NCBI GenBank assembly: GCA_905181595.1 | Contig: CAJIYI010000001.1 | Location: forward strand, 151,938-215,937 | From: an uncultured SAR86 cluster bacterium | Lineage (GTDB): Bacteria > Pseudomonadota > Gammaproteobacteria > Magnimaribacterales > D2472 | Length of the DNA: 64,000 nucleotides | Direction of reading: 5' to 3' | Shown: in pieces, positions 1-64,000 of the stretch | Numbering within the stretch: position 1 is the first letter of the stretch | Layout of the letters: the number at the start of each line of letters is the position of its first letter | Position numbers and translations under genes: made by a program | The notes under the pieces: generated by a model | The model's database searches: none | What the model saw: only the letters and a program-made list of their open reading frames with translations | Told to the model about the DNA's origin: nothing

Positions 1-140
1 TGAAATTAGAAATTCTTGGAAATATCTGGAGCGTCATTCTTTCCGATGGCAATGTTGATCCTTATGAAGATGCTCTTTTTATGCAAATAGGTGATTTGCT
101 GCTGATCACTAAAGACGAGCTTTCAGCCTTAAAGCACTAG
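1..140 (+). CDS. 3' end of a TerB-like (tellurite-resistance TerB family) protein, partial
   Basis: Open frame enters the window (codon phase from nt 3) and stops at TAG 138-140. The tail ...ILGNIWSVILSDGNVDPYEDALFMQIGDLLLITKDELSALKH resembles the TerB-family C-terminus (from memory). Confidence 0.35.
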   Translation, partial: KLEILGNIWSVILSDGNVDPYEDALFMQIGDLLLITKDELSALKH

Positions 141-159
141 GATTCTATTAACCTTTTAA

Positions 160-1074
160 TTACGAGCAGAGCTTTAAGTGCTCCAGTAATTTTTCTTCAA
201 ACATCTCCAACACTTCTGGTTCTATCAGATGCCTCATGCCAGGAATAATTTCTAAACTGCTCTGAGGAATAAGTTTATGCATCGTGTATGCATTTTTTAC
301 ATCAATCATTGGATCGTACTCCCCGTGAATAATTAAGGTAGCAGCTTTAATTTTTTTAACTTTCTGCAGTCGATTTTTTGAGGCAAGAATTGCTAACATC
401 TGTCTGGCATACCCAGATCCATCTGCAGCACGCTCAAAGTTCTTAAATGTATCTTCTCGAAATTCAGGAGTGTCCACGACGCGACCTTCCATTCCTATTA
501 AGGTTACAATTTTTACTTCTCTTTCATATACCTCTTCAACAGAAGCATTTGGATTCTTAGATCTTTGCATCATTAACTCACGTACCTCACTGGTAGGAGC
601 ATTTAGAGGGCTTGGCGTTGAAGCGGTCGATGCAATCAATGTCAGTGACTTAACTCTTTCCGAGTATTGAGAGCTAATAATTTGTGCAATCATCCCACCC
701 ATGGAAGTTCCTAATATATGTGCCTTTTTAATACCCAAGGAATCGAGTAACTTGATGCCATCTTCTGCCATGTCATCGATTGTATATTCTGATTTAAGCG
801 GCAAGCGCAAGAAATATTTGACGTAATCCAAGACAAACGCTGGCTCACCAACAAACCTAGAGGAAAGACCAACATCTCTGTTGTCATAAGTAATGGGCCT
901 GTAGTTATGCTCTTTTAAAAAATCTATTAAGTGCTCTGGCCAATGGACGAGCTGAGCTCCCAAACCATGAACCAATAAAATAGGCTCACCATCTGCTGGA
1001 CCGTGGTCATGGTAAAAGATTTTTACTCCGTTATTGTCTGCGTAACCTTCGGAATATTGCTTTTCTAAATCCAT
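160..1074 (-). CDS. alpha/beta-fold hydrolase
   Basis: 304-aa ORF with an LLVHGLGAQ oxyanion region, a GTSMGG nucleophile elbow (G-x-S-x-G) and late IIHGEYD / PGMRHL acid/His region. Confidence 0.85.
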   Translation of the reverse strand: MDLEKQYSEGYADNNGVKIFYHDHGPADGEPILLVHGLGAQLVHWPEHLIDFLKEHNYRPITYDNRDVGLSSRFVGEPAFVLDYVKYFLRLPLKSEYTIDDMAEDGIKLLDSLGIKKAHILGTSMGGMIAQIISSQYSERVKSLTLIASTASTPSPLNAPTSEVRELMMQRSKNPNASVEEVYEREVKIVTLIGMEGRVVDTPEFREDTFKNFERAADGSGYARQMLAILASKNRLQKVKKIKAATLIIHGEYDPMIDVKNAYTMHKLIPQSSLEIIPGMRHLIEPEVLEMFEEKLLEHLKLCS

Positions 1075-1172
1075 GAAGTTTTGAATGATTTCGAGTTAGT
1101 AGTATTTTTATACTAATGTACTCAGCTTATATTACCAACACTTCATAACACTGATATAGTCATTGGGTATTT

Positions 1173-2531
1173 ATGAACTCACAAATGGTCTCCAATAAAG
1201 TTCGAGCAGCCTATGGCATAGGTGACTATGCTATCTGTTTGTATTGGAGTGGGGTCGGCCTTTATCTTTTATATTTCTACACAGATGTTGTCGGTATTAC
1301 GCCTCTGCTTGCTGGTTGGATTTATGCTCTAGGCATAGCATGGGACGCAGTTACTGATCCCTTTATGGGCTACCTTGCCGAGCGAACTAGAACTAAAATG
1401 GGCAGCTATCGTCCCTACATTTTTTATGGATCAATCCCATTAGCCCTGTCCTTTGTTCTCCTATTTTGGGTCCCGCCATTTGAAGGCATGAAATTATTTT
1501 TATTTTTATTAAGCGTAAATTTATTTCACAGAACATGTTTTACCATTGTCAGTGTCCCATATTCTTCTTTGACTGCCAGAATTACTGATGACAGCGATGA
1601 GAGAACAAAACTTACTACTGCAAGAATGCTAGGCGCATCCTTTGGGACTTTAACTATCTCAGCTCTAGGCTTTCCAATTGTTCTTTGGTTTGGCGGGGGA
1701 GAAGAAGCGCTTGGTTTCATATTTTTGGGCATAATTTCTGGTCTCACGGCAGTTCTTATTTTAAGCATTACTGTTAGATATGTAGAAGAGCGGAAGTTTA
1801 ATTTCACGGCTGCCCAACTTCCAAGTTTTTCTAGAGTTGCTGTTTCAGTTGCAAATAACTATCCATTTTGGATCGTCTTTGCCTCGATTTTAATTCTTGT
1901 CTCAACCTCGGTTATGTTTAATAACAATTTAATTTATTTTGTTAAATATTCACTTGATCTTCATGCATATCAAGGCTTGATTCTCGGAGTTAGCAGTGGC
2001 ACTGCCTTTTTGGCTATTCCATTTTGGGCTTACGCCGCACTTAAAATAGGAAAAAGAAATTCCTGGATGATAGCAATGAGTTTGCTGTTAATTGGTTTTG
2101 TCATTTTTTATGTTTATCCCATCTCAACCTTAAATGAACTCCTTATTATTCTTGGGTTTATTGGAATTGGTAACGGTGCCACTGGAGTATTATTCTGGTC
2201 AATGTTGCCAGATACGATTGAGTACGGTGAGTGGAAAACTGGAATTAGAACTGAATCTTCTCTGTATGGCTTTATGACCTTTGCACAAAAAGGCGCAATA
2301 GCATTTGCTGCGCTGTTACTCGGAGTAGCTCTCACACAAATTGGGTTTGAGCCCAATCAAGTTCAGTCAGAAGAAACATTGTCAGGGTTAAAATTAATCA
2401 TGACATGGATACCGTTGGCAGGAGTGATGATCAGTTTTATTTTGGTTTACTTTTACCCTATTGATAAATCATTTCATGACAAACTCATTACAGAAATTGA
2501 AGACAGGAAGTTAGCGAATGCAAAAAATTAA
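1173..2531 (+). CDS. glycoside-pentoside-hexuronide (GPH, MelB/YicJ-like) cation symporter
   Basis: 452 aa with about 12 hydrophobic helices. Carries the GPH-type motif DAVTDPFMGYLAERTRTKMGSYRPY. Its stop overlaps the next gene's start by 14 nt. Confidence 0.85.
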   Translation: MNSQMVSNKVRAAYGIGDYAICLYWSGVGLYLLYFYTDVVGITPLLAGWIYALGIAWDAVTDPFMGYLAERTRTKMGSYRPYIFYGSIPLALSFVLLFWVPPFEGMKLFLFLLSVNLFHRTCFTIVSVPYSSLTARITDDSDERTKLTTARMLGASFGTLTISALGFPIVLWFGGGEEALGFIFLGIISGLTAVLILSITVRYVEERKFNFTAAQLPSFSRVAVSVANNYPFWIVFASILILVSTSVMFNNNLIYFVKYSLDLHAYQGLILGVSSGTAFLAIPFWAYAALKIGKRNSWMIAMSLLLIGFVIFYVYPISTLNELLIILGFIGIGNGATGVLFWSMLPDTIEYGEWKTGIRTESSLYGFMTFAQKGAIAFAALLLGVALTQIGFEPNQVQSEETLSGLKLIMTWIPLAGVMISFILVYFYPIDKSFHDKLITEIEDRKLANAKN

Positions 2532-4521
2532 ATGGGGCATCATAGGTCCTGGATCTATTGCTACTGGATTTGCTCATTCTGTTGAGCATTGTCAGAACTC
2601 TGAATTAACTGGAGTGTTTGGGCGAACAAAAGAAAAAGCCAATGATTTTGCGAAGCTATTTAATATTCAGTCCTTTGCTTCTTTGCAGGATTTTTTATCC
2701 TCCGAAGACATAGATGCGGTTTATGTGGCCACACCTCACAGCGATCATTTTATCTGTGCTTTAGAGGCTATCAAGCATCACAAACACGTTCTTTGTGAAA
2801 AGCCTCTGACCATGAATGCTCATGAAAGTATGATTCTATTGGATCTTGCTCAATCGCTTAAAGTATTTTTGATGGAAGCATATATGTATAGAGCACATCC
2901 TCAAACCTTAAATATTTTGAATCAATTGTCTATATTTAATGAGACAAATGAAAAAATATTAATCGAAGGTTCGTTTGGATTTCAAGCAGAAGTCTCGTCG
3001 GATCATCGTCTAAGAAATCCATTCTTGGGCGGAGGAGCAATATTAGATGTGGGCTGTTACCCCTTGTCCATGTGCAAATTAATTGCTGGGCATCTTCAAG
3101 ATCTGCCTTTTGCTGAGCCTAAAAGTATCACTGCAACAGGCAGATTAGATAAGACCGGAGTAGATCTGCAATCGGATGCTCATCTAGTATTTTCAGATCA
3201 AATTGAAGCAAAAATAAGTTGTGCTATCGATGAGCAACTTCTTAATAGACTAGTTATATCTAGTGGCGACATCTCAATGACTGTGAGTGATCCTTGGCAT
3301 TGTGGGCAGTTCCAGGAAGGTAAATCATCTATTGCTATCAATCATGCATCTGGCTTAGTTGAAGAGATTTCTTTTGTTGATCAGATAGGTCTTTTTACCA
3401 GAGAAATTGAACATGCTTCTAACTGCATTCTCAATCAAAAAATTGAATCAGATGTTATTTCTCATGCAGACACTCAAAGCAATATGTTCTGGCTTGATCA
3501 ATGGAGGCAGCAGATGCAGATTGTTTGCCCTAAAAATTTAATCAAGAATTCTCCAGTGCTAGAGTCTAAGGCTTTTTTAAATCAAACAACTAAACTTGAG
3601 AATGTAAGTTTACCAGGGCTAGATAAATTAGCTTCAAGATTAGCCTTTGGCTGCGACAATCAAACCTCTGAAGTTCATGCCTTCACAATGTTTGATAATT
3701 TTTATGGATCAGGCGGTCGAATTTTTGATACAGCCTACATTTACAACAACGGCATGGGAGACAAGTACCTAGGGCAGTGGATAAATTCTCGCCAATTAGA
3801 AAAAGAGATCATCGTCATTGGTAAAGCAGCCCATACTCCTCAATGCGAGCCCCAGTTTATAAGACCGCAGATACTTGAATCTTTAGAGCGTCTCCAGATT
3901 AAAAAATTAGATATCTTCTGCCTGCATAGAGATAACTCAGAGGTTCCTGTTGCAGAATTTATCGATGCATTAACTGAGATAAAAGAAGAAGGCTTGATTG
4001 ATTTAATTGGCGCATCTAACTGGGAGTTAGATAGATTTTCTGAAGCTCGGGAGTATGCATTCAAAGAAAAAAAAGAGCCATTCAAAGTATTAAGCAATAA
4101 TTTCAGTTTGGCTGAAATGATTGAACCTGTGTGGCCAGGTTGCGTGGGTGTGAATGATGCCTATATGGAATATATCCTCAAAGAGGAAATATTATTATTT
4201 CCATGGTCAAGCCAAGCTAGAGGTTTTTTTATTCAGAAAAAAGAAGTTATGTCTTCGGAGCATTTCTCTAACCCAACTTTAGATGAAGAGATGAGAGTGT
4301 GGCATTATGAAAAAAATTTAAAGCGCCGAGAAAAGTGTTTTGAATTAGCTGCAAATAAAAATGTTCAGCCGATACAAATTGCTCTTGCATATGTTTTGCA
4401 TAAATCTCCTCTAATTTTTCCGCTAGTAGGACCAAGAACAATTTTTGAAACAAACAGTTCCATACAATCTTCGCAAATTACACTAACGGCCCAAGAACTT
4501 CTTGAACTTGCTCAAGACTAA
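2518..4521 (+). CDS. two-domain oxidoreductase: N-terminal Gfo/Idh/MocA dehydrogenase fused to C-terminal aldo/keto reductase
   Basis: Single uninterrupted 667-aa ORF. The N-terminus has KWGIIGPGSIA (Rossmann) and EKPL, as in Gfo/Idh/MocA. From about aa 360 (nt ~3595) the AKR hallmarks appear: FDTAYIYNNG (Asp/Tyr), IGKAAH (Lys) and LHRDN (His). Confidence 0.8.
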   Translation: MQKIKWGIIGPGSIATGFAHSVEHCQNSELTGVFGRTKEKANDFAKLFNIQSFASLQDFLSSEDIDAVYVATPHSDHFICALEAIKHHKHVLCEKPLTMNAHESMILLDLAQSLKVFLMEAYMYRAHPQTLNILNQLSIFNETNEKILIEGSFGFQAEVSSDHRLRNPFLGGGAILDVGCYPLSMCKLIAGHLQDLPFAEPKSITATGRLDKTGVDLQSDAHLVFSDQIEAKISCAIDEQLLNRLVISSGDISMTVSDPWHCGQFQEGKSSIAINHASGLVEEISFVDQIGLFTREIEHASNCILNQKIESDVISHADTQSNMFWLDQWRQQMQIVCPKNLIKNSPVLESKAFLNQTTKLENVSLPGLDKLASRLAFGCDNQTSEVHAFTMFDNFYGSGGRIFDTAYIYNNGMGDKYLGQWINSRQLEKEIIVIGKAAHTPQCEPQFIRPQILESLERLQIKKLDIFCLHRDNSEVPVAEFIDALTEIKEEGLIDLIGASNWELDRFSEAREYAFKEKKEPFKVLSNNFSLAEMIEPVWPGCVGVNDAYMEYILKEEILLFPWSSQARGFFIQKKEVMSSEHFSNPTLDEEMRVWHYEKNLKRREKCFELAANKNVQPIQIALAYVLHKSPLIFPLVGPRTIFETNSSIQSSQITLTAQELLELAQD

Positions 4522-6937
4522 TTGTTTCTGTGAGGTGTATTCGTGTTGCAGAGGATCCAATTAGAATCTCATAGGAACCCTGTCTAATCTTCCAGCACTT
4601 GTCTTCAATGTCCCAGTAAGAGAAATTTCTTTGAGTGAGCCTGATCTCAACAGTTTTTTTATCACCAGCTCCTATCGTCTCTTTTGCAAAGCCTTGAAGG
4701 GTCTTAATTGGCTCAGCATTGTCTGAATTCTCAAAAGCAACATAACACTGTGCAACTTCTGCCCCAATTACATCCCCAATATTTGCAATCATAAATTTAC
4801 AAGATACTTCCTTGCTATCACCCATTTTAATTTCAAGATCACTATATTGAAATTGGGTATAAGAAAGACCATGACCAAATGGGAACAATGGGTCATTAGC
4901 TTTTCTGTCATACCATCTATAGCCAACTAAAAGCTTTTCGTCATAGTTCATCTGCGCATCCTTGCCTGGATAACAATCATAAGCAGGAGTATCTGCAATA
5001 TTTTTTGGAAAAGTAGTAGGCAATCTTCCAGAGGGGTTAACTTCCCCAGTGATAATATCCACCAGAGCATTTCCAAATTCTTGACCAGCAAACCATGTCT
5101 GAATAACAGCATCCGCATTATCAATCCATGTCATTTCAACAGGTGAACCGGTATTAATAACGACTGTGGTATTTTTATTGGCCTCTAAAATTGCTTTAAT
5201 TAAGGAGTCTTGATCAGCAGGTAAACTTAACTCCGCTCTATCATTGCCTTCGGTCTCCCAGTCAGAATTAGTTCCAGCAATCAATATGACCTGATCTGCA
5301 TTACCTGCAATTTCAATTGCTTCTTTAAATAAATCAACCTCATCAGGTGCTTGGCAGCCAATATATACTGCAGGAAAATTTCCTTCAAAATAATACTGCA
5401 CTTCTATGCTGTAGCTTTCGCCTTGTTGCAGATTTAGAACTCCCTTTTTTGAAGCTGAGCTAAATGTGAAAAAAGCCTCCCCTGGCTCTATATCATTCCA
5501 ATTATCAATAAGTTCCTTGCCATCAATTAATAACCGACACTGGCCAATTCCAAATATTTCAAATTCATGATCACCGGAGATCTCCGGTGTATATTTACAA
5601 GAAAACCTAACTGAAATATTAGACCTTTCTTTTTTACCAATCACCTCTTTTGCAAAACCTTCAAAAACCCAAAATTTATTTCCTATTAGATGCTCAGATA
5701 AAATTAAATTTTCTTCAAAGTTCTGCCCATCAAAGTACTCAACTAAAAATCCTTTTTTATCACTTGTAAGCTCCTCATTAATTTTTGGGAGGTATTTATG
5801 GGTATGACATCCTTTCGCATACTCGATTTTTATTTCTCCAGGAAGCCTAGCTTTAAAAGCTTCTAGAGGCTGCACTTGATAATGCGGCATAAGACTTGCA
5901 CTGCCTCCACCTATGATTTGAGCATTTTTTGCATTTGGTCCAATCACTGCTAATTTTTTAATATTCTTTTTAAGCGGTAAAAGTCCTTCATTTTTTAAAA
6001 GCACCATGCCATCTGCAGCAGCTTTTCTTAATAGTTTTCGATGTGATGGCTGATCAATTGCTTCTTCTGGCCTGAATCCGGGTCTTTCAAAACGTTTAGA
6101 GAACTCAGCGACGGTTAGTATTCTTTTAACCTTGTCATCAATAAGCTCTTCATCTACTTTTCCATCTTTGATGGAGTTGATCAAGCTAGCACCCCAGACA
6201 TTTCCTGGACCTGGCATCTCAAGATCAAGACCACCATTAGCATTTTCTTCAGTTTCCAGTGCAGCACCCCAATCACTTACCACATATCCATCAAATCCCC
6301 ATTCTTCTTTTAATATGTCGATCAACAATTCTTGATGTGAGCTGCAATAAATATTATTTAGTTTGTTGTAGGCGCTCATCACAACTTTTGCATTACCTTG
6401 CTTAATGCCCATCTCAAAAGGCAATAAATATATTTCTCGAAGAGTTCTCTCATCAATGTTTGAGCTAATTGCGTGCCTATTAAACTCTGTGTCATTGCCA
6501 ACAAAATGCTTTAAGCAGGCTGCAACATTCTTGGATTGCACTCCATTCACATATTGAACCGCAATTTTGCCACTCAAAAATGGATCTTCAGAAAAGCTCT
6601 CAAAATGTCTACCGCCAAGAGGATGTCTATGAATATTAATAGTTGGCCCAAGCAATACATCCACATCCTTTGCATTTGCCTCTTCTCCCAAGGCCTCTCC
6701 AAGTTGATTAATTAATTCCAGATCCCATGTCGAACCTATTGAAATAGCACAAGGGAAACAGGCAGAAGATTTCCCAGAATTTGAATCACCTCTGATTCCA
6801 TTTGGACCATCTGACATCTTAATGCTTGGAACATTTGCATGGTCAATCTTATTTGTGTACCAAGAATTAAACCCACTAAGCAGCGAGACTTTTTCCTCTA
6901 AAGTAAGCTGGGAAACTATTTGATCTATATCTGTCAT
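4478..6937 (-). CDS. GH3 beta-glucosidase with an internal PA14-like domain, no signal peptide
   Basis: 819 aa with GH3 motifs LKHFVGND and the VVSDWGA nucleophile. A PA14-like insert (FLVEYFDGQNF...IEVQYYFEG, about nt 5385-5757) sits between the GH3 domains. The N-terminus MTDIDQIVSQLTLEEK is not a signal peptide. Confidence 0.9.
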   Translation of the reverse strand: MTDIDQIVSQLTLEEKVSLLSGFNSWYTNKIDHANVPSIKMSDGPNGIRGDSNSGKSSACFPCAISIGSTWDLELINQLGEALGEEANAKDVDVLLGPTINIHRHPLGGRHFESFSEDPFLSGKIAVQYVNGVQSKNVAACLKHFVGNDTEFNRHAISSNIDERTLREIYLLPFEMGIKQGNAKVVMSAYNKLNNIYCSSHQELLIDILKEEWGFDGYVVSDWGAALETEENANGGLDLEMPGPGNVWGASLINSIKDGKVDEELIDDKVKRILTVAEFSKRFERPGFRPEEAIDQPSHRKLLRKAAADGMVLLKNEGLLPLKKNIKKLAVIGPNAKNAQIIGGGSASLMPHYQVQPLEAFKARLPGEIKIEYAKGCHTHKYLPKINEELTSDKKGFLVEYFDGQNFEENLILSEHLIGNKFWVFEGFAKEVIGKKERSNISVRFSCKYTPEISGDHEFEIFGIGQCRLLIDGKELIDNWNDIEPGEAFFTFSSASKKGVLNLQQGESYSIEVQYYFEGNFPAVYIGCQAPDEVDLFKEAIEIAGNADQVILIAGTNSDWETEGNDRAELSLPADQDSLIKAILEANKNTTVVINTGSPVEMTWIDNADAVIQTWFAGQEFGNALVDIITGEVNPSGRLPTTFPKNIADTPAYDCYPGKDAQMNYDEKLLVGYRWYDRKANDPLFPFGHGLSYTQFQYSDLEIKMGDSKEVSCKFMIANIGDVIGAEVAQCYVAFENSDNAEPIKTLQGFAKETIGAGDKKTVEIRLTQRNFSYWDIEDKCWKIRQGSYEILIGSSATRIHLTETISLEQVQEVLGPLV

Positions 6938-6978
6938 AGGTTAATCTTAAATCCTTTAATAATAAAAACACACTTTTT

Positions 6979-7692
6979 ATGTCGGTAGAATTTATTGTTT
7001 TTTTTGCAATCCTATCTTTTCTTACCTCTCTGCTTACTTCTATATTTAGTGTTGGTGGAGGCTTAATCATGCTGGTTGCACTAGCGCAGTCATTTTCTCC
7101 AGCTACTCTAATTCCATTGCATGGATCCATTCAGCTTGCTAATAACTTCTCTCGTACGCTTGTTTACAGAGAGTTTGTTCAATGGGAGCTAATTAAGCAT
7201 ATTGTAATTTCTACAATGTTTGGCGCCCTAGTTGGAATTTTTTTATTTGGAACGCTTTCAGAAAACTTATTACTTATTTTAATAGCCAGTACCATTCTCT
7301 TTCTTACGTGGGCGCCGATAGATAATTTCATTCTCTCAGTAATGAAAAATGATTGGTTTTGCGGTCTAATTTCAGGATTTGCAGGTATTTTTGTTGGTGC
7401 AAATGGACCGCTAGTAACAGCCTACTTAAGAACAAAAAATTTATCTCCTGAAGTTTTAGTGGCGAATCATGGAGCAATTATGATTTTTCAACATGCGATC
7501 AAAATCATCTTATTCACTTCTTTTTTTAGCTTTACTATTCAGGACTATTTCCTCTTTATTTTTATTCTTGCACTCACTGGTTATGCAGGCGCAAATTTAG
7601 GCAGAAGGCTCATCTCAAACATTTCATTTGACAGCTTCAATATTGCCTTAAAAATATTGTTAACATTTTTGTCAATATTTTTAATTATATAA
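6979..7692 (+). CDS. TauE/SafE (DUF81) family membrane exporter/permease
   Basis: 237 aa, polytopic and hydrophobic. Gly-rich helix starts (SVGGGLIM, VGANGPL) are typical of TauE/SafE. Family recalled from memory. Confidence 0.6.
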   Translation: MSVEFIVFFAILSFLTSLLTSIFSVGGGLIMLVALAQSFSPATLIPLHGSIQLANNFSRTLVYREFVQWELIKHIVISTMFGALVGIFLFGTLSENLLLILIASTILFLTWAPIDNFILSVMKNDWFCGLISGFAGIFVGANGPLVTAYLRTKNLSPEVLVANHGAIMIFQHAIKIILFTSFFSFTIQDYFLFIFILALTGYAGANLGRRLISNISFDSFNIALKILLTFLSIFLII

Positions 7693-7760
7693 GTAAGAGC
7701 ATCAGTGCATTGCCATAAAAATATTCGTACAATAAATTAATTCAAGGAAAAGGAATAGCA

Positions 7761-8648
7761 ATGAAATTAGTATTAGGTTTATTTGGTTTAGAGAACTTTT
7801 ATGGTGGTGACGTAAAGTCCTATATTGAAATTGCGCAGATGGGAGAAGAGCTAGGTTTTGATGCTGTTAGCGTTACAGATCATGTGGTCATGGGAAAGAA
7901 TCTGCATAAATATCCTTTTGGTCAATTTCCAATGCCATCAGATGCACCATGGTATGAACCTTTAACTCTTTTAACGATGATCGCAGCAAATACTAGCTCT
8001 ATTAATTTAGCTACAGCCGTTCTTATCGCTCCATTGAGAAGTCCCGCTCTCCTAGCAAAGACAGCAGCCAGTCTTGATGCAATCTCCAACGGCAGACTTG
8101 AGCTAGGCGTTGGTTTGGGTTGGCAGGAAGAGGAATATGAGGCATCCGGCATTTCCTTTGATCAAAGAGCAAAGATTTTTTGGGAAACATTAGATATCTG
8201 TCAATCATTATGGAAGGGTGGTCCAGTTTCACATAAAGGAGAAATATTTGAGTTCAATGATATTTGGTGTCATCCAATACCTCCACAAGGCAGTGACATA
8301 CCCTTACTTTTTGGCGTCAAAATGACAGAATCTAATGCACAAAAAATTGCAAAAATTGGCCACGGATGGATACCCATTAAGACCAGCAGAGACTTTATAT
8401 CAGAGGGCAGCGAGAAACTTAATAACGCATTTAAAGAAGCAGGTAGAGATGACAAGCCCAGAATTAGAGGGCAACTTCCTACATGCGTTGATTCAAATGG
8501 AGTGCCTAGCGTTGACTTAACTTTAAAAGAGTTAGAGAAATCAATGGAAGCAGGTTTAGAAGAAATAGAAGTGTTTCCAATTAATTTCGCTCAGTCACCA
8601 GATCATTTACGAGAAGTGCTGGAACTAATAGGGGAGCTTAAAAAATAA
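7761..8648 (+). CDS. luciferase-like monooxygenase (LLM) family flavin/deazaflavin-dependent oxidoreductase
   Basis: 295 aa. GFDAVSVTDHV and LDAISNGRLELGVGLGWQEEE are typical LLM TIM-barrel motifs. TAATG overlap with the next ORF. Confidence 0.8.
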   Translation: MKLVLGLFGLENFYGGDVKSYIEIAQMGEELGFDAVSVTDHVVMGKNLHKYPFGQFPMPSDAPWYEPLTLLTMIAANTSSINLATAVLIAPLRSPALLAKTAASLDAISNGRLELGVGLGWQEEEYEASGISFDQRAKIFWETLDICQSLWKGGPVSHKGEIFEFNDIWCHPIPPQGSDIPLLFGVKMTESNAQKIAKIGHGWIPIKTSRDFISEGSEKLNNAFKEAGRDDKPRIRGQLPTCVDSNGVPSVDLTLKELEKSMEAGLEEIEVFPINFAQSPDHLREVLELIGELKK

Positions 8649-9055
8649 TGGACATCAAAAATTTATCAACTCAAATTATCTATCAATATGCTTCTATTAT
8701 TGATTCAAAAAATTTCTCTGAACTATCGCGCATTATGTGGGATGAATTTTCGCTGACAGGACCTTATGAGTTAATTGGCTTGGAGACTTTCATTGGGGCT
8801 GTCCAACAAAACTTAAGTACTTACAAAAGTACCATGCACTTAATAGGTAATGTAGAAGGTCAGTGGGATGGAAATACTTATACTGGTAAGACATATTGCA
8901 TAGCCAGTCACATGCTTGAAGAAAACGGACAATCCAAAAAACTAGATATGGGCATTATTTATGACGACACCATAGAGTTACGTGGCGAAGAAGCAAAATT
9001 CTTAAATAGGCACTTTAATCTTCAATGGCAGAAAACCGATCTTTTGGACTTTTAG
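8648..9055 (+). CDS. SnoaL-like / NTF2-fold protein
   Basis: 135 aa. Pattern QYASIIDSKNF..L..... then TMHLIGNV....Y..H is typical of SnoaL_4-type NTF2-like proteins. Translationally coupled to the LLM gene. Confidence 0.55.
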   Translation: MDIKNLSTQIIYQYASIIDSKNFSELSRIMWDEFSLTGPYELIGLETFIGAVQQNLSTYKSTMHLIGNVEGQWDGNTYTGKTYCIASHMLEENGQSKKLDMGIIYDDTIELRGEEAKFLNRHFNLQWQKTDLLDF

Positions 9056-9065
9056 TCAGAGGTCA

Positions 9066-9971
9066 CTATTTCGGTTTGAAGTGAAGGTTTAATGAGTTTG
9101 TAAACAAAGTTTTTAGCAATTCAGCACCTGGCATCCCAGAGTATGTAGGTCGCATAATCAGTGAGATTTCTCTGTGCGGTCCAGGCTCATTTAAATGTGA
9201 TTTTAGTAAATCTTTGTTAGAGCTGAGTAATTGTCCTAATGCCATGTGAGGCACCAATGTACTTCCCATGTTTCCTTTAACCAGTTGCACTAAAGTTGCT
9301 AAACTTGATGCCTTTACAACATGCTTTGAATCCCCAGAGATTTTGCACGCATCTAGGATATGATCTTTTAGGCAGTGTCCATCATCCAAGAGCATTAATT
9401 CTGAATGTTCTAATTGAGTTGCCCTAATTTCTTGCTTCCCTGCATTCTTATTTTCATGGTGAGCTATCCAGTAGAAATCTTCTTCCCAAAATTTTAAAGA
9501 AGTTAAACCCTCTAAGTTATAAGGCAGGGCCAAAATAGCCATATTTAGCTCTCCATTCTTTACTTTATTTACTAGAATATTTGACTGACTTTCTTCTATG
9601 CGCAAAGTAAGATTTGGGTAAGCCTTTTTAATTTTTGGTAATACAATTGGTAAGAAGTAGGGGCTAATAGTTGGGATAATTCCAATGGAGATATTGCTGG
9701 AAAGGGGATCTGATTGATTTTCTACTAATTTTTGAATCTCGAAGATTTGCAATTGTATGGACTGAGCTTTTTTTAAAAACTCAGCTCCAAGGGTGGTAAC
9801 AAAGACTTTTTTATTGTCTCTTTCAAACACCTTAAATCCTAAATGTTTTTCCATTTCAGTAATTGCATTACTTAAAGTAGAAGGAGAGACGAAGCTAATT
9901 TCAGCAGCTTTTTTGAAGTGCAGAGTTTGAGACACTGCTAAGGCATAGTCTATTTGTTTCAATGTAATCAT
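9066..9971 (-). CDS. oxyR: LysR-family peroxide-sensing regulator OxyR
   Basis: 301 aa with an N-terminal LysR HTH (LHFKKAAEISFVSPSTLSNAITEMEKHLG). A conserved redox Cys pair sits in DDGHCLKDHILDAC, with the spacing of OxyR C199/C208. Divergent from katG. Confidence 0.8.
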   Translation of the reverse strand: MITLKQIDYALAVSQTLHFKKAAEISFVSPSTLSNAITEMEKHLGFKVFERDNKKVFVTTLGAEFLKKAQSIQLQIFEIQKLVENQSDPLSSNISIGIIPTISPYFLPIVLPKIKKAYPNLTLRIEESQSNILVNKVKNGELNMAILALPYNLEGLTSLKFWEEDFYWIAHHENKNAGKQEIRATQLEHSELMLLDDGHCLKDHILDACKISGDSKHVVKASSLATLVQLVKGNMGSTLVPHMALGQLLSSNKDLLKSHLNEPGPHREISLIMRPTYSGMPGAELLKTLFTNSLNLHFKPK

Positions 9972-10134
9972 TTAATTTTCTTTTATATTTTTTATATGCA
10001 ATAAAATCGAATATAACATCCTTATTTTATGTATTTACCAATACATATATTAACTATAAAATAAATTCAATCAAAGCATTTATTAATGCATTGAAACAAT
10101 TTCATATTTAATTTCGTTTAGGAGGTAAATTACT

Positions 10135-12267
<2,133 letters not shown>

Positions 12268-12290
12268 TGCGCTAGCTTAGGCTTATTTTG

Positions 12291-12318
12291 AAAAAGGGCT
12301 CATTTGAGCCCTTTTTTT
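12291..12318. terminator. bidirectional rho-independent terminator
   Basis: AAAAA-GGGCTC-ATTT-GAGCCC-TTTTTTT. A perfect 6-bp GC-rich stem is flanked by an A-run and a T-run, between katG (+) and a small minus-strand ORF. Confidence 0.75.
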
Positions 12319-12335
12319 GATCCACGATAAGTGAT

Positions 12336-12500
12336 TTAAAAATGTGGAGGTTTCTCATAATCTATTGGTGGGAACTTGAATTTTTGATCTTTCAAATCAA
12401 CCTTCTCTCTTTTTTTAATGTATTTGGACATCACATCAGCGGCATCATCAGTAGCGGATGGAATCTCCTTCTTGTCATTATCCAGCTTATCTTTACTCAT
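12336..12500 (-). CDS. small hypothetical protein (54 aa), below the ORF-track cutoff
   Basis: Minus-strand ATG at 12500 to TAA at 12336-12338: MSKDKLDNDKKEIPSATDDAADVMSKYIKKREKVDLKDQKFKFPPIDYEKPPHF. Hydrophilic and protein-like, ending 18 nt from the bidirectional terminator. The listed + strand 70-aa ORF is its low-complexity antisense. Confidence 0.35.
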   Translation of the reverse strand: MSKDKLDNDKKEIPSATDDAADVMSKYIKKREKVDLKDQKFKFPPIDYEKPPHF

Positions 12501-12584
12501 AATCTCTTTTTTCTAAACAATGACACAGTTTACCTAATCTGCAGAATATTTTGATGAACCATAAATGTTTAGTATGATTCATTG

Positions 12585-13067
12585 ATGAAAATAGCAATCT
12601 ACCCTGGTTCTTTTGATCCCATTACTTTTGGCCACATAGACATTACTGAGAGAGCCTGTGCACTGTTTGACAAAGTCATAGTCAGTGTCGCTGAGAGCAA
12701 GTCTAAAAACCCGCTTTTTAGCGTTGCTGAAAGAATTGATTTGGCACAAGAGATTTTTAAAGATAATCCAAAGATTGAGGTCATAGGTTATGCCAGCAAG
12801 CTAACCGTTGATCTTGCAAGAGAGAATAATGCTATAGCTATTATCAGAGGGTTAAGGGCCGTTGCAGACTTTGAATATGAATTTCAGCTTGCAACTATGA
12901 ATCGCAGTCTTGCCCCAGATATTGAGAGCATTTTCTTTACTCCCAAGGACACTCTGATATATGTCTCCTCTAGTTTAGTCAAAGAAATTGCTAAACTTGG
13001 TGGAGATGTATCTCGCTTCGTTAGCCCGAATGTCAAAGATGCGCTTGCGGAGAAATACTCAACTTAA
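12585..13067 (+). CDS. coaD: phosphopantetheine adenylyltransferase
   Basis: MKIAIYPGSFDPITFGHIDI (nucleotidyltransferase H-x-G-H motif), about 160 aa. ATG 12585 is preferred over the TTG at 12582. Confidence 0.9.
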   Translation: MKIAIYPGSFDPITFGHIDITERACALFDKVIVSVAESKSKNPLFSVAERIDLAQEIFKDNPKIEVIGYASKLTVDLARENNAIAIIRGLRAVADFEYEFQLATMNRSLAPDIESIFFTPKDTLIYVSSSLVKEIAKLGGDVSRFVSPNVKDALAEKYST

Positions 13068-13876
13068 CTCTGGCATTTGCTGCAAAAGAAAGAAGCTCGC
13101 TGGGTCTGAACTATTCTTTGAATGATGCCTGCTTTACATCTTACGCATTCTTGACCTTCACGATCATAAGCAGATAATTCAATCTTAAAGTAACCTTGAT
13201 TGCCATCTGGTTGATAGAAATCTTTCAGCGTTGTCCCTCCAACTTCAATGGCTCTTCGAAGAATTTTTTTTGCTGACACTGCAATGTCTAAAGATTGTTT
13301 CTTGGTAATTAATTTGGATCGTTTGGTGGGGCGAATCCCAACATCAAATAGAATTTCATTGGCGTAGATGTTACCAATGCCAACCACATGGGATTGATTC
13401 ATTAGCGAGATCTTAATTGGAGAGTTAACTTTTCGCAGCCTTTTAAACAAGTACTCGCCATCAAAGTCTTCTGACAATGGTTCTGGTCCGAGTTTATCGA
13501 GTAAAAAATGATGCTGAGGGTCTGATACAAAGTGCAGCGATCCAAATCTTCGGGGATCATTATAGATGAGCTTGGCATCTTGAAAAATGAACTCAACATG
13601 ATCATGTTTTTTATAAAAGTTAGATTCTTTTTCAGCTATTCGAACTGTTCCAGTCATCCCAAGATGAAGCAATATTTGAGAGTCTTTAACATGAAATAGA
13701 ATATATTTTGCCCTTCGGCTTATTTGATCAACTGTTACGCCCTTAAGATTTTTAAATGCTTCTAGATCTACTGGCCATCTAAGATTTGGGTTGTGAATTT
13801 CTACAGATTCAAGAATCTGATTCTGAAATGTCTGTATTGCTCGAACCGAGGTTTCTACCTCAGGTAATTCTGGCAT
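13064..13876 (-). CDS. mutM: formamidopyrimidine-DNA glycosylase
   Basis: N-terminal MPELPEVET, an H2TH region and a C-terminal zinc finger CVRC...CSKC. 270 aa. Confidence 0.92.
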   Translation of the reverse strand: MPELPEVETSVRAIQTFQNQILESVEIHNPNLRWPVDLEAFKNLKGVTVDQISRRAKYILFHVKDSQILLHLGMTGTVRIAEKESNFYKKHDHVEFIFQDAKLIYNDPRRFGSLHFVSDPQHHFLLDKLGPEPLSEDFDGEYLFKRLRKVNSPIKISLMNQSHVVGIGNIYANEILFDVGIRPTKRSKLITKKQSLDIAVSAKKILRRAIEVGGTTLKDFYQPDGNQGYFKIELSAYDREGQECVRCKAGIIQRIVQTQRASFFCSKCQS

Positions 13877-15207
13877 TAACCGAGTAAGCTATTGATCTCT
13901 ATAAGATTTTCTGGACTCAGGGTACCAGCAGCAAGATGCAAGCGCAGGGTAGTGATCAGGTAGTCATACTTAGCATTGGCTAGATTTCTTTCAGCGCTGT
14001 ACAGATTTTTTTCAGCTTGCAACAGATCGACAATATTTCTTGTGCCGACTTCATAACCAACTCTAGTAGCTTCCAGGGCACTGGATGCAGATACCACAGC
14101 TTGCTTTTGAGCTCTAAGATTTGCTACCAATGTCACAACATTAGAATACTGACTTCGCACATCCTGTATAACGCTTCTCTCAGCAAACAGAGCATCTTCT
14201 GATGATTTGTTTGATTCAGCATAAGCTTGCTTGGTTCTTGAGATCACAGCTCCACCTTGAAAGATAGGCATGGAGAGTTGAAGGCTGTAAGTGTCTCTCT
14301 GAGTTTCATCAGGCACGGTAATATTAAAAGCACCACCAGTATTCAGGCCATCATATGCATATTGATTAGTTTCTGATTCAGTTTGCGCACCAACAATATC
14401 AACTTTAGGTAAATGATTTGAAGCAACACTGCGAGCATTGTTTTTTGATGCATATTTTCTTAAATTAGCTGCTTTTAACCTAAAGTTATTTTCCACCGCT
14501 TTTCTTGCCCACTCCTCTTTAGAGGCTGGCACTGGATTGGTAACACTCAGGTCATTCACTAGTCCATCAAGAGATAAAATTTCCTTCCCAACAAGTGCAT
14601 TTAAGGCTTCCTGAGCTGTGAATACAGTCCCTTCAATCCTAATTCTTGAGGCCATGCTCAGATCAAATGCTAATTGAGCTTCTTGAACTTCGGTAACCGC
14701 AGAAAGACCTACCTCATAGCGTTGGCTGCTTTGATCTAACTGTTTCTTGATTGCTTTCTCTTCTGATCGCGCTGCATTTAAGTTATCGATAGCTCTTAGA
14801 ACATTGAAATAGAGCTCAGCAGTTCTAACAATTAATGCCTGTTGAGAGTATGCAAAATCTGCTTCAGCTGCATCTGTTAAAAATTTTGATTGACGATATT
14901 TAAACCAGCTATCTAGCCTTAGGAGTGGCTGAGTGAGCCGGGCAGAAGTATTAAAGTTATTGTATTGATTTTGAAGGTTTCCATTTTGATAGTATTCATT
15001 CCAATTAGTCTGAGCATTTAGGGTAATGCTTGGCAAAAGAGCTGCTCGTCCCTGTACTTTAATTTCCTTTCCAGATAAATAAGAATATTCCGCAGACTTG
15101 TATTGAGGATCATTCTCCAAGGCATCATTGTAAATATCTAATAGGCTATCAGCGAACGCAGAGATACTAAAGAAAGCAGCGAGTGTAATTAAAAATTTTG
15201 ATTTCAT
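13876..15207 (-). CDS. tolC: TolC-family outer-membrane efflux channel
   Basis: 443 aa. Signal peptide MKSKFLITLAAFFSISAFA followed by the TolC start LLDIYNDALENDPQY and two internal repeats. Confidence 0.85.
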   Translation of the reverse strand: MKSKFLITLAAFFSISAFADSLLDIYNDALENDPQYKSAEYSYLSGKEIKVQGRAALLPSITLNAQTNWNEYYQNGNLQNQYNNFNTSARLTQPLLRLDSWFKYRQSKFLTDAAEADFAYSQQALIVRTAELYFNVLRAIDNLNAARSEEKAIKKQLDQSSQRYEVGLSAVTEVQEAQLAFDLSMASRIRIEGTVFTAQEALNALVGKEILSLDGLVNDLSVTNPVPASKEEWARKAVENNFRLKAANLRKYASKNNARSVASNHLPKVDIVGAQTESETNQYAYDGLNTGGAFNITVPDETQRDTYSLQLSMPIFQGGAVISRTKQAYAESNKSSEDALFAERSVIQDVRSQYSNVVTLVANLRAQKQAVVSASSALEATRVGYEVGTRNIVDLLQAEKNLYSAERNLANAKYDYLITTLRLHLAAGTLSPENLIEINSLLG

Positions 15208-15218
15208 AATATATCTGA

Positions 15219-15237
15219 ATGTTTACAGTGTTAACAT
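15219..15237. promoter_or_regulatory. 19-bp palindromic operator-like site (third copy of the tetR/efflux operator)
   Basis: ATGTTTACAGTGTTAACAT matches ATGTTGACACTGTTAACAT (51328-51346) at 17 of 19 positions. One difference is the asymmetric centre base. It lies 12 nt upstream of the tolC ATG. Confidence 0.5.
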
Positions 15238-15265
15238 TAAACCTCTTAAGGGGTAGCTATGTCAA
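15236..15265 (-). promoter_or_regulatory. candidate sigma70 promoter of tolC
   Basis: Minus strand reads TTGACA (15265-15260), an 18-nt spacer, then TTTAAT (15241-15236). The -10 overlaps the operator-like palindrome by 2 nt. Confidence 0.4.
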
Positions 15266-15388
15266 TGAGAGTATTTTAATACATTGCTAAAAAATCTCCT
15301 AAATTAATACATTTGTTTGTATTTAGTTAGAGTAGAATATGACGTAAAAGTTCATCAAGCTTTAGCGAAACATTTACAGGAAAGTTAA

Positions 15389-17278
15389 TTGGCAAAAGAT
15401 TACGACTCCCAATCGATAGAGGTTCTATCTGGCCTCGATCCGGTGCGAAAAAGACCGGGCATGTACACAGACACAACATCTCCAAATCATCTTATTCAAG
15501 AGGTAGTTGATAATTCTATAGACGAAGCTTTGGCAGGGCATTGTTCAAGTATCAAGGTTACTTTGGCTAAAGACGGCATCATATCGGTGGGCGATGATGG
15601 TCGTGGTATGCCAACTGACATTCATCCAGAGCATAAAGTTTCTGGTGTTGAATTGATCATGTGCAAACTTCATGCTGGCGCCAAATTCTCAGGCGAAGAC
15701 TACAATTTTTCTGGAGGCTTGCATGGTGTTGGCGTTTCAGTAGTGAATGCGTTATCTCAAAAATTATTGGTAGAAATTAAACGTTCTGGGAAGCAATTTG
15801 AGATGGCTTTTGAAGGCGGCGACAAAAAGTCTGAGCTCACGGAGGTTGGAGAGGTTGGAGCCAGAAATTCTGGAACGATCATAAACTTTCAACCGGATCC
15901 ACAATACTTTGAAACTGTAACTGTTAATACAGATAGCCTTAAACATCTCTTAAAAGCTAAGGCTGTTTTATGCCCCGGTCTAACCATTCAATATGCCGAT
16001 GAGAAAAAACAAGAAAAAATTTCTTGGACTTATGAGAATGGATTAATTTCCTATCTATCTGAATCTTCTGAAGGCATCGATTTACTTTTAGAAGAATCAA
16101 TATCTTGCAGCAAACTTGCAAAAGATAATGCGCTTGATTTTGTTTTGAACTGGTCTACTCAACCGGTAAAAAATCTGATGAGCGAATCATATGTGAATTT
16201 AATTCCAACTGCCCAAGGAGGCTCTCACTTAAATGGTTTTAAGGCTGGGTTATTGGATGCAGTTAAGGAGTTCTGTGAGTTTAGGAATCTAATCCCTAAG
16301 GGATTAAAAATTACTGCTGATGATGTTATTCAGCACAGCACTTTTATTGTTTCATCTAAGCTAACCAATCCTCAATTTGCTGGCCAAACTAAGGAGAGAC
16401 TCGATTCTAAAGATCATCAAGGCTTTGTGAGCTCTACCACCAAAGATGTTCTTAGTATTTGGTTCAACCAGCATACCGAAGAAGGAGAGAAGCTCGCAGA
16501 ATTGGCCATTGCTTCTGCACAAGCCCGGACAAGAGAAACAAAAGTTGTGGACAGGAAAAAGACTTTTCAGGGCCCAGCGTTACCGGGTAAATTATCTGAC
16601 TGCAACAGCACAAATCTTGATGAGACAGAATTATTTTTTGTGGAAGGAGATTCTGCTGGAGGATCTGCGAAGCAATCTAGAGAGAGAAAATTTCAGGCAA
16701 TCATGCCCTTAAGAGGAAAAATCCTTAATACCTGGGATCTTGAGAGCAGTGAAATTATTAAATCCATTGAAATTAAAGACATCTCAACTGCAATAGGAGT
16801 TAATCCGGGCAGCCCTGATATCTCTTCATTAAGATATGGAAAAGTTTGCATTTTAGCTGATGCTGACTCTGATGGTCTGCACATCGCCACCTTGCTTTGT
16901 GCGCTTTTTTTGAGGCATTACAAGCCATTAGTTCTTGCAGGTCATATTTATGTGGCCATGCCTCCACTGTTTCGAATTGATTGTGCTAAAGAAGTTTTTT
17001 ATGCGCTTGATGAAGAAGAAAAAGATTCAATTGTTAAGAAGCTAAAATCAAAACCAGGAAAACCAAAAATTGATATTCAGCGATTCAAAGGTTTGGGTGA
17101 GATGAACCCATCACAACTTAGGGAGACAGTCATGGATCCAAAAACAAGAAGGCTAGTGCAGCTAACAGTCACAGCATCTGATAATGTAAATAGCATGATG
17201 GATTTACTGCTATCAAAAAAGAATGCTGGCGCTCGAAAAGAGTGGCTTGAAAAACGAGGAAAAATTGTCTCAGTTTAA
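15389..17278 (+). CDS. parE: DNA topoisomerase IV subunit B
   Basis: TTG start preceded by AGGAAAG. Type IIA B-subunit motifs [24 protein letters not shown] and PLRGKILN. At 629 aa it lacks the GyrB-specific insert and sits directly upstream of parC. Confidence 0.9.
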
Positions 17279-17280
17279 TC

Positions 17281-19539
17281 ATGGAAACAAATAAAAATAT
17301 TACTTCAATAAGTCTTAAAGAATATGCAGAAGAGTCATATTTAAATTATGCAATGTATGTCATCTTGGACAGGGCTTTGCCTCATGTGGGTGATGGCATG
17401 AAGCCAGTTCAGAGAAGAATCCTATATGCCATGAGCGAACTGGGCTTAAATGCTGGCTCTAAATATAAGAAATCTGCAAGAACCGTAGGAGACGTGATTG
17501 GTAAGTTCCACCCTCATGGAGATAGCGCGGCATATGAAGCGATGGTTCTGATGGCGCAGAATTTTTCTTTTAGATATCCTCTTGTAGATGGCCAGGGTAA
17601 CTGGGGCACCCAAGATGATCCCAAGTCATTTGCTGCAATGAGATACACCGAATCTAAACTTACTGGATTTGCAGATCTACTTTTATCAGAGCTCAAATTA
17701 GGAACAGTAGACTGGCAGCCTAATTTTGATGGTTCATTGCTTGAGCCAATAATTTTGCCTGCGAAGATTCCAAGTATATTGCTGAATGGAACCACTGGTA
17801 TTGCTGTTGGCATGGCCACTGATATTCCTTCCCATAATATTAGAGAAGTCTTGGATGCATGCATACACATGCTAGACAATCCCAAGGCCAGTACCAAAGA
17901 CCTCATGAAGTTCATCAAAGGTCCAGATTTTAGTAATAATGCTCCGCTTATTGCCTCACAAGAAGAGTTATTAGAGATGTATGAAACAGGTAAGGGTGGT
18001 TTCAAAATTAGAGCTCAATGGCTAACAGAGGGAAATGATATAGTTATAAATGCTTTGCCTCATCAGGCATCCGGCTCAAAAATTCTTGAACAAATTGCAG
18101 ATCAAATGCAAAAGAAAAAAATACCCATGGTGGTTGATTTAAGGGATGAAGGCGACCACAAGGAACCGGTTCGACTGGTGGTTACCTTAAAATCTAACAG
18201 AGTAGATGCAGGCGAAGTTATGAATCATCTTTACGCAACCACTGACCTTCAAAAAAACTATCGCGCTAATATAAACCTTATTAGCCTGAAGGGTTCTCCA
18301 AGAGTATTTGCTCTGAACGACCTCATATATGAATGGCTAACATTTAGACAGCAAACTGTTTTACGTAAATTAGAGCATCGCCTAGATCAGGTTGATGACC
18401 GTATTCATATCCTTGAAGGATTGCTAATTGTTTATCTCGACCTTGATAAAGTGATTCACATTATTAGAAATAGTGATGAACCTAAGAAAGAGCTGATGAA
18501 AGCTTTTAAAATTTCAGAAATTCAAACCAATGCAATTTTAGAAATTAGGCTTCGGCAGCTAGCTAAGCTTGAGCAAATAAAGCTTGAAGAAGAGAAGGGG
18601 CATCTAGAATTGGAGAGAGCAGAGTTAGAAAAAATTATTAAATCAAAGGCTAGGCTCAAAACTTATATCAAGACAGAGTTAAAAGAAATTAAAGATAATT
18701 TTGGTGATGACAGGAATTCTCCAATTGAGTCACTATCTGAGGCAAAAGCCTTCTCAGAAGAGGAAATGGTAACTTCAGAATCCGTAACTATAGTTTTATC
18801 TAAAGGTGGCTGGATAAGATCTGCAAAGGGTCATGACTTAGATCCTAGCACTCTAACTTTTCGAGGTGATGATAGTCTGCAGCATTTTGCAAAAGGAAAA
18901 AATAATCAATCGGCTATTTTCTTTGATTCTGGTGGGAAAGCATTTTCTCTTGCTGCTCATTCACTGCCATCTGCTCGAGGGATGGGAGAGCCTTTAACAG
19001 GCAGGGTCTCTTCGGAATCAGGTGTAACTTTTATGGGTGCCGCCATTGGAGCAGAGTCCTCTAAAATCTTAATTGCCAATTCTGCTGGCTATGGATTTGT
19101 AAGTGAATTATCAAATGCACTCTCCAATCAAAAAAAAGGTAAAGCTTTTATGAAATTACCAGAGAAGGCAGAGTTATTGCCTCCCTTGCCACTTGAAGAT
19201 TCGCATCGTCATGTCGTTGCAATTTCTTCAATTGGTCGGATGTTAATTTTTGATATAGCTGAGCTTCCGGTACTACCAAAAGGGAAGGGAAATAAAATTA
19301 TAAATATTCCAAAACCAAAATTATTGGCTGGCGAAGAATCAATGAATTTTATTTGCCTGTTGTCTGATTCAAGCACACTCCAGATTCACAGCGGCAAACG
19401 CTTTATGTCTCTCAAACTCAAGGATTTAGAGAATTATATTTCCACTCGAGCAAAAAGAGGGATGATGTTACCTCAGGGTTATAGAAAAGTTGATCAAGTG
19501 CTTGAAATTACTACTGAGGACGAAGCTGCCCCTGAATAA
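17281..19539 (+). CDS. parC: DNA topoisomerase IV subunit A
   Basis: 752 aa with the active-site region [10 protein letters not shown] and GKFHPHGD. It starts 2 nt after the parE stop. Confidence 0.9.
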
Positions 19540-20725
19540 CTGATCTCAGTATTTTGAGGCCTTTTAGAATTAACTTGTCTTCAATGATTAAGCTTGGAGC
19601 GATTCGAATGGTATTGTTGTTGGCCTTTAAAATCATCAGGCCTTCAGCGTAACAACCCTTCATAATGGTATCCAAATTAAAGTTTTCTTTGACGTTTAAT
19701 TTACAGCCAAGCCAAAGACCGGAACTTCTTATTTCTTCAAAACAGTTAAATTCTTTATTAATTTCCTTTAAACCTGAAACAAACAACTTTTCTTTTTTCT
19801 TCACTCCATTCAGCAATGTTTTTTTCGTTAACAGAGTCATTACTTTTTCAGCGACCGCACATGCAAGTGGGTTTCCTCCAAAAGTAGAGCCATGAGAGCC
19901 TAACTGCATACATTCAGCAATTTTCGTAGAAGTTAACACCGCACCTATAGGTATTCCGCCTCCGATTCCTTTGGCGCAGCACATAATGTCGGGTTTAATG
20001 CCAAACTGCTCGTAGGCAAAAAGTGTTCCGGTTCGCCCAGCGCCTGACTGCACTTCGTCGACAATAATCAAAGCCTGATGTTGCTTGCATAACTTTTTAA
20101 TTTTTTGCACAAAAGCCTTTTGAGCTTTAATAATTCCTGCTTCCCCTTGCACCAATTCAATTACAACCGCAGCAGTATTTTTATTAATTGTTTTTTCTAG
20201 ATTTTTTAGCTCATTAAACTGATGATGCTTTATTCCACCTGGCATTGGTCCATACCCTTCAATAAATCTGTCAGATCCATTAAGAGCAATAGCCATCATA
20301 GTTCTGCCATGAAAAGCATCAGAAAATGCAACGATTTCATTCTTTTTCTTATTTATATTTATGTAAGCATATTTACGAGCTGTTTTGATAGCAGCTTCCA
20401 CTGCCTCAGCGCCAGAATTAGAAAAAAATACCTTTTCAGCAAAAGTGTGTTTGCAAAAAATCTTTGCCAGCCTTAGGGCGGGCTCATTTGTTAAAAGATT
20501 TGATAAATGCCAAATCTTCTTTGATTGATCGGCTAAAGCCTTATTTAATTCAGGATGACAGTGACCCAGGCTAGTAACGGCTATTCCAGAAGCAAAATCT
20601 ATATACTTCTTATTTTTTTTATCCCAAACGATTGATCCTTTCGCTTTTAATGGAATAAATTCTGCAGGTTTGTATACCGGCATCATATATCGGTTAAAAT
20701 CTTTACGAGCTACCATAGAACCCAT
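19511..20725 (-). CDS. argD: acetylornithine/succinyl-diaminopimelate aminotransferase (class III)
   Basis: Collinear with E. coli ArgD ([23 protein letters not shown]..., [30 protein letters not shown]). ATG 20725 is preferred because the ORF-track start at 20746 is a TTG. Confidence 0.8.
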
Positions 20726-20731
20726 TGTAAT

Positions 20732-21223
20732 ATGATTAAGATTCAAGAAACCATAGAAAATAATTTTTTAATTGAGATTACTCCAAATAGTTCTTTGGAA
20801 GGAAGGGCAAGGATAATTTTTTTAGGCAGCCTCTCTTTTGTATGTTTATTTATCGGTGTCTTTTTCTTTTTTATGGGAGCCGTTCTCATTCTTCCCTTTG
20901 CTGGTCTTGAAGTGGCTGTCGTTCTTATTTGCTTTTACCTAAGTTTCCGCTGGAGCCAACAAAGAGAGCTAATTTTCTTAACCAACGAAAGAATTAAATT
21001 AGAAAGAGGTCGACTAATTAAAGAATTTTCATGGGAGGAGTTTCGGAGCTTTACTGTTCTGAACATTGACTTAGATGAGCGAGAAAATAAGCATTTTTCT
21101 TTTCGCTCAAAAGGCAAAGCAGTTTCTTTTGCATCTTTCTTAAACGAAGACGATAAATTAGAGCTTCAACAAGAGTTAAAACAAATTATAGGAAAGCTTA
21201 ATGCTCTAGGACCAGGGTCTTAA
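20732..21223 (+). CDS. DUF2244-like two-TM membrane protein
   Basis: 163 aa with two adjacent hydrophobic helices followed by a soluble tail. Family assignment is from memory. Confidence 0.5.
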   Translation: MIKIQETIENNFLIEITPNSSLEGRARIIFLGSLSFVCLFIGVFFFFMGAVLILPFAGLEVAVVLICFYLSFRWSQQRELIFLTNERIKLERGRLIKEFSWEEFRSFTVLNIDLDERENKHFSFRSKGKAVSFASFLNEDDKLELQQELKQIIGKLNALGPGS

Positions 21224-22447
21224 TTTCTTGGCAACCATTTGCATTTTTCCAGATTCATAGATCATTTTCTTTCTACTTTGAACCTCGCCTTCAATTAAAG
21301 GTTGAAAATATGCTTTGGCTTTATTTGTTAAGCCAAAACCATCCTTACTAATAAAGCTGGCGGGAAGTTTTTTCTCAACATTTGCAATTTTATTCAAGCG
21401 CTCTGATACAACTTGCCATCTGTATGGTGTATTACTTGTTCTTTTAATTATTGGCATTACGCCATTCATTCCCTCAACTGCATACTGAACAGCTTTTTTA
21501 CCCACTTCAAAAGCTTGTTTTCTATCAACTCCTGACGATAGATGGCTGGCACTGCGCTGCAGATAATCTGCAACAGCCCAATGATTTTTAATCTTTAATT
21601 TTTGATTGATTAGTCCGGCAAGCCTTGGCGCTACTCCACCAAGCTGACTGTGACCAAATGCGTCTTTTGAATTAGATTCTGCTAAAAATTTTCCCTTGGC
21701 ATCTTTGATTCCCTCAGATGCAACCACGACACAAAAGCCATTCTCTTTGACAGTTTTCTTAACCTTCGCAAGAAATCTTTGCTGATTAAAAGTGACCTCT
21801 GGCAATAAAATAATATGCGGTGCGCCGGGATGACTATCTTGAGCCAATACACTTGAGCCTGCTATCCACCCAGCATGCCTACCCATCACCTCTAAAACAA
21901 AAACTTTAGTTGAGGTTTCGCACATAGACTCAACATCTAATGCCGCCTCAATAGTGGAAGTTACAACGTACTTAGCAACCGAGCCAAATCCAGGGCAGCA
22001 GTCTGTTACAGCCAAATCGTTATCAACAGTTTTAGGTATAGCAATGCACTGCAAAGGATAGTTAAGCTTCTTACTAATTTGAGATATTTTGAGCGCAGTA
22101 TCAGCTGAGTCATTTCCACCATTATAAAAAAAATAACCGATGTTATGAGCTTTAAAAACCTCTATCAGCCTCAGGTACTCATTCAAGCTTTCATCAATGC
22201 CTTTTAACTTATACCTGCATGAACCAAAAACTCCTCCTGGACGGAATTGAAGATCTTCAATAAATTTTTTTGATTCTTTGGAGGTATCAATCAACTCTTC
22301 TCTTAGCGCTCCAAGGATTCCATTTTTTCCAGCAAATACTTTACCAATTTGAGGATATTTTTTTGCTTCAAGTATTACAGCACTAGCAGAGGCATTAATT
22401 ACAGACGTCACTCCTCCTGATTGAGCATAAAAAGCATTTTTTTTCAT
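21206..22447 (-). CDS. 6-phosphofructokinase, probably PPi-dependent
   Basis: 413-aa PFK fold (SGGVTSVINAS, GGNDS, MGRHAG). It has Lys in IPKTVDND where ATP-PFKs have Gly, which is a PPi-PFK signature. Confidence 0.8.
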   Translation of the reverse strand: MKKNAFYAQSGGVTSVINASASAVILEAKKYPQIGKVFAGKNGILGALREELIDTSKESKKFIEDLQFRPGGVFGSCRYKLKGIDESLNEYLRLIEVFKAHNIGYFFYNGGNDSADTALKISQISKKLNYPLQCIAIPKTVDNDLAVTDCCPGFGSVAKYVVTSTIEAALDVESMCETSTKVFVLEVMGRHAGWIAGSSVLAQDSHPGAPHIILLPEVTFNQQRFLAKVKKTVKENGFCVVVASEGIKDAKGKFLAESNSKDAFGHSQLGGVAPRLAGLINQKLKIKNHWAVADYLQRSASHLSSGVDRKQAFEVGKKAVQYAVEGMNGVMPIIKRTSNTPYRWQVVSERLNKIANVEKKLPASFISKDGFGLTNKAKAYFQPLIEGEVQSRKKMIYESGKMQMVAKKLRPWS

Positions 22448-22507
22448 TAGTTTATAAATTAATTAATTTGGTCTATGGTAACAAATGTTAGCTAAAAATA
22501 TTTAAAT

Positions 22508-23806
22508 ATGAAAATTCATATCCTTGGAATTTGCGGAACCTTCATGGGTGGCTTGGCGCAAATTCTTGCAGAAAAAGGACATCAGGTATCGGGATCGGAT
22601 CATCAGTTTTATCCTCCGATGTCTGGTCAATTAGAGGCTTTGGGAGTTGAGATGATTCAGGGCTATGACACAGTCAATCTACCAGATGCCGATCTATTTG
22701 TTATTGGCAATGCTTTAAGTAGAGGCAACTCTAGCGTTGAGCACATCTTAAATGCAAAACTTCCCTTTACTTCAGGCCCTCAGATGTTGGGAGAAATGAT
22801 TAAAGATAAAACGGTTATTGCAGTTGCTGGAACTCATGGTAAAACTTCTACTGCATTCATGCTGTGTGAAATTTTTCAGCACCAAGATATGGATATTGGT
22901 TATTTGGTTGGAGGTGTAAGTCAGTCTCTTGAATTATCAGCACGCCTTGGAAGCACTAATCTTTTTGTGATTGAGGCCGATGAATATGACTCAGCTTTTT
23001 TTGATAAGCGCTCAAAATTTATTCACTATCATCCCGATACTTTTATTATCAATAATATTGAATTTGATCATGCAGACATATTTTCTGATTTATCAGATAT
23101 CTTGAAACAATTTCATCATGCTGTAAGAACCGTTCCCGGAGAAGGCAATATTTTAATTCATGCTGATGGAGATAACATTTCGGAACTATTGGAAATGGGC
23201 TGTTGGTCTAATACTCATCAGATTGGAACTAAAGAGACTATAGAGCTGGATCTAACAAATAAAATGCTGAATTTTAAAGAGGAGACATTTAACTTAGAGT
23301 CTCTTCCATTTTATGGCACTCACAATTATCAAAATGCTCTTATGGCAATCTATGCAGCTTTCTTAAATGGAGTCCAGCCTAAAGATTCTTTTGCCGCGTT
23401 GCAAAATTTTCAAGGCGTTAAGCGAAGATTTGAAAAGATATATGAAGATCACAACATTACAATTATTGATGACTTTGCCCATCATCCAACAGCCATAGCA
23501 TCTACTATAGCTGCTGCTCAAGATCATTTTGATGGGAATATTTTAGGTATTATAGAGCTAGGTTCTAATACTATGTCAGGCGGCTTCCATGGGACTAATT
23601 TGCATAAAAGCGCAAACTCACTGGATGGAACTTTTTGGCTCAACCTTTCAGGCTCAGAAGGGGAAGGCCATGAATTTACCTCTGTAAATGCTTTGCTGAA
23701 TAATTTAAAAGATACTCTAGATGGCTTTGATGTTATCCTCATAATGAGCAATAAAGACAGTAAAAAAATATCGGAACCCCTCATTGAACTCATCAAAAAA
23801 AAATAA
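22508..23806 (+). CDS. mpl: UDP-N-acetylmuramate:L-alanyl-gamma-D-glutamyl-meso-DAP ligase
   Basis: N-terminus MKIHILGICGTFMGGLA... and AGTHGKTST are near-collinear with E. coli Mpl. 432 aa. Confidence 0.9.
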   Translation: MKIHILGICGTFMGGLAQILAEKGHQVSGSDHQFYPPMSGQLEALGVEMIQGYDTVNLPDADLFVIGNALSRGNSSVEHILNAKLPFTSGPQMLGEMIKDKTVIAVAGTHGKTSTAFMLCEIFQHQDMDIGYLVGGVSQSLELSARLGSTNLFVIEADEYDSAFFDKRSKFIHYHPDTFIINNIEFDHADIFSDLSDILKQFHHAVRTVPGEGNILIHADGDNISELLEMGCWSNTHQIGTKETIELDLTNKMLNFKEETFNLESLPFYGTHNYQNALMAIYAAFLNGVQPKDSFAALQNFQGVKRRFEKIYEDHNITIIDDFAHHPTAIASTIAAAQDHFDGNILGIIELGSNTMSGGFHGTNLHKSANSLDGTFWLNLSGSEGEGHEFTSVNALLNNLKDTLDGFDVILIMSNKDSKKISEPLIELIKKK

Positions 23807-24383
23807 TTTTCCAGTTTTCCCTATTGGAATAGTTGTCCTTCCCGGCACTATTCAGTCATTACAAATTTTTGAACCAAGATACCTGTCCATGGTGAAAGAT
23901 TGCATGAGCTCTGGCTCAGGTTTTGTGATTACTCTAAGCAATAACAATGATTCTGGAGAAAGTTTTATGTCGCAAGGCACTTTTGTTGAGATTATTGATT
24001 TCAATCAACTCCCAAATGGATTGCTGGGAATAACTGTAAAGGGATCGCAGAAGGTTTCCATTAAATCTGTTGAGCAAACTGAAACAGGGTTGCATTTCGC
24101 TGCGATCGCTCCTATTTCTGAGCCAACTGTTGATGATCAGGCTGTATTAGCTCAATTTCCTGATCTTTTGAATGTTTTAAGTCAGCTCAAAGAGCATCCA
24201 TCAGTAAAATCTTTGCCATTGGACATTGATTTACTGTCTGCAGAGTCTGTCAGTTATCATTTGGCTGGTTTAATTCCCTTGTCAGCAGAGCAAAAACAAA
24301 ATGTTCTCGAGGCATTTGATGCAACGCAGAGGATGAATATCTTGGCTAAATTAGTTAACCAGATCTCAGAAAATTCTACTTAG
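23784..24383 (+). CDS. LON N-terminal (substrate-binding) domain protein
   Basis: 199 aa. FPVFPIGIVVLPGTIQSLQIFEPRYLSMV matches the Lon N-domain start. No ATPase or protease domains. Confidence 0.7.
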   Translation: MNSSKKNNFPVFPIGIVVLPGTIQSLQIFEPRYLSMVKDCMSSGSGFVITLSNNNDSGESFMSQGTFVEIIDFNQLPNGLLGITVKGSQKVSIKSVEQTETGLHFAAIAPISEPTVDDQAVLAQFPDLLNVLSQLKEHPSVKSLPLDIDLLSAESVSYHLAGLIPLSAEQKQNVLEAFDATQRMNILAKLVNQISENST

Positions 24384-25387
24384 ATTTTTAGCAGCTGCTT
24401 GCCCTTATTTTCACCAGTAAAAAGTCTGTTAAGTGTTTGAGGGCAGTTTTCAATTCCTTCTTGAACATCCTCCCTGTGCTTCAGTTTTCCTTCCATGACC
24501 CAGGTAGCAATTTCTTCCAATGCCTTTTGTGATTGAGGAATATAATCAAGCACCAGAAATCCTTGCATAGTTGCCCTTTTAATAATTAGAGAGAATAGGT
24601 TTCTTGGTCCAGCCGGTAATCGATTAGCATCATATCCGGAGGATATCCCTCCACATAAAAGAATTCTTGCATTGATATTAATGCAAAATAATACAGTTTC
24701 AAGAATATCTCCACCGACATTATCAAAGTAAATATCGATACCATTTTTTGCTAATTTAGGTAGCTCTTCTGCAACATTAGAATTTTTGTAGTCTATGACA
24801 TCATCCACACCAAGCTCTTTTAACCAAGCACACTTTTCTGCTCCACCAGCAATCCCTATAACATGACAACCTTTAAATTTAGCAATCTGAACGGCAACTG
24901 ATCCAGTTGCCCCTGCCGCTCCAGATACTAAGACAGTTTCGCCTGGCTGAGGATTGCCCAGCTCAACTAGCCCATAATATGCAGTAATTCCAGTAGTACC
25001 CATTACATTCAGCATGGTAGGAATTGGTAAAATATCAGGAATGACTCTGAATCTTTCATCGCCTGTAGGCTTTGTAATGCAGTGACTTTGCCAACCCACA
25101 AATCCAAAAGCTAGGTCACCAACCTTGTATTCTGGATTATTTGATTCAAGAACTCTGCCCATGCCACCGGATCTAACTACTTCACCTATTTGAACAGGTG
25201 GTAGGTACCCTGGCATATCATTTAACCATGTTCTTTGTGTTGGATCGAAGGAGAGAAATAGATTCTCTATTAAGATTTCATCTTCTTGAATCTCTGGCAT
25301 TATTTCAGTGATCAATTCAAAATCTGAATCTTTTACCAAGCCTTCCGGCCTATTTCTTAAAACCCATTTAGTATTTTTGATTGTCAT
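24380..25387 (-). CDS. NADP-dependent medium-chain oxidoreductase (YncB/CurA / alkenal reductase-like)
   Basis: Start at internal ATG 25387 (MTIKNTKWVLRNRPEG). Nucleotide-binding GAAGATGS. Family-typical N-terminus and C-terminal GENKGKQLLKI. Confidence 0.85.
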   Translation of the reverse strand: MTIKNTKWVLRNRPEGLVKDSDFELITEIMPEIQEDEILIENLFLSFDPTQRTWLNDMPGYLPPVQIGEVVRSGGMGRVLESNNPEYKVGDLAFGFVGWQSHCITKPTGDERFRVIPDILPIPTMLNVMGTTGITAYYGLVELGNPQPGETVLVSGAAGATGSVAVQIAKFKGCHVIGIAGGAEKCAWLKELGVDDVIDYKNSNVAEELPKLAKNGIDIYFDNVGGDILETVLFCININARILLCGGISSGYDANRLPAGPRNLFSLIIKRATMQGFLVLDYIPQSQKALEEIATWVMEGKLKHREDVQEGIENCPQTLNRLFTGENKGKQLLKI

Positions 25388-25459
25388 ATTTTTCTCTGGC
25401 GTGCTTTGTTGTTGCAACAATCTTATCAGCAAATAAAGTAAATGTTACAGCTTGGATTT

Positions 25460-25900
25460 TTAATATTTTTTGAAAGGATGCTGCAGATATGATTTTTTTG
25501 ACTTTGCTCTAAACCAATTTAGGCCTCTAAAAACAGAGGGGATGGATATAATTTTTTGTTCTAACTTAAACTTCCCAGGATAATCAATTAGCAATATGCC
25601 AATGATCATTGTAAGTATGCCTTGCCCAGGGAGAATCAGAAGCAACAATCCACTAATCAGCATCACGATCCCAATAACATTCTTTACAATTATTATCACC
25701 ACCCTTGTCTCAGATGAATATTTATCCCAGTTATCAGCTTGCCTTTTTTCATGAATAAAATAGTCTTCAGGAATCTGCGATATAAACCAACCCAACCCAA
25801 TAATACTGAATATCAAAATTAATATGGATAAACCCCCTATGCCAATTAATATTGATGAATAGCTCGCCAGCCATTCAGTCATGAAGTTCAAATAATCCAT
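25460..25900 (-). CDS. small membrane protein (PGPGW-like)
   Basis: 146 aa with hydrophobic helices and LILPGQGILTMIIGILLIDYPGK. Family recalled from memory. Confidence 0.45.
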   Translation of the reverse strand: MDYLNFMTEWLASYSSILIGIGGLSILILIFSIIGLGWFISQIPEDYFIHEKRQADNWDKYSSETRVVIIIVKNVIGIVMLISGLLLLILPGQGILTMIIGILLIDYPGKFKLEQKIISIPSVFRGLNWFRAKSKKSYLQHPFKKY

Positions 25901-26061
25901 TTATATATCTTAAACAAAGACTTACAGAAATAATGCAAAACCTTCTTTTTAATTAATAATAGATTTATTAGCCTAAGTTCGATATTCTGAAGGCTGATAC
26001 TAGAATAAGAAATTACAAGTTTCTTTAACAAATCCTAATTACCTGTAAATAGCACTATTTT

Positions 26062-26400
26062 ATGAAATTACCTGAATTAAAATCGATTTGTCTCGACACT
26101 CTTGATGACATGAAGGCGAAGGATATTGTATCTCTGGATATTAGGGATATCTCTAACTTTGCAGATTGGTTTATTATTGCCACAGCCTCATCTTCTAGAA
26201 ATGCAAAAGCTATCTCGAATAAGATTATTGAGGAAGTAAAACTTAATAAGCTGCATGTTATTGGGGTGGAAGGCCAAGAAGATTCTGAGTGGGTTTTGAT
26301 AGATTGTGGCGATGTTGTCATCAATGTAATGCAGCAAGAAGCTCGAGAGTTTTATGATTTAGAAAGCTTATGGGGTGAAGCAACACTAATCTCAGCTTAA
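26062..26400 (+). CDS. rsfS: ribosomal silencing factor RsfS
   Basis: 112 aa, iojap/YbeB-like (ADWFIIATASSSRNAKAI). Conserved position upstream of rlmH. Confidence 0.9.
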   Translation: MKLPELKSICLDTLDDMKAKDIVSLDIRDISNFADWFIIATASSSRNAKAISNKIIEEVKLNKLHVIGVEGQEDSEWVLIDCGDVVINVMQQEAREFYDLESLWGEATLISA

Positions 26401-26864
26401 TGAAATGTAAGATTATCAGCGTGTCCCATAAACCAGCTGATTGGGAAAAAAAAGCCTTAGATTTTTATTTAAAACAGATACCAAATAACTTTAAGTTATC
26501 TTTTGTTGAAGTTAAGCCGCCTGCTTCAAAGGCAATGTCTAGAGAAGATACTATTCGCAATGAATCAACTGAACTCCTTAAGCACCTAGAGCAGGGCGCC
26601 TTTAAAATTCTATGGGATAGAAAAGGAACTTTAATTTCTAGCGAATCATTGGCAAAACTCTTTCAAGAAAAAATAGATCTTTCAGAGAATATTAATATGA
26701 TTATTGGAGGGTCTTATGGCATATCTGAAGAGCTATTGGCACAAGCAGATTTAAGTTTATCGGCTTCTCACCTAACCTTTCCTCACAGACTATTTAAAAT
26801 TTTATTGATGGAGCAAATATACAGAGCCAGTGCAATAAATCGTAACCACCCTTATCATAAGTAA
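26400..26864 (+). CDS. rlmH: 23S rRNA (pseudouridine1915-N3)-methyltransferase
   Basis: 154-aa SPOUT protein (IGGSYGISEE, FPHRLFKILLMEQIYRA). TAATG coupling to both neighbours. Confidence 0.9.
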   Translation: MKCKIISVSHKPADWEKKALDFYLKQIPNNFKLSFVEVKPPASKAMSREDTIRNESTELLKHLEQGAFKILWDRKGTLISSESLAKLFQEKIDLSENINMIIGGSYGISEELLAQADLSLSASHLTFPHRLFKILLMEQIYRASAINRNHPYHK

Positions 26865-28699
26865 TGATATTTGAAGAGCGACAGATTGAGAAAAATAACT
26901 TTTCATCTAGAGCTATCTTTCTTTTCGCCATAGTTGGAGTAAGTTTTTTAGCAGTATTATTCCAAGTTTTTGCTTTGCAGGTTTCTAGCTATACCAGTTA
27001 TGAGCTTGCAGCACTTAATAATAAAAATTATGCGATTCCTATTCAGCCCCTAAGAGGTGAAATTCTTGATAGAAAAGGCCGTGCAATAGTTCGAAATGAG
27101 CCTACCTTTGACCTAATTACACAACCAGATTTAATTACACAACCTGAATTATTTCTTGGGCTTATTAAGCCAGTTATTTATCTCTCAGAGGCCGAAGAGG
27201 ATCGGTACCTAAAAAAATTCAAAGAAAAAGCTTTTGTGAACAAGGAGCTGGTTTTAAAAAAAAATTTAACCCCAGAAGAAATTGCGCGATTTAATGTTCG
27301 CAGCTTTAACTTTGAAAATGCATTTATAGGCAAGCGCCATAGACGCATAAGCGATTATCCTCAAATTTTTGCTCACGTTCTTGGCTATACATCCAGATCA
27401 AATAATCAGCATGACTTATCCATGGAAATCCCACGTAGCCATTGGGTAGATGCTGAATTAACCTATGCAAACGGACTTATTCAAGGAAAAACAGGGCTAG
27501 AGGAAACTTATAATCAGCATCTCTCGGGAACTCATGGAACAAGAGTACATGAAATCAATTCGCGAGGCAGATTAGTAAAAACCTTAGAATACTACCCTCC
27601 TAAAAAAGGATTAGATTTGCATACTCATCTAGATATCAAGGCCCAGATCAGTGCAGCAAATGCTTTGGGAGACAGAAAAGGGGCAGTAGTAGCAATTGAT
27701 CTAAAGTCTGGAGGAATTAACGTTTTATATAGCGCTCCTACTTATTCTGTGAATAAGCTTTCTAATGGAATGTCTGTAGAGGAATTTCAAGATTTGATTA
27801 AAGACCCTGACAAACCATTTTTTAATCGAGCATTGCAGGGTCGATATCCACCTGCCTCTACCATCAAGCCAGCAATTGGAATGTTTGGGCTCACTAATAA
27901 ATTTATTAATTGGAGCGAAGAGATTGATGATCCCGGTTTTTTTACATTACCTGAAAATGGAAGGATTTATCGCGGCTGGAAGAAGGGTGGGCACAATAAC
28001 GTTAATTTAAAAAAAGCATTAATGGTCAGCTCGAACACATATTTTTTTAAGCTTGCTTATCAATCAGATATGAAGGATTTGGCTTCTTACTTCTCATCAT
28101 TGGGATTTGGCAGTTCGGTATGCAGGGATTGTTATGACGAGGATTCAGTATTTGTTCCTTCACCAGAGTGGAAATATAAGAATTTTAATGTTCCATGGTT
28201 TACGGGCGATACAGTGAACATTGGAGTCGGCCAAGGGTATTTAGTAGCAACACCTATGCAATTAGCCAATTATATTTCTATCTTAGCTAACAAGGGCAAT
28301 TTGCCTGAACCTGCATTGGTTAAAGTTGAGAAGCAAAGCCTGGATAGCAATAAGAGCCAGAAGATCAGTCTATCCAATCAAGACTGGGTAAAGATGCATG
28401 ATGCCTTGACTGCCGTCATCGAGAGTGATTTTGGAACTGCCCGAAGCATTAGAAATTTAAAAGATTTTCAGGTTGCTGGAAAATCAGGTACAGCAGAGCT
28501 GGTTAGCCTTGATAGCAAGGAAGCATATTTAGAGGTGAGAGATACAGAATTGCTCAGAGATCACTCTATTATCGTTGCTTTTGGACCAATGCCTAATCCA
28601 CAATATGCAGTATCAGTTGTGATCGAGAATGGTGAAAGCGGAGGTGCTGTTGCAGGTCCAGTTGCCATAGAAGTACTAAAGAGTTTGCTGAATGAGTAA
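26864..28699 (+). CDS. mrdA: penicillin-binding protein 2 (elongasome transpeptidase)
   Basis: 611 aa with an N-terminal TM anchor and motifs PASTIKP (SxxK), VSSNTYF (SxN) and AGKSGTAE (KSG). Confidence 0.9.
   Translation: MIFEERQIEKNNFSSRAIFLFAIVGVSFLAVLFQVFALQVSSYTSYELAALNNKNYAIPIQPLRGEILDRKGRAIVRNEPTFDLITQPDLITQPELFLGLIKPVIYLSEAEEDRYLKKFKEKAFVNKELVLKKNLTPEEIARFNVRSFNFENAFIGKRHRRISDYPQIFAHVLGYTSRSNNQHDLSMEIPRSHWVDAELTYANGLIQGKTGLEETYNQHLSGTHGTRVHEINSRGRLVKTLEYYPPKKGLDLHTHLDIKAQISAANALGDRKGAVVAIDLKSGGINVLYSAPTYSVNKLSNGMSVEEFQDLIKDPDKPFFNRALQGRYPPASTIKPAIGMFGLTNKFINWSEEIDDPGFFTLPENGRIYRGWKKGGHNNVNLKKALMVSSNTYFFKLAYQSDMKDLASYFSSLGFGSSVCRDCYDEDSVFVPSPEWKYKNFNVPWFTGDTVNIGVGQGYLVATPMQLANYISILANKGNLPEPALVKVEKQSLDSNKSQKISLSNQDWVKMHDALTAVIESDFGTARSIRNLKDFQVAGKSGTAELVSLDSKEAYLEVRDTELLRDHSIIVAFGPMPNPQYAVSVVIENGESGGAVAGPVAIEVLKSLLNE
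27110..27145 (+). repeat. in-frame 18-nt tandem duplication inside mrdA (DLITQP x2)
   Basis: GACCTAATTACACAACCA followed by GATTTAATTACACAACCT. There are three differences and all are synonymous. Confidence 0.9.
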
Positions 28700-29780
28700 C
28701 AGGTCAGCAAAAATTTATTTCGATCCTTATTTATTCTTTAGTCTTTTTACGCTCTCTGTGCTTGGATTATTTTTTTTATATTCAGCCTCTAATGCAGACA
28801 CATCGATTGTTTTAAAGCAGTCAGTTTATATTTTTCTTGGGTTTGCAATAATGATTGCCGTCAGCCAGGCAGATCCTGATGTATTTCGCAGGACATCTTT
28901 AGTATTTATAATATTTTCTGTCCTGCTGCTTGGAATAACCTTTTTATTTGGCCCAGAAATTAATGGAGCTCAGCGATGGGTTAGACTTGGACCTTTTTCC
29001 TTTCAATCTTCTGAGCTACTTAAGTTGGCTTTGCCTATATTCCTAGCAAACTTTCTCTTTGATAAAAGACTGCCGATTCAATCAAGGGAGATTGTCATTT
29101 CATTGGCAGTTATTTTTATAGCTTTCATACTTGTTGCGCGACAGCCTGACCTTGGAACGGGATTAATTGTGGCGCTATCAGGTTTATTTGTTTTATTCTT
29201 ATCGGGATTGAGTTGGTCTTTTATGGGAGGAGCGTTTATTGTTTTAATTATTTGCTCCCCATTAATTTGGAATGTTTTATTGCAACCTTTTCAGCAACAA
29301 AGAATCGCCACTTTATTTAATCCTGAATCCGATCCATTTGGAGCAGGCTGGAATATCATTCAGTCAAAAATTGCTATTGGATCCGGAGGAATTTTTGGCA
29401 AAGGTTTTGGAGAAGGATCTCAAACTCAATTAAATTTCTTGCCTGAAACAAAAACTGATTTTATTTTTTCTGTAATTGGTGAAGAATTTGGATTCTTTGG
29501 CGTGGTAATATTGCTGAGCATTTATTTTTTTGTATTAATGAGATGCCTCTATCTTGCACTCAATGCCAGGGATAGGTTTTGCAGGCTTGTCATTGGAGGT
29601 CTAACCCTAACCTTTGCAGCCAATCTAATTATTAATCTATGTATGGTAGTTGGACTTCTTCCTGTGGTAGGTATGCCGTTACCCTTCATCAGCAGAGGGG
29701 GGTCTTCGCTGATATCATTATTTTTTGCTTTTGGCATAATTACCTCAATGGGAACGCATAAAAAATTCTTACCTCAATGA
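28692..29780 (+). CDS. rodA: SEDS peptidoglycan polymerase RodA
   Basis: 362 aa, polytopic. FLPETKTDFIFSVIGEEFGF and PFISRGGSS are SEDS motifs. Overlaps mrdA by 8 nt. Confidence 0.9.
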   Translation: MSNRSAKIYFDPYLFFSLFTLSVLGLFFLYSASNADTSIVLKQSVYIFLGFAIMIAVSQADPDVFRRTSLVFIIFSVLLLGITFLFGPEINGAQRWVRLGPFSFQSSELLKLALPIFLANFLFDKRLPIQSREIVISLAVIFIAFILVARQPDLGTGLIVALSGLFVLFLSGLSWSFMGGAFIVLIICSPLIWNVLLQPFQQQRIATLFNPESDPFGAGWNIIQSKIAIGSGGIFGKGFGEGSQTQLNFLPETKTDFIFSVIGEEFGFFGVVILLSIYFFVLMRCLYLALNARDRFCRLVIGGLTLTFAANLIINLCMVVGLLPVVGMPLPFISRGGSSLISLFFAFGIITSMGTHKKFLPQ

Positions 29781-30805
29781 AATATTCTTTATCTATATTA
29801 ATTCTTTTAGCAAACGTTAGTTTTGCCAACTACTCAAACCATCCTGAGGCAAATGACTTAATTGATTCATTGGTAAATGACCATGATTTTGAAAGAAGCT
29901 ATGTAATTAAAGTTCTTGAGACAGCACAAAAGCAGAATAAGATTCTTGATTCAATGTCATCTCCTGCAGAATTTACATGGACGTGGGATAGGTATAAAAA
30001 ACTATTCTTGGAAGAAAAAAGAATTGCAAATGGAAAACTCTTTCTTGCTGAAAACAATGATCTATTTAATAGAGTTGAGGACGAGTTTGGAGTTCCAAGA
30101 GAAATTATTACATCGATCTTGGGTGTCGAGACAAGATACGGCAAGATCAAAGGCAGTTACAAAGTCTTGGATAGCTTGGCAACACTGGGTTTTGATTTTC
30201 CAAGAAGATCAAAGTTTTTTAAAAGTGAATTAATTCATTTCTTCCAGCTCACCAGGGAAAATAACTTAGATATATATTCAATTCAGGGTTCGTATGCTGG
30301 CGCCATGGGGTATGGACAATTTATTTCTTCAAGTTATCGAGCTTATGCTGTTGATTATGACGGGGATGGATATAGCGATCTCTTTAATTCAGTTCCTGAT
30401 GCTGTGGCCAGTATTGCAAACTACTTAAAAATTCATGGATGGAAAAGAAATGGCAGCGTTGTTCAAGCAGTTAGCCTTAATAACGTTAACAAGCTTTACA
30501 GCCCTAATGAAAGCTCAGATAAATTTATACCCTTGATGTACACAGAAGGAGATACTTATAAATATATGGTTAAAGAGGGAGACACTCTGCTAGGGATAGC
30601 TTTAAACCATGATCTTATGCTCAAAGAGCTAATGGTTTTAAATAATATTAAAGAACAAAACTTGATTCAAGCTGGCCAAGAAATTCTTTTGCGCAAGGAA
30701 AAAGATATTTATTTTATAGGCGATGACAATTTTATTGCGATCACCAAATATAATCGCAGTCATTTTTATGCAAAAGCCGTGTATGATTTATCCTTAGAAT
30801 TCTGA
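29777..30805 (+). CDS. mltB: lytic murein transglycosylase B-like enzyme carrying a LysM module
   Basis: MltB/Slt35 motifs GVETRYG, GAMGYGQFISSSY and AITKYNRSHFYAKAV. A LysM-like segment (YMVKEGDTLLGIALNHDLMLKELMVLNNIKEQNLIQAGQEILL) lies before the final MltB motif. Confidence 0.75.
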   Translation: MKYSLSILILLANVSFANYSNHPEANDLIDSLVNDHDFERSYVIKVLETAQKQNKILDSMSSPAEFTWTWDRYKKLFLEEKRIANGKLFLAENNDLFNRVEDEFGVPREIITSILGVETRYGKIKGSYKVLDSLATLGFDFPRRSKFFKSELIHFFQLTRENNLDIYSIQGSYAGAMGYGQFISSSYRAYAVDYDGDGYSDLFNSVPDAVASIANYLKIHGWKRNGSVVQAVSLNNVNKLYSPNESSDKFIPLMYTEGDTYKYMVKEGDTLLGIALNHDLMLKELMVLNNIKEQNLIQAGQEILLRKEKDIYFIGDDNFIAITKYNRSHFYAKAVYDLSLEF

Positions 30806-30816
30806 GCAAAATATTT

Positions 30817-31965
30817 ATGAAAAAATTAATATACTTTTTACTAATTGTTCCATTTTGCATGGATTTATCAGCACAATCTTTAGTTCCAAAGGCTCCAAAG
30901 CTTAATTTAAGCAGCTATATTTTAATAGAAGCAAGTACGAATACAGTAATTGCAGAATTTAATTCGGACAATCAAATCGCACCAGCTAGCATGACAAAAG
31001 TTATGAGTGGATATGTCATGGCAGATCAAATCGCCAATGGTTCTATCAGCCTTGATGATAAAGTATTGATTAGTGAAAAAGCCTGGAAGACAGGCGGCTC
31101 TAAAATGTTTATTGAAGCAGGCAAAAGAGTTTCAGTTAAAGATCTCTTGTCAGGAATTATTATTCAGTCTGGAAATGATGCAACCATTGCAATGGCTGAA
31201 TATGTGGCAGGCTCAGAAGAAGGTTTCGTAGATTTTATGAATGCCTATGCATCAGAATTGGGATTAACTAATTCGTTGTTTCAAAATTCCACAGGGTTTA
31301 GTGATCCCAATCACTTTACCTCAGCAAAAGACTTGGCGAAATTAACCCAAGCCCTAATCAATAACTTTCCTGATCACTATGCAACCTACAAAGAGAAGGA
31401 ATTTACATTCAGTGGGATACGTCAATTAAATAGAAATAAACTATTGTGGAGAGATGACAGCGTTGATGGTGTCAAGACTGGTCATACCGATTCAGCTGGA
31501 TTTTGTTTAATTTCCTCTGCGCAGCGAAATGATATGCGTCTGATAGCGGTTGTTGCAGGCAGTGAGTCTGAAAACGAGAGACTTACAGCATCACAGAGGC
31601 TTTTAGAATATGGCTTTAGATTCTATGCGACACAGAAGTTAGTCTCCCAGGAGATAAAAGTCACAACCGCAAAAGTTTGGGGTGGAAAAACTAACGAGGT
31701 TGCTCTGGGATCATCAAAAGATATTTATTTAACACTTCCAAGATCTGAATTTAAAAATATTAAAGCGAACTATCAATTTAATAATAATCTTCAAGCTCCT
31801 ATTGAGATTGGTCAGATGATTGGTAGCATTGAATTTACATCTAACGATCGTGTTGTCTTATCAGCACCATTGGTGGCAATAGAGACTGTCGAAGCTAAAG
31901 GATTTTTTGGAATGCTTTGGTCTAGATTGGTATATTGGATCACTAGCCTCTTTTCGTTTGGTTGA
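30817..31965 (+). CDS. D-alanyl-D-alanine carboxypeptidase (PBP5/6 family)
   Basis: Signal peptide plus SMTKVM (SxxK), QSGND (SxN) and VKTGHT (KTG). 382 aa. Confidence 0.88.
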   Translation: MKKLIYFLLIVPFCMDLSAQSLVPKAPKLNLSSYILIEASTNTVIAEFNSDNQIAPASMTKVMSGYVMADQIANGSISLDDKVLISEKAWKTGGSKMFIEAGKRVSVKDLLSGIIIQSGNDATIAMAEYVAGSEEGFVDFMNAYASELGLTNSLFQNSTGFSDPNHFTSAKDLAKLTQALINNFPDHYATYKEKEFTFSGIRQLNRNKLLWRDDSVDGVKTGHTDSAGFCLISSAQRNDMRLIAVVAGSESENERLTASQRLLEYGFRFYATQKLVSQEIKVTTAKVWGGKTNEVALGSSKDIYLTLPRSEFKNIKANYQFNNNLQAPIEIGQMIGSIEFTSNDRVVLSAPLVAIETVEAKGFFGMLWSRLVYWITSLFSFG

Positions 31966-31966
31966 G

Positions 31967-32816
31967 ATGAATAGTATTTCTGCCATATACCAAGGCCAAT
32001 TAGACTCCTTGGAAAACATCAAGGTTTCTCCTTTCTCTCGTGCTTATACTTTTTCAGATAGTGTCTATGAGGTAATTCCATATTTTGATGGAGTCCCTTT
32101 GTGTTTTCAGATGCACATAGAGAGGCTGAAGCTGAGCTTAGAAATGTCTGGCATAAGCGTTGACATGTCTATTGTTCAAACTGAGATTCAAAAACTGGCG
32201 TTAGAATTAAAATCAAAGAATGGTTATGTATATTTTCAGATTTCTAGAGGCGTAGATGAGCTGAGATCTCACTTGCATCAGGATGACATGGTTGCTGAGC
32301 GTTTTGGGTATGTTGTATCGACTGATCTGTTCTCTAATCCTATTTCTGCCATGCTATGTGCTGATAATCGATGGGCTCATTGCAACATTAAATCTACTTC
32401 TCTGCTGGGCAATGTTTTATTGATGAATCAGGCCAGAAGCCAAGGTTGCAAGGAGAGTTGTTATGCATAGGAATAATTACTTAACTGAGGCTGGCGCAAG
32501 CAATGTTTTTTACCTCAATGCAGAAGGTATTGTTCGCACATCGGCTTTGAATGAAAACATCCTACCTGGAATCACGAGAGATATTCTGATTAATGCCTTG
32601 GCTGACGGTCCTTTTAAGGTTGAGGAGGGTAAATGTAATGTTGGAGATTTTGATTCCTCTCCATGTATATGGCTCAGTAGCTCGACTAAAGGACTGCTTC
32701 CTTTAAATAAAGTGATTGGTACTAAATATATTTACGAAGAATCCAATGAGAGTTTTGAAGAAATTAATAAGATTTTTAATGCTGCGGTTCAGTCACACCT
32801 TTTAGCTGCAATATAA
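31967..32816 (+). pseudogene. dat: class IV (D-amino-acid) aminotransferase interrupted by one frameshift
   Basis: Two ORFs are collinear with Bacillus D-AAT (SDSVYEVIPYF..., CNIKSTSLLGNVLL, then HRNNYLTEAGASNVF, ILPGITRD). The junction QGCKE|VVMHR needs removal of one base at about 32456. Confidence 0.75.
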
Positions 32817-33774
32817 TTTTTTCTATTTGCTCCCAAACATTAGATTTTATAATCCCCTTGTTGATCAAGTCCAATCGCAACATCTGATCACTCAATTGCA
32901 TAAATTCTGATGCCTTGCTGTGCCTGATGAGGTTTAAGTACTGGCTAATTTTTGACGACCACACTCCACTTTTAATCAAAGCAGATTTTTTATTAGTAGC
33001 TTGAGAAGATTCTAAGCATGAATTAATTATTTTAGCGATCATCCAAATCAATGGCGCTGAATTTTGACTATCATGCTCTTTTAAAAACTTGATAGTCTGT
33101 AAAACTTTTTCAAATTTTCTATCAATAATTACATCTTCTAGTTCAAAAGCACTGAGACCAGAATGAAATACTATGTTATTTGTTTCGGTCTCATCTATGT
33201 CTTGATCAGAACTAAAAAGCAATTTCAGCAATCGCACCTCATTCATTTGTCCCAATAGATTACCCTCATTATTTTGAAAAATAGATCCACCAAACATGGG
33301 GAGAAGGGATTTTGGCAAGAATTCTAACTGCCTCTTAAGCCAGAGCTTTTCTTCAGCAGTCTTAAGCTTCCCGCAGCTCACAATCAACCCCTTTTCATCT
33401 ATATTTTTAATCCAATTACCGCTGGTAGGTGTTTTTTCAATGCTTGATTCTATGATTAATGCCAGATTGTCTGAGTTATAAAGGTGTTGATTTTCTAGGA
33501 TCAATTTAATTTTTTCTGGAAATTTTCCCGAGGTATGCTTTAAATGAAGAATTAATTTTTCTTGGAACAAAGAACCTCCTACATTTCTCATAATGATATC
33601 TTCTGCTTGATCTAACTCATCTTGATGCAAGGAAACCTTATCATTAAAACCTTGAGCCTTGAGCGATTGTAATATTTGATCTGCAATATCCTGCTTTATA
33701 ATTAACTCACTTCCATATAAAAATAAATAGCGAGAATCCTTTGAGTCAGAAAAATTGAGACAATTAACTTTCAA
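32776..33774 (-). CDS. holA: DNA polymerase III delta subunit
   Basis: 332 aa in the conserved position downstream of lptE. Called mainly on synteny, size and helical C-terminal half. Confidence 0.7.
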   Translation of the reverse strand: MKVNCLNFSDSKDSRYLFLYGSELIIKQDIADQILQSLKAQGFNDKVSLHQDELDQAEDIIMRNVGGSLFQEKLILHLKHTSGKFPEKIKLILENQHLYNSDNLALIIESSIEKTPTSGNWIKNIDEKGLIVSCGKLKTAEEKLWLKRQLEFLPKSLLPMFGGSIFQNNEGNLLGQMNEVRLLKLLFSSDQDIDETETNNIVFHSGLSAFELEDVIIDRKFEKVLQTIKFLKEHDSQNSAPLIWMIAKIINSCLESSQATNKKSALIKSGVWSSKISQYLNLIRHSKASEFMQLSDQMLRLDLINKGIIKSNVWEQIEKIILQLKGVTEPQH

Positions 33775-34252
33775 TTAACCAATACTCCTGAGAGAGTTTC
33801 TCTAATAATAAAAATTCCAACTCATCTTTCAATTGTTTTTGTGCCGAAATTTCTGCCTGAGGGTTAATTTCATTTGAAGGCATTTGAACTATAGCGGAGA
33901 TCATTCCAGTTTTTTGTTTGTCAGGTAAATTAAATTCATAGTGCAGCTCTCCTAAAATTTCAATTTCTTTTGATCTAACAGTTGAGCCTCCATAAAAATT
34001 TCTCTTTTTAAATTCAATTTTTTGAATTGTTACAGAGGAGCCCTGCATTAAATTGGTGATTTCGCTGGTAGCAAAATATTTCTTTGATCGCTCTTTAAAG
34101 GAATTGGAGATGCTGCTATGAAATTTAATAGAAGTTAATTGAATAATATTCGTATTAACAAATTCGTGCTGACACCCTGAACTAAAGAGGATGGTTAGCA
34201 ATACAATAAGATTTTTTAAATTCTTACTTAGCGCCATCAAAGAAATCTTCAA
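33764..34252 (-). CDS. lptE: LPS-assembly lipoprotein LptE
   Basis: Lipobox LFSSGC after a signal peptide (alternative start ATG 34237). About 160 aa. Sits in the conserved leuS...holA neighbourhood. Confidence 0.7.
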   Translation of the reverse strand: MKISLMALSKNLKNLIVLLTILFSSGCQHEFVNTNIIQLTSIKFHSSISNSFKERSKKYFATSEITNLMQGSSVTIQKIEFKKRNFYGGSTVRSKEIEILGELHYEFNLPDKQKTGMISAIVQMPSNEINPQAEISAQKQLKDELEFLLLEKLSQEYWLIES

Positions 34253-35348
34253 AGCCAGATGGATCGTGCCTTCCGACCACTAAATTTTCTAACATTCCGA
34301 ATCCTTCTTCTGAGCCTAGTTTAGCTTTCACAATTTGATGAGTGTGAAAAAAAGTATAGTCGCCTGGATCAACTTCAGCTAAATCCCATACTTCATAGCC
34401 TGTAGCAATTTCACCTTTCCAGATACCATGCTTCCATTCATCGTGTTGGTAACCTATTCCCTTGCAAAAGAATATTGGACCAATTGTCTCTAGCTCTAAA
34501 TCAAATTTCTCTTTATTTTTTAGCATGCCAGATATCTTTGCCCCAGTCGCCCAGCGCGTCCCCTGTTTCCAATTTACAGAGTGATGCAGTGAATGAATGG
34601 TCTCAACCTCAATCTCAGATGGCGTAGAAGACATGTCATCATAAAGTGGCAATTTATGAGCAGATATTTGAGTGGTATTACCATCTCTATCTTCAAACGT
34701 TCCAAATTGGGTGCAGAAATCTTTGAAATGTATTGGAGCCCAGCACCAATATACTCCTGGCTCCTGATTTAGCATCCCAGGGGCTCCGCCTTCTTGCTCC
34801 CCAACCGGTCTGACTCCCCATGATCTATCTCTCGTTCCATAAATTGCTTTAGGATTGATCGTTCCTGCTTCGGTTGAAATTTCACCTGTCCATTTACCTA
34901 GCTGAGTAAATCTCACCGTATTCATTATTGTCCTGGTACCTTCCATCATGAGTGATCGAGGTTCCTGGTGCGCCACAGAATTAGCTGAAAATTTGAGATT
35001 ACAATTTAGTTTATTATCAGGATCCTTAAGAGAAAATGTCAGTTCACTCATAGGCTCATCAATTGTTAAGCTCATTGGACCAACTTTTATCGGCATTCTA
35101 TTTTGATCTAGACGCTGGCTTGCATGATAAGAATATTGCTTGCCCTCATAAGAGATGCTGAAGTGAGCATCAATAACGTGTCTATTTGGGTATAGCCCAA
35201 TGCCAATTTCAAAAATATACCCATTCTCAGGATCGAGCCCATTGAAAAAGTATCTATCATAAAAATTTCTATCTGTTGAGCCAGGCACAGTAACGGGCTC
35301 TATCGCTTGATGAATTGGATAGTCGTCGAAAGGAGTTATATAGTTCAT
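34224..35348 (-). CDS. conserved-looking hypothetical protein (374 aa), function unknown
   Basis: Long clean ORF that is soluble, with no signal peptide or TM segment, and rich in Trp/His/Gly motifs (YGTRDRSWGVRPVGE, YWCWAPIHF, GIGYQHDEWKHGIW). Its ATG follows the leuS TAA directly. Its 3' end overlaps the lptE start. Confidence 0.7.
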   Translation of the reverse strand: MNYITPFDDYPIHQAIEPVTVPGSTDRNFYDRYFFNGLDPENGYIFEIGIGLYPNRHVIDAHFSISYEGKQYSYHASQRLDQNRMPIKVGPMSLTIDEPMSELTFSLKDPDNKLNCNLKFSANSVAHQEPRSLMMEGTRTIMNTVRFTQLGKWTGEISTEAGTINPKAIYGTRDRSWGVRPVGEQEGGAPGMLNQEPGVYWCWAPIHFKDFCTQFGTFEDRDGNTTQISAHKLPLYDDMSSTPSEIEVETIHSLHHSVNWKQGTRWATGAKISGMLKNKEKFDLELETIGPIFFCKGIGYQHDEWKHGIWKGEIATGYEVWDLAEVDPGDYTFFHTHQIVKAKLGSEEGFGMLENLVVGRHDPSGFEDFFDGAK

Positions 35349-37910
35349 TTAAATCACAAAGTTAATTAGTTTTTCTTTGATATAGATTACCTTTTTTATT
35401 GATGTGTTGGCGAGACTTTTTTTAACATTTTCATTCTCCATAGCTATTTCTTGAATGGACTCTTGCGTTTCATCAATAGAAATATTTTCTTTGCCTCTGA
35501 CTTTGCCATTAACCTGAATGATCAACTGAAAGTTTTCCAGCTTTAAAAACTCTTCATTCACCCCTGGCCAAGAAAGTTCAAAATCCTTACCATCTGAATT
35601 AGAAAATTGCTTCCAAAGATACAGAGAAATGTGTGGAGTGATTGGAGAGAGCATTTTTAATGTAAATTGAATAACCTCATCAAGACAAAATTTTTCACTT
35701 AGTGTTGCAGTATCTTGCTTGAATGACTCTGGAACTGCATTGAGTAATTCCATCACCCCTGCAATTGCTGTGTTGAATGAGTTTCTTTGGCTAAAATCAT
35801 GAGTAACTTTTTTTAACGTCTTGTGACTTTTTTGCCTAAGCGCTAATTCCGTCTCACTAAAAGATAAAGGCTCTGATTGCGTAAAGATTGATCTGCCATC
35901 AGTTAAATTCCATACTTTTCTTAAAAATCTATACGAGCCTTCAATGGCTGTATCCGACCATTCTAGTGATTGCTCGGGAGGAGAAGTGAACATCATGTAT
36001 AGCCTTACAGTATCTGCTCCATACTTTTGAATCATTATGTTGGGGTCAACGCCATTCAGTTTAGATTTACTCATTTTCGACATGCCATCTTTTTCTACCA
36101 CTCTGCCATCAGACAGAAATAGCTGACCATCCTTTTCTGTTACAAGATCTTTATTAACCCACTCAGGATTTGAATTTGCATCTAACGCATAAAATGCATC
36201 TGATAGCACCATGCCCTGTGTTAAAAGTTTCTTAAAAGGCTCGGATGACTGAATAAGTTTTTGATCTCTTAGCAATAAATTAAAGAATCTTGCATAGAGT
36301 AAATGCAATATCGCATGCTCAATTCCTCCAATGTAATGATCAACTGGGAGCCAGTAATCTGCCTCAGAATCGAGCATGCTATCTGATGGCTGAGATGCAA
36401 ACCTTGCTGCATACCATGAGCTTTCAAAAAAAGTATCAAATGTGTCAGTTTCTCTTAGGGCAGGTTTGGAGCATTTGGGACAGGATGTTTTCTGCCAATC
36501 TGTAAATCCACTTAAACTTAACCCTTTAGAGGTAATATCATTTATTTCTGGAAGTTCTACAGGTAGTTCCTCAATGGGAACTGGCAGATTCCCACAATCT
36601 TTGCAGTGAATCATGGGGATAGGACAGCCCCAATATCTTTGTCTAGAAATTCCCCAATCTCTTAATCGGTAATTTGTTTTCACTTCACCATCACAAGACA
36701 TAGCTAAAGTTTCAGAAATTTTTTCAAAAGCAGCTTCAGATGTGAGGCCGTTATACTCTAGTGAATTGATCAAGATGCCTTTTTCTTCCACTGCTTGATC
36801 TTCAATTGTTGCACCAGACTTTGTCTGCACAACCTGCACTATTGGTAAGTTGTATTTTTGTGCAAATTCATAATCTCTTTGATCATGACCTGGTACGCAC
36901 ATAACAGCACCGGTTCCGTATTCCATCAAAACAAAGTTAGCAATCCAGATTGGGATTTCTGCATTGGTTATTGGATGAATGGCTCTTAGCTCAGTATCAA
37001 TACCACTTTTTTCCTGTTTTGCTATTGCAGCCTCAGTTTTTTTTGCACCTTTATTATCATCAATAAACTGGTTGATACTGGGATGACTTTTTCTTAGCTC
37101 TAAAGCGAGCGGGTGATCAACAGCTATGGCGCAATATGTAGCACCAAAAATAGTATCTGGACGAGTCGTAAATACTTCCAGAGTTTCATCTATCTGATCA
37201 ATTGAAAATTTAAAACTTAAACCCTTAGATTTTCCAATCCAATTTTTTTGCATTAGTTTCACTTGAGTGGGCCAATCCTCTAGAGATTCGAGGCCATCCA
37301 AAAGTTCGTCAGCATATTCTGTAATCTTTAAGAAATACTGATTAATTTTTTTTCTTTCTATTTCAGCGCCTGAGCGCCATCCTTTCCCGTCAATGACTTG
37401 CTCATTCGCCAAGACAGTCTGATCAACTGGATCCCAATTTACTTCAGCTTCTTTTCTCTCAACAAGACCAGCTTCTAGTAACTGAATAAAAAACCATTGT
37501 TCCCAGCGAAAGTAATCCGGCGCTGATGTATTCAACTCTCTGCTCCAGTCGTAACTTAATCCCAAAGCATCAAGCTGTACTTTCATGCTTTCTATGTTTT
37601 CATTTGTCCATTTTTTAGGAGAAACATTATTCTCAATCGCGGCATTCTCGGCAGGTAAGCCAAAGGCATCCCATCCCATTGGCTGCATAACGTTATAGCC
37701 CTGCAATCTCTTGAAGCGAGATATGACATCTCCAATTGTGTAGTTTCTAACGTGGCCCATGTGCAATTTTCCAGAAGGATAGGGGAACATAGACAGGCAA
37801 TAAAATTTTTCTTTGCTGCTAGAGGAGGTAGCTCGATAAACATCAGCCTCTTTCCACGATTTCTGAATAGTGGCTTCTATCAATGAAGGGTTGTAATCGC
37901 GGTCACTCAT
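35349..37910 (-). CDS. leuS: leucyl-tRNA synthetase
   Basis: 853 aa with the HIGH motif (HMGHVRNY) and KMSKS (GMSKMSKSK). Class Ia architecture with a CP1 editing domain. Confidence 0.95.
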   Translation of the reverse strand: MSDRDYNPSLIEATIQKSWKEADVYRATSSSSKEKFYCLSMFPYPSGKLHMGHVRNYTIGDVISRFKRLQGYNVMQPMGWDAFGLPAENAAIENNVSPKKWTNENIESMKVQLDALGLSYDWSRELNTSAPDYFRWEQWFFIQLLEAGLVERKEAEVNWDPVDQTVLANEQVIDGKGWRSGAEIERKKINQYFLKITEYADELLDGLESLEDWPTQVKLMQKNWIGKSKGLSFKFSIDQIDETLEVFTTRPDTIFGATYCAIAVDHPLALELRKSHPSINQFIDDNKGAKKTEAAIAKQEKSGIDTELRAIHPITNAEIPIWIANFVLMEYGTGAVMCVPGHDQRDYEFAQKYNLPIVQVVQTKSGATIEDQAVEEKGILINSLEYNGLTSEAAFEKISETLAMSCDGEVKTNYRLRDWGISRQRYWGCPIPMIHCKDCGNLPVPIEELPVELPEINDITSKGLSLSGFTDWQKTSCPKCSKPALRETDTFDTFFESSWYAARFASQPSDSMLDSEADYWLPVDHYIGGIEHAILHLLYARFFNLLLRDQKLIQSSEPFKKLLTQGMVLSDAFYALDANSNPEWVNKDLVTEKDGQLFLSDGRVVEKDGMSKMSKSKLNGVDPNIMIQKYGADTVRLYMMFTSPPEQSLEWSDTAIEGSYRFLRKVWNLTDGRSIFTQSEPLSFSETELALRQKSHKTLKKVTHDFSQRNSFNTAIAGVMELLNAVPESFKQDTATLSEKFCLDEVIQFTLKMLSPITPHISLYLWKQFSNSDGKDFELSWPGVNEEFLKLENFQLIIQVNGKVRGKENISIDETQESIQEIAMENENVKKSLANTSIKKVIYIKEKLINFVI

Positions 37911-39250
37911 GAGGATAGAAATACCCCTTCTAAATAATTTATATCATGTTTATTTTGGCAAAAGGTTTCATCTGATAGTAACCTTTGATGAAGCGAATGG
38001 TTTGTTTTAATGCCATCTACAAAAAACTCATCCAAGGCACTTAACATTCGTTTAATACATGATTCTCTGGTATTTGCAGTGGTAATAATTTTTGCAAGTA
38101 ATGAATCATAATATGGCGGAACTATGTAGCCAGAGTAAATATGAGAATCAAATCTCACACCAAAACCCCCGGGAGGATGCATCTTACTAATAAGGCCTGG
38201 TGATGGCACGAAAGTCTCAGGATCTTCTGCATTAATCCTGCATTCGATGGCATGCCCTCTAAAAATTATCTCGTCTTGATTAAGATCTATCTTGATGCCC
38301 AAAGCAATTTTTAACTGAGCTTTGACAAGGTCAAATCCAGTAATCATCTCAGAAACAGGGTGCTCAACTTGTATGCGTGTATTCATTTCAATAAAGTAAA
38401 ACTTATTATCTTCATAAAGAAATTCAATAGTTCCCACCCCAGAATAAGAAAGGCCTCTGCATAAATCCAGACAAGCCTCCATAGTTTTCTCTAATTCCAC
38501 GAGGTTAACATCTTGAGCAGGAGCTTCTTCAATGATCTTTTGATGCCTTCTCTGCATACTGCAGTCTCTTGTGCCAAGGTGGATAGCCTTTCCTTTTCCA
38601 TCTGCCACAATCTGGATTTCTATGTGACGTGGATTCTGAATAAATTTCTCAAGGTACAAGGTATCATTTCCAAAGGCATTTTTAGCTTCTTGTTGCGTTA
38701 ATTGAATGGCAGAACATAGCTCAGATTCCTCTTGAACGACACGCATGCCTCTCCCACCGCCGCCAGCAGAAGCTTTAATTATTAATGGGTATCCAACTCC
38801 AGCAGCCACTTCTTTAACTGCATGCTCTTCAGTAGGTAGAGAACCTCTATAGCCTGGAACTATAGGAATATTTGATTGCTCTGCTAGGTCTTTTGCAGTA
38901 ATTTTATCGCCCATTTGCCTAATAACAGACGATGACGGCCCTATAAATATAAAGCCACTTGACTCACATTTTTCTGCAAAATCAGCATCCTCGGCCAGAA
39001 ATCCGTAGCCAGGATAAATGGCATCCGCTCCAGTTAATTCTGCAGCAGATAAGATTGCTGGGATATTAAGATAGCTTTCAATGGGACTTGAGGGACCTAC
39101 ACACACTGTCTCATCTGCCAGCCTGAGATGCTTCAATTCTTTATCGCCAGCTGAATATATTGCAACGGTTTTCAGATCTAATTCCTTGCAAGCTCTTAGA
39201 GCGCGCAAAGCAATCTCTCCCCGATTGGCTATTAAAACTTTTTGAGTCAT
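37907..39250 (-). CDS. accC: acetyl-CoA carboxylase biotin carboxylase subunit
   Basis: KVLIANRGEIALR N-terminus and ATP-grasp motifs. 447 aa. ATGA overlap with leuS. Confidence 0.95.
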   Translation of the reverse strand: MTQKVLIANRGEIALRALRACKELDLKTVAIYSAGDKELKHLRLADETVCVGPSSPIESYLNIPAILSAAELTGADAIYPGYGFLAEDADFAEKCESSGFIFIGPSSSVIRQMGDKITAKDLAEQSNIPIVPGYRGSLPTEEHAVKEVAAGVGYPLIIKASAGGGGRGMRVVQEESELCSAIQLTQQEAKNAFGNDTLYLEKFIQNPRHIEIQIVADGKGKAIHLGTRDCSMQRRHQKIIEEAPAQDVNLVELEKTMEACLDLCRGLSYSGVGTIEFLYEDNKFYFIEMNTRIQVEHPVSEMITGFDLVKAQLKIALGIKIDLNQDEIIFRGHAIECRINAEDPETFVPSPGLISKMHPPGGFGVRFDSHIYSGYIVPPYYDSLLAKIITTANTRESCIKRMLSALDEFFVDGIKTNHSLHQRLLSDETFCQNKHDINYLEGVFLSS

Positions 39251-39669
39251 TACCCGACGATTATTAGCTGCTGATCAAATTCTACTGGCTCACCATCATC
39301 AACTTTGATTGCGGTCACAGTCCCGCTGAATGCTGATTTAATTTCATTCATCATTTTCATGGCCTCAATAATACAAACCACATCACCAACATTTACATGG
39401 TCACCGACCTCTATAAAAGCAGCTTTGTCAGGCGCTGGTTTTCTATAAAAAGTACCAACTATTGGAGAGGTAATTGAAGCTCCTAAAGTTTCAGGGACAA
39501 GAGGGGGCATGTTGGTCTCAATTACTGGCGGCAATGATTGGTTGGAGTGAGCAACCATTTGTCCACCACGAGCAATCCTTACAGATTCTTCACCTTCTTT
39601 GACCTCAATCTCCATCAAATCAGATTCTTGCAACATCTCAATTAATTTCTTTATTTTTCTAATATCCAT
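39250..39669 (-). CDS. accB: biotin carboxyl carrier protein
   Basis: 139 aa with the EAMKMMNEI biotinylation motif. TAATG overlap with accC. Confidence 0.92.
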
Positions 39670-39672
39670 CTT

Positions 39673-40107
39673 TTAATCCTTATTAATCTCAATAATATGA
39701 TTTAGTGCTAGCGCATAACCATGTGTTCCAAGACCACAAATTACGCCGCTCGCAATATCTGAAAAATATGATTTATGTCTAAATTCCTCTCGGGAGAAGA
39801 TATTAGATATATGAACCTCATAAAAGGAAACACCAACTCCTAACAGTGCATCTCTTATTGCTATGCTGGTATGCGTTAAAGCTCCAGGATTAATAATGAT
39901 ATAAGCAATTTCATTCATGGACTCTTGAATTTTTGCAACAATTTCATGCTCTGCATTACTTTGAAATGACTCAAGCTCAATGTGATTTTCTGTGGCTTTC
40001 TGTTCTAACCCTGCATTGATTTCATCTAGAGTAGTAGAGCCATAAACATCAGGTTCTCTGCTTCCAAGAAGATTTAAGTTTGGACCATGGATTACTAACA
40101 CTTTCAT
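39673..40107 (-). CDS. aroQ: type II 3-dehydroquinate dehydratase
   Basis: Start at internal ATG 40107 ([19 protein letters not shown]...). Contains [12 protein letters not shown]. The upstream 35-codon extension of the ORF track is not family-like. Confidence 0.9.
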
Positions 40108-40150
40108 TTTTATAGATTTTATATGCTTTTTTGAAGAAGTTAAACGATTT

Positions 40151-40570
40151 TTAAATATTTTTTCGTTGTTTTGGGTAGCAATACTTTCCAGCAGCACACC
40201 CCTGATATTCAATAGTTATTATAGCATTTTGTAGATCAGTAGAGTTATAGACAGCCTTAACAACTAGCGTATTTTGTAAAACCAATGATTCTCCAAAAAA
40301 CTCATCATTGATAACAGATTCGTCTAGTAAGATAAATTCATGTGCAATAGCCTCATTATTAATGATGACCTTAATTGAGTCCTTATATAAATAATGTTCT
40401 GCGGCGATTTGCCAGGACGCATTAATTACATTGTCTGTTAACTGTGCATTTAAAATAAATGCTTCTTCAGCTTTTAAGATATTATTTTGATTAAATTGAT
40501 TTTGAGCGTTAACTGAACAAGCCAGAAATAGAAATGAGTATAATAAGTTTTTAAAAATCATCATGGTCAC
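40151..40570 (-). CDS. stand-alone DsbD N-terminal (alpha) domain protein
   Basis: 139 aa with a signal peptide, then [10 protein letters not shown]...[16 protein letters not shown]...[15 protein letters not shown]. This is collinear with the E. coli DsbD alpha domain including the C-x5-C pair. No TM or thioredoxin domain follows. Confidence 0.7.
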
Positions 40571-40643
40571 AGTAGTATAAAAGAGATGTCATACCTCCGC
40601 GCTAAAATTTTTACCTTAAATCTCATGTTTACAGATTCAAACA

Positions 40644-41660
40644 ATGACTAAGTTAATTTTAAAAATATTTTTTATTCTTCCTGTCTGGTTTTTAAAGCTT
40701 ATTACACTGAAAAAAAGAATTTTAGTTAATGGTCAGATTTTAGATTATCAGACGCAGATTCTTCTTGCGCTTCAGTCCCTTGAGACTAATCTTTTAAATT
40801 TAACAGAGCCTGCAGAATCCATTAGAGAAAAACTGGATGGTCGAAAAGATGCATTGCCTAGCATTAAGCTCCCTGGATCACAGGTGACTTTTCGTGATCA
40901 TATAATATCCTTAGATAACATTGATTTGATTCTCAGAGAATATACTCCAGATAACAAAATCAATGATTCCTCTATTTTATATTTTCATGGGGGTGGATAC
41001 GTTATTGGAACTATCGAGACTCATCATCAGTGGGTCAGGCTACTTGCATCTTCAATGCAAACTACTATTTTTTCACTTGAATATAGATTGTCACCCGAAA
41101 ATAAATTTCCTGCTGCATTGGAAGATGCAAATCATGCTTTAGAGTGGATCGCCTCTCATAATGACTGCGCCATTTCATCAGTTAGCTTATGCGGTGATAG
41201 TGCTGGCGCACACTTAGCAGCCTCCCTATCAACCTACAGAGCCATAAAAGGTTTAGAAGCTCCTCACTCTCAATGTTTAATTTACCCTATGACAGATCCA
41301 TCTTGTTCATCTAAATCTCATGATGATTTTGCCACTGGTTATTTTTTAACTCACGAAGTCATGCAATGGTTTTGGAAGCAGCTTAATGAATCTCAAGAAA
41401 ATTTTTCAGACCCATGTTTTAATCTTTTGCAGGAACACTCTTATCCGCTCCCTAAAACCTTGCTTATTACAGCTGGCTTTGATCCTTTATCAGATGAGGG
41501 TGAGGAGTATGCAAGAAAAATTTTTGAATCAGGAAATGCCGTTGATCACATACATTACCCCCATCTAATTCATGGTTTTGTTACCATGACAGCCCTCAGG
41601 GCTTCAAAAGAAGCTTCTTTGGATCTAATTAATACTTATAAAACTTATTTTAAAAAATGA
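40644..41660 (+). CDS. HSL-family (family IV) esterase/lipase
   Basis: HGGGY oxyanion motif, GDSAGA nucleophile, DPL and HGF. Has an N-terminal hydrophobic segment. Confidence 0.85.
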   Translation: MTKLILKIFFILPVWFLKLITLKKRILVNGQILDYQTQILLALQSLETNLLNLTEPAESIREKLDGRKDALPSIKLPGSQVTFRDHIISLDNIDLILREYTPDNKINDSSILYFHGGGYVIGTIETHHQWVRLLASSMQTTIFSLEYRLSPENKFPAALEDANHALEWIASHNDCAISSVSLCGDSAGAHLAASLSTYRAIKGLEAPHSQCLIYPMTDPSCSSKSHDDFATGYFLTHEVMQWFWKQLNESQENFSDPCFNLLQEHSYPLPKTLLITAGFDPLSDEGEEYARKIFESGNAVDHIHYPHLIHGFVTMTALRASKEASLDLINTYKTYFKK

Positions 41661-43255
41661 AACCATTATTAGAAATTTCGGATTTATCAATAAAGTTTAA
41701 GATTAGAAAGTCTGATTTTGAGGCTGTAAAGCACTTAAACCTGTCGATTGAAGAAAATCAGATAGCCGGACTTGTCGGTGAATCTGGCTCAGGAAAATCA
41801 GTGACAGCCATGTCAATAATGCGATTGCTGCCTGAGCCGAAAGCTCAATTTTCTGCTGAATCTTCTATTTTATTTAATGGAGAAGACGTTCTCAAGGCAT
41901 CATCAAAAAAACTGAGAGAGATTCGTGGCAATGATATCGCTATGATTTTTCAAGAACCTATGACATCCCTTAATCCATATCATAGAGTAGGAGATCAGAT
42001 CATTGAATCCATTCAACTGCATAAGGCTCAACCTAAATCAGAGGCAATCTTAGAAGCAAAAAATTTAATGTCTCTTGTAGAAATTCCTGAAGTTGATAGA
42101 AGGTTTTCTTCCTATCCTCACGAATTATCTGGAGGCCAAAGGCAAAGAATTATGATTGCTATGGCTTTAGCCAATAAACCAAAGCTTTTGATTGCAGATG
42201 AGCCTACGACAGCTCTTGATGTAACTATTCAAGCCCAAATATTAGATTTGATGACTAAGCTCAAAGACGAAATCGGCATGTCAATTTTATTTATAACCCA
42301 TGATCTTGGCCTAATTGAAAAATTTTCTGACACGATAACTGTGATGCAAGAAGGCGAGGTAGTTGAGCAAGGGCTCACCCATGAAGTCTTTGCGGACCCT
42401 CAACATGAATACACTCAAAAATTAATTAATGCTGAGCCTTCGGCCAAAAAAGAAATGATTGCCCCTGAGCCGCCTATTATTTCTGTAAGAGATCTTAATG
42501 TATTTTATCCATTGCCGAAAACTAAGCTCTTCAAGAAAGATTTTTTTCATGCGGTAAAAGATGTAAATTTTTCAATCCCTAAGAATTCAACCATTGGTTT
42601 GGTGGGAGAGTCAGGCTCTGGTAAGTCAACTCTTGGAAAGGCTTTAGCAGGATTGATTAATTACGATGGTTCTGTGGAGTACCAGGGCAATGATATTGGA
42701 GCTTTGAATCCTAAAGAGTCCAAGCTATTAAAAAAAGATATTCAGATAATTTTTCAGGATCCTTACGGATCTTTATCTCCCCGAATGACAATTGGTGAAA
42801 TAGTTGGAGAGGGCTTGGAGGTTCATTTTTCACTTAATGCGAAAGAAAAAGAAGAGCGAATTAGTGATTGCTTAAATGCTGTAGAGATTAATCCTGATCA
42901 CAGATTTAAATATCCTCATGAATTTTCAGGTGGCCAGCGTCAAAGGGTTGCGATTGCTAGATCGTTGATTTTAAACCCAGCATTCATGATTCTGGATGAA
43001 CCAACATCAGCCCTAGATCGATCTATTCAGATACAAGTTATTGAATTGCTAAAGAACCTACAAGAAAAATTTCAGCTAACTTATTTATTTATTAGCCATG
43101 ATTTAAAGGTGGTTCGCTCAATGTCGGATTATATATTTGTAATGCAAAACGGTGTCATCGTAGAGTCCGGACCCGCAAATGAAGTTTTCTCTAATCCCGA
43201 ACAAGACTATACTGATAAATTATTAAATGCTGCCTTAAAGTATTCAACAGTCTAA
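41657..43255 (+). CDS. ABC transporter ATP-binding protein with two fused NBDs (Opp/Dpp/YejF type)
   Basis: Two copies each of Walker A GESGSGKS, signature LSGGQRQR and Walker B (IADEPT / ILDEPT). 532 aa. ATGA overlap with the esterase stop. Confidence 0.88.
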
Positions 43256-43257
43256 AT

Positions 43258-44919
43258 ATGTCTAATAGAAAATTTTCAAAAGATTTAGTGGATGGCCCTC
43301 ATCAGGCTGCCTCACGCTCTATGCTTCGAGGAGTTGGTTTTGAGACTGCAGATTTCTCCAAGCCGTTGGTTGGAATAGCATCTACCTGGTCAAAAGTCAC
43401 TCCCTGCAACATGCACATTAATGAGCTGGCTGAGCTTGTAGAAACTTCAATCGATGCTTCGGGATGTAAAGGCGTTCTTTTTAATACAATTACAGTATCA
43501 GATGGTATTTCTATGGGGACCCAAGGAATGAAATATTCCCTCGTTTCTAGAGAAGTAATTGCAGATTCTATTGAAACAGTGGTGGGTTGTCTTGGCTATG
43601 ATGGCGTTGTTGCAATTGGCGGATGTGATAAGAACATGCCCGGGGCTTTAATTGCTCTTGCAAGACTAAATAGACCATCAATTTTTATTTATGGTGGATC
43701 AATCCAGCCGAGTTCAGCCAATACAGATTATGTTACTGTTTGTGAAAAAGTTGGGGAATATGCCAAGGGCTCTATCTCAGAAGAAGAGCTTATTGCGGTG
43801 GAAAAAATTTCTGTTAAAGGTCCAGGCTCATGTGGCGGTATGTATACAGCAAATACCATGGCTTCTGCCATCGAAGCATTGGGTATGAGTTTGCCTGGCA
43901 GTAGCAGTCAAGACGCAGTTTCTTTGGACAAAAAATCAGATTGTCAAAATGCTGGTGCAGCCATAGCAAATTTATTGGATTTAGACATCAAGCCTAGCGA
44001 TATTATGACCAAAAAGGCATTTGAAAATTCTATTGCTGTCACCATAGCTTTGGGTGGATCTACGAATGCAGTCTTACATTTATTAGCTATGGCTCATTCT
44101 ATTGGTGTCGACCTTGAGCTTTCTGATTTCACCAGGATCGGTAAAAAAATTCCTGTTTTAGCAGACATTAAGCCTTTTGGAAGTCACTTCATGTCAGAGC
44201 TTAACGCGATTGGTGGGATTGCCCCAATGATGAAAACTATGCTTGCAAGCGGCCTTCTTCATGGCGACTGCTTAACAGTTACTGGGAAAACTTTAGAACA
44301 AAATTTAGCTGAGATTGACCCTTATCCTGATACTCAAAAAATTATTCTTTCTCCCCAAAACCCAATCAAGGACTCAAGTCATCTTAGAATCCTTTTTGGT
44401 AATTTGGCACCAGAAGGAGCAGTCGCCAAAATTACAGGCAAAGAAGGCACGCGGTTTACTGGAACAGCTAGAGTGTTTGATTCTGAAGAGGAAGGCATGG
44501 ACGCAATTCTTTCTAAATCTATTAATGCTGGAGACGTTGTGGTTATAAGGTATGAGGGACCTCAAGGAGGGCCTGGTATGAGAGAAATGTTAAAGCCAAC
44601 TTCTGCAATTATGGGTCAAGGGCTTGGAGATAGCGTTGCTTTTATTACTGATGGAAGGTTCTCAGGGGGCACGCATGGCTTTGTGGTTGGTCATATTAGT
44701 CCAGAAGCTGAATTGGGTGGCCCAATAGCGCTAATTAAAGATGGCGATGAGATTGTTATTGATGCAAATCAAGATATTCTAAATCTTAATATCACCGTTG
44801 ATGAGATGGAGTTAAGAAAAAATAACTGGAAAAATAATAATTCGTCCCCAAAAAGTGGGGTACTAGCAAAATATAAGCGCACAGTGCAATCGGCTTCCAA
44901 GGGCGCAATCACAGATTAA
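43258..44919 (+). CDS. ilvD: dihydroxy-acid dehydratase
   Basis: 553 aa with [19 protein letters not shown] and FSGGTHG motifs. Confidence 0.93.
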
Positions 44920-44921
44920 AC

Positions 44922-45914
44922 ATGGCTAACAGAATATTCCCAACAACTAGACTTCGTCGCTCTCGCTCAAAAAGCTTTTTGCGCGATTTAGTTGCTGAGA
45001 ATAAATTATCTTCTGATGACCTAATCCAACCTTTGTTTATTGCAGATCAAAAAGAATCTCAGATTGACATACCATCGATGCCAGGAATCTATAGGCACAA
45101 TTTAGATTCCCTCTATGCAGAGACTGAAGAGCTTTTAAAGCTTGGCATCAAAGCAATTGCAATTTTTCCAGCAATTCATCCTGATAAAAAAAATCCTGAA
45201 GCTTCCCATGCTTTTGATCAAACCAATATTGTTTGCAATGCCTTGCAAGGCATTAAGCAAAGATTTCCAGAAATTATTTCTATAGCAGATGTTGCCCTAG
45301 ATCCTTACACAGATCATGGCCATGATGGACTGTTAATTGATGGAAAAATTAACAATGATGAGACTCTTAAGCTTTTGGCGCAGCAAGCTCTTATTCTTTC
45401 AGAGGCTGGCGCAGATATTATTGCTCCCTCGGACATGATGGATGGAAGGGTAAAAGCTATTCGAGACTCTCTTGAATCTAATAATTTTGTCGACACTATT
45501 ATTTTGTCCTATGCAGCAAAATATGCTTCTAGTTTTTATGGCCCTTTTAGAGATGCTGTTGGCTCGGCAGAAAATTTAGGAAATAGCTCAAAGAAGACAT
45601 ATCAAATGAATTTTTCAAATATTGATGAGGCTCTTCATGAAGTTGAGATGGATATTAATGAAGGGGCAGATATTGTCATGATCAAACCTGGCACAGCATA
45701 CCTAGATGTTGTTCATGCAATTAAATCTAAGTTTCAGTTACCTACATTTGTCTATCAAGTAAGCGGTGAATATTCCATGCTGGCTCTTAGCATTGAGAAA
45801 GGGTGGCTAGATAAAAATGTTATGTTAGAATCTCTAATGTGTTGCAAAAGAGCAGGAGCAGATGCAATTCTCACATACGCAGCAAAACAAATAGCATCGG
45901 AGTTAAATACATGA
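44922..45914 (+). CDS. hemB: porphobilinogen synthase (Asp-rich, Mg-type metal site)
   Basis: 330 aa. Has DVALDPYTDHGHDG instead of the Cys-rich Zn site, and the active-site Lys regions are conserved. Confidence 0.93.
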   Translation: MANRIFPTTRLRRSRSKSFLRDLVAENKLSSDDLIQPLFIADQKESQIDIPSMPGIYRHNLDSLYAETEELLKLGIKAIAIFPAIHPDKKNPEASHAFDQTNIVCNALQGIKQRFPEIISIADVALDPYTDHGHDGLLIDGKINNDETLKLLAQQALILSEAGADIIAPSDMMDGRVKAIRDSLESNNFVDTIILSYAAKYASSFYGPFRDAVGSAENLGNSSKKTYQMNFSNIDEALHEVEMDINEGADIVMIKPGTAYLDVVHAIKSKFQLPTFVYQVSGEYSMLALSIEKGWLDKNVMLESLMCCKRAGADAILTYAAKQIASELNT

Positions 45915-46237
45915 GTGACAATGTCAAAGAGATTACAGCAGCAAATTTTAATCAAGAGGTAATCGAGTCTGATATTCCAGTTCTAGTAGATTTTTGGGCT
46001 GAATGGTGTGGCCCTTGCAAGCAATTAGCCCCAACAGTTGCTGAAGTTGCAGATACAGTGGTTGGTTCAGTTAAGGTTTGCAAAATGGACGTAGATAGTA
46101 ACCAAGAAATTGCTGTGCAATTCGGAGTGAGATCTATACCAACCCTATTAATCTTTAAAAATGGTGAAGTGTCAGCCACCCAAATTGGCGCTATTAGCAA
46201 ACAGCAATTGGAGGAATTTATAGAATCAGAAGTTTAA
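45911..46237 (+). CDS. trxA: thioredoxin
   Basis: Start ATG 45911 (ATGA overlap with hemB). 108 aa with WAEWCGPCK. Confidence 0.93.
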   Translation: MSDNVKEITAANFNQEVIESDIPVLVDFWAEWCGPCKQLAPTVAEVADTVVGSVKVCKMDVDSNQEIAVQFGVRSIPTLLIFKNGEVSATQIGAISKQQLEEFIESEV

Positions 46238-46251
46238 ATCTTTGCATCTAG

Positions 46252-46277
46252 TGAGAAAACACTCTATCATTTTCTCA
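46252..46277 (+). other. AT-rich hairpin downstream of trxA / in the rho leader
   Basis: TGAGAAAA, a 10-nt loop, then TTTTCTCA (8-bp perfect stem). There is no trailing T-run, so it is not a classical terminator. Confidence 0.3.
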
Positions 46278-46293
46278 TCTCAGCCCTAGGGGG

Positions 46294-46338
46294 CCACTAA
46301 AAACCAAAATTCTTTCTACTCCTCCCACAAAACAAATA
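46294..46338 (+). promoter_or_regulatory. C-rich, G-free tract in the rho 5' leader (rut-like)
   Basis: 45 nt contain 15 C and 0 G (ccactaaaaaccaaaattctttctactcctcccacaaaacaaata), ending 11 nt before the rho ATG. Confidence 0.35.
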
Positions 46339-46349
46339 GGTATTAATTT

Positions 46350-47633
46350 ATGAATCTCAGAGAAATGAAAATTAAACCAATCAATGAATTGGTTGAAATA
46401 GCTGAAGGTCTTGGCATTGAAGATGTTGGACGACTTAAAAAACAAGAAATTATTTTTAGAATTTTTAAACAGCAAGCAAAAGAAGGTGTTGATATATATG
46501 GTGGCGGTGTTTTAGAGATTTTAAATGATGGTTTTGGATTTTTAAGATCTCCCGAGGGATCCTACCTTACTGGACCAGATGACATATACGTCTCACCAAG
46601 CCAAGTACGAAAATTTAGCCTAAGAAAAGGGGATGAGATTCACGGTAAAATAAGACCCCCAAAGGATGATAGGGAAAAATATCCTGCCTTGGTTTATGTG
46701 GATACAATTAACAAAGAAGCCCCAGAGAACACTAAGAAAAAGATTTTATTTGAGAATCTCACTCCATTATTTCCCACTGAAAGACTTACTTTAGAATTAG
46801 GAACAGGCTCTGCTGAAGATTTATCTTCAAGGATTATTGATTTAGTCTCTCCAATAGGTAAAGGTCAAAGAGGCTTGATTGTTTCTCCCCCTAAAGCAGG
46901 TAAAACTTTAATGTTGCAAAGCATTGCCCACTCAATAACAAAAAATAATCCCGAAGTAGAGTTAATCGTTCTGCTCATTGATGAGCGCCCAGAAGAAGTA
47001 ACCGAGATGTCTAGAACTGTTAGAGGAGAGGTCGTCGCAAGTACTTTTGATGAGCCGCCATCCCGTCATGTTCAGGTTGCGAACATGGTAATAGAGAAAG
47101 CAAAGCGTCTTGTTGAGCATAAAAAAGATGTAGTAATTCTTCTTGATTCTATAACTCGTTTAGGCAGAGCATATAACTCAGTTCAACCTGCATCTGGAAA
47201 GATTCTTTCAGGTGGAGTCGATTCCAATGCATTAGAAAAGCCAAAGAGATTCTTTGGTGCAGCGCGAAATGTAGAAGATGGTGGTAGCTTAACTATTATA
47301 GCCACTGCCCTTGTTGATACAGGCTCCAAGATGGATGAAGTAATTTACGAGGAGTTTAAAGGTACCGGCAACATGGAAATTCATCTTGAAAGAAAAATTG
47401 CTGAAAAACGAATATATCCTGCTATAAATATTAGACGCTCAGGCACCAGAAGAGAGGACTTGCTAACCAGCCCAGAAGAACTCCAAAGAATGTTTATTCT
47501 TAGAAAAATTCTTGATGATATGGAAGACTCCCAAGCAATCGAGTTTTTAATTGAGCGGCTTAAGTCATCCAAAACAAATGATGAATTTTTTAGTGCCATG
47601 AAAAGTGGTAATGGCAACGGAAAGAAAAAATAA
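46350..47633 (+). CDS. rho: transcription termination factor Rho
   Basis: N-terminus [24 protein letters not shown]...[15 protein letters not shown] is collinear with E. coli Rho. Walker A is PPKAGKT. 427 aa. Confidence 0.95.
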
Positions 47634-48338
47634 TTAGGAACGAGCTAATTTTATAGCAGCTTCAGTCATCTCCTCGTCATGAGGGCTTTCGGCAACTACG
47701 CAACCCTTTATTCCATGATTAAAGGCAGCTTCTTGAATCCTTGGGGACGCAACAATCAAATTCATTTTATCTAAATCAGTAGGTTGAGAATATCTCACAA
47801 GAACTTCTAAGGTTTGAATGTTATATATCAAAAAAATAGCTTTTTGGTTTCCGGTAATATTGCTTAACTCGATACTCTCTTCATCAATAACTTTGTAACA
47901 GGAGAACGTATCCAGCGTTACCGGAGTATGAAAACTTAATTGAGGTTGCTTCCCCCCACAAAATATTAAGCACTTTTCATGTTTGCTTTGTTCTATTAGT
48001 TCAGCAAGACCTGCTGAGTTAAAACCTAAGGGAACCTCAGAGACCAAGCCATGTGCACTTAAAACCCTCTGTGTTGCAAGACCAATCGCCATAATCAAGA
48101 GATTTAAATTTTTTGATGTGTGCTTTTGCAGATAGGGAGCTCCAAATTTTGCAGCAGTTTGACTCGTAAAAATGATGACGTCATAAGAATCAAGCTGCTT
48201 AAGCTTTTCAAGTGCTTGATTGGATGGAGAGATACTTAAAATTTTAGTTAACGGCTCATGCATGAACTCTATGCCAGAGCGGGCTAACAATTCATTTGTT
48301 TTATTAGCTAGGATTGATGGTCGTGTATTAACAATCAT
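47634..48338 (-). CDS. hemD: uroporphyrinogen-III synthase
   Basis: 234 aa immediately downstream of hemC (0-nt gap). HemD-like N-terminus (IVNTRP) and a two-lobe pattern. Confidence 0.78.
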   Translation of the reverse strand: MIVNTRPSILANKTNELLARSGIEFMHEPLTKILSISPSNQALEKLKQLDSYDVIIFTSQTAAKFGAPYLQKHTSKNLNLLIMAIGLATQRVLSAHGLVSEVPLGFNSAGLAELIEQSKHEKCLIFCGGKQPQLSFHTPVTLDTFSCYKVIDEESIELSNITGNQKAIFLIYNIQTLEVLVRYSQPTDLDKMNLIVASPRIQEAAFNHGIKGCVVAESPHDEEMTEAAIKLARS

Positions 48339-49250
48339 TTAAGTCTGAATTAGCTCTTGCGCACCTTCTGCAAGAAGCTCTATTTTAAATTGCGACACAG
48401 TCTCTAATTCTTGTGCTGGCAAGAATGTGATTTCTTTTTCTATAATTGTTGAGCCATCTTGATTTGAAACCCTAACTTGCAAATGCAGTCTAGAGTCTTG
48501 AGCTGTCACCAGTGCCGAAATTGGTGACAGACATGAACCCTCTAAAGCTGCAACAATGTCTCGTTCAATTTTTGTGGCTGTGAATGTCTTCTGGCAATTA
48601 ATCATATTCAGCATTTCTAAGATGCCTGATTGGATTTGAGAAACATGCACCTCAATGCCTATTGCACCTTGTGCTGCGGCCGGTAGCATTTGATTCTCTG
48701 AAAAAATATGCATGTTAGGGTAATGAATCTTGAGTCTATTCAAAGCAGCCTTTGCCACTATAAGCCCATCAAGATTCTCGCTAACAATCTTATTGATTCT
48801 GGTTTGTATATTTCCTCTCACAGGAATAATGTCTAAATCCGGGTGCATGGCAAGCATTTGTGATTTTCTTCTGGGACCTGAGGTTCCAATTCTTGAATTT
48901 TTACCAAGATCGTTAAATGTTATTCCATCTTTCAGCAGAATTGCATCGGATGGATCTTCTCTAGACAGAGTGGCTGCAATGGAAAATTTAGGATCAAGTA
49001 GAGCGGGAACATCCTTCAGGCTATGAACTGCAATATCCGCATCGCCATTAGAGAGAGCAGCTTCTAGCTTAGAGACAAATAATCCTTTCCCACCAATAAG
49101 ATGCAAAGGAGCTTCGGTTAAATCTCCCTCTGATTCTATTGGAATAATTTCACACACAGATGAAGGTTCGGCTGATTCAATTAGACTTATTACCTGGTTG
49201 GTTTGAAGCAACGCCAAGGGAGAAGTTCTAGTAGCTATTCTAATTTTCAT
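48339..49250 (-). CDS. hemC: hydroxymethylbilane synthase (porphobilinogen deaminase)
   Basis: MKIRIATRTSPLALLQT start, RGNIQTRI motif and the cofactor Cys region (EGSCLSPI). 303 aa. Confidence 0.92.
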   Translation of the reverse strand: MKIRIATRTSPLALLQTNQVISLIESAEPSSVCEIIPIESEGDLTEAPLHLIGGKGLFVSKLEAALSNGDADIAVHSLKDVPALLDPKFSIAATLSREDPSDAILLKDGITFNDLGKNSRIGTSGPRRKSQMLAMHPDLDIIPVRGNIQTRINKIVSENLDGLIVAKAALNRLKIHYPNMHIFSENQMLPAAAQGAIGIEVHVSQIQSGILEMLNMINCQKTFTATKIERDIVAALEGSCLSPISALVTAQDSRLHLQVRVSNQDGSTIIEKEITFLPAQELETVSQFKIELLAEGAQELIQT

Positions 49251-49795
49251 TGCAAAATCATGAGCCTCACATCTCCAATGGTCTTATCCTTCAGTACCTC
49301 TTGCTTTTTACTGAGCAGAATTTCAGTTCTTTTATCTGTTTCTAAATAAATCTTTCCGTTGGCTGCTAAAAGATCTTGAGTTCTAATCGCGCTGAGCAAA
49401 CTCTCGTAGTTTACTTGATCAAATGGAGGGTCTAAAAAAATGACATCAAATTTACGTTTGTTTGTTTGTATCCATTTAAGAGCTGCGCTGCAAGCAACCT
49501 CACTTTTGTCTTGATACTCAAGATGGGCAACATTTTTCAGTATATTTTTAAATAAACTTTTATCCTTCTCAACGAAGGTGACATGAGATGCGCCTCTAGA
49601 GAGAGCCTCAAAACCTAACCCTCCGGTGCCTGAAAATAAATCTAAACAAGCTTTATCTTGTATTTCAAATTGCAGCCAACTAAATAGCGTTTCCTTTGCT
49701 CTGTCAGAAGTAGGTCTTAGGCTTGGAGAAGCTTTAAAAACTATGCGATAGCTCTTGTTTCTGCCTCCAATTATTCTTATGCTTGTTGTATTCAA
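49247..49795 (-). CDS. rsmD: 16S rRNA (guanine966-N2)-methyltransferase
   Basis: 182 aa with LRPTSDRAKETLFSWL, DLFSGTGGLGFEALSRGA and DPPF. Confidence 0.85.
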   Translation of the reverse strand: MNTTSIRIIGGRNKSYRIVFKASPSLRPTSDRAKETLFSWLQFEIQDKACLDLFSGTGGLGFEALSRGASHVTFVEKDKSLFKNILKNVAHLEYQDKSEVACSAALKWIQTNKRKFDVIFLDPPFDQVNYESLLSAIRTQDLLAANGKIYLETDKRTEILLSKKQEVLKDKTIGDVRLMILQ

Positions 49796-49833
49796 TCTAG
49801 TAAATTTTTTACAGAGTATAAATTATAACGCCA

Positions 49834-50298
49834 ATGCCAAAAGAACAATTTTTAATTGCTATGAGATTTTTAGCATCATCTGTCAGCGTTGTTTCAGCCA
49901 AAGACTCTAGTGGCAAACTTTATGCCATGACTGCCTCTTCTGTGACTTCATTAACAATTGACCCACCAGCCATACTGGTGTGTGTGAATAAAGGTGCAAG
50001 CATTCATGATGTCTTATTGCCGGGAGTTGATCTGTGCATTAATATTCTTAGCAAAGAGCAACAAGATATCTCAAACCTGTGTAGCTCGAAAGATTCTGAG
50101 TCATTAAGGTATGCGAATGATTACTGGAATACAGATGAAACTCCATTTCTAAAAGATGCTCAGTCTAATATTTTCAGTCAAGTAGATGAGGTCATTAATT
50201 ACAACTCCCATTCAATTGTTATTGCAAAAGTTTTGGCGGCTCAAAGTGCAGACTCATTTAATGGCTTAATATATGCAGACGGAGGATATTTATCTTGA
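49834..50298 (+). CDS. flavin reductase-like (FMN-binding split-barrel) protein
   Basis: 154 aa. The pattern SSVSVVSAKDSSGKLYAMTASSVTSLTIDPPAILVCVNK is typical of flavin reductase domain proteins. Confidence 0.7.
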   Translation: MPKEQFLIAMRFLASSVSVVSAKDSSGKLYAMTASSVTSLTIDPPAILVCVNKGASIHDVLLPGVDLCINILSKEQQDISNLCSSKDSESLRYANDYWNTDETPFLKDAQSNIFSQVDEVINYNSHSIVIAKVLAAQSADSFNGLIYADGGYLS

Positions 50299-50708
50299 TT
50301 CGATTATTACTTTCATTCTCATTGTTTTTTGCTAATGGATTAATTGCTCTTGAATACAGCAAAGGAGCTCCAGCAGCAGAAGTGTATTTTATTACACCGA
50401 AAAATGACGACATTGTTTCGGGCGAAGTTGTTGTCAAATTCGGTCTTCAAAATTTTGGTGTTTCTCCAGCAGGATTAAATGTTAATGGAACCGGCCATCA
50501 CCACTTAATCATTGATGCTGATTTACCAAACTTGGCTCAACCCATCCAAGCAGATAAAAATCATGTGCATTTTGGAAAAGGTCAAACAGAAGTCAAGTTA
50601 GAGCTTGAGCCTGGTTCTCACACTTTGCAACTTCTGCTAGGAGATTATCGGCATATTCCGCACAGCCCACCGATCTACTCAAACAAAATTACCATTGTTG
50701 TGAAATAG
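50295..50708 (+). CDS. secreted DUF4399-like protein
   Basis: TTG start overlapping the upstream TGA. Signal peptide present. The GTGHHHLIIDA motif is recalled as a DUF4399 hallmark. 137 aa. Confidence 0.6.
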   Translation: MIRLLLSFSLFFANGLIALEYSKGAPAAEVYFITPKNDDIVSGEVVVKFGLQNFGVSPAGLNVNGTGHHHLIIDADLPNLAQPIQADKNHVHFGKGQTEVKLELEPGSHTLQLLLGDYRHIPHSPPIYSNKITIVVK

Positions 50709-50713
50709 ATTTC

Positions 50714-51313
50714 TTAGAATTCAAGCGCTGAAATTAAAAAACTTCTAAGATCGCTTTTAACTAACCCCATGGCATTTCCAGCTTTTGTATCAATTTCTGA
50801 CTCAGCGAGAGAATCATTTCTTAGCAAGCCAACCAAGCCGTGCACCAGCGCCCAATAATGAATACATTTTATGTCTAAGTCTTTTGCTGATATGCCAGGA
50901 TTTAATTCAGCCAATACACAAACCAATTCCTCAAAAGCACCAACGGCACTGTTTAATAACTCTGGGAATTGAGTTTTATCAATTACTGGACTGTGCATCA
51001 AATCATAGGTATTTCTTTTTGATAACCCAAACTCAATGTAGGTTTGCCCCATTTCTAAAAACCTATCTCTTGTGGACAATGTTTTTTTCGCGTTAGCATT
51101 TTGTAAAATTTCTTTTAATTCCGTAAATCCCCGTGTAGATACTTCAGCCAATAAAGATTCTTTGGTTTTAAAATGTCTGTAGGGAGCGGTTTGGGATACC
51201 TTAGCTTCCTTTGCAATTGATCTAAGGCTCATACGATCATGACCATCAGCCTCGCATACAATGCAAGCGCTTGAAATAAGCTCTTCTTTTAGGTTTCCAT
51301 GATGATATTTCAC
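50714..51313 (-). CDS. TetR/AcrR-family transcriptional repressor
   Basis: GTG start 51313 preceded by AGGA. N-terminal HTH is MSLRSIAKEAKVSQTAPYRHFKTKESLL. 199 aa. Divergent from the MFP-RND genes. Confidence 0.85.
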   Translation of the reverse strand: MKYHHGNLKEELISSACIVCEADGHDRMSLRSIAKEAKVSQTAPYRHFKTKESLLAEVSTRGFTELKEILQNANAKKTLSTRDRFLEMGQTYIEFGLSKRNTYDLMHSPVIDKTQFPELLNSAVGAFEELVCVLAELNPGISAKDLDIKCIHYWALVHGLVGLLRNDSLAESEIDTKAGNAMGLVKSDLRSFLISALEF

Positions 51314-51327
51314 TTTTTATTCATCCT

Positions 51328-51373
51328 ATGTTGACACTGTTAACATGTTTATGTATGTTGACACTGATAACAT
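51328..51373. promoter_or_regulatory. two tandem 19-bp palindromic operators (candidate TetR binding sites)
   Basis: ATGTTGACACTGTTAACAT (51328-51346) and ATGTTGACACTGATAACAT (51355-51373), 18/19 identical and 27 bp apart start to start. Arm consensus is ATGTTnACA. Confidence 0.6.
51331..51359 (+). promoter_or_regulatory. candidate sigma70 promoter of the MFP-RND operon
   Basis: -35 TTGACA (51331-51336, inside operator 1), a 17-nt spacer, then -10 TATGTT (51354-51359, overlapping operator 2). Confidence 0.45.
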
Positions 51374-51402
51374 TAAATAATTTTTCTGCTTTAGTCAAAC
51401 TT

Positions 51403-52398
51403 ATGAAAAAAATAGTATTCACCATAGCTCTTTCTATTTACCTGCCTTTATTATCAGGTGAGAGCTCATCGCTAGAGATTACGACTATCGAGATGCAAGA
51501 CTCCTACCAATCTTTGAAAAGATTTCCAGGCAAGATTCTTCCCCTAAATTATTCCAAACTATCTTTTGAGATTCCTGGAAAAATATCACAGGTCACAGTT
51601 GATATTGGCGATGCTGTTGAAGTTGATCAAATCTTAGCCTTTTTGGATCCAGCTGAAATGCAAGCAAATCTAAATCAGGCCTCAGCCAGATATAATTTAG
51701 CCTCACAAGCTTTGACTAGATTTCAGGACTTAAAAGATAAAGGTTTTATTTCTAATCAAGAGTTAGATAAAGCCAACTCAGAATATTTAGTGGCCAAGGC
51801 ACAAGCTGATCTTTACAGAGTCAAATTAGAACAGACAAAAATACGTGCTCCTTTCTCAGGATTCATTCAAAATAGATTTCTAGATTCAGGCACAGTAGTC
51901 AGCCCTGGTATTCCAATTATAGAGATTATTGACTCCACAAGTGTTGAGGCGCATGTGTCTATTCCGGGCAGCATTATTGAGAGCCTTGAGATTGGCAGTC
52001 AATATAATTTTGCTATCAATGAGAAGATGTATCCCGCCACCTTGAAGCGTTTTTCTCAGATGACTAGCCAAGGCTCTAATAATAGACTGTGCATCTTTGA
52101 GTTTGAAACATTTATCAATCCTGGCTCTGTTTCTTATTTGGAGCTGCAGCAGACCAGGAGGAAGGAAGGTGCTTGGATTCCATTAAAAGCTTTATCACAG
52201 GGCACCCAGGGCTTATGGAATTTATTCACAGTGACCAAAGATGTCAATGGCCAATATGTGGTTGCTAAGCAAATTGTTGAAATGATTCACATAGAAAGAA
52301 ATGCTGCCTATGTTAATGGCACGATTGCTAATGGCGATATGGTAGCTTCAGGTGGTGCTGCTAAAGTTATTGATAGCGAAATTCTAAGAGCCCAATAA
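51403..52398 (+). CDS. RND efflux periplasmic adaptor (membrane fusion protein)
   Basis: Start at ATG 51403 (MKKIVFTIALSIYLPLL signal/anchor). HlyD-like lipoyl, coiled-coil and beta-barrel pattern. The ORF-track ATG 51328 lies inside the operator. Confidence 0.85.
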   Translation: MKKIVFTIALSIYLPLLSGESSSLEITTIEMQDSYQSLKRFPGKILPLNYSKLSFEIPGKISQVTVDIGDAVEVDQILAFLDPAEMQANLNQASARYNLASQALTRFQDLKDKGFISNQELDKANSEYLVAKAQADLYRVKLEQTKIRAPFSGFIQNRFLDSGTVVSPGIPIIEIIDSTSVEAHVSIPGSIIESLEIGSQYNFAINEKMYPATLKRFSQMTSQGSNNRLCIFEFETFINPGSVSYLELQQTRRKEGAWIPLKALSQGTQGLWNLFTVTKDVNGQYVVAKQIVEMIHIERNAAYVNGTIANGDMVASGGAAKVIDSEILRAQ

Positions 52399-52402
52399 GC
52401 AC

Positions 52403-55400
52403 ATGTTTTTCTTGAGAGTTCTTTTTGATAGGCCGAGAATATTTGCTCTGTTGTTGGCATTTATTTTTTTATCTGGAATTTTTTCCTTAAATACTATTTC
52501 TAGGCAAGAGAATCCTGAGCTTGCTGAGAGGTGGGCGAGTATCCAAACTGTATATCCAGGAGCTTCTCCTAACAGAATAGAGACGCAAGTTTTAGAGCCC
52601 TTAGAAGCAAAGTTAAGAGAGGTTTATGAATTAGATGAAATCAGATCTTTTTCTCAGCAGGGTTTTGCCACTACTGTTATGGCAATCAAAGATGAAGTTG
52701 CAGCAGGCCCTCTCATTGAGCAGGTTTGGTCCCAAGTTCAGGATAAATTAGATCAATCAAGCTTTCTTCTGCCACCAGGAATCGAGCCTCAGCTTCAAAG
52801 AAGTAGCGGCCCTCCAACGACGTTGCTCTATGCCTTAACCTGGAATGGAAGGGGGGATGTGCCACTCATCTTGCTATCCAGAGTCGCTGAAGATTTGCGT
52901 CAGTCCCTTGCATTCATGGGAGGCTCAGATAGAAGTTTTGTTTTTGGTGGCGCTGATGAGGAGGTGTTGGTAGAAATAGACAATTCTAAGCTTTCAGCCC
53001 TAGGGCTGGGTTTTCAGGAAATTGCACAAATACTATCATCCTTGGATTCTAAGAAGCCTATTGGGCAGATTTCTCAGGGCGGACAAGAGGTTCTAGTTAA
53101 GTCCAAAGAAAATCTTACAAGTTTAGATCAAGTTTCTGGCCTGCCTATTAAAGTCATTAACGAGTTTGAGATTATTCGTTTGGGAGATATCGCCACGATT
53201 TCAAAAAATCCACGCAATCCCCCGGAAGAGCTCACCTTATATCAAGGCAAGCCAGCAGTCTTGGTTGAAATTAGAGGTGCTTTTAATCAAAGAGTAGATT
53301 CTTATGTTAATAGTATTTCTAATGTGGTTGAGAGCTTTAAATCTGAATTGCCTCCAGAAATTACCATTGATACAGTCTACGACGAATCCTACTATTTCAA
53401 AGAAAAATTCAATAACTTATATTCAAGCATTATCTTTGCAACCCTCATTGTTGTTGCAATTAGCTATTTTTTACTTGGTTTCAAGTCCGCCTTGATTGTT
53501 GGTTCTGTAATACCTTTAACAATTTTTTTAGTTTTACTTGGGTGCAAATTGTTAGATCTACCGTTGCATCAAACCTCCATGACTGGAATTATTATTGCGC
53601 TAGGGCTGTTAATCGATAATGCAATTATTGTTGTCGAAGATTATAAATATAGGCGACGCTTGGGGCATGATTTACAAGAGGCTGCCTTTGAAAGTGTGCA
53701 TCATCTATGGGTGCCATTGGCAGCTGCAACGGCAACCACTGCTCTAGCATTTTTTCCTATTGCTACCGGCGCCGGCCCTAGTGCTGAGTTTGTTGGTGGA
53801 ATGGCTAAGACTGTTATTTTATCGATCACATCATCACTTTTTCTTGCTTTATTTGTTGTTCCCATTCTTCTTACTTACATGGAGAAAATTAAATTTTTTG
53901 ATCAGGAGCGATATTCTGGAACTGGGTATTCCAATGCAAAGCTCTTGCAGAGATACAAGGATCTATTAACTTGGTCCTATGCCGTTCCAAGACGAGCCAT
54001 CATGATCTCTCTGGCTCTGCCATTGTTGGGATTTCTTATGTTCCCCTTTTTAAAAGCTGATTTTTTCCCTGAGCTTGATAGAAACATGTTCAAGGTATTC
54101 ATTGAGCTTCCACAAAATTCCAATGTCAGAACCACAGAAAAAAGAGTTAAAGAAATCAGGAAGTCCATTGCTCAAAGTGAAATAGCTGGGGACGATTTCT
54201 GGTTTATTGGAAGAAAACTGCCTAGAATTTTGTACAATGTGATAGGCGGTGATTCTGGTTTGGGAAGCAATAATATAGCTCAAGGTGTTTATTTTGCTCC
54301 ATCCTACAAGGAGATGAAGGCTTCATTGCCAGGCCTTGCAAGACGGCTCAATCAAGAGAATCCAGATTTAAAAATTATCATAGATAAGTTTACCTCCGGA
54401 CCACCGGTGGACGCTGCAGTTGAATTTAGTATCGATGGACCTGATATTGCTATTCTCAAAATCCTTGGAAAAAAACTAGAATTAATTTTTCGAGAGTCGC
54501 CAGATGTATATTTAACTGACAGCGGGCTGTCCTCAAACTCAAAGAATCTTGTGTTTAACTTCGATGAATCCGCCCTCATGCTGAACTCTGTTCCAGGCGA
54601 GTATTTTACTAATGAGCTTGCGATCGCTAGTCAGGGCTTTGAAGTAGGAACAATGCTGGATGGAAATAAAGAGCTACCAATAAAGATTAGAGGGATGTCA
54701 GATGATTTCATGGAATCGATTCAGTTTCTTTCAAGGCCCTCACAGGATGGCTTTGATTACTCTTCGAGTTATGGAGAGTTTGAGGTTACGAATCAATCTA
54801 ATTTGATAGCAAGAGATGCTGGCAAGAGAGAAAATAGTGTGTCAGCTTGGATTTGGCCTGGGCTCCTGCCATCAGATACAGAGAAATTTATTGCAGCAAA
54901 AATTGAAAAATTTAAAGCCGAGCTACCACCTGGCTATATTCTGGAGGCTGGGGGTGAGGCTGATGCAAGAGGTCAGTCACAAGCAAATATTTTCTCATCA
55001 GCTATTCTATTTTTTGTGCTTATTGTTATTGCATTAGTTGCAGCGCTGAATTCATTTAGGCAGGCAGGGTTAATTTTAAGCGTTGGAATATGGTGTACCG
55101 GCCTAGCATTTATGGGTTTGACCCTCGGGCAAGCAAATTTTGGTTTTATTGGGTTGGTGGGTGCTATCGGCTTAACAGGACTATCAATCAATGATTCGAT
55201 TGTTGTTCTATCTCATATTAAAGAATCCAATGCGAATTCTCCAATCACCAAAGAGACTCTGGTGGATGTTGTCATACGCTCCACCCGTCACGTCATTACC
55301 ACTTCTGCAACTACGATTGGAGGTTTCTTGCCTCTGCTTTTAACTAGTGTATTTTTTCAACCTTTGGCTTGGGCAATGGCGGGTGGAATTATTGGCTCGG

Positions 55401-55456
55401 CTATCATTGCACTATTTTATATCCCTGCCTGTTATGCTATTTCCAAAAAATTATAA
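52403..55456 (+). CDS. RND (AcrB/AcrD/AcrF superfamily) inner-membrane efflux transporter
   Basis: 1017 aa with 12-TM topology and two large periplasmic loops. Conserved TM4-type segment GLLIDNAIIVVE. Confidence 0.9.
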   Translation: MFFLRVLFDRPRIFALLLAFIFLSGIFSLNTISRQENPELAERWASIQTVYPGASPNRIETQVLEPLEAKLREVYELDEIRSFSQQGFATTVMAIKDEVAAGPLIEQVWSQVQDKLDQSSFLLPPGIEPQLQRSSGPPTTLLYALTWNGRGDVPLILLSRVAEDLRQSLAFMGGSDRSFVFGGADEEVLVEIDNSKLSALGLGFQEIAQILSSLDSKKPIGQISQGGQEVLVKSKENLTSLDQVSGLPIKVINEFEIIRLGDIATISKNPRNPPEELTLYQGKPAVLVEIRGAFNQRVDSYVNSISNVVESFKSELPPEITIDTVYDESYYFKEKFNNLYSSIIFATLIVVAISYFLLGFKSALIVGSVIPLTIFLVLLGCKLLDLPLHQTSMTGIIIALGLLIDNAIIVVEDYKYRRRLGHDLQEAAFESVHHLWVPLAAATATTALAFFPIATGAGPSAEFVGGMAKTVILSITSSLFLALFVVPILLTYMEKIKFFDQERYSGTGYSNAKLLQRYKDLLTWSYAVPRRAIMISLALPLLGFLMFPFLKADFFPELDRNMFKVFIELPQNSNVRTTEKRVKEIRKSIAQSEIAGDDFWFIGRKLPRILYNVIGGDSGLGSNNIAQGVYFAPSYKEMKASLPGLARRLNQENPDLKIIIDKFTSGPPVDAAVEFSIDGPDIAILKILGKKLELIFRESPDVYLTDSGLSSNSKNLVFNFDESALMLNSVPGEYFTNELAIASQGFEVGTMLDGNKELPIKIRGMSDDFMESIQFLSRPSQDGFDYSSSYGEFEVTNQSNLIARDAGKRENSVSAWIWPGLLPSDTEKFIAAKIEKFKAELPPGYILEAGGEADARGQSQANIFSSAILFFVLIVIALVAALNSFRQAGLILSVGIWCTGLAFMGLTLGQANFGFIGLVGAIGLTGLSINDSIVVLSHIKESNANSPITKETLVDVVIRSTRHVITTSATTIGGFLPLLLTSVFFQPLAWAMAGGIIGSAIIALFYIPACYAISKKL

Positions 55457-55483
55457 TACTTAGTTCTTAGAAGGGGGAAGCGA

Positions 55484-55753
55484 ATGAAATTATTTATGGT
55501 TCATGTTGGTTTTTATGATGCTGAAGTGGGAGAGGGAATATATGAATCTCATATGAATTTTTTTATTGCTGCCAGCAATGCTAAATCTGCAAAGAAAAAA
55601 ACTTTTAACTTAGAGCAATTTAAGAATAAAAAAATGCACATAGATGGAATTAAAGAGATTTCTGATGTGGAAGGCTACAAAGTGATTTTAGAAAAAAGCT
55701 CTCATAAAAATAAATCCAAGGTATATTCTTACAACGAATCAAAAAAATTATAG
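55484..55753 (+). CDS. DUF1543-like small protein
   Basis: 89 aa preceded by a strong SD (AGGGGGAAG). The start MKLFMVHVGFYD...H..FFIAA resembles DUF1543 (from memory). Confidence 0.5.
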   Translation: MKLFMVHVGFYDAEVGEGIYESHMNFFIAASNAKSAKKKTFNLEQFKNKKMHIDGIKEISDVEGYKVILEKSSHKNKSKVYSYNESKKL

Positions 55754-55781
55754 TTATTTGATAGTGGACTTTGGGGAGAGT

Positions 55782-56305
55782 ATGAGAAGAATAATTACAG
55801 GGCATGACAAATCCGGCAAATCAATTATTACCATTGATGGTCCGCCAGCTCGTTCAATTGGTGAAGATGTAGGCGGCTTGTTTGAGATTTGGAATACCGA
55901 TGGCAAAGCAATAGACACAACAGATGAGATTGATAGAGCAGATTCCGAAATACTTTTATCGCCTCCTGCTGGCGGCACTAAATTTAGATATTTTCAAATC
56001 AACCCAACTCCAGAGGGAGTTCCTTTAGAAGTTCTTCAGGCAGCTGCAGCCGAAGCCTTTGCAAGTGTAGGAGCAGCTCATCACAGAGTTGATACCTCCA
56101 AGCATCCCGCAATGCATAAGACCAATACGATTGATTACATTATCTTGTACTAAAAGGAGACGTCACACTTTTACTGGATGAGGATGAGGTGAGTCTTAAA
56201 CCTCATGATGTAGTGGTGCAAAGAGGAACTAACCATGCCTGGGTCAACAATGGTGCAGAGCCTGCTTTGTTGATTGCAGTCTTAATTGATAGTGAATTAA
56301 AATAG
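55782..56305 (+). pseudogene. cupin-domain protein interrupted by one frameshift
   Basis: SD GGGGAGAG then ATG 55782 (MRRIITGHDKSGKS...TIDYIIL). The frame shifts by -1 near 56144-56150 into VLKGDVTLLLDEDEVSLKPHDVVVQRGTNHAWVNNGAEPALLIAVLID, ending at TAG 56303-56305. Confidence 0.7.
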
Positions 56306-56341
56306 TTCTTTTACAGGTTACCAAAAAACACAATAAGAGTA

Positions 56342-57166
56342 ATGTTCGAAATTAAACCAATTTCAGGAGCCCTCGGCGCAGAGTTGCATGGGGTGGATTT
56401 ATGCGAGGATCTTTCTGTTGATACTTATGCAGAAATCAGAAGACTGTTGATAGAGCATCAGGTAATTTTCTTTCGTGATCAAGATATTAGCCCTCACCAA
56501 CACAAGGCTCTAGCTGAGTCGTTTGGGCCAGTTCAAACTCATCCGGCCTATGAGACAGTTCCAGATTTTCCAGAGATTACAATTTTAGAGAGCACGGCTG
56601 ATAAGCCTTCTAAAATTGAAGTCTGGCATTCAGATATGACTTTTCGAAAACATCCTCCACTAGGATCTGTTCTGCGATCAAAAATTTGTCCTCCTGAGGG
56701 AGGAGACACTATGTGGTCAAGCATGACAGCTGCTTATGACGGTCTATCCAGTAACATGCAGCAGTATTTATCGACCCTTGAAGCCGAGCATGATTTTAGT
56801 TATGGGTTTAAAGAAAGTTTAGCTGAGCCAGGGGGCTCAGAAAGATTGGCCCAAGCCGTTAAAGACAATCCACCGGTTACCCATCCAGTGATCCGCGCCC
56901 ATCCTGAAAGTCAGAAAAAAGTTATTTTTGTTAATGCTTTATTTACTACTAAAATTCTTAACGTATCAGCCAAAGAGAGTGCGGCAATTTTAAATTTTCT
57001 CTATGAGCATGTGGTGACACCAGAATATACGTGTCGCTTTCATTGGGAACCAAACTCTATAGCAATTTGGGATAACAGAAGTACCCAACATAAGCCTATT
57101 AATGATTATTTCCCCGCTCATCGAGTCCTTGAAAGAGTCGCCATAGATGGAGACAAGCCTTATTAA
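56342..57166 (+). CDS. TauD/TfdA-family Fe(II)/2-oxoglutarate dioxygenase
   Basis: 274 aa with VWHSDMTF (H-x-D), a late His and Arg (NRSTQHKP) and the family-typical N-terminus IKPISGALGAE. Confidence 0.85.
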   Translation: MFEIKPISGALGAELHGVDLCEDLSVDTYAEIRRLLIEHQVIFFRDQDISPHQHKALAESFGPVQTHPAYETVPDFPEITILESTADKPSKIEVWHSDMTFRKHPPLGSVLRSKICPPEGGDTMWSSMTAAYDGLSSNMQQYLSTLEAEHDFSYGFKESLAEPGGSERLAQAVKDNPPVTHPVIRAHPESQKKVIFVNALFTTKILNVSAKESAAILNFLYEHVVTPEYTCRFHWEPNSIAIWDNRSTQHKPINDYFPAHRVLERVAIDGDKPY

Positions 57167-57867
57167 TCTTTCTTAATAAAGTTTAAAATCCAGTCTATTA
57201 CTTTTAGATCTTGAGGTATTGCATCAAGAGTCTTGCATGCTTTTAAATATTTATCCTCTCCCAATATGCTCCTTCGCATTTGAAGCAAATCTTTTGCATA
57301 AGCTACATCAAACTCAATATGCCCTTGAAAACTTAAAATGTGATTTTCAATTGCTAGCATAGCAACAGGACAAGTCCGAGAACTTGCGAGTAATTTACTT
57401 TCCCGAGGAATCTTTACAACCTGGTCTTGGTGGTTATAAATAAGATTAAATTCTTGCTCAGCACTTCCAAATAAAACAGTATTTTTTTTTAGGGTTGCTG
57501 CATGAATTCCTACGTTCCATCCTTCTTTTGCTCTTTCAACCGAGCCTCCAAGAGCCTCAGCAATAAGTTGATGGCCAAAGCAAATACCTACTAATTTTTT
57601 TTGATGCTGGTGAAGGGTGCGAATAAAATTTTTGAGCTCAATAATCCAAGGCAGATCATCATAGGCACTAACTTTACTTCCAGTAATTAAATAAGCGTCA
57701 CACTCATCTAATTCATCAGGGTATTCTCCGTTTTGGACTTCATAGCTATAAATTTTAATTTTTGGCTCAGCATGCATAAGAACTTTGCTAAACATTGCTG
57801 GATATTGTCCATACTTTGTGTCAAATTCAGTCTTAAGAGTATCTGTATTTAAAATTCCAATTCTCAT
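57163..57867 (-). CDS. class I glutamine amidotransferase-domain protein
   Basis: MRIGILNTD start (ATG 57867). GICFGHQLIAEALGG holds the Cys nucleophile and GHIEF the His-Glu pair. Confidence 0.8.
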   Translation of the reverse strand: MRIGILNTDTLKTEFDTKYGQYPAMFSKVLMHAEPKIKIYSYEVQNGEYPDELDECDAYLITGSKVSAYDDLPWIIELKNFIRTLHQHQKKLVGICFGHQLIAEALGGSVERAKEGWNVGIHAATLKKNTVLFGSAEQEFNLIYNHQDQVVKIPRESKLLASSRTCPVAMLAIENHILSFQGHIEFDVAYAKDLLQMRRSILGEDKYLKACKTLDAIPQDLKVIDWILNFIKKD

Positions 57868-59443
57868 GCAAGCCACATCAATTAAAAAAAACTATTATAT
57901 TTCATTCGCCCTAACCACAAAATTATTAAACGCTTTCTTGATAACCCTATCAAGTCTTTTAACATTCTCTTGTTCGGCAGCTGGATTCGATGAAACAATT
58001 AACAATGCAATTGCACCTTTAAGCTCAGCTATTTCAAATTTTATTTTCTTTGAAATTACTATTTTTGGAAGCGCGCTCCCTTTGATTGTGTTGTGGCTTA
58101 TTGGAGCAGCAATATTTTTTACGTTTTACTTTAATTTTATAAGCTTGAAGGGTTTCAAGCATGCCTTCCAATTACTCAGAGGTGATTTCTCTAAACCTAA
58201 TGCTAATGGAGAATTAACGCATTTTCAGGCTTTATCGACAGCCGTATCTGGCACCGTTGGAATCGGTAATATTGCAGGTGTTGCAATTGTTATTTCTATT
58301 GGCGGCCCAGGCGCAACATTTTGGCTAATTGTCGCTGGGTTTTTAGGCATGTCCACCAAATTTGCTGAGTGTGTTGCTGGTGTAATGTATAGGAAAGTTA
58401 ATCCTGACGGCAGTATTTCTGGCGGCCCCATGTACTATCTTGAAGCAGGCTTAAAAGAAAGGAATCTAAGTTGGCTTGGAAAGCCAATGGGTTATTTCTA
58501 TGCTAGTTCGATAGTTATTGGCTGCTTAGGGATTGGCAATATGTTTCAATCCAATCAAGCTTTTCAACAATTCATTTTTATTACTGGAGGGGAGGGTAGT
58601 TTTTTTGCTGACAAAGGCTGGCTCTTTGGATGCTTTTTAGCTGGGATAGTAGGATTAGTAATAATTGGAGGAATTAAAAGTATTGCCAGAGTAACCAGCA
58701 AGCTTGTGCCCTTCATGACTATTTTATATGTCTTAGGTGCTCTGCTTGTTATTTGCTTGAATGCTGAGAAGATTCCATGGGCATTTTCGGCAATATTATC
58801 AGAGGCTTTTAACCCTAGCGCTATGAGCGGTGGAATGCTGGGCGTCATGATTCTTGGATTTCAGAGGGCAGCCTTCTCCAATGAAGCTGGCATTGGATCG
58901 GCAGCTATAGCCCATGCAACTGTAAAAACTTCCGAGCCAGTAACAGAGGGTTATGTTGGACTCTTAGAGCCCTTTATCGACACTGTAGTTATCTGCACTC
59001 TTACAGCACTCGTTATTCTAACAACTGTTTATGAGCCTGGGTTGGCTGGCAGCGGTATTCAGGGCATTGCTTTAACCTCAAAAGCTTTTGGCAGCACTAT
59101 AGGTTGGTCAATTCTTCCTTTATCATTTATTGCAATTTTATTTGCATTTTCGACTATGTTATCTTGGTCTTACTATGGTTTAAAGGGATGGACTTATTTG
59201 CTGGGGGAGTCAATGGGGATTGAGATAGTGTTTAAAGTTTTCTTTTGTATTTTTGTTGCTCTCGGCTCCATGATTAGCCTAGATGCAGTTTTAGAATTTT
59301 CTGATGCTCTAGTTTTTGTTATTGCTCTTCCAAATATCTTAGGCCTATACATCTTGGCACCGGTCATTAAAAAGGAGCTGATTAGTTATCAAACAAGGTT
59401 AAGTAATGGCGAGATTGTAAATCTGCGAGAACTAAATGATTAA
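57866..59443 (+). CDS. alanine/glycine:cation symporter (AGCS family)
   Basis: AGCS signatures TAVSGTVGIGNIAGVA, GGPGATFW and FSNEAGIGSAAIAHA. The first ATG compatible with the family is 57866, which gives a roughly 40-aa hydrophobic N-terminal extension. The start is uncertain. Confidence 0.82.
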   Translation: MQATSIKKNYYISFALTTKLLNAFLITLSSLLTFSCSAAGFDETINNAIAPLSSAISNFIFFEITIFGSALPLIVLWLIGAAIFFTFYFNFISLKGFKHAFQLLRGDFSKPNANGELTHFQALSTAVSGTVGIGNIAGVAIVISIGGPGATFWLIVAGFLGMSTKFAECVAGVMYRKVNPDGSISGGPMYYLEAGLKERNLSWLGKPMGYFYASSIVIGCLGIGNMFQSNQAFQQFIFITGGEGSFFADKGWLFGCFLAGIVGLVIIGGIKSIARVTSKLVPFMTILYVLGALLVICLNAEKIPWAFSAILSEAFNPSAMSGGMLGVMILGFQRAAFSNEAGIGSAAIAHATVKTSEPVTEGYVGLLEPFIDTVVICTLTALVILTTVYEPGLAGSGIQGIALTSKAFGSTIGWSILPLSFIAILFAFSTMLSWSYYGLKGWTYLLGESMGIEIVFKVFFCIFVALGSMISLDAVLEFSDALVFVIALPNILGLYILAPVIKKELISYQTRLSNGEIVNLRELND

Positions 59444-60650
59444 CGGATATTGCGATCCTCGTTTCTTAAGCCTAAAAGAAATTTTTAATCATGCCGTTGA
59501 AAGTCAATTTGAGGTTGGCGCTTCTCTTGCTGTTGAGCATGAAGGAAACTTGGTTGTAAATTTATGGGGCGGCCATCAAGACGCTTTGAGAACATCTCCT
59601 TGGCAAGAGGATACTCTTGTAAATGTTTGGTCTGTAACCAAAGGCGTTACAGCTACCTGCATAGCTAAATTAATAAACGATGGTCTCTTAGATCCAGATG
59701 CAAAAGTTTCAAATTATTGGCCTGAATATGGCTGTAATGGAAAAGAGAATACAAAAGTTAGCGATTTTCTATGCCACAGAGCTGGCATGTTTGGCTTTCA
59801 GGAAGGAGTCCCAGAGGGCTCATGGCAGGATTGGAAAAAATTTACAGAACGTCTTGAATCTCAAGCCCCAATTCGAGAACCTGGAACTTCACAGGGTTAT
59901 CATGCTATGACTTATGGTTGGCTGACTGGAGAATTAATTAGAAGGGTAGATGGTCGTTCCGCAGGACAATATTTTAAAGAGGAGATAGCCACACCTCTAA
60001 ATATTGATTTTCATATTGGTCTTCAGGAATCTGATTTTGAAAGATGCGCAGATATGTTAATGATAGAGATGGATCCAGACAACATAAAACTTCCTGGTAA
60101 TTTCATGCGGCATATTCCAGATTTCTTGCTGCCCAAAAAACTTAAGAATTTTAAATCTGCTCTTACCGGAGGAGACTTTCATATAGCCTTCCAAAGCAGG
60201 CCTGGCGATGGGGTAGATTATCCCAATCTGCCTGACTGGAGAATGGCGGAGATTCCTTCTGCAAATGGCCATGGATCAGCAAAAAGTCTTGCAAAATTGT
60301 ATGGAATTTTGAGTAATGGATGTGAAAGAGATGGAATATCTATCATGCACCCTGACATACTTGAGCGCTCTATTACTCCTTATTCATCTGGCCCAGATAC
60401 AGTGCTTTTTGGTGCTGATATTAAATTTGGTTTAGGTTATGAGTTAGAAAAAGGTGTTAGTGGAATAGGCAATCTCTCTCCAGTTTTTAAAAATAAAATG
60501 TTTGGTCATGCTGGGGTAGGTGGGGCAGTGGCTTTTGGAGATCCAGAAAAAAAGTTGGGATATGGTTTTGTATGCAATCAACAACATCAAACAAGGGGCC
60601 TATATCAGACACACAATCAACTCGTTGAGAAGCTATATTCTATTTTTTAA
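59436..60650 (+). CDS. beta-lactamase-fold serine hydrolase (EstB/class C-like), cytoplasmic
   Basis: 404 aa with SVTKG (S-x-x-K), a Tyr region YHAMTYG and HAGVGG. No signal peptide. Overlaps the AGCS stop by 8 nt. Confidence 0.82.
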   Translation: MINGYCDPRFLSLKEIFNHAVESQFEVGASLAVEHEGNLVVNLWGGHQDALRTSPWQEDTLVNVWSVTKGVTATCIAKLINDGLLDPDAKVSNYWPEYGCNGKENTKVSDFLCHRAGMFGFQEGVPEGSWQDWKKFTERLESQAPIREPGTSQGYHAMTYGWLTGELIRRVDGRSAGQYFKEEIATPLNIDFHIGLQESDFERCADMLMIEMDPDNIKLPGNFMRHIPDFLLPKKLKNFKSALTGGDFHIAFQSRPGDGVDYPNLPDWRMAEIPSANGHGSAKSLAKLYGILSNGCERDGISIMHPDILERSITPYSSGPDTVLFGADIKFGLGYELEKGVSGIGNLSPVFKNKMFGHAGVGGAVAFGDPEKKLGYGFVCNQQHQTRGLYQTHNQLVEKLYSIF

Positions 60651-61465
60651 CTTTTAGAGGGAGCCGGAGCTTTTCTTTGAAAGAAATTCCATGAAGTATC
60701 TTGAGATTCAACTTCAGGAGATGAGTCATTTGCATCAATAATCAGTTGGATGTCATCCATTAACTCAAAATACCCTAACTCTCTATAACAATCTCTCACC
60801 ACCTTTAAAGCTCTGATTGTTTCTGAGGTGTTGGGAATATTCTCTATGACATAATTCGCTCTTCTTAAAGCTGCAACGTACGCCTTTCTTTTCATGTAGT
60901 AATCAGCTGCCACAAGCTCACTTTTTGCAATCAAACTTCTGAGGTAAATTAGTCGCTGAGATGCATATGGCGCATATTGACTCTGAGGAAAGCGAGTTAA
61001 AAATTCCGACAGCTCACTAAATGCCTGCTTAGCTCCTGATATATCCCGATTGGATAGGTCTGATTTAAAGACTCTGGCAAACATCCCTTTGTCTCTGGTA
61101 TAACTAGCAATACCTTTCATAAAGTATGCATAGTCAATATTTGGATGTCGTGGATTTAATCTAATAAATTTTTCAGCGGCCTCATGAGAAGCTTCATCTT
61201 CGCCGTTCATAAAATATGCATAAACCAATTCAGATTGAGCCTGCTCTGCATAACGACCAAAAGGATATCTTGATTCTATGGCTTGAAGTGCTTCAATGGC
61301 AGAAAAGAAATTATTAGCCTTCATGCGTCTTTGAGCAAGATCATAGTAGACTTTCTCAGGTTGCTCGACCACTGGACCATCTGAGTTGCAGCCACTCAAA
61401 AATAGCATTGGAAGAATCGCAGTAAAAATTGCGAAGGTTCGAATATTTATTTTTATGAGCTTCAT
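60647..61465 (-). CDS. bamD: outer-membrane protein assembly factor BamD
   Basis: Lipobox LFLSGC and TPR-like repeats. Shows the conserved divergent pairing with rluD. Confidence 0.85.
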   Translation of the reverse strand: MKLIKINIRTFAIFTAILPMLFLSGCNSDGPVVEQPEKVYYDLAQRRMKANNFFSAIEALQAIESRYPFGRYAEQAQSELVYAYFMNGEDEASHEAAEKFIRLNPRHPNIDYAYFMKGIASYTRDKGMFARVFKSDLSNRDISGAKQAFSELSEFLTRFPQSQYAPYASQRLIYLRSLIAKSELVAADYYMKRKAYVAALRRANYVIENIPNTSETIRALKVVRDCYRELGYFELMDDIQLIIDANDSSPEVESQDTSWNFFQRKAPAPSKS

Positions 61466-61544
61466 TGGTAGAGTATTTTACATTTATTAACAGATTTAGG
61501 TTAATTCCAGTACATTAGATTTAAATATAGTAAAAAAGTTCCAA

Positions 61545-62480
61545 ATGACCCAGTTAATAAAGACTATCAGCAGTGATTTTCACAATGTTCGATTAGATCA
61601 GGCTGCAACAGCGCTTTTTGAGGACTATTCTAGGAGCCAAATTCAACGCTGGATTGAAGCAGGTAATTTATTGATCAATGGCGAAAGTTTAAGGCCAAAA
61701 GATAAGGTGCAAGAAGGCGATGAGTTATCTTTGGACCCCATTCTTGAAAATCGAGTCTCATGGGAGGCTGAAGATATCCCCTTAAATATTCATCATGAAG
61801 AGGATGAATTTCTTATTATAAATAAACCTTATGGTTTGGTGATGCATCCAGGTGCAGGCTGCAACAATGGCACTCTTGCTAATGCATTGGCTTTTCATTA
61901 TCCGCAATTGATCCAACTTCCCAGATGTGGAATTGTGCATAGATTAGATAAAGATACTTCAGGGCTTTTAGTTATCGCTAAGACTGAAAAGTTCCGGAAC
62001 TTCTTTGTAGAAAAGCTTCAAAACAGAGAAATATTTAAGGAATATGAAGCCTTGGTTGTCGGGCAAGTAATTGGAAGCTTTTCTATAGAGCAAGCAATTG
62101 AAAGGGACCCTAGAAACAGAATTAAAATGAGGACAACTGATTTTGGGCGAGAGGCAATTTCGCATATATCGCTCATTAAATTTTATAACGGCTATTCTCA
62201 TGTAGCCATTGAGATTGAAACCGGCAGAACTCACCAAATTCGTGTTCATCTCAGCCATCATAAATTACCGATCATTGGCGACCGAACATACAATCCACGC
62301 AATGCAATAGCGAAAGATACCCCGAAAGAAATACTGCCCATTATTCAACATTTTCCACGCCAAGCCCTTCACGCCTCAAAGATTGGATTTGAACTAATGG
62401 GAACAGGAGAAAAGGTTCAATTTGAGCAATCTCCGCCAGAAGATATGAGTGCGCTTATATCCACTCTAGAGAGGGTTTAA
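61545..62480 (+). CDS. rluD: 23S rRNA pseudouridine synthase D
   Basis: S4 domain N-terminus, catalytic HRLDKDTSGLLV and TGRTHQIRVH. 311 aa. Confidence 0.92.
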   Translation: MTQLIKTISSDFHNVRLDQAATALFEDYSRSQIQRWIEAGNLLINGESLRPKDKVQEGDELSLDPILENRVSWEAEDIPLNIHHEEDEFLIINKPYGLVMHPGAGCNNGTLANALAFHYPQLIQLPRCGIVHRLDKDTSGLLVIAKTEKFRNFFVEKLQNREIFKEYEALVVGQVIGSFSIEQAIERDPRNRIKMRTTDFGREAISHISLIKFYNGYSHVAIEIETGRTHQIRVHLSHHKLPIIGDRTYNPRNAIAKDTPKEILPIIQHFPRQALHASKIGFELMGTGEKVQFEQSPPEDMSALISTLERV

Positions 62481-62564
62481 TCGATGTTAATGGCTGCAAA
62501 TGACTTGTTTTTCACTATAATTGATGTATAAAACCTTTTACTTTGTAGTTAATACATTCAATTC

Positions 62565-64000
62565 ATGAAACTGTCCGGTGGAGATCTTCTAATGCGCGCC
62601 CTCAAGGATGAGGGGGTAAAATTTATATTTGGTTACCCTGGCGGCGCTGCTCTGCACATTTACGATGCAATTTTTAAGCAAAAAGCATTTGAGCACATCC
62701 TTGTCCGACATGAACAGGGAGCTACCCATGCAGCTGATGGCTATTCAAGAGCTACAGGAAAACCCGGAGTTGCATTAGTCACATCTGGTCCTGGAGCAAC
62801 CAATGCTATTACTGGTCTAGCTACAGCTTACATGGATTCAATTCCACTCATCGTTATATCTGGGCAAGTGCAAAGTCATCTAATAGGAACTGATTCATTT
62901 CAAGAAACCGACATGATTGGAATTTCTCGTCCTATCGTAAAACATAGTTTCATCGTACAAGACACAAAAGAAATTCCTCGCATAGTTCAGGAGGCATTTT
63001 ATATAGCGACATCAGGAAGACCTGGTCCAGTTGTTATTGATATCCCAAAAGATAAAACTGATCCTACTAAACTATATGACTACAAAAGAGCAAAGCAGAT
63101 CTCGATTCGTTCATACCAACCGAAAGCTCATTCCGCACCCTGGCCAAATTAAAAAAGCTTCTAAAAATATTCTTTCGGCAGAAAGACCGGTAATTTATGC
63201 CGGTGGGGGAGTTATTTTAGGTAATGCCCATAAAGAGTTAATGGCTCTAAATAAAGTTTTGAAAGCACCTGTCACCAATACTTTAATGGGTCTTGGCTGC
63301 ATATCCAGCAAATGATAAATATTTCATGGGCATGCTGGGTATGCATGGAACATATCAAGCAAATATGGCTATGCATAATGCTGATCTCATTATTGCAATT
63401 GGAGCTAGGTTTGATGATCGCATTACTAATACTCCGGCACTATTTGCCCCTAAAGCTAGAATTATTCATATTGATGTAGATCCAGCTTCTATTTCAAAAA
63501 TTATTACTGCGGATATTCCAATAGTTGGTCAGGTAAAAGAATCTATTAGTGCTTTGATTAAAGAAATCAAACGCTCAAAACTAAAAATTGATTCAGATGC
63601 TCTTGATGCATGGAATTCTCAGATTTCCACTTGGCGTGCTAAGCATGGTCTTGATCATGAGCTATACCTTCAAAAGAACAAATCTAAAATGATTCTTCCT
63701 CAAGTTGTTGTGCAAGAACTTTATCAAGCAACAAATGGAAATGCATGGGTCACTTCTGATGTTGGCCAACATCAAATGTTTGTAGCTCAGTATTATCATT
63801 TTAATAAACCGAGGCGTTGGATAAATTCTGGAGGATTGGGCACTATGGGTTTTGGTCTGCCTGCAGCCATGGGAGCCAAGCTAGCGTTTCCTAAAGATGA
63901 AGTTGTATGTGTAACAGGTGAGGGCAGTATTCAAATGTGTATTCAAGAGCTTTCGACATGCTTGCAATACAATCTTCCTATCAAAATTATTAATATTAAT
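62565..64000 (+). pseudogene. ilvI: acetolactate synthase large subunit, interrupted by two +1 frameshifts, runs off the window end
   Basis: Frame 0 gives [28 protein letters not shown]...RSYQPKAH. It shifts at about 63130-63136 into [25 protein letters not shown]...TLMGLG. It shifts again at about 63298 into AYPANDKYFMGMLGMHGTYQANMAMHNADL...GLGTMGFGLPAA, which continues to 64000. Confidence 0.85.

Follow-up and report, generated by a model that had tools for sequence, protein, structure and literature searches.

A TetR-family operator predicted at the unlinked tolC promoter of SAR86 bacteria and the split RND efflux pump that it may co-regulate

The DNA analysed here, referred to below as the window, is a 64,000-nucleotide stretch from an uncultured SAR86 cluster bacterium with a GC content of 37-40%. 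Two groups of genes are considered, a tolC-fpg pair and a tetR gene divergent from an adaptor-RND operon, which lie ~36 kb apart. The gene assignments and the model scores on which they rest were as follows.

13064..13876, minus strand: fpg (mutM); NF002211, 305 bits (cutoff 212)
13876..15207, minus strand: tolC, outer-membrane channel of the TolC family, 443 aa; TIGR01844, 300 bits (cutoff 225); PF02321 in two stretches
50714..51313, minus strand: tetR, TetR/AcrR-family regulator, 199 aa, GTG start; PF00440, 37.2 bits (cutoff 24, residues 13-58); PF13305 (TetR_C_33), 31.9 bits (cutoff 26.8)
51403..52398, plus strand: RND periplasmic adaptor (MFP); TIGR01730, 148 bits (cutoff 94.9)
52403..55456, plus strand: RND inner-membrane transporter, 1017 aa; PF00873, 361 bits
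55484..55753, plus strand: DUF1543 ORF right after the RND gene; PF07566, 23.2 bits against a cutoff of 22.9

The tolC product scored below the E. coli TolC equivalog model NF007002 (330 bits against a cutoff of 495) and is a TolC-family channel, not an E. coli TolC equivalog. The ATG of fpg overlaps the tolC stop codon (TAATG, window 13874-13878), and because of this overlap fpg is probably co-transcribed with tolC and hence co-repressed. The genes parE and parC are divergent from tolC, starting at 15389. At the other locus, the adaptor and RND genes are separated by 4 nt, and the RND protein scored below the NCBIfam models RND_permease_1 and RND_permease_2 (275 and 210 bits, respectively, against cutoffs of 1250); it is a divergent transporter outside the multidrug RND permease subfamilies tested. 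The original prediction held that this operon carries no outer-membrane factor of its own, and the next ORF after the RND gene indeed encodes a DUF1543 protein, which is syntenic in a second locus (L133) at 87% identity and is possibly the last gene of the operon. No second TolC, TetR, MFP or RND gene was found in the 64-kb window.

The regulator has the features of the TetR/AcrR family: a TetR_N helix-turn-helix, a C-terminal TetR_C_33 domain (~200 aa in all) and palindromes in its own divergent promoter region. An identical copy of the protein is present on 213 contigs. The solved structures nearest to it are TetR-family proteins, the nearest by sequence being PDB 3on2 (E 9e-17, residues 2-164); this entry bears the generic name of probable transcriptional regulator and returned no operator or ligand, and no function was transferred from it.

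Three palindromes and two promoter-like arrangements were located in the window.

15219..15237, no strand: tolC-proximal operator ATGTTTACAGTGTTAACAT, a 19-bp palindrome with an unpaired centre base
15236..15241, minus strand: -10 hexamer TTTAAT of the tolC promoter, 18 nt from the -35; T[C/T]TAAT conserved
15260..15265, minus strand: TTGACA, the -35 hexamer of the tolC promoter; unchanged between the window and all of its 25 closest relatives
51328..51346, no strand: first operator O1, ATGTTGACACTGTTAACAT, 14 nt upstream of the tetR start codon; contains the MFP-RND -35; kept in relatives
51331..51359, plus strand: promoter-like site of MFP-RND, TTGACA, 17 nt, TATGTT; consensus match only, 10/12
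51355..51373, no strand: second operator O2, ATGTTGACACTGATAACAT, overlapping the -10/start region of the MFP-RND promoter; kept in relatives

Both O1 and O2 lie within the 89-bp spacer between tetR and the adaptor gene, with their centres 27 bp apart; the TTGACA of the MFP-RND promoter is inside O1 and its TATGTT overlaps O2. On re-reading of the window, the coordinates and sequence first given for the tolC site proved right, and 11 nt separate it from the tolC ATG (15207, minus strand). The site and O1 differ in 2 of their 19 positions, including the centre base, in agreement with the 17/19 match and non-symmetric centre difference originally described, and the site differs from O2 at 3 positions. 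When up to 3 mismatches were allowed, three sites were found in the whole window, namely the tolC site and the two tetR-MFP operators, and the claim that the window holds no further full copy was upheld. Counted on both strands these give 6 matches, against 0.02 expected from dinucleotide-preserving shuffles of the window. The core motif used for comparisons was ATGT-N3-CA-N-TG-N3-ACAT; searching with the relaxed core ATGTNNNCANTGNNNACAT at up to one mismatch returned the same three window sites, with 0.01 expected exact and 0.25 expected with one mismatch. The rough judgement that such a match was unlikely by chance is thus borne out, at 0.01-0.02 expected by shuffles or core statistics.

The first two bases of the tolC operator are the last two of the -10 hexamer TTTAAT. 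All elements of the tolC promoter as originally drawn, TTGACA (15265-15260), N18 and TTTAAT (15241-15236), are present; its description as near-consensus was too generous, the -10 being weaker than described. This hexamer has no A at position 2, where that base is normally invariant, and was for that reason missed by the consensus scan. Given the missing A and the 18-nt spacer, the assigned tolC promoter and start site are predictions, and on these predictions an operator lying over the -10 and the start in the window's lineage would be in the position of a repressor. The tolC promoter listed by the scan, TTAACA (15234-15229), 17 nt, TATTAT, was discarded, its -10 overlapping the ATG. There is no recognisable Shine-Dalgarno sequence before tolC (window 15208-15218). 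Farther upstream, two conserved blocks lie between tolC and parE (window 15285-15345), which read AGGAGATTTTTT and TATTCTACTCTAAC on the tolC strand; the latter, read on the parE strand, contains TAGAAT, probably the parE -10.

For comparison across SAR86, tolC and 4 kb on either side of it were taken from 80 species-level genomes, almost all of which bear the title SAR86 cluster; their TolC proteins are 66-92% identical to that of the window, which places the window in this marine gammaproteobacterial clade. In 74 of the 80 species the core was present no more than 150 nt upstream of tolC (68 exact, 6 with one mismatch), and the other ~700 kb of the 80 loci contained a single one-mismatch match to it. 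The site is therefore kept at orthologous tolC promoters, as the original prediction had proposed to check, and the suspicion that 17/19 matches might be common background is contradicted by their absence elsewhere in the window and by that lone match in ~700 kb. The tolC operator is lost or degraded in the remaining 6 species: one (L037) has one half-site only, and a subclade of five (L065, L074, L077, L078 and L080) has the degenerate sequence ATATTGACACAGATAGCAT upstream of tolC. In close relatives of the window the distal half-site of the tolC operator is degenerate (ATGTGTGCA). Divergent parE and tolC-fpg synteny was found in 78 of the 80 loci, which are those whose contigs reach far enough; an fpg homologue was likewise found in 78, always on the tolC strand, and this repair glycosylase gene is tied to the efflux channel gene throughout SAR86. 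The 4 kb on either side of tolC contained no TetR, MFP or RND gene in any of the 80 species.

The intergenic DNA around the site is largely unalignable between subclades, and the placement of the operator within it differs. TTGACA-N18-T(C/T)TAAT is kept in the window and in 24 of its 25 closest relatives, the sequence of the spacer drifting freely, and in this group the operator begins at the last two -10 bases and ends 8-16 nt before the ATG. In a second subclade (including L029, L031 and L051) a conserved -10 of the form GGTTAAAAT or GGTTAGAAT follows the operator at a distance of 9-11 nt, so that the operator covers the -35/spacer region, and in a third the operator is followed by ~50 nt more of conserved sequence. 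Across SAR86 the distance from operator to tolC ATG ranges from 8 to 51 nt. That the site was kept while the surrounding promoter was rebuilt between subclades indicates that the site itself is under selection. Fixed letters are found in the outer ATGT/ACAT and at the inner CA/TG; complementarity is not maintained between the N3 blocks (for instance, GTG against TAA in L004), a pattern that fits protein contacts rather than a hairpin. On this sequence evidence the tolC site is real, specific and under selection.

Two further observations were made in the tolC upstream regions. In the L029-L079 subclade a conserved TAAAAT/TAGAAT -10 ends 0-10 nt before the tolC ATG, from which a leaderless or nearly leaderless tolC mRNA would result. 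A second short palindrome, GTAAAGT(T/G)(T/A)AC, is present in 30 of the 80 regions and often abuts the -35 TTGACA (L002, L004-L020 and L023-L024, where it is ~64-77 nt upstream of tolC; L026-L034 and L049; L065 and L074-L080). It sits on a 24-nt insertion, which the window does not have, and is made of the operator's TGTAAA/TTTACA words in the opposite arrangement.

The association of the palindrome with this particular TetR was followed at the tetR locus and in metagenomes. The tetR and MFP-RND unit is syntenic across SAR86, with hemC, an rsmD-like methyltransferase, flavin reductase and DUF4399 beside tetR. Loci in which TetR identity to the window protein is 87%, 79% and 69% have these same neighbours and hemD, with two operators 8-12 nt apart between tetR and the adaptor gene, and low-GC metagenome contigs with a protein identity of just 41-56% retain both gene order and operators, the operators being kept down to 41% TetR identity. 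Two operators are present in most lineages examined, and the lineage of L162 and L230 has one full operator and a half-site. In locus L133 (4380-5103) the TetR is 49% identical to that of the window, the adaptor 83% and the RND protein 88%, with the DNA-binding head nearly unchanged and both operators kept; by these identities divergence is much faster in the ligand-binding domain of the TetR than in the pump. At its tolC locus (L025), the complete SAR86 genome CP097973.1 has the site ATGTTTACAGCGTCAACAT, and a TetR of the L162 cluster was found on a contig of 1,325,892 bp, matched to CP097973.1 by its identical length, the tetR locus of this exact protein having ATGTTAACACTGTTAACAT and a half-site; by this match one complete genome bears both the tolC site and an L162-cluster TetR.

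A metagenome collection was scanned for ATGTTNACANTGTNAACAT, which matched at least 120 loci, the matches listed being a sample in unknown order. In 47 among the 120 matches listed, the start of a gene for a homologue of the window TetR (25-51% identity) is no more than 300 nt away from the site; these contigs range from 33 to 71% GC, and 7 of them have an adaptor-RND pair on the other side. When 22 of the 47 TetRs were aligned, the DNA-reading region YHHgnL...VSxxAxYRHF was at least 80% conserved. An AT-rich palindrome beside the same TetR subfamily in high-GC DNA is hard to explain except as the operator of that subfamily. The scan also matched at least four SAR86 tolC promoters. At least 12 other loci have a perfect palindrome ATGTTAACA(C/G)TGTTAACAT typically 7-8 nt upstream of an 81-aa winged-helix gene, which is followed by a 104-aa HTH gene, with a ~125-aa gene divergent and no TetR nearby (L111, L120, L126, L136, L146, L153, L170, L173, L178, L180, L187 and L188).

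Taken with the conservation at tolC and the low background, the association with TetR supports the proposal with which the work began, that one repressor may co-regulate a split tripartite pump. We consider it probable, with good confidence, that the repressor of the TetR family encoded at 50714-51313 uses the palindrome at 15219-15237 as a functional operator. A TetR dimer would bind the tolC site, covering the last two -10 bases and the predicted transcription start, and so hinder RNA polymerase, with less transcription of tolC and of the overlapping fpg. The same TetR would occupy O1 and O2, covering the -35 and the -10/start region of the MFP-RND promoter and probably the tetR promoter also. 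A ligand, probably a pump substrate, accommodated in the C-terminal domain would release the protein from all sites, whereupon adaptor, RND transporter and TolC channel would rise together, and fpg with tolC; the three parts of the pump would thus probably be switched on in concert by one repressor. Binding, the direction of regulation and the inducer are deduced here from sequence. The presence of one tolC operator, with a degenerate distal half in close relatives, against two at the pump suggests that repression of tolC is weaker or leakier than that of the pump operon, as might be expected for a channel that other exporters also use. We infer that the MFP-RND pump uses the TolC of the window from the lack of an outer-membrane gene in the operon, the lack of a second TolC in the window, the shared operator and general knowledge of RND pumps.

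Other readings of the tolC palindrome were weighed against this one. It could be a real regulatory site bound by some other factor, be it a paralogue of TetR or a protein unrelated to it, as regulators were surveyed within 64 kb of this genome and in short flanks of others, and a perfect palindrome ATGTTAACASTGTTAACAT occurs 7 nt upstream of a winged-helix and HTH gene pair, with no TetR nearby, in ~11 among the 120 matches listed, so that other protein families may use the same sequence. That cassette was found in contigs of 46-61% GC, not in SAR86, and looks like a different system with the same sequence, whereas in SAR86-like low-GC syntenic contigs the orthologue of the window TetR was the sole regulator found beside the palindrome. 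With TetR adjacent in 47 among the 120 matches listed, and with a reading head conserved in the 22 aligned proteins, we regard another factor as unlikely. We also think it quite unlikely that TetR acts at tolC as an activator or anti-repressor, at least in the subclades where the site is upstream of the -10. The argument for it comes from the subclade including L029, L031 and L051, in which no -35 is recognisable and a protein bound 9-11 nt upstream of the GGTTAAAAT/GGTTAGAAT -10 could recruit polymerase; a protein over the -35 region blocks polymerase too, however, and in the window's group the site has the classic occlusion position over the -10 and predicted start. At a further gene, AurF-like and described below, a TACAAT/TATAAT -10 precedes the site by 3-6 nt, and repression is by far the commonest mode of action in the TetR family.

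The remaining readings do without a regulator. Each half-site contains a -35-like hexamer (TTGACA, TTTACA or TTAACA), and the consensus scan pairs TTAACA (15234-15229) with TATTAT and the TTGACA of O1 with TATGTT, so the palindrome might be a core-promoter feature of back-to-back hexamers and not an operator. Against this, the TATTAT overlaps the tolC ATG and no tolC mRNA could arise from it, the outer ATGT/ACAT and the CA/TG are the most conserved letters and the middle of the hexamer (N3) varies freely, and a promoter element would not be expected to associate strongly, across GC contents, with one TetR subfamily; a core-promoter feature is very improbable. An RNA hairpin in the tolC 5' leader could be drawn, as the palindrome would be transcribed if the start lies inside it, but the hairpin is short, its folding energies were no better than those of shuffled sequence (z -0.5 to -0.8), Rfam gave no significant match (the best a meaningless snoRNA, E 0.16) and the N3 blocks showed no covariation. 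A functionless chance match, the other form of this reading, is excluded by the window statistics and the low background in ~700 kb, and hairpin or chance together are extremely improbable. The preferred reading therefore remains that of an operator for the window's own TetR.

Matches to the same palindrome were found upstream of two further kinds of gene, represented by the following loci.

L161:6405-6423: operator upstream of the AurF-like ORF 6440-7546
L141:5879-5897 and L141:5922-5940: two operators upstream of the PAN-domain ORF 5558-5848

The AurF-like gene has an operator 3-6 nt after its -10, before a Shine-Dalgarno sequence and ATG, in at least 7 loci (L114, L147, L161, L199, L208, L216 and L224). 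It encodes a 368-aa ferritin-fold diiron protein, and a beta-helix (NosD-like) gene overlaps its end. NCBI protein names assign the AurF-like protein and a CobT neighbour to a SAR86 cluster bacterium, and the gene is likely an extra member of the predicted regulon. Its Shine-Dalgarno sequence is AGGAG or GGGAG, unlike tolC of the same clade. The PAN-domain gene has two tandem operators 19-27 nt apart upstream of it in at least 8 loci (L121, L138, L141, L149, L186, L203, L215 and L223) and encodes a ~96-aa protein with a signal-peptide-like N-terminus, with a patatin-like lipase gene downstream and rhodanese and GMC-oxidoreductase genes upstream. These contigs are marine, of 32-37% GC and not shown to be SAR86, and the gene is probably a regulon member. 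Comparison of the PAN-domain and AurF-like loci with the window and with the tolC and tetR loci by tblastx revealed no shared regions. The predicted regulon is thus wider than the split pump, with fpg, the AurF-like gene and the PAN-domain gene added to it. More tentatively, and leaning somewhat against it at present, we put forward the TetR as a possible master switch of a clade-wide SAR86 regulon comprising the RND pump, TolC and Fpg, the AurF-like diiron oxygenase with the beta-helix protein, and probably the secreted PAN-domain protein encoded beside the patatin-like lipase gene; if true, a set of this kind would hint at a response to some lipid-derived or oxidising toxicant. A defined stress response would be indicated by the added predicted targets (fpg, diiron oxygenase and PAN-domain protein). 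With a fast-evolving ligand domain joined to an unchanged reading head, SAR86 ecotypes may sense different inducers through the same DNA switch.

SAR86 is among the most abundant bacterial groups of the surface ocean. It was called uncultivated in its founding genome paper (PMC3358033), and gene regulation in an uncultivated group is mostly readable only from its DNA. Here, in nearly all SAR86 species, one operator motif connects a repressor with an outer-membrane channel encoded at an unlinked locus, and the resulting wiring diagram offers a testable account of how a very small genome may coordinate the three parts of an efflux pump. The motif and reading head extend well outside SAR86, making them usable for annotation of regulons in metagenomes; as a pair, occurring in contigs of 33-71% GC, they could predict regulons from such data directly. 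In the literature searched, nothing was found on a SAR86 TetR/efflux regulon or TetR-tolC link, and nothing directly relevant on TetR repressors acting on an unlinked tolC.

The proposed mechanism is a standard TetR repressor/operator arrangement and is not mechanistically surprising; its likenesses are to several known systems. In Tn10, two tandem 19-bp palindromes with an unpaired centre, tetO1 and tetO2, occupy the region between the divergent genes for repressor and efflux protein, overlapping the promoters of both, and a ligand induces release. The SAR86 tetR-MFP layout of two odd-centred 19-bp palindromes is alike, and ligand release is predicted here as well. Tn10 TetR controls its own locus only, whereas in SAR86 further putative operators stand at unlinked genes (tolC-fpg and the AurF-like gene), with the PAN-domain gene in marine contigs; the window TetR also differs in its C-terminal domain, which is of the TetR_C_33 type, and its similarity to TetR is low (E 1.6e-4). 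In TtgR/ttgABC, CmeR/cmeABC and MtrR/mtrCDE one repressor governs all three pump parts by operon linkage, and MtrR and CmeR have distal targets too; in SAR86, by contrast, co-regulation would be achieved through a copied operator 36 kb away. In the smeRo-pcm-tolCsm locus of Stenotrophomonas maltophilia, a TetR-type regulator encoded beside tolC controls tolC. The SAR86 regulator is instead beside the pump, and the 4-kb flanks of tolC are free of TetR genes in all 80 species. E. coli AcrR/acrAB/tolC is alike in having a TetR-family repressor divergent from an adaptor-RND operon lacking a gene for the outer-membrane factor, with TolC encoded elsewhere and shared. There, coordination of tolC with acrAB has been attributed to the activators MarA, SoxS and Rob at the marbox, and to EvgA, PhoP and others, not to the local repressor (PMC11762307). 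SAR86 differs from the E. coli acr system in that the predicted operator of the local repressor is itself duplicated at tolC, and the operator sequences differ; where E. coli relies on global activators, SAR86 appears to have copied the operator of its local repressor to tolC.

Follow-up and report, generated by a model that had tools for sequence, protein, structure and literature searches.

Two nearly identical palindromes fill much of the short spacer between a TetR-family regulator gene and a divergent efflux operon in the genome of an uncultured SAR86 cluster bacterium. Does the adjacent regulator bind them, which promoters would it control from there, and does its reach extend beyond this locus? 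SAR86 bacteria, with their streamlined genomes, rank among the most abundant surface-ocean heterotrophs, and our literature search on SAR86 efflux and TetR regulators found only the 2011 genome paper, which names a macrolide efflux system. With almost no literature found on transcriptional control in this lineage, the locus offers a well-supported cis-regulatory model that experiments can test, in a marine group that is uncultured and abundant worldwide. A TetR-family gene that diverges from its neighbor by less than 200 bp usually controls that neighbor (PMC3511530; Ahn et al., 2012), and here the spacer is 89 bp long, the neighbor is divergent and two 19-bp palindromes are present. We analyzed the 64-kb stretch of DNA that contains the locus (64,000 nt, 38% GC; hereafter the window), starting from an earlier note made from its letters and open reading frames. 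Features are listed in Table 1.

A TetR-family regulator gene diverges from an RND pump operon

The regulator carries a TetR_N domain (PF00440, 37.2 bits against a cutoff of 24, residues 13-58) and, in its C-terminal part, a TetR_C_33 domain (PF13305, 31.9 bits against a cutoff of 26.8). In profile comparison it aligns over its full length to the solved TFR 3ON2 (E = 4e-22), which together with 3CJD is its nearest solved relative; both are uncharacterized structural-genomics entries. The N-terminus MKYHHGNL and the helix-turn-helix (HTH) SLRSIAKEA.VSQTAPYRHF are invariant or nearly so in orthologs down to 67% identity. The invariance of MKYHHGNL, along with an ATG at the same position in ortholog locus L001, confirms the GTG at 51313 on the minus strand as the start of tetR. 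The gene frame proposed earlier, with this GTG on one side of the spacer and the ATG at 51403 on the other, was right. TetR orthologs in species-representative genomes come overwhelmingly from the SAR86 cluster.

On the other side of the spacer, the RND periplasmic adaptor (MFP) scores 148 bits against TIGR01730 (cutoff 94.9). The nearest solved structures to the RND permease that follows are MexK (332 bits, residues 13-1013) and the 6vej RND transporter, which we take to be TriC. No outer-membrane (OEP) gene was found downstream of the permease in the open reading frame list of the window or by Pfam. A secreted DUF4399 gene (50295-50708, plus strand) converges on tetR with a 5-nt gap, a layout retained in most SAR86 loci (L001-L052), and a functional link between its product and the pump is possible.

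Table 1. Genes, putative operators and predicted promoters of the window
Feature	Coordinates	Strand	Description	Support
tolC	13876..15207	-	Outer-membrane channel, 443 aa, ATG at 15207	TIGR01844, PF02321
Putative third operator	15219..15237		ATGTTTACAGTGTTAACAT; 11 nt upstream of tolC start; 8/9 symmetric pairs	2 mismatches, 28.3 bits
Predicted tolC promoter (tentative)	15236..15265	-	TTGACA 15265-15260, 18 nt, TTTAAT 15241-15236; overlaps operator edge	Direct read
tetR	50714..51313	-	Regulator, 199 aa, TetR_N + TetR_C_33/WHG, GTG start	Pfam
Putative operator O1	51328..51346		ATGTTGACACTGTTAACAT; tetR-proximal; holds predicted pump -35	28.2 bits; 57/59 orthologous control regions
Predicted pump promoter	51331..51359	+	TTGACA 51331-51336, 17 nt, TATGTT 51354-51359	Promoter scan 10/12
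Putative operator O2	51355..51373		ATGTTGACACTGATAACAT; pump-proximal; covers predicted pump -10/+1 and edge of predicted tetR -10	26.1 bits
Predicted tetR promoter	51370..51398	-	TTGACT 51398-51393, 17 nt, TAATGT 51375-51370	Direct read
MFP	51403..52398	+	RND periplasmic adaptor, 331 aa	TIGR01730, HlyD_3, HlyD_D23
RND permease	52403..55456	+	1017 aa	ACR_tran, 1.9e-107

Two near-identical palindromes occupy the spacer

Read directly, the spacer (51314-51402) has the form tttttattcatcct-ATGTTGACACTGTTAACAT-gtttatgt-ATGTTGACACTGATAACAT-taaataatttttctgctttagtcaaactt. The two palindromes, here called O1 and O2, are identical at 18/19 positions, their starts lie 27 bp apart and every coordinate that the earlier note had assigned to them is exact. 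In a repeat search, the direct repeat gains one base, for 20 nt in all (TATGTT..., 51327-51346 and 51354-51373, 95%). Both are imperfect 9+1+9 palindromes around a central base, with 8/9 symmetric pairs in O1 and 7/9 in O2; this symmetry was established by hand and by a reverse-strand match, and an automated inverted-repeat search gave no pair. The ATG at 51328, at the first base of O1, had been set aside as an artifact of the open reading frame finder rather than the MFP start. It is one, the frame ending within 33 codons in 55 of 57 orthologous regions.

The pattern is rare. With up to three mismatches allowed, it has five matches in the 64-kb window, which fall at three places; the expectation from 100 dinucleotide shuffles is 0.02, and none of the shuffles gave five matches. 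A position weight matrix trained solely on orthologous loci, with the window left out, returned exactly three window sites at 26-28 bits, with the next best at 10.4 and a top score of 19.2 across 50 shuffles. On the strength of sequence comparison, O1 and O2 are almost certainly binding sites of the adjacent TetR repressor.

The palindromes overlap predicted divergent promoters and are conserved

Alignment of TetR orthologs retrieved 80 loci, and the control regions of the window and of L001-L058 were compared (n = 59; 52 distinct regions). Of the 59, 57 carry two tandem sites of the form ATGTTnACA-N-TGTnAACAT directly ahead of tetR, with TetR identity down to about 40%. More sites occur at loci with remoter TetR relatives from other phyla, and the divergent MFP-RND synteny with tetR is kept in L001-L060.

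A promoter scan places a promoter for the pump across O1 and the left edge of O2, under a model that presumes E. coli-like sigma-70 rules in an uncultured host with 38% GC. Among the 52 distinct regions, TTGACA is present in the tetR-proximal site in all 52 and in the other site in 8 (which mostly reads TTTACA or TTTACG). An invariant TTGACA in the first site and not in the second is the pattern expected of a first site that has to work as operator and -35 at once. A -10-like hexamer follows TTGACA after 16-18 nt, at or overlapping the left edge of the second site, in every spacing class (TATGTT at 27 bp, TAATGT at 28, TATCAT at 29 and TATACT at 31). The rightward promoter of the earlier note, TTGACA-17-TATGTT, is thereby upheld, and pump transcription would start near 51366, inside O2.

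The leftward promoter proposed for tetR, TTGACT-17-TAATGT, fared less uniformly. Its sequence is as described, and the scan is silent on it because its -10, TAATGT, fits TATAAT at only 3/6 positions. The TA that completes TAATGT follows the second site in 45/52 regions and the first site in 17/52, and GTCAA lies exactly 20 nt past the second site in 27/52. This conserved -35 is missing from the clade with 31-bp spacing (21/52 regions), so that the architecture of the tetR promoter differs between clades; the promoter as predicted here is conserved in the clade of the window and not in all clades. The operators would lie over both predicted divergent promoters, the one for the pump supported by the scan and the one for tetR by conservation. 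Transcription of tetR would begin near 51363, inside O2, and O1 would then fall in its leader. A mirror-image tetR promoter (-35 TTATCA in O2, -10 CATGTT at the edge of O1) matched at 4/6 and 3/6 positions, had no conservation in its favor and was rejected.

The starts of the two sites are 27, 28, 29, 31 or 32 bp apart in the 52 distinct regions, which argues against a fixed helical phase and for independent dimers, and the predicted promoter geometry accounts for this spacing. Phylogenetic footprinting thus backs the regulatory reading of the earlier note in all its elements, within the clade limits given above for tetR.

Two further observations concern these loci. One of them, L006 (NZDA01000050.1), was deposited as 'Methanobacteriota archaeon' and holds a SAR86-type tetR/MFP-RND locus with both operators and a TetR identity of 69%; mis-binning of a bacterial contig is the probable explanation. 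Another palindrome, ATGCTTACAGAGTAAACAT, which is conserved but weaker (2-3 mismatches), recurs downstream of tetR and, in loci with a DUF4399 gene, past that gene (L017-L021 and L030, about 3914-4034; L029, L031 and L049, about 3512). It may be a further target site or conserved coding sequence.

A third copy of the palindrome precedes an unlinked tolC gene

The third site found by the weight matrix, and its highest score in the window, lies about 36 kb from O1 and O2, just upstream of a gene whose product scores 300 bits against TIGR01844 (cutoff 225) and also matches PF02321. This TolC is likely the third component of the pump. A TolC homolog search gave only relatives with at least 88% identity. 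In six of these loci (L081-L086; TolC 88-90% identity, picked by protein homology), TTGACA-18-T[TC]TAAT and the palindrome, 12 nt before the ATG, are kept, and most of the remaining tolC spacer has diverged. Deeper evidence comes from loci selected by the motif itself and is subject to ascertainment bias; in such metagenome loci, the same site stands ahead of TolC proteins only 66-69% identical.

The tolC promoter is assigned tentatively, from the sequence. TTGACA-18-TTTAAT drew no call from the scan and its -10 has no A at position 2. The scan instead proposed TTAACA-17-TATTAT, ending at the ATG; we prefer the conserved TTGACA-18-T[TC]TAAT because transcription from the alternative would begin inside tolC. 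On this evidence, the gene for the outer-membrane channel appears to belong to the same regulon as the pump.

The genomic setting of tolC varies. In SAR92/Porticoccaceae (L048, L051, L053 and L055; about 3350-4850), a TolC homolog (35-40% identity) directly follows the orthologous tetR in the same orientation, across a gap of 250-460 nt in which no operator motif was found; TolC is thus physically linked to the switch in that group and remote from it in SAR86. In the window, tolC adjoins mutM and is divergent from parE-parC (13064-19539). This tolC-parE-parC neighborhood is similar to the one in E. coli and agrees with a gammaproteobacterial origin. No recognizable Shine-Dalgarno sequence lies between operator and start for either tolC (15208-15218) or MFP (51376-51402), and translation initiation here may rely on AT-rich unstructured leaders.

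The palindrome accompanies a TetR_C_33 subfamily

Frequent occurrence of the motif regardless of gene context had been named in the earlier note as evidence that would speak against an operator. The motif is not common in this way. The three sites of the window, the 64 kb of this genome that the scan covered, all lie at promoters of efflux genes, and a scan of metagenome contigs with ATGTTKACANTGTWAACAT, using the motif only, gave at least 120 loci; 84 of the 120 matches listed (70%) fall in five gene classes. Among those 120, 47 adjoin a TetR-family gene (9 of them also an MFP gene), 17 lie upstream of small secreted proteins of 90-96 aa, part of which have a PAN domain, 11 upstream of a 368-aa AurF-like ferritin-like gene and 9 upstream of tolC, with 36 in none of these contexts.

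The 47 listed TetR genes selected in this way lie on contigs of 31-71% GC, and most have a YHHGxL start and an A-x-Y-(R/K)-H-F recognition helix. Of eight such proteins tested, seven match TetR_C_33, six of them above the cutoff. The regulator of the window, with MKYHHGNL and QTAPYRHF, carries the same YHHGxL / A-x-Y-R-H-F signature, which marks a TetR_C_33 subfamily defined in this analysis and not a curated family. Loci found through TetR peptides carry the motif and loci found through the motif carry TetR, so that the link between motif and regulator is seen in both search directions. These sequences suggest that the palindrome is an operator code shared across the whole subfamily and not a SAR86 peculiarity. 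A literature search for the operator string and for operators of PF13305/TetR_C_33/WHG regulators found nothing relevant. A candidate code for this large, uncharacterized subfamily could serve target prediction and the design of biosensors from metagenomic sequence alone.

The association also bears on whether another protein, be it a global factor or a TetR paralog with its gene elsewhere, might bind the palindromes, with the adjacent TetR reading something else. The motif does occur at promoters that have no TetR gene nearby (within 900 bp), namely those of tolC and of the AurF-like and PAN-like genes, and some sites, such as the remote ones, may be served by a TetR paralog that shares the reading head. 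Nevertheless, motif and TetR subfamily co-occur in both search directions across phyla and GC contents, the HTH is nearly invariant where the sites are conserved, and a 9+1+9 palindrome suits one TetR-type dimer, as at tetO, where the palindrome is the site of one TetR dimer. We consider binding by another regulator unlikely.

A model for joint repression of the pump, tetR and tolC

We hold it highly probable that O1, O2 and the tolC site are operators of a homodimer of the adjacent TetR_C_33 regulator, which would repress the pump, tetR and tolC. In this model, one dimer would sit on each of O1 and O2 when inducer is absent. The dimer on O1 would mask the -35 TTGACA of the rightward MFP-RND promoter, and the dimer on O2 would mask the -10 and the start of the pump promoter as well as those of the leftward tetR promoter, with O1 in the tetR leader acting as a possible roadblock. 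Both transcription units would be repressed and tetR would be autoregulated. The divergent promoters are predicted to overlap face to face, so that RNA polymerase could occupy only one at a time. A third dimer over the -10/+1 of tolC would bring the outer-membrane channel into the same regulon. The inducer would be a small molecule, probably a hydrophobic substrate of the pump, that binds the C-terminal domain and makes the repressor leave all three sites, upon which the complete tripartite pump would be made. Protein binding, start sites, the repressive sign, the independent (non-cooperative) action of the dimers and the inducer are all elements that we infer from sequence.

The repressive sign could differ at some sites if the regulator were an activator or had a dual role, as MexL does at phz promoters. 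MexL, the regulator of the nearest characterized pump (MexJK), reportedly represses mexJ and activates phz genes depending on the position of its site (PMC11865548). In the cases examined here, however, the sites overlap the -35, -10 or +1 or lie 4-50 nt from the start codon, which are positions of repression, and the regulator is not a MexL ortholog, its match to 8WRF covering only the HTH (E = 2.5e-4). Activation strikes us as very unlikely.

An even less probable alternative is that the repeats work through nucleic-acid structure (a leader hairpin, an attenuator or a cruciform, for example) and are not protein sites. Compared with shuffled sequence, folding of the spacer is somewhat more favorable (plus strand, z = -1.8; minus strand, z = -2.8), but these scores are modest and, with no Rfam family in 51000-51700 even at a permissive threshold, an RNA element was rejected. 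Changes in the half-sites are uncompensated, 5-8 of 9 symmetric pairs being kept, so that bases and not pairings are conserved. A palindrome with a 1-nt center is unable to form a full hairpin, the predicted starts inside O2 would leave neither transcript with both arms, and tolC has a single copy of the motif. As for a repeat without regulatory function, arisen by chance or through recent local copying of a promoter segment, O1 and O2 are direct repeats 27 bp apart with TTGACA in each, but with 0.02 chance matches expected, the pair kept in dozens of species from several phyla between variable flanks, and an independent copy at tolC, sequence conservation effectively refutes it. Repression by the adjacent TetR_C_33 dimer remains our preferred reading.

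Comparison with known systems

A TetR repressor with two operators over divergent promoters has been textbook material since Tn10. The tetO operator is 19 bp long with a central base pair, and its two copies lie about 30 bp apart between centers, against 27-32 bp in the SAR86 set. Like tetR/tetA of Tn10, the SAR86 locus has divergent repressor and exporter genes with two tandem palindromic operators in a short spacer. In Tn10, the tandem TetR operators O1 and O2 are accompanied by overlapping divergent promoters, and the autoregulation and pump repression of that system are predicted here as well (PMC4788846). Unlike in Tn10, where the target is an MFS antiporter, the target in SAR86 is a tripartite RND pump (MFP and RND), the ligand domain of the regulator is of the TetR_C_33 (WHG) type and a remote third putative operator lies at tolC. 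Against the NCBIfam TetR equivalog model, the regulator scores 21.6 bits (cutoff 265; E = 1.6e-4), which places the SAR86 repressor, by sequence, outside the TetR(A-H) protein family though its layout is Tn10-like. We regard the element as real and, as far as its sequence tells, like tetO1/O2 of Tn10 in kind; what would be new is the candidate tolC operator, a possible small dispersed SAR86 regulon and a putative subfamily-wide code.

The closest parallel in gene content is MexL-MexJK of Pseudomonas aeruginosa, with a divergent TetR-family repressor and a two-gene MFP-RND operon that has no outer-membrane gene. The channel is separately encoded in both, MexJK using OprM/OpmH (PMC11865548). The reported MexL motif, TGTAATTT / AAATTACA (PMC11865548), is unlike the ATGTTGACA-N-TGTnAACAT of SAR86. 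The MexK-like pump had suggested orthology to MexL, which was rejected: 8wrf_A matches residues 10-60 only (E = 2.5e-4) and the motif is different. In SAR86 the channel gene tolC itself carries a putative operator, and control of oprM or opmH by MexL was not found in a non-exhaustive literature search.

SimR of Streptomyces antibioticus has two operators, OR and OX, in the divergent simR/simX spacer, and both single and double occupancy have been seen (PMC3241653). The SAR86 locus likewise has two putative operators between divergent regulator and exporter genes. Unlike the SAR86 pump, SimX belongs to the MFS exporters and carries out an antibiotic that its host itself makes; nothing here hints at an antibiotic gene cluster. 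SimR contacts the minor groove with an N-terminal arm, whereas the SAR86 regulator has only 8 residues (MKYHHGNL) before helix 1 and no SimR-like arm.

As in AcrR-AcrAB-TolC of Escherichia coli, a local TetR-family repressor gene is divergent from an MFP-RND operon and tolC lies elsewhere, near parE/parC. The AcrR operator is a single 24-bp palindrome, and the main regulators of tolC in E. coli are MarA/SoxS/Rob, not AcrR. Unlike its E. coli counterpart, SAR86 tolC carries the putative operator of the local efflux repressor. If this repressor reaches the unlinked tolC, induction would raise the three pump components jointly, unlike in E. coli.

Candidate regulon members beyond the pump

Two of the gene classes found by the motif scan raise the possibility of a wider regulon. 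The 368-aa AurF-like (PF11583) ferritin-like gene is highly conserved and has the palindrome 4-23 nt upstream, just past a TATAAT-like box (L089, L108, L117, L136, L141, L154, L164, L186, L187 and L196 from the motif scan; L207-L213 selected by homology); NCBI records label its product 'SAR86 cluster bacterium'. Among four lineages picked by protein homology, the site occurs in two and is absent from the other two. The gene was therefore rejected as a universal member and is at most a variable member of the regulon. The small secreted proteins of 90-96 aa have one site, or two in tandem 38-43 bp apart, 31-49 nt upstream (L104, L110, L132, L138, L146, L153, L155, L158, L160, L161, L175, L178, L180, L181 and L203). 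One group of them has a PAN/Apple domain (PF00024), on low-GC marine contigs labeled Gammaproteobacteria. These proteins may be further regulon members.

Taken one step further, one TetR_C_33 repressor might run a dispersed SAR86 regulon, with the palindrome as the portable code of the YHHGxL / A-x-Y-R-H-F subfamily in many phyla. Depending on lineage, that regulon may comprise the MFP-RND pump, TolC, the AurF-like di-iron enzyme and PAN-domain secreted proteins. We put this joint reading forward tentatively, as a possibility more than an expectation. If true, it would point to a conserved SAR86 response to a hydrophobic or xenobiotic signal, and regulons could be read directly from metagenomes.

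In 38 listed loci within L090-L204, from soil, lake, gut and marine samples, an operator adjoins a TetR gene that has no MFP gene beside it. These TetR_C_33 genes are divergent from unrelated genes. On sequence inspection, three of the neighbors look flavodoxin-like or NAD(P)H-reductase-like and NmrA-like, and one has an ABA4-like Pfam match.
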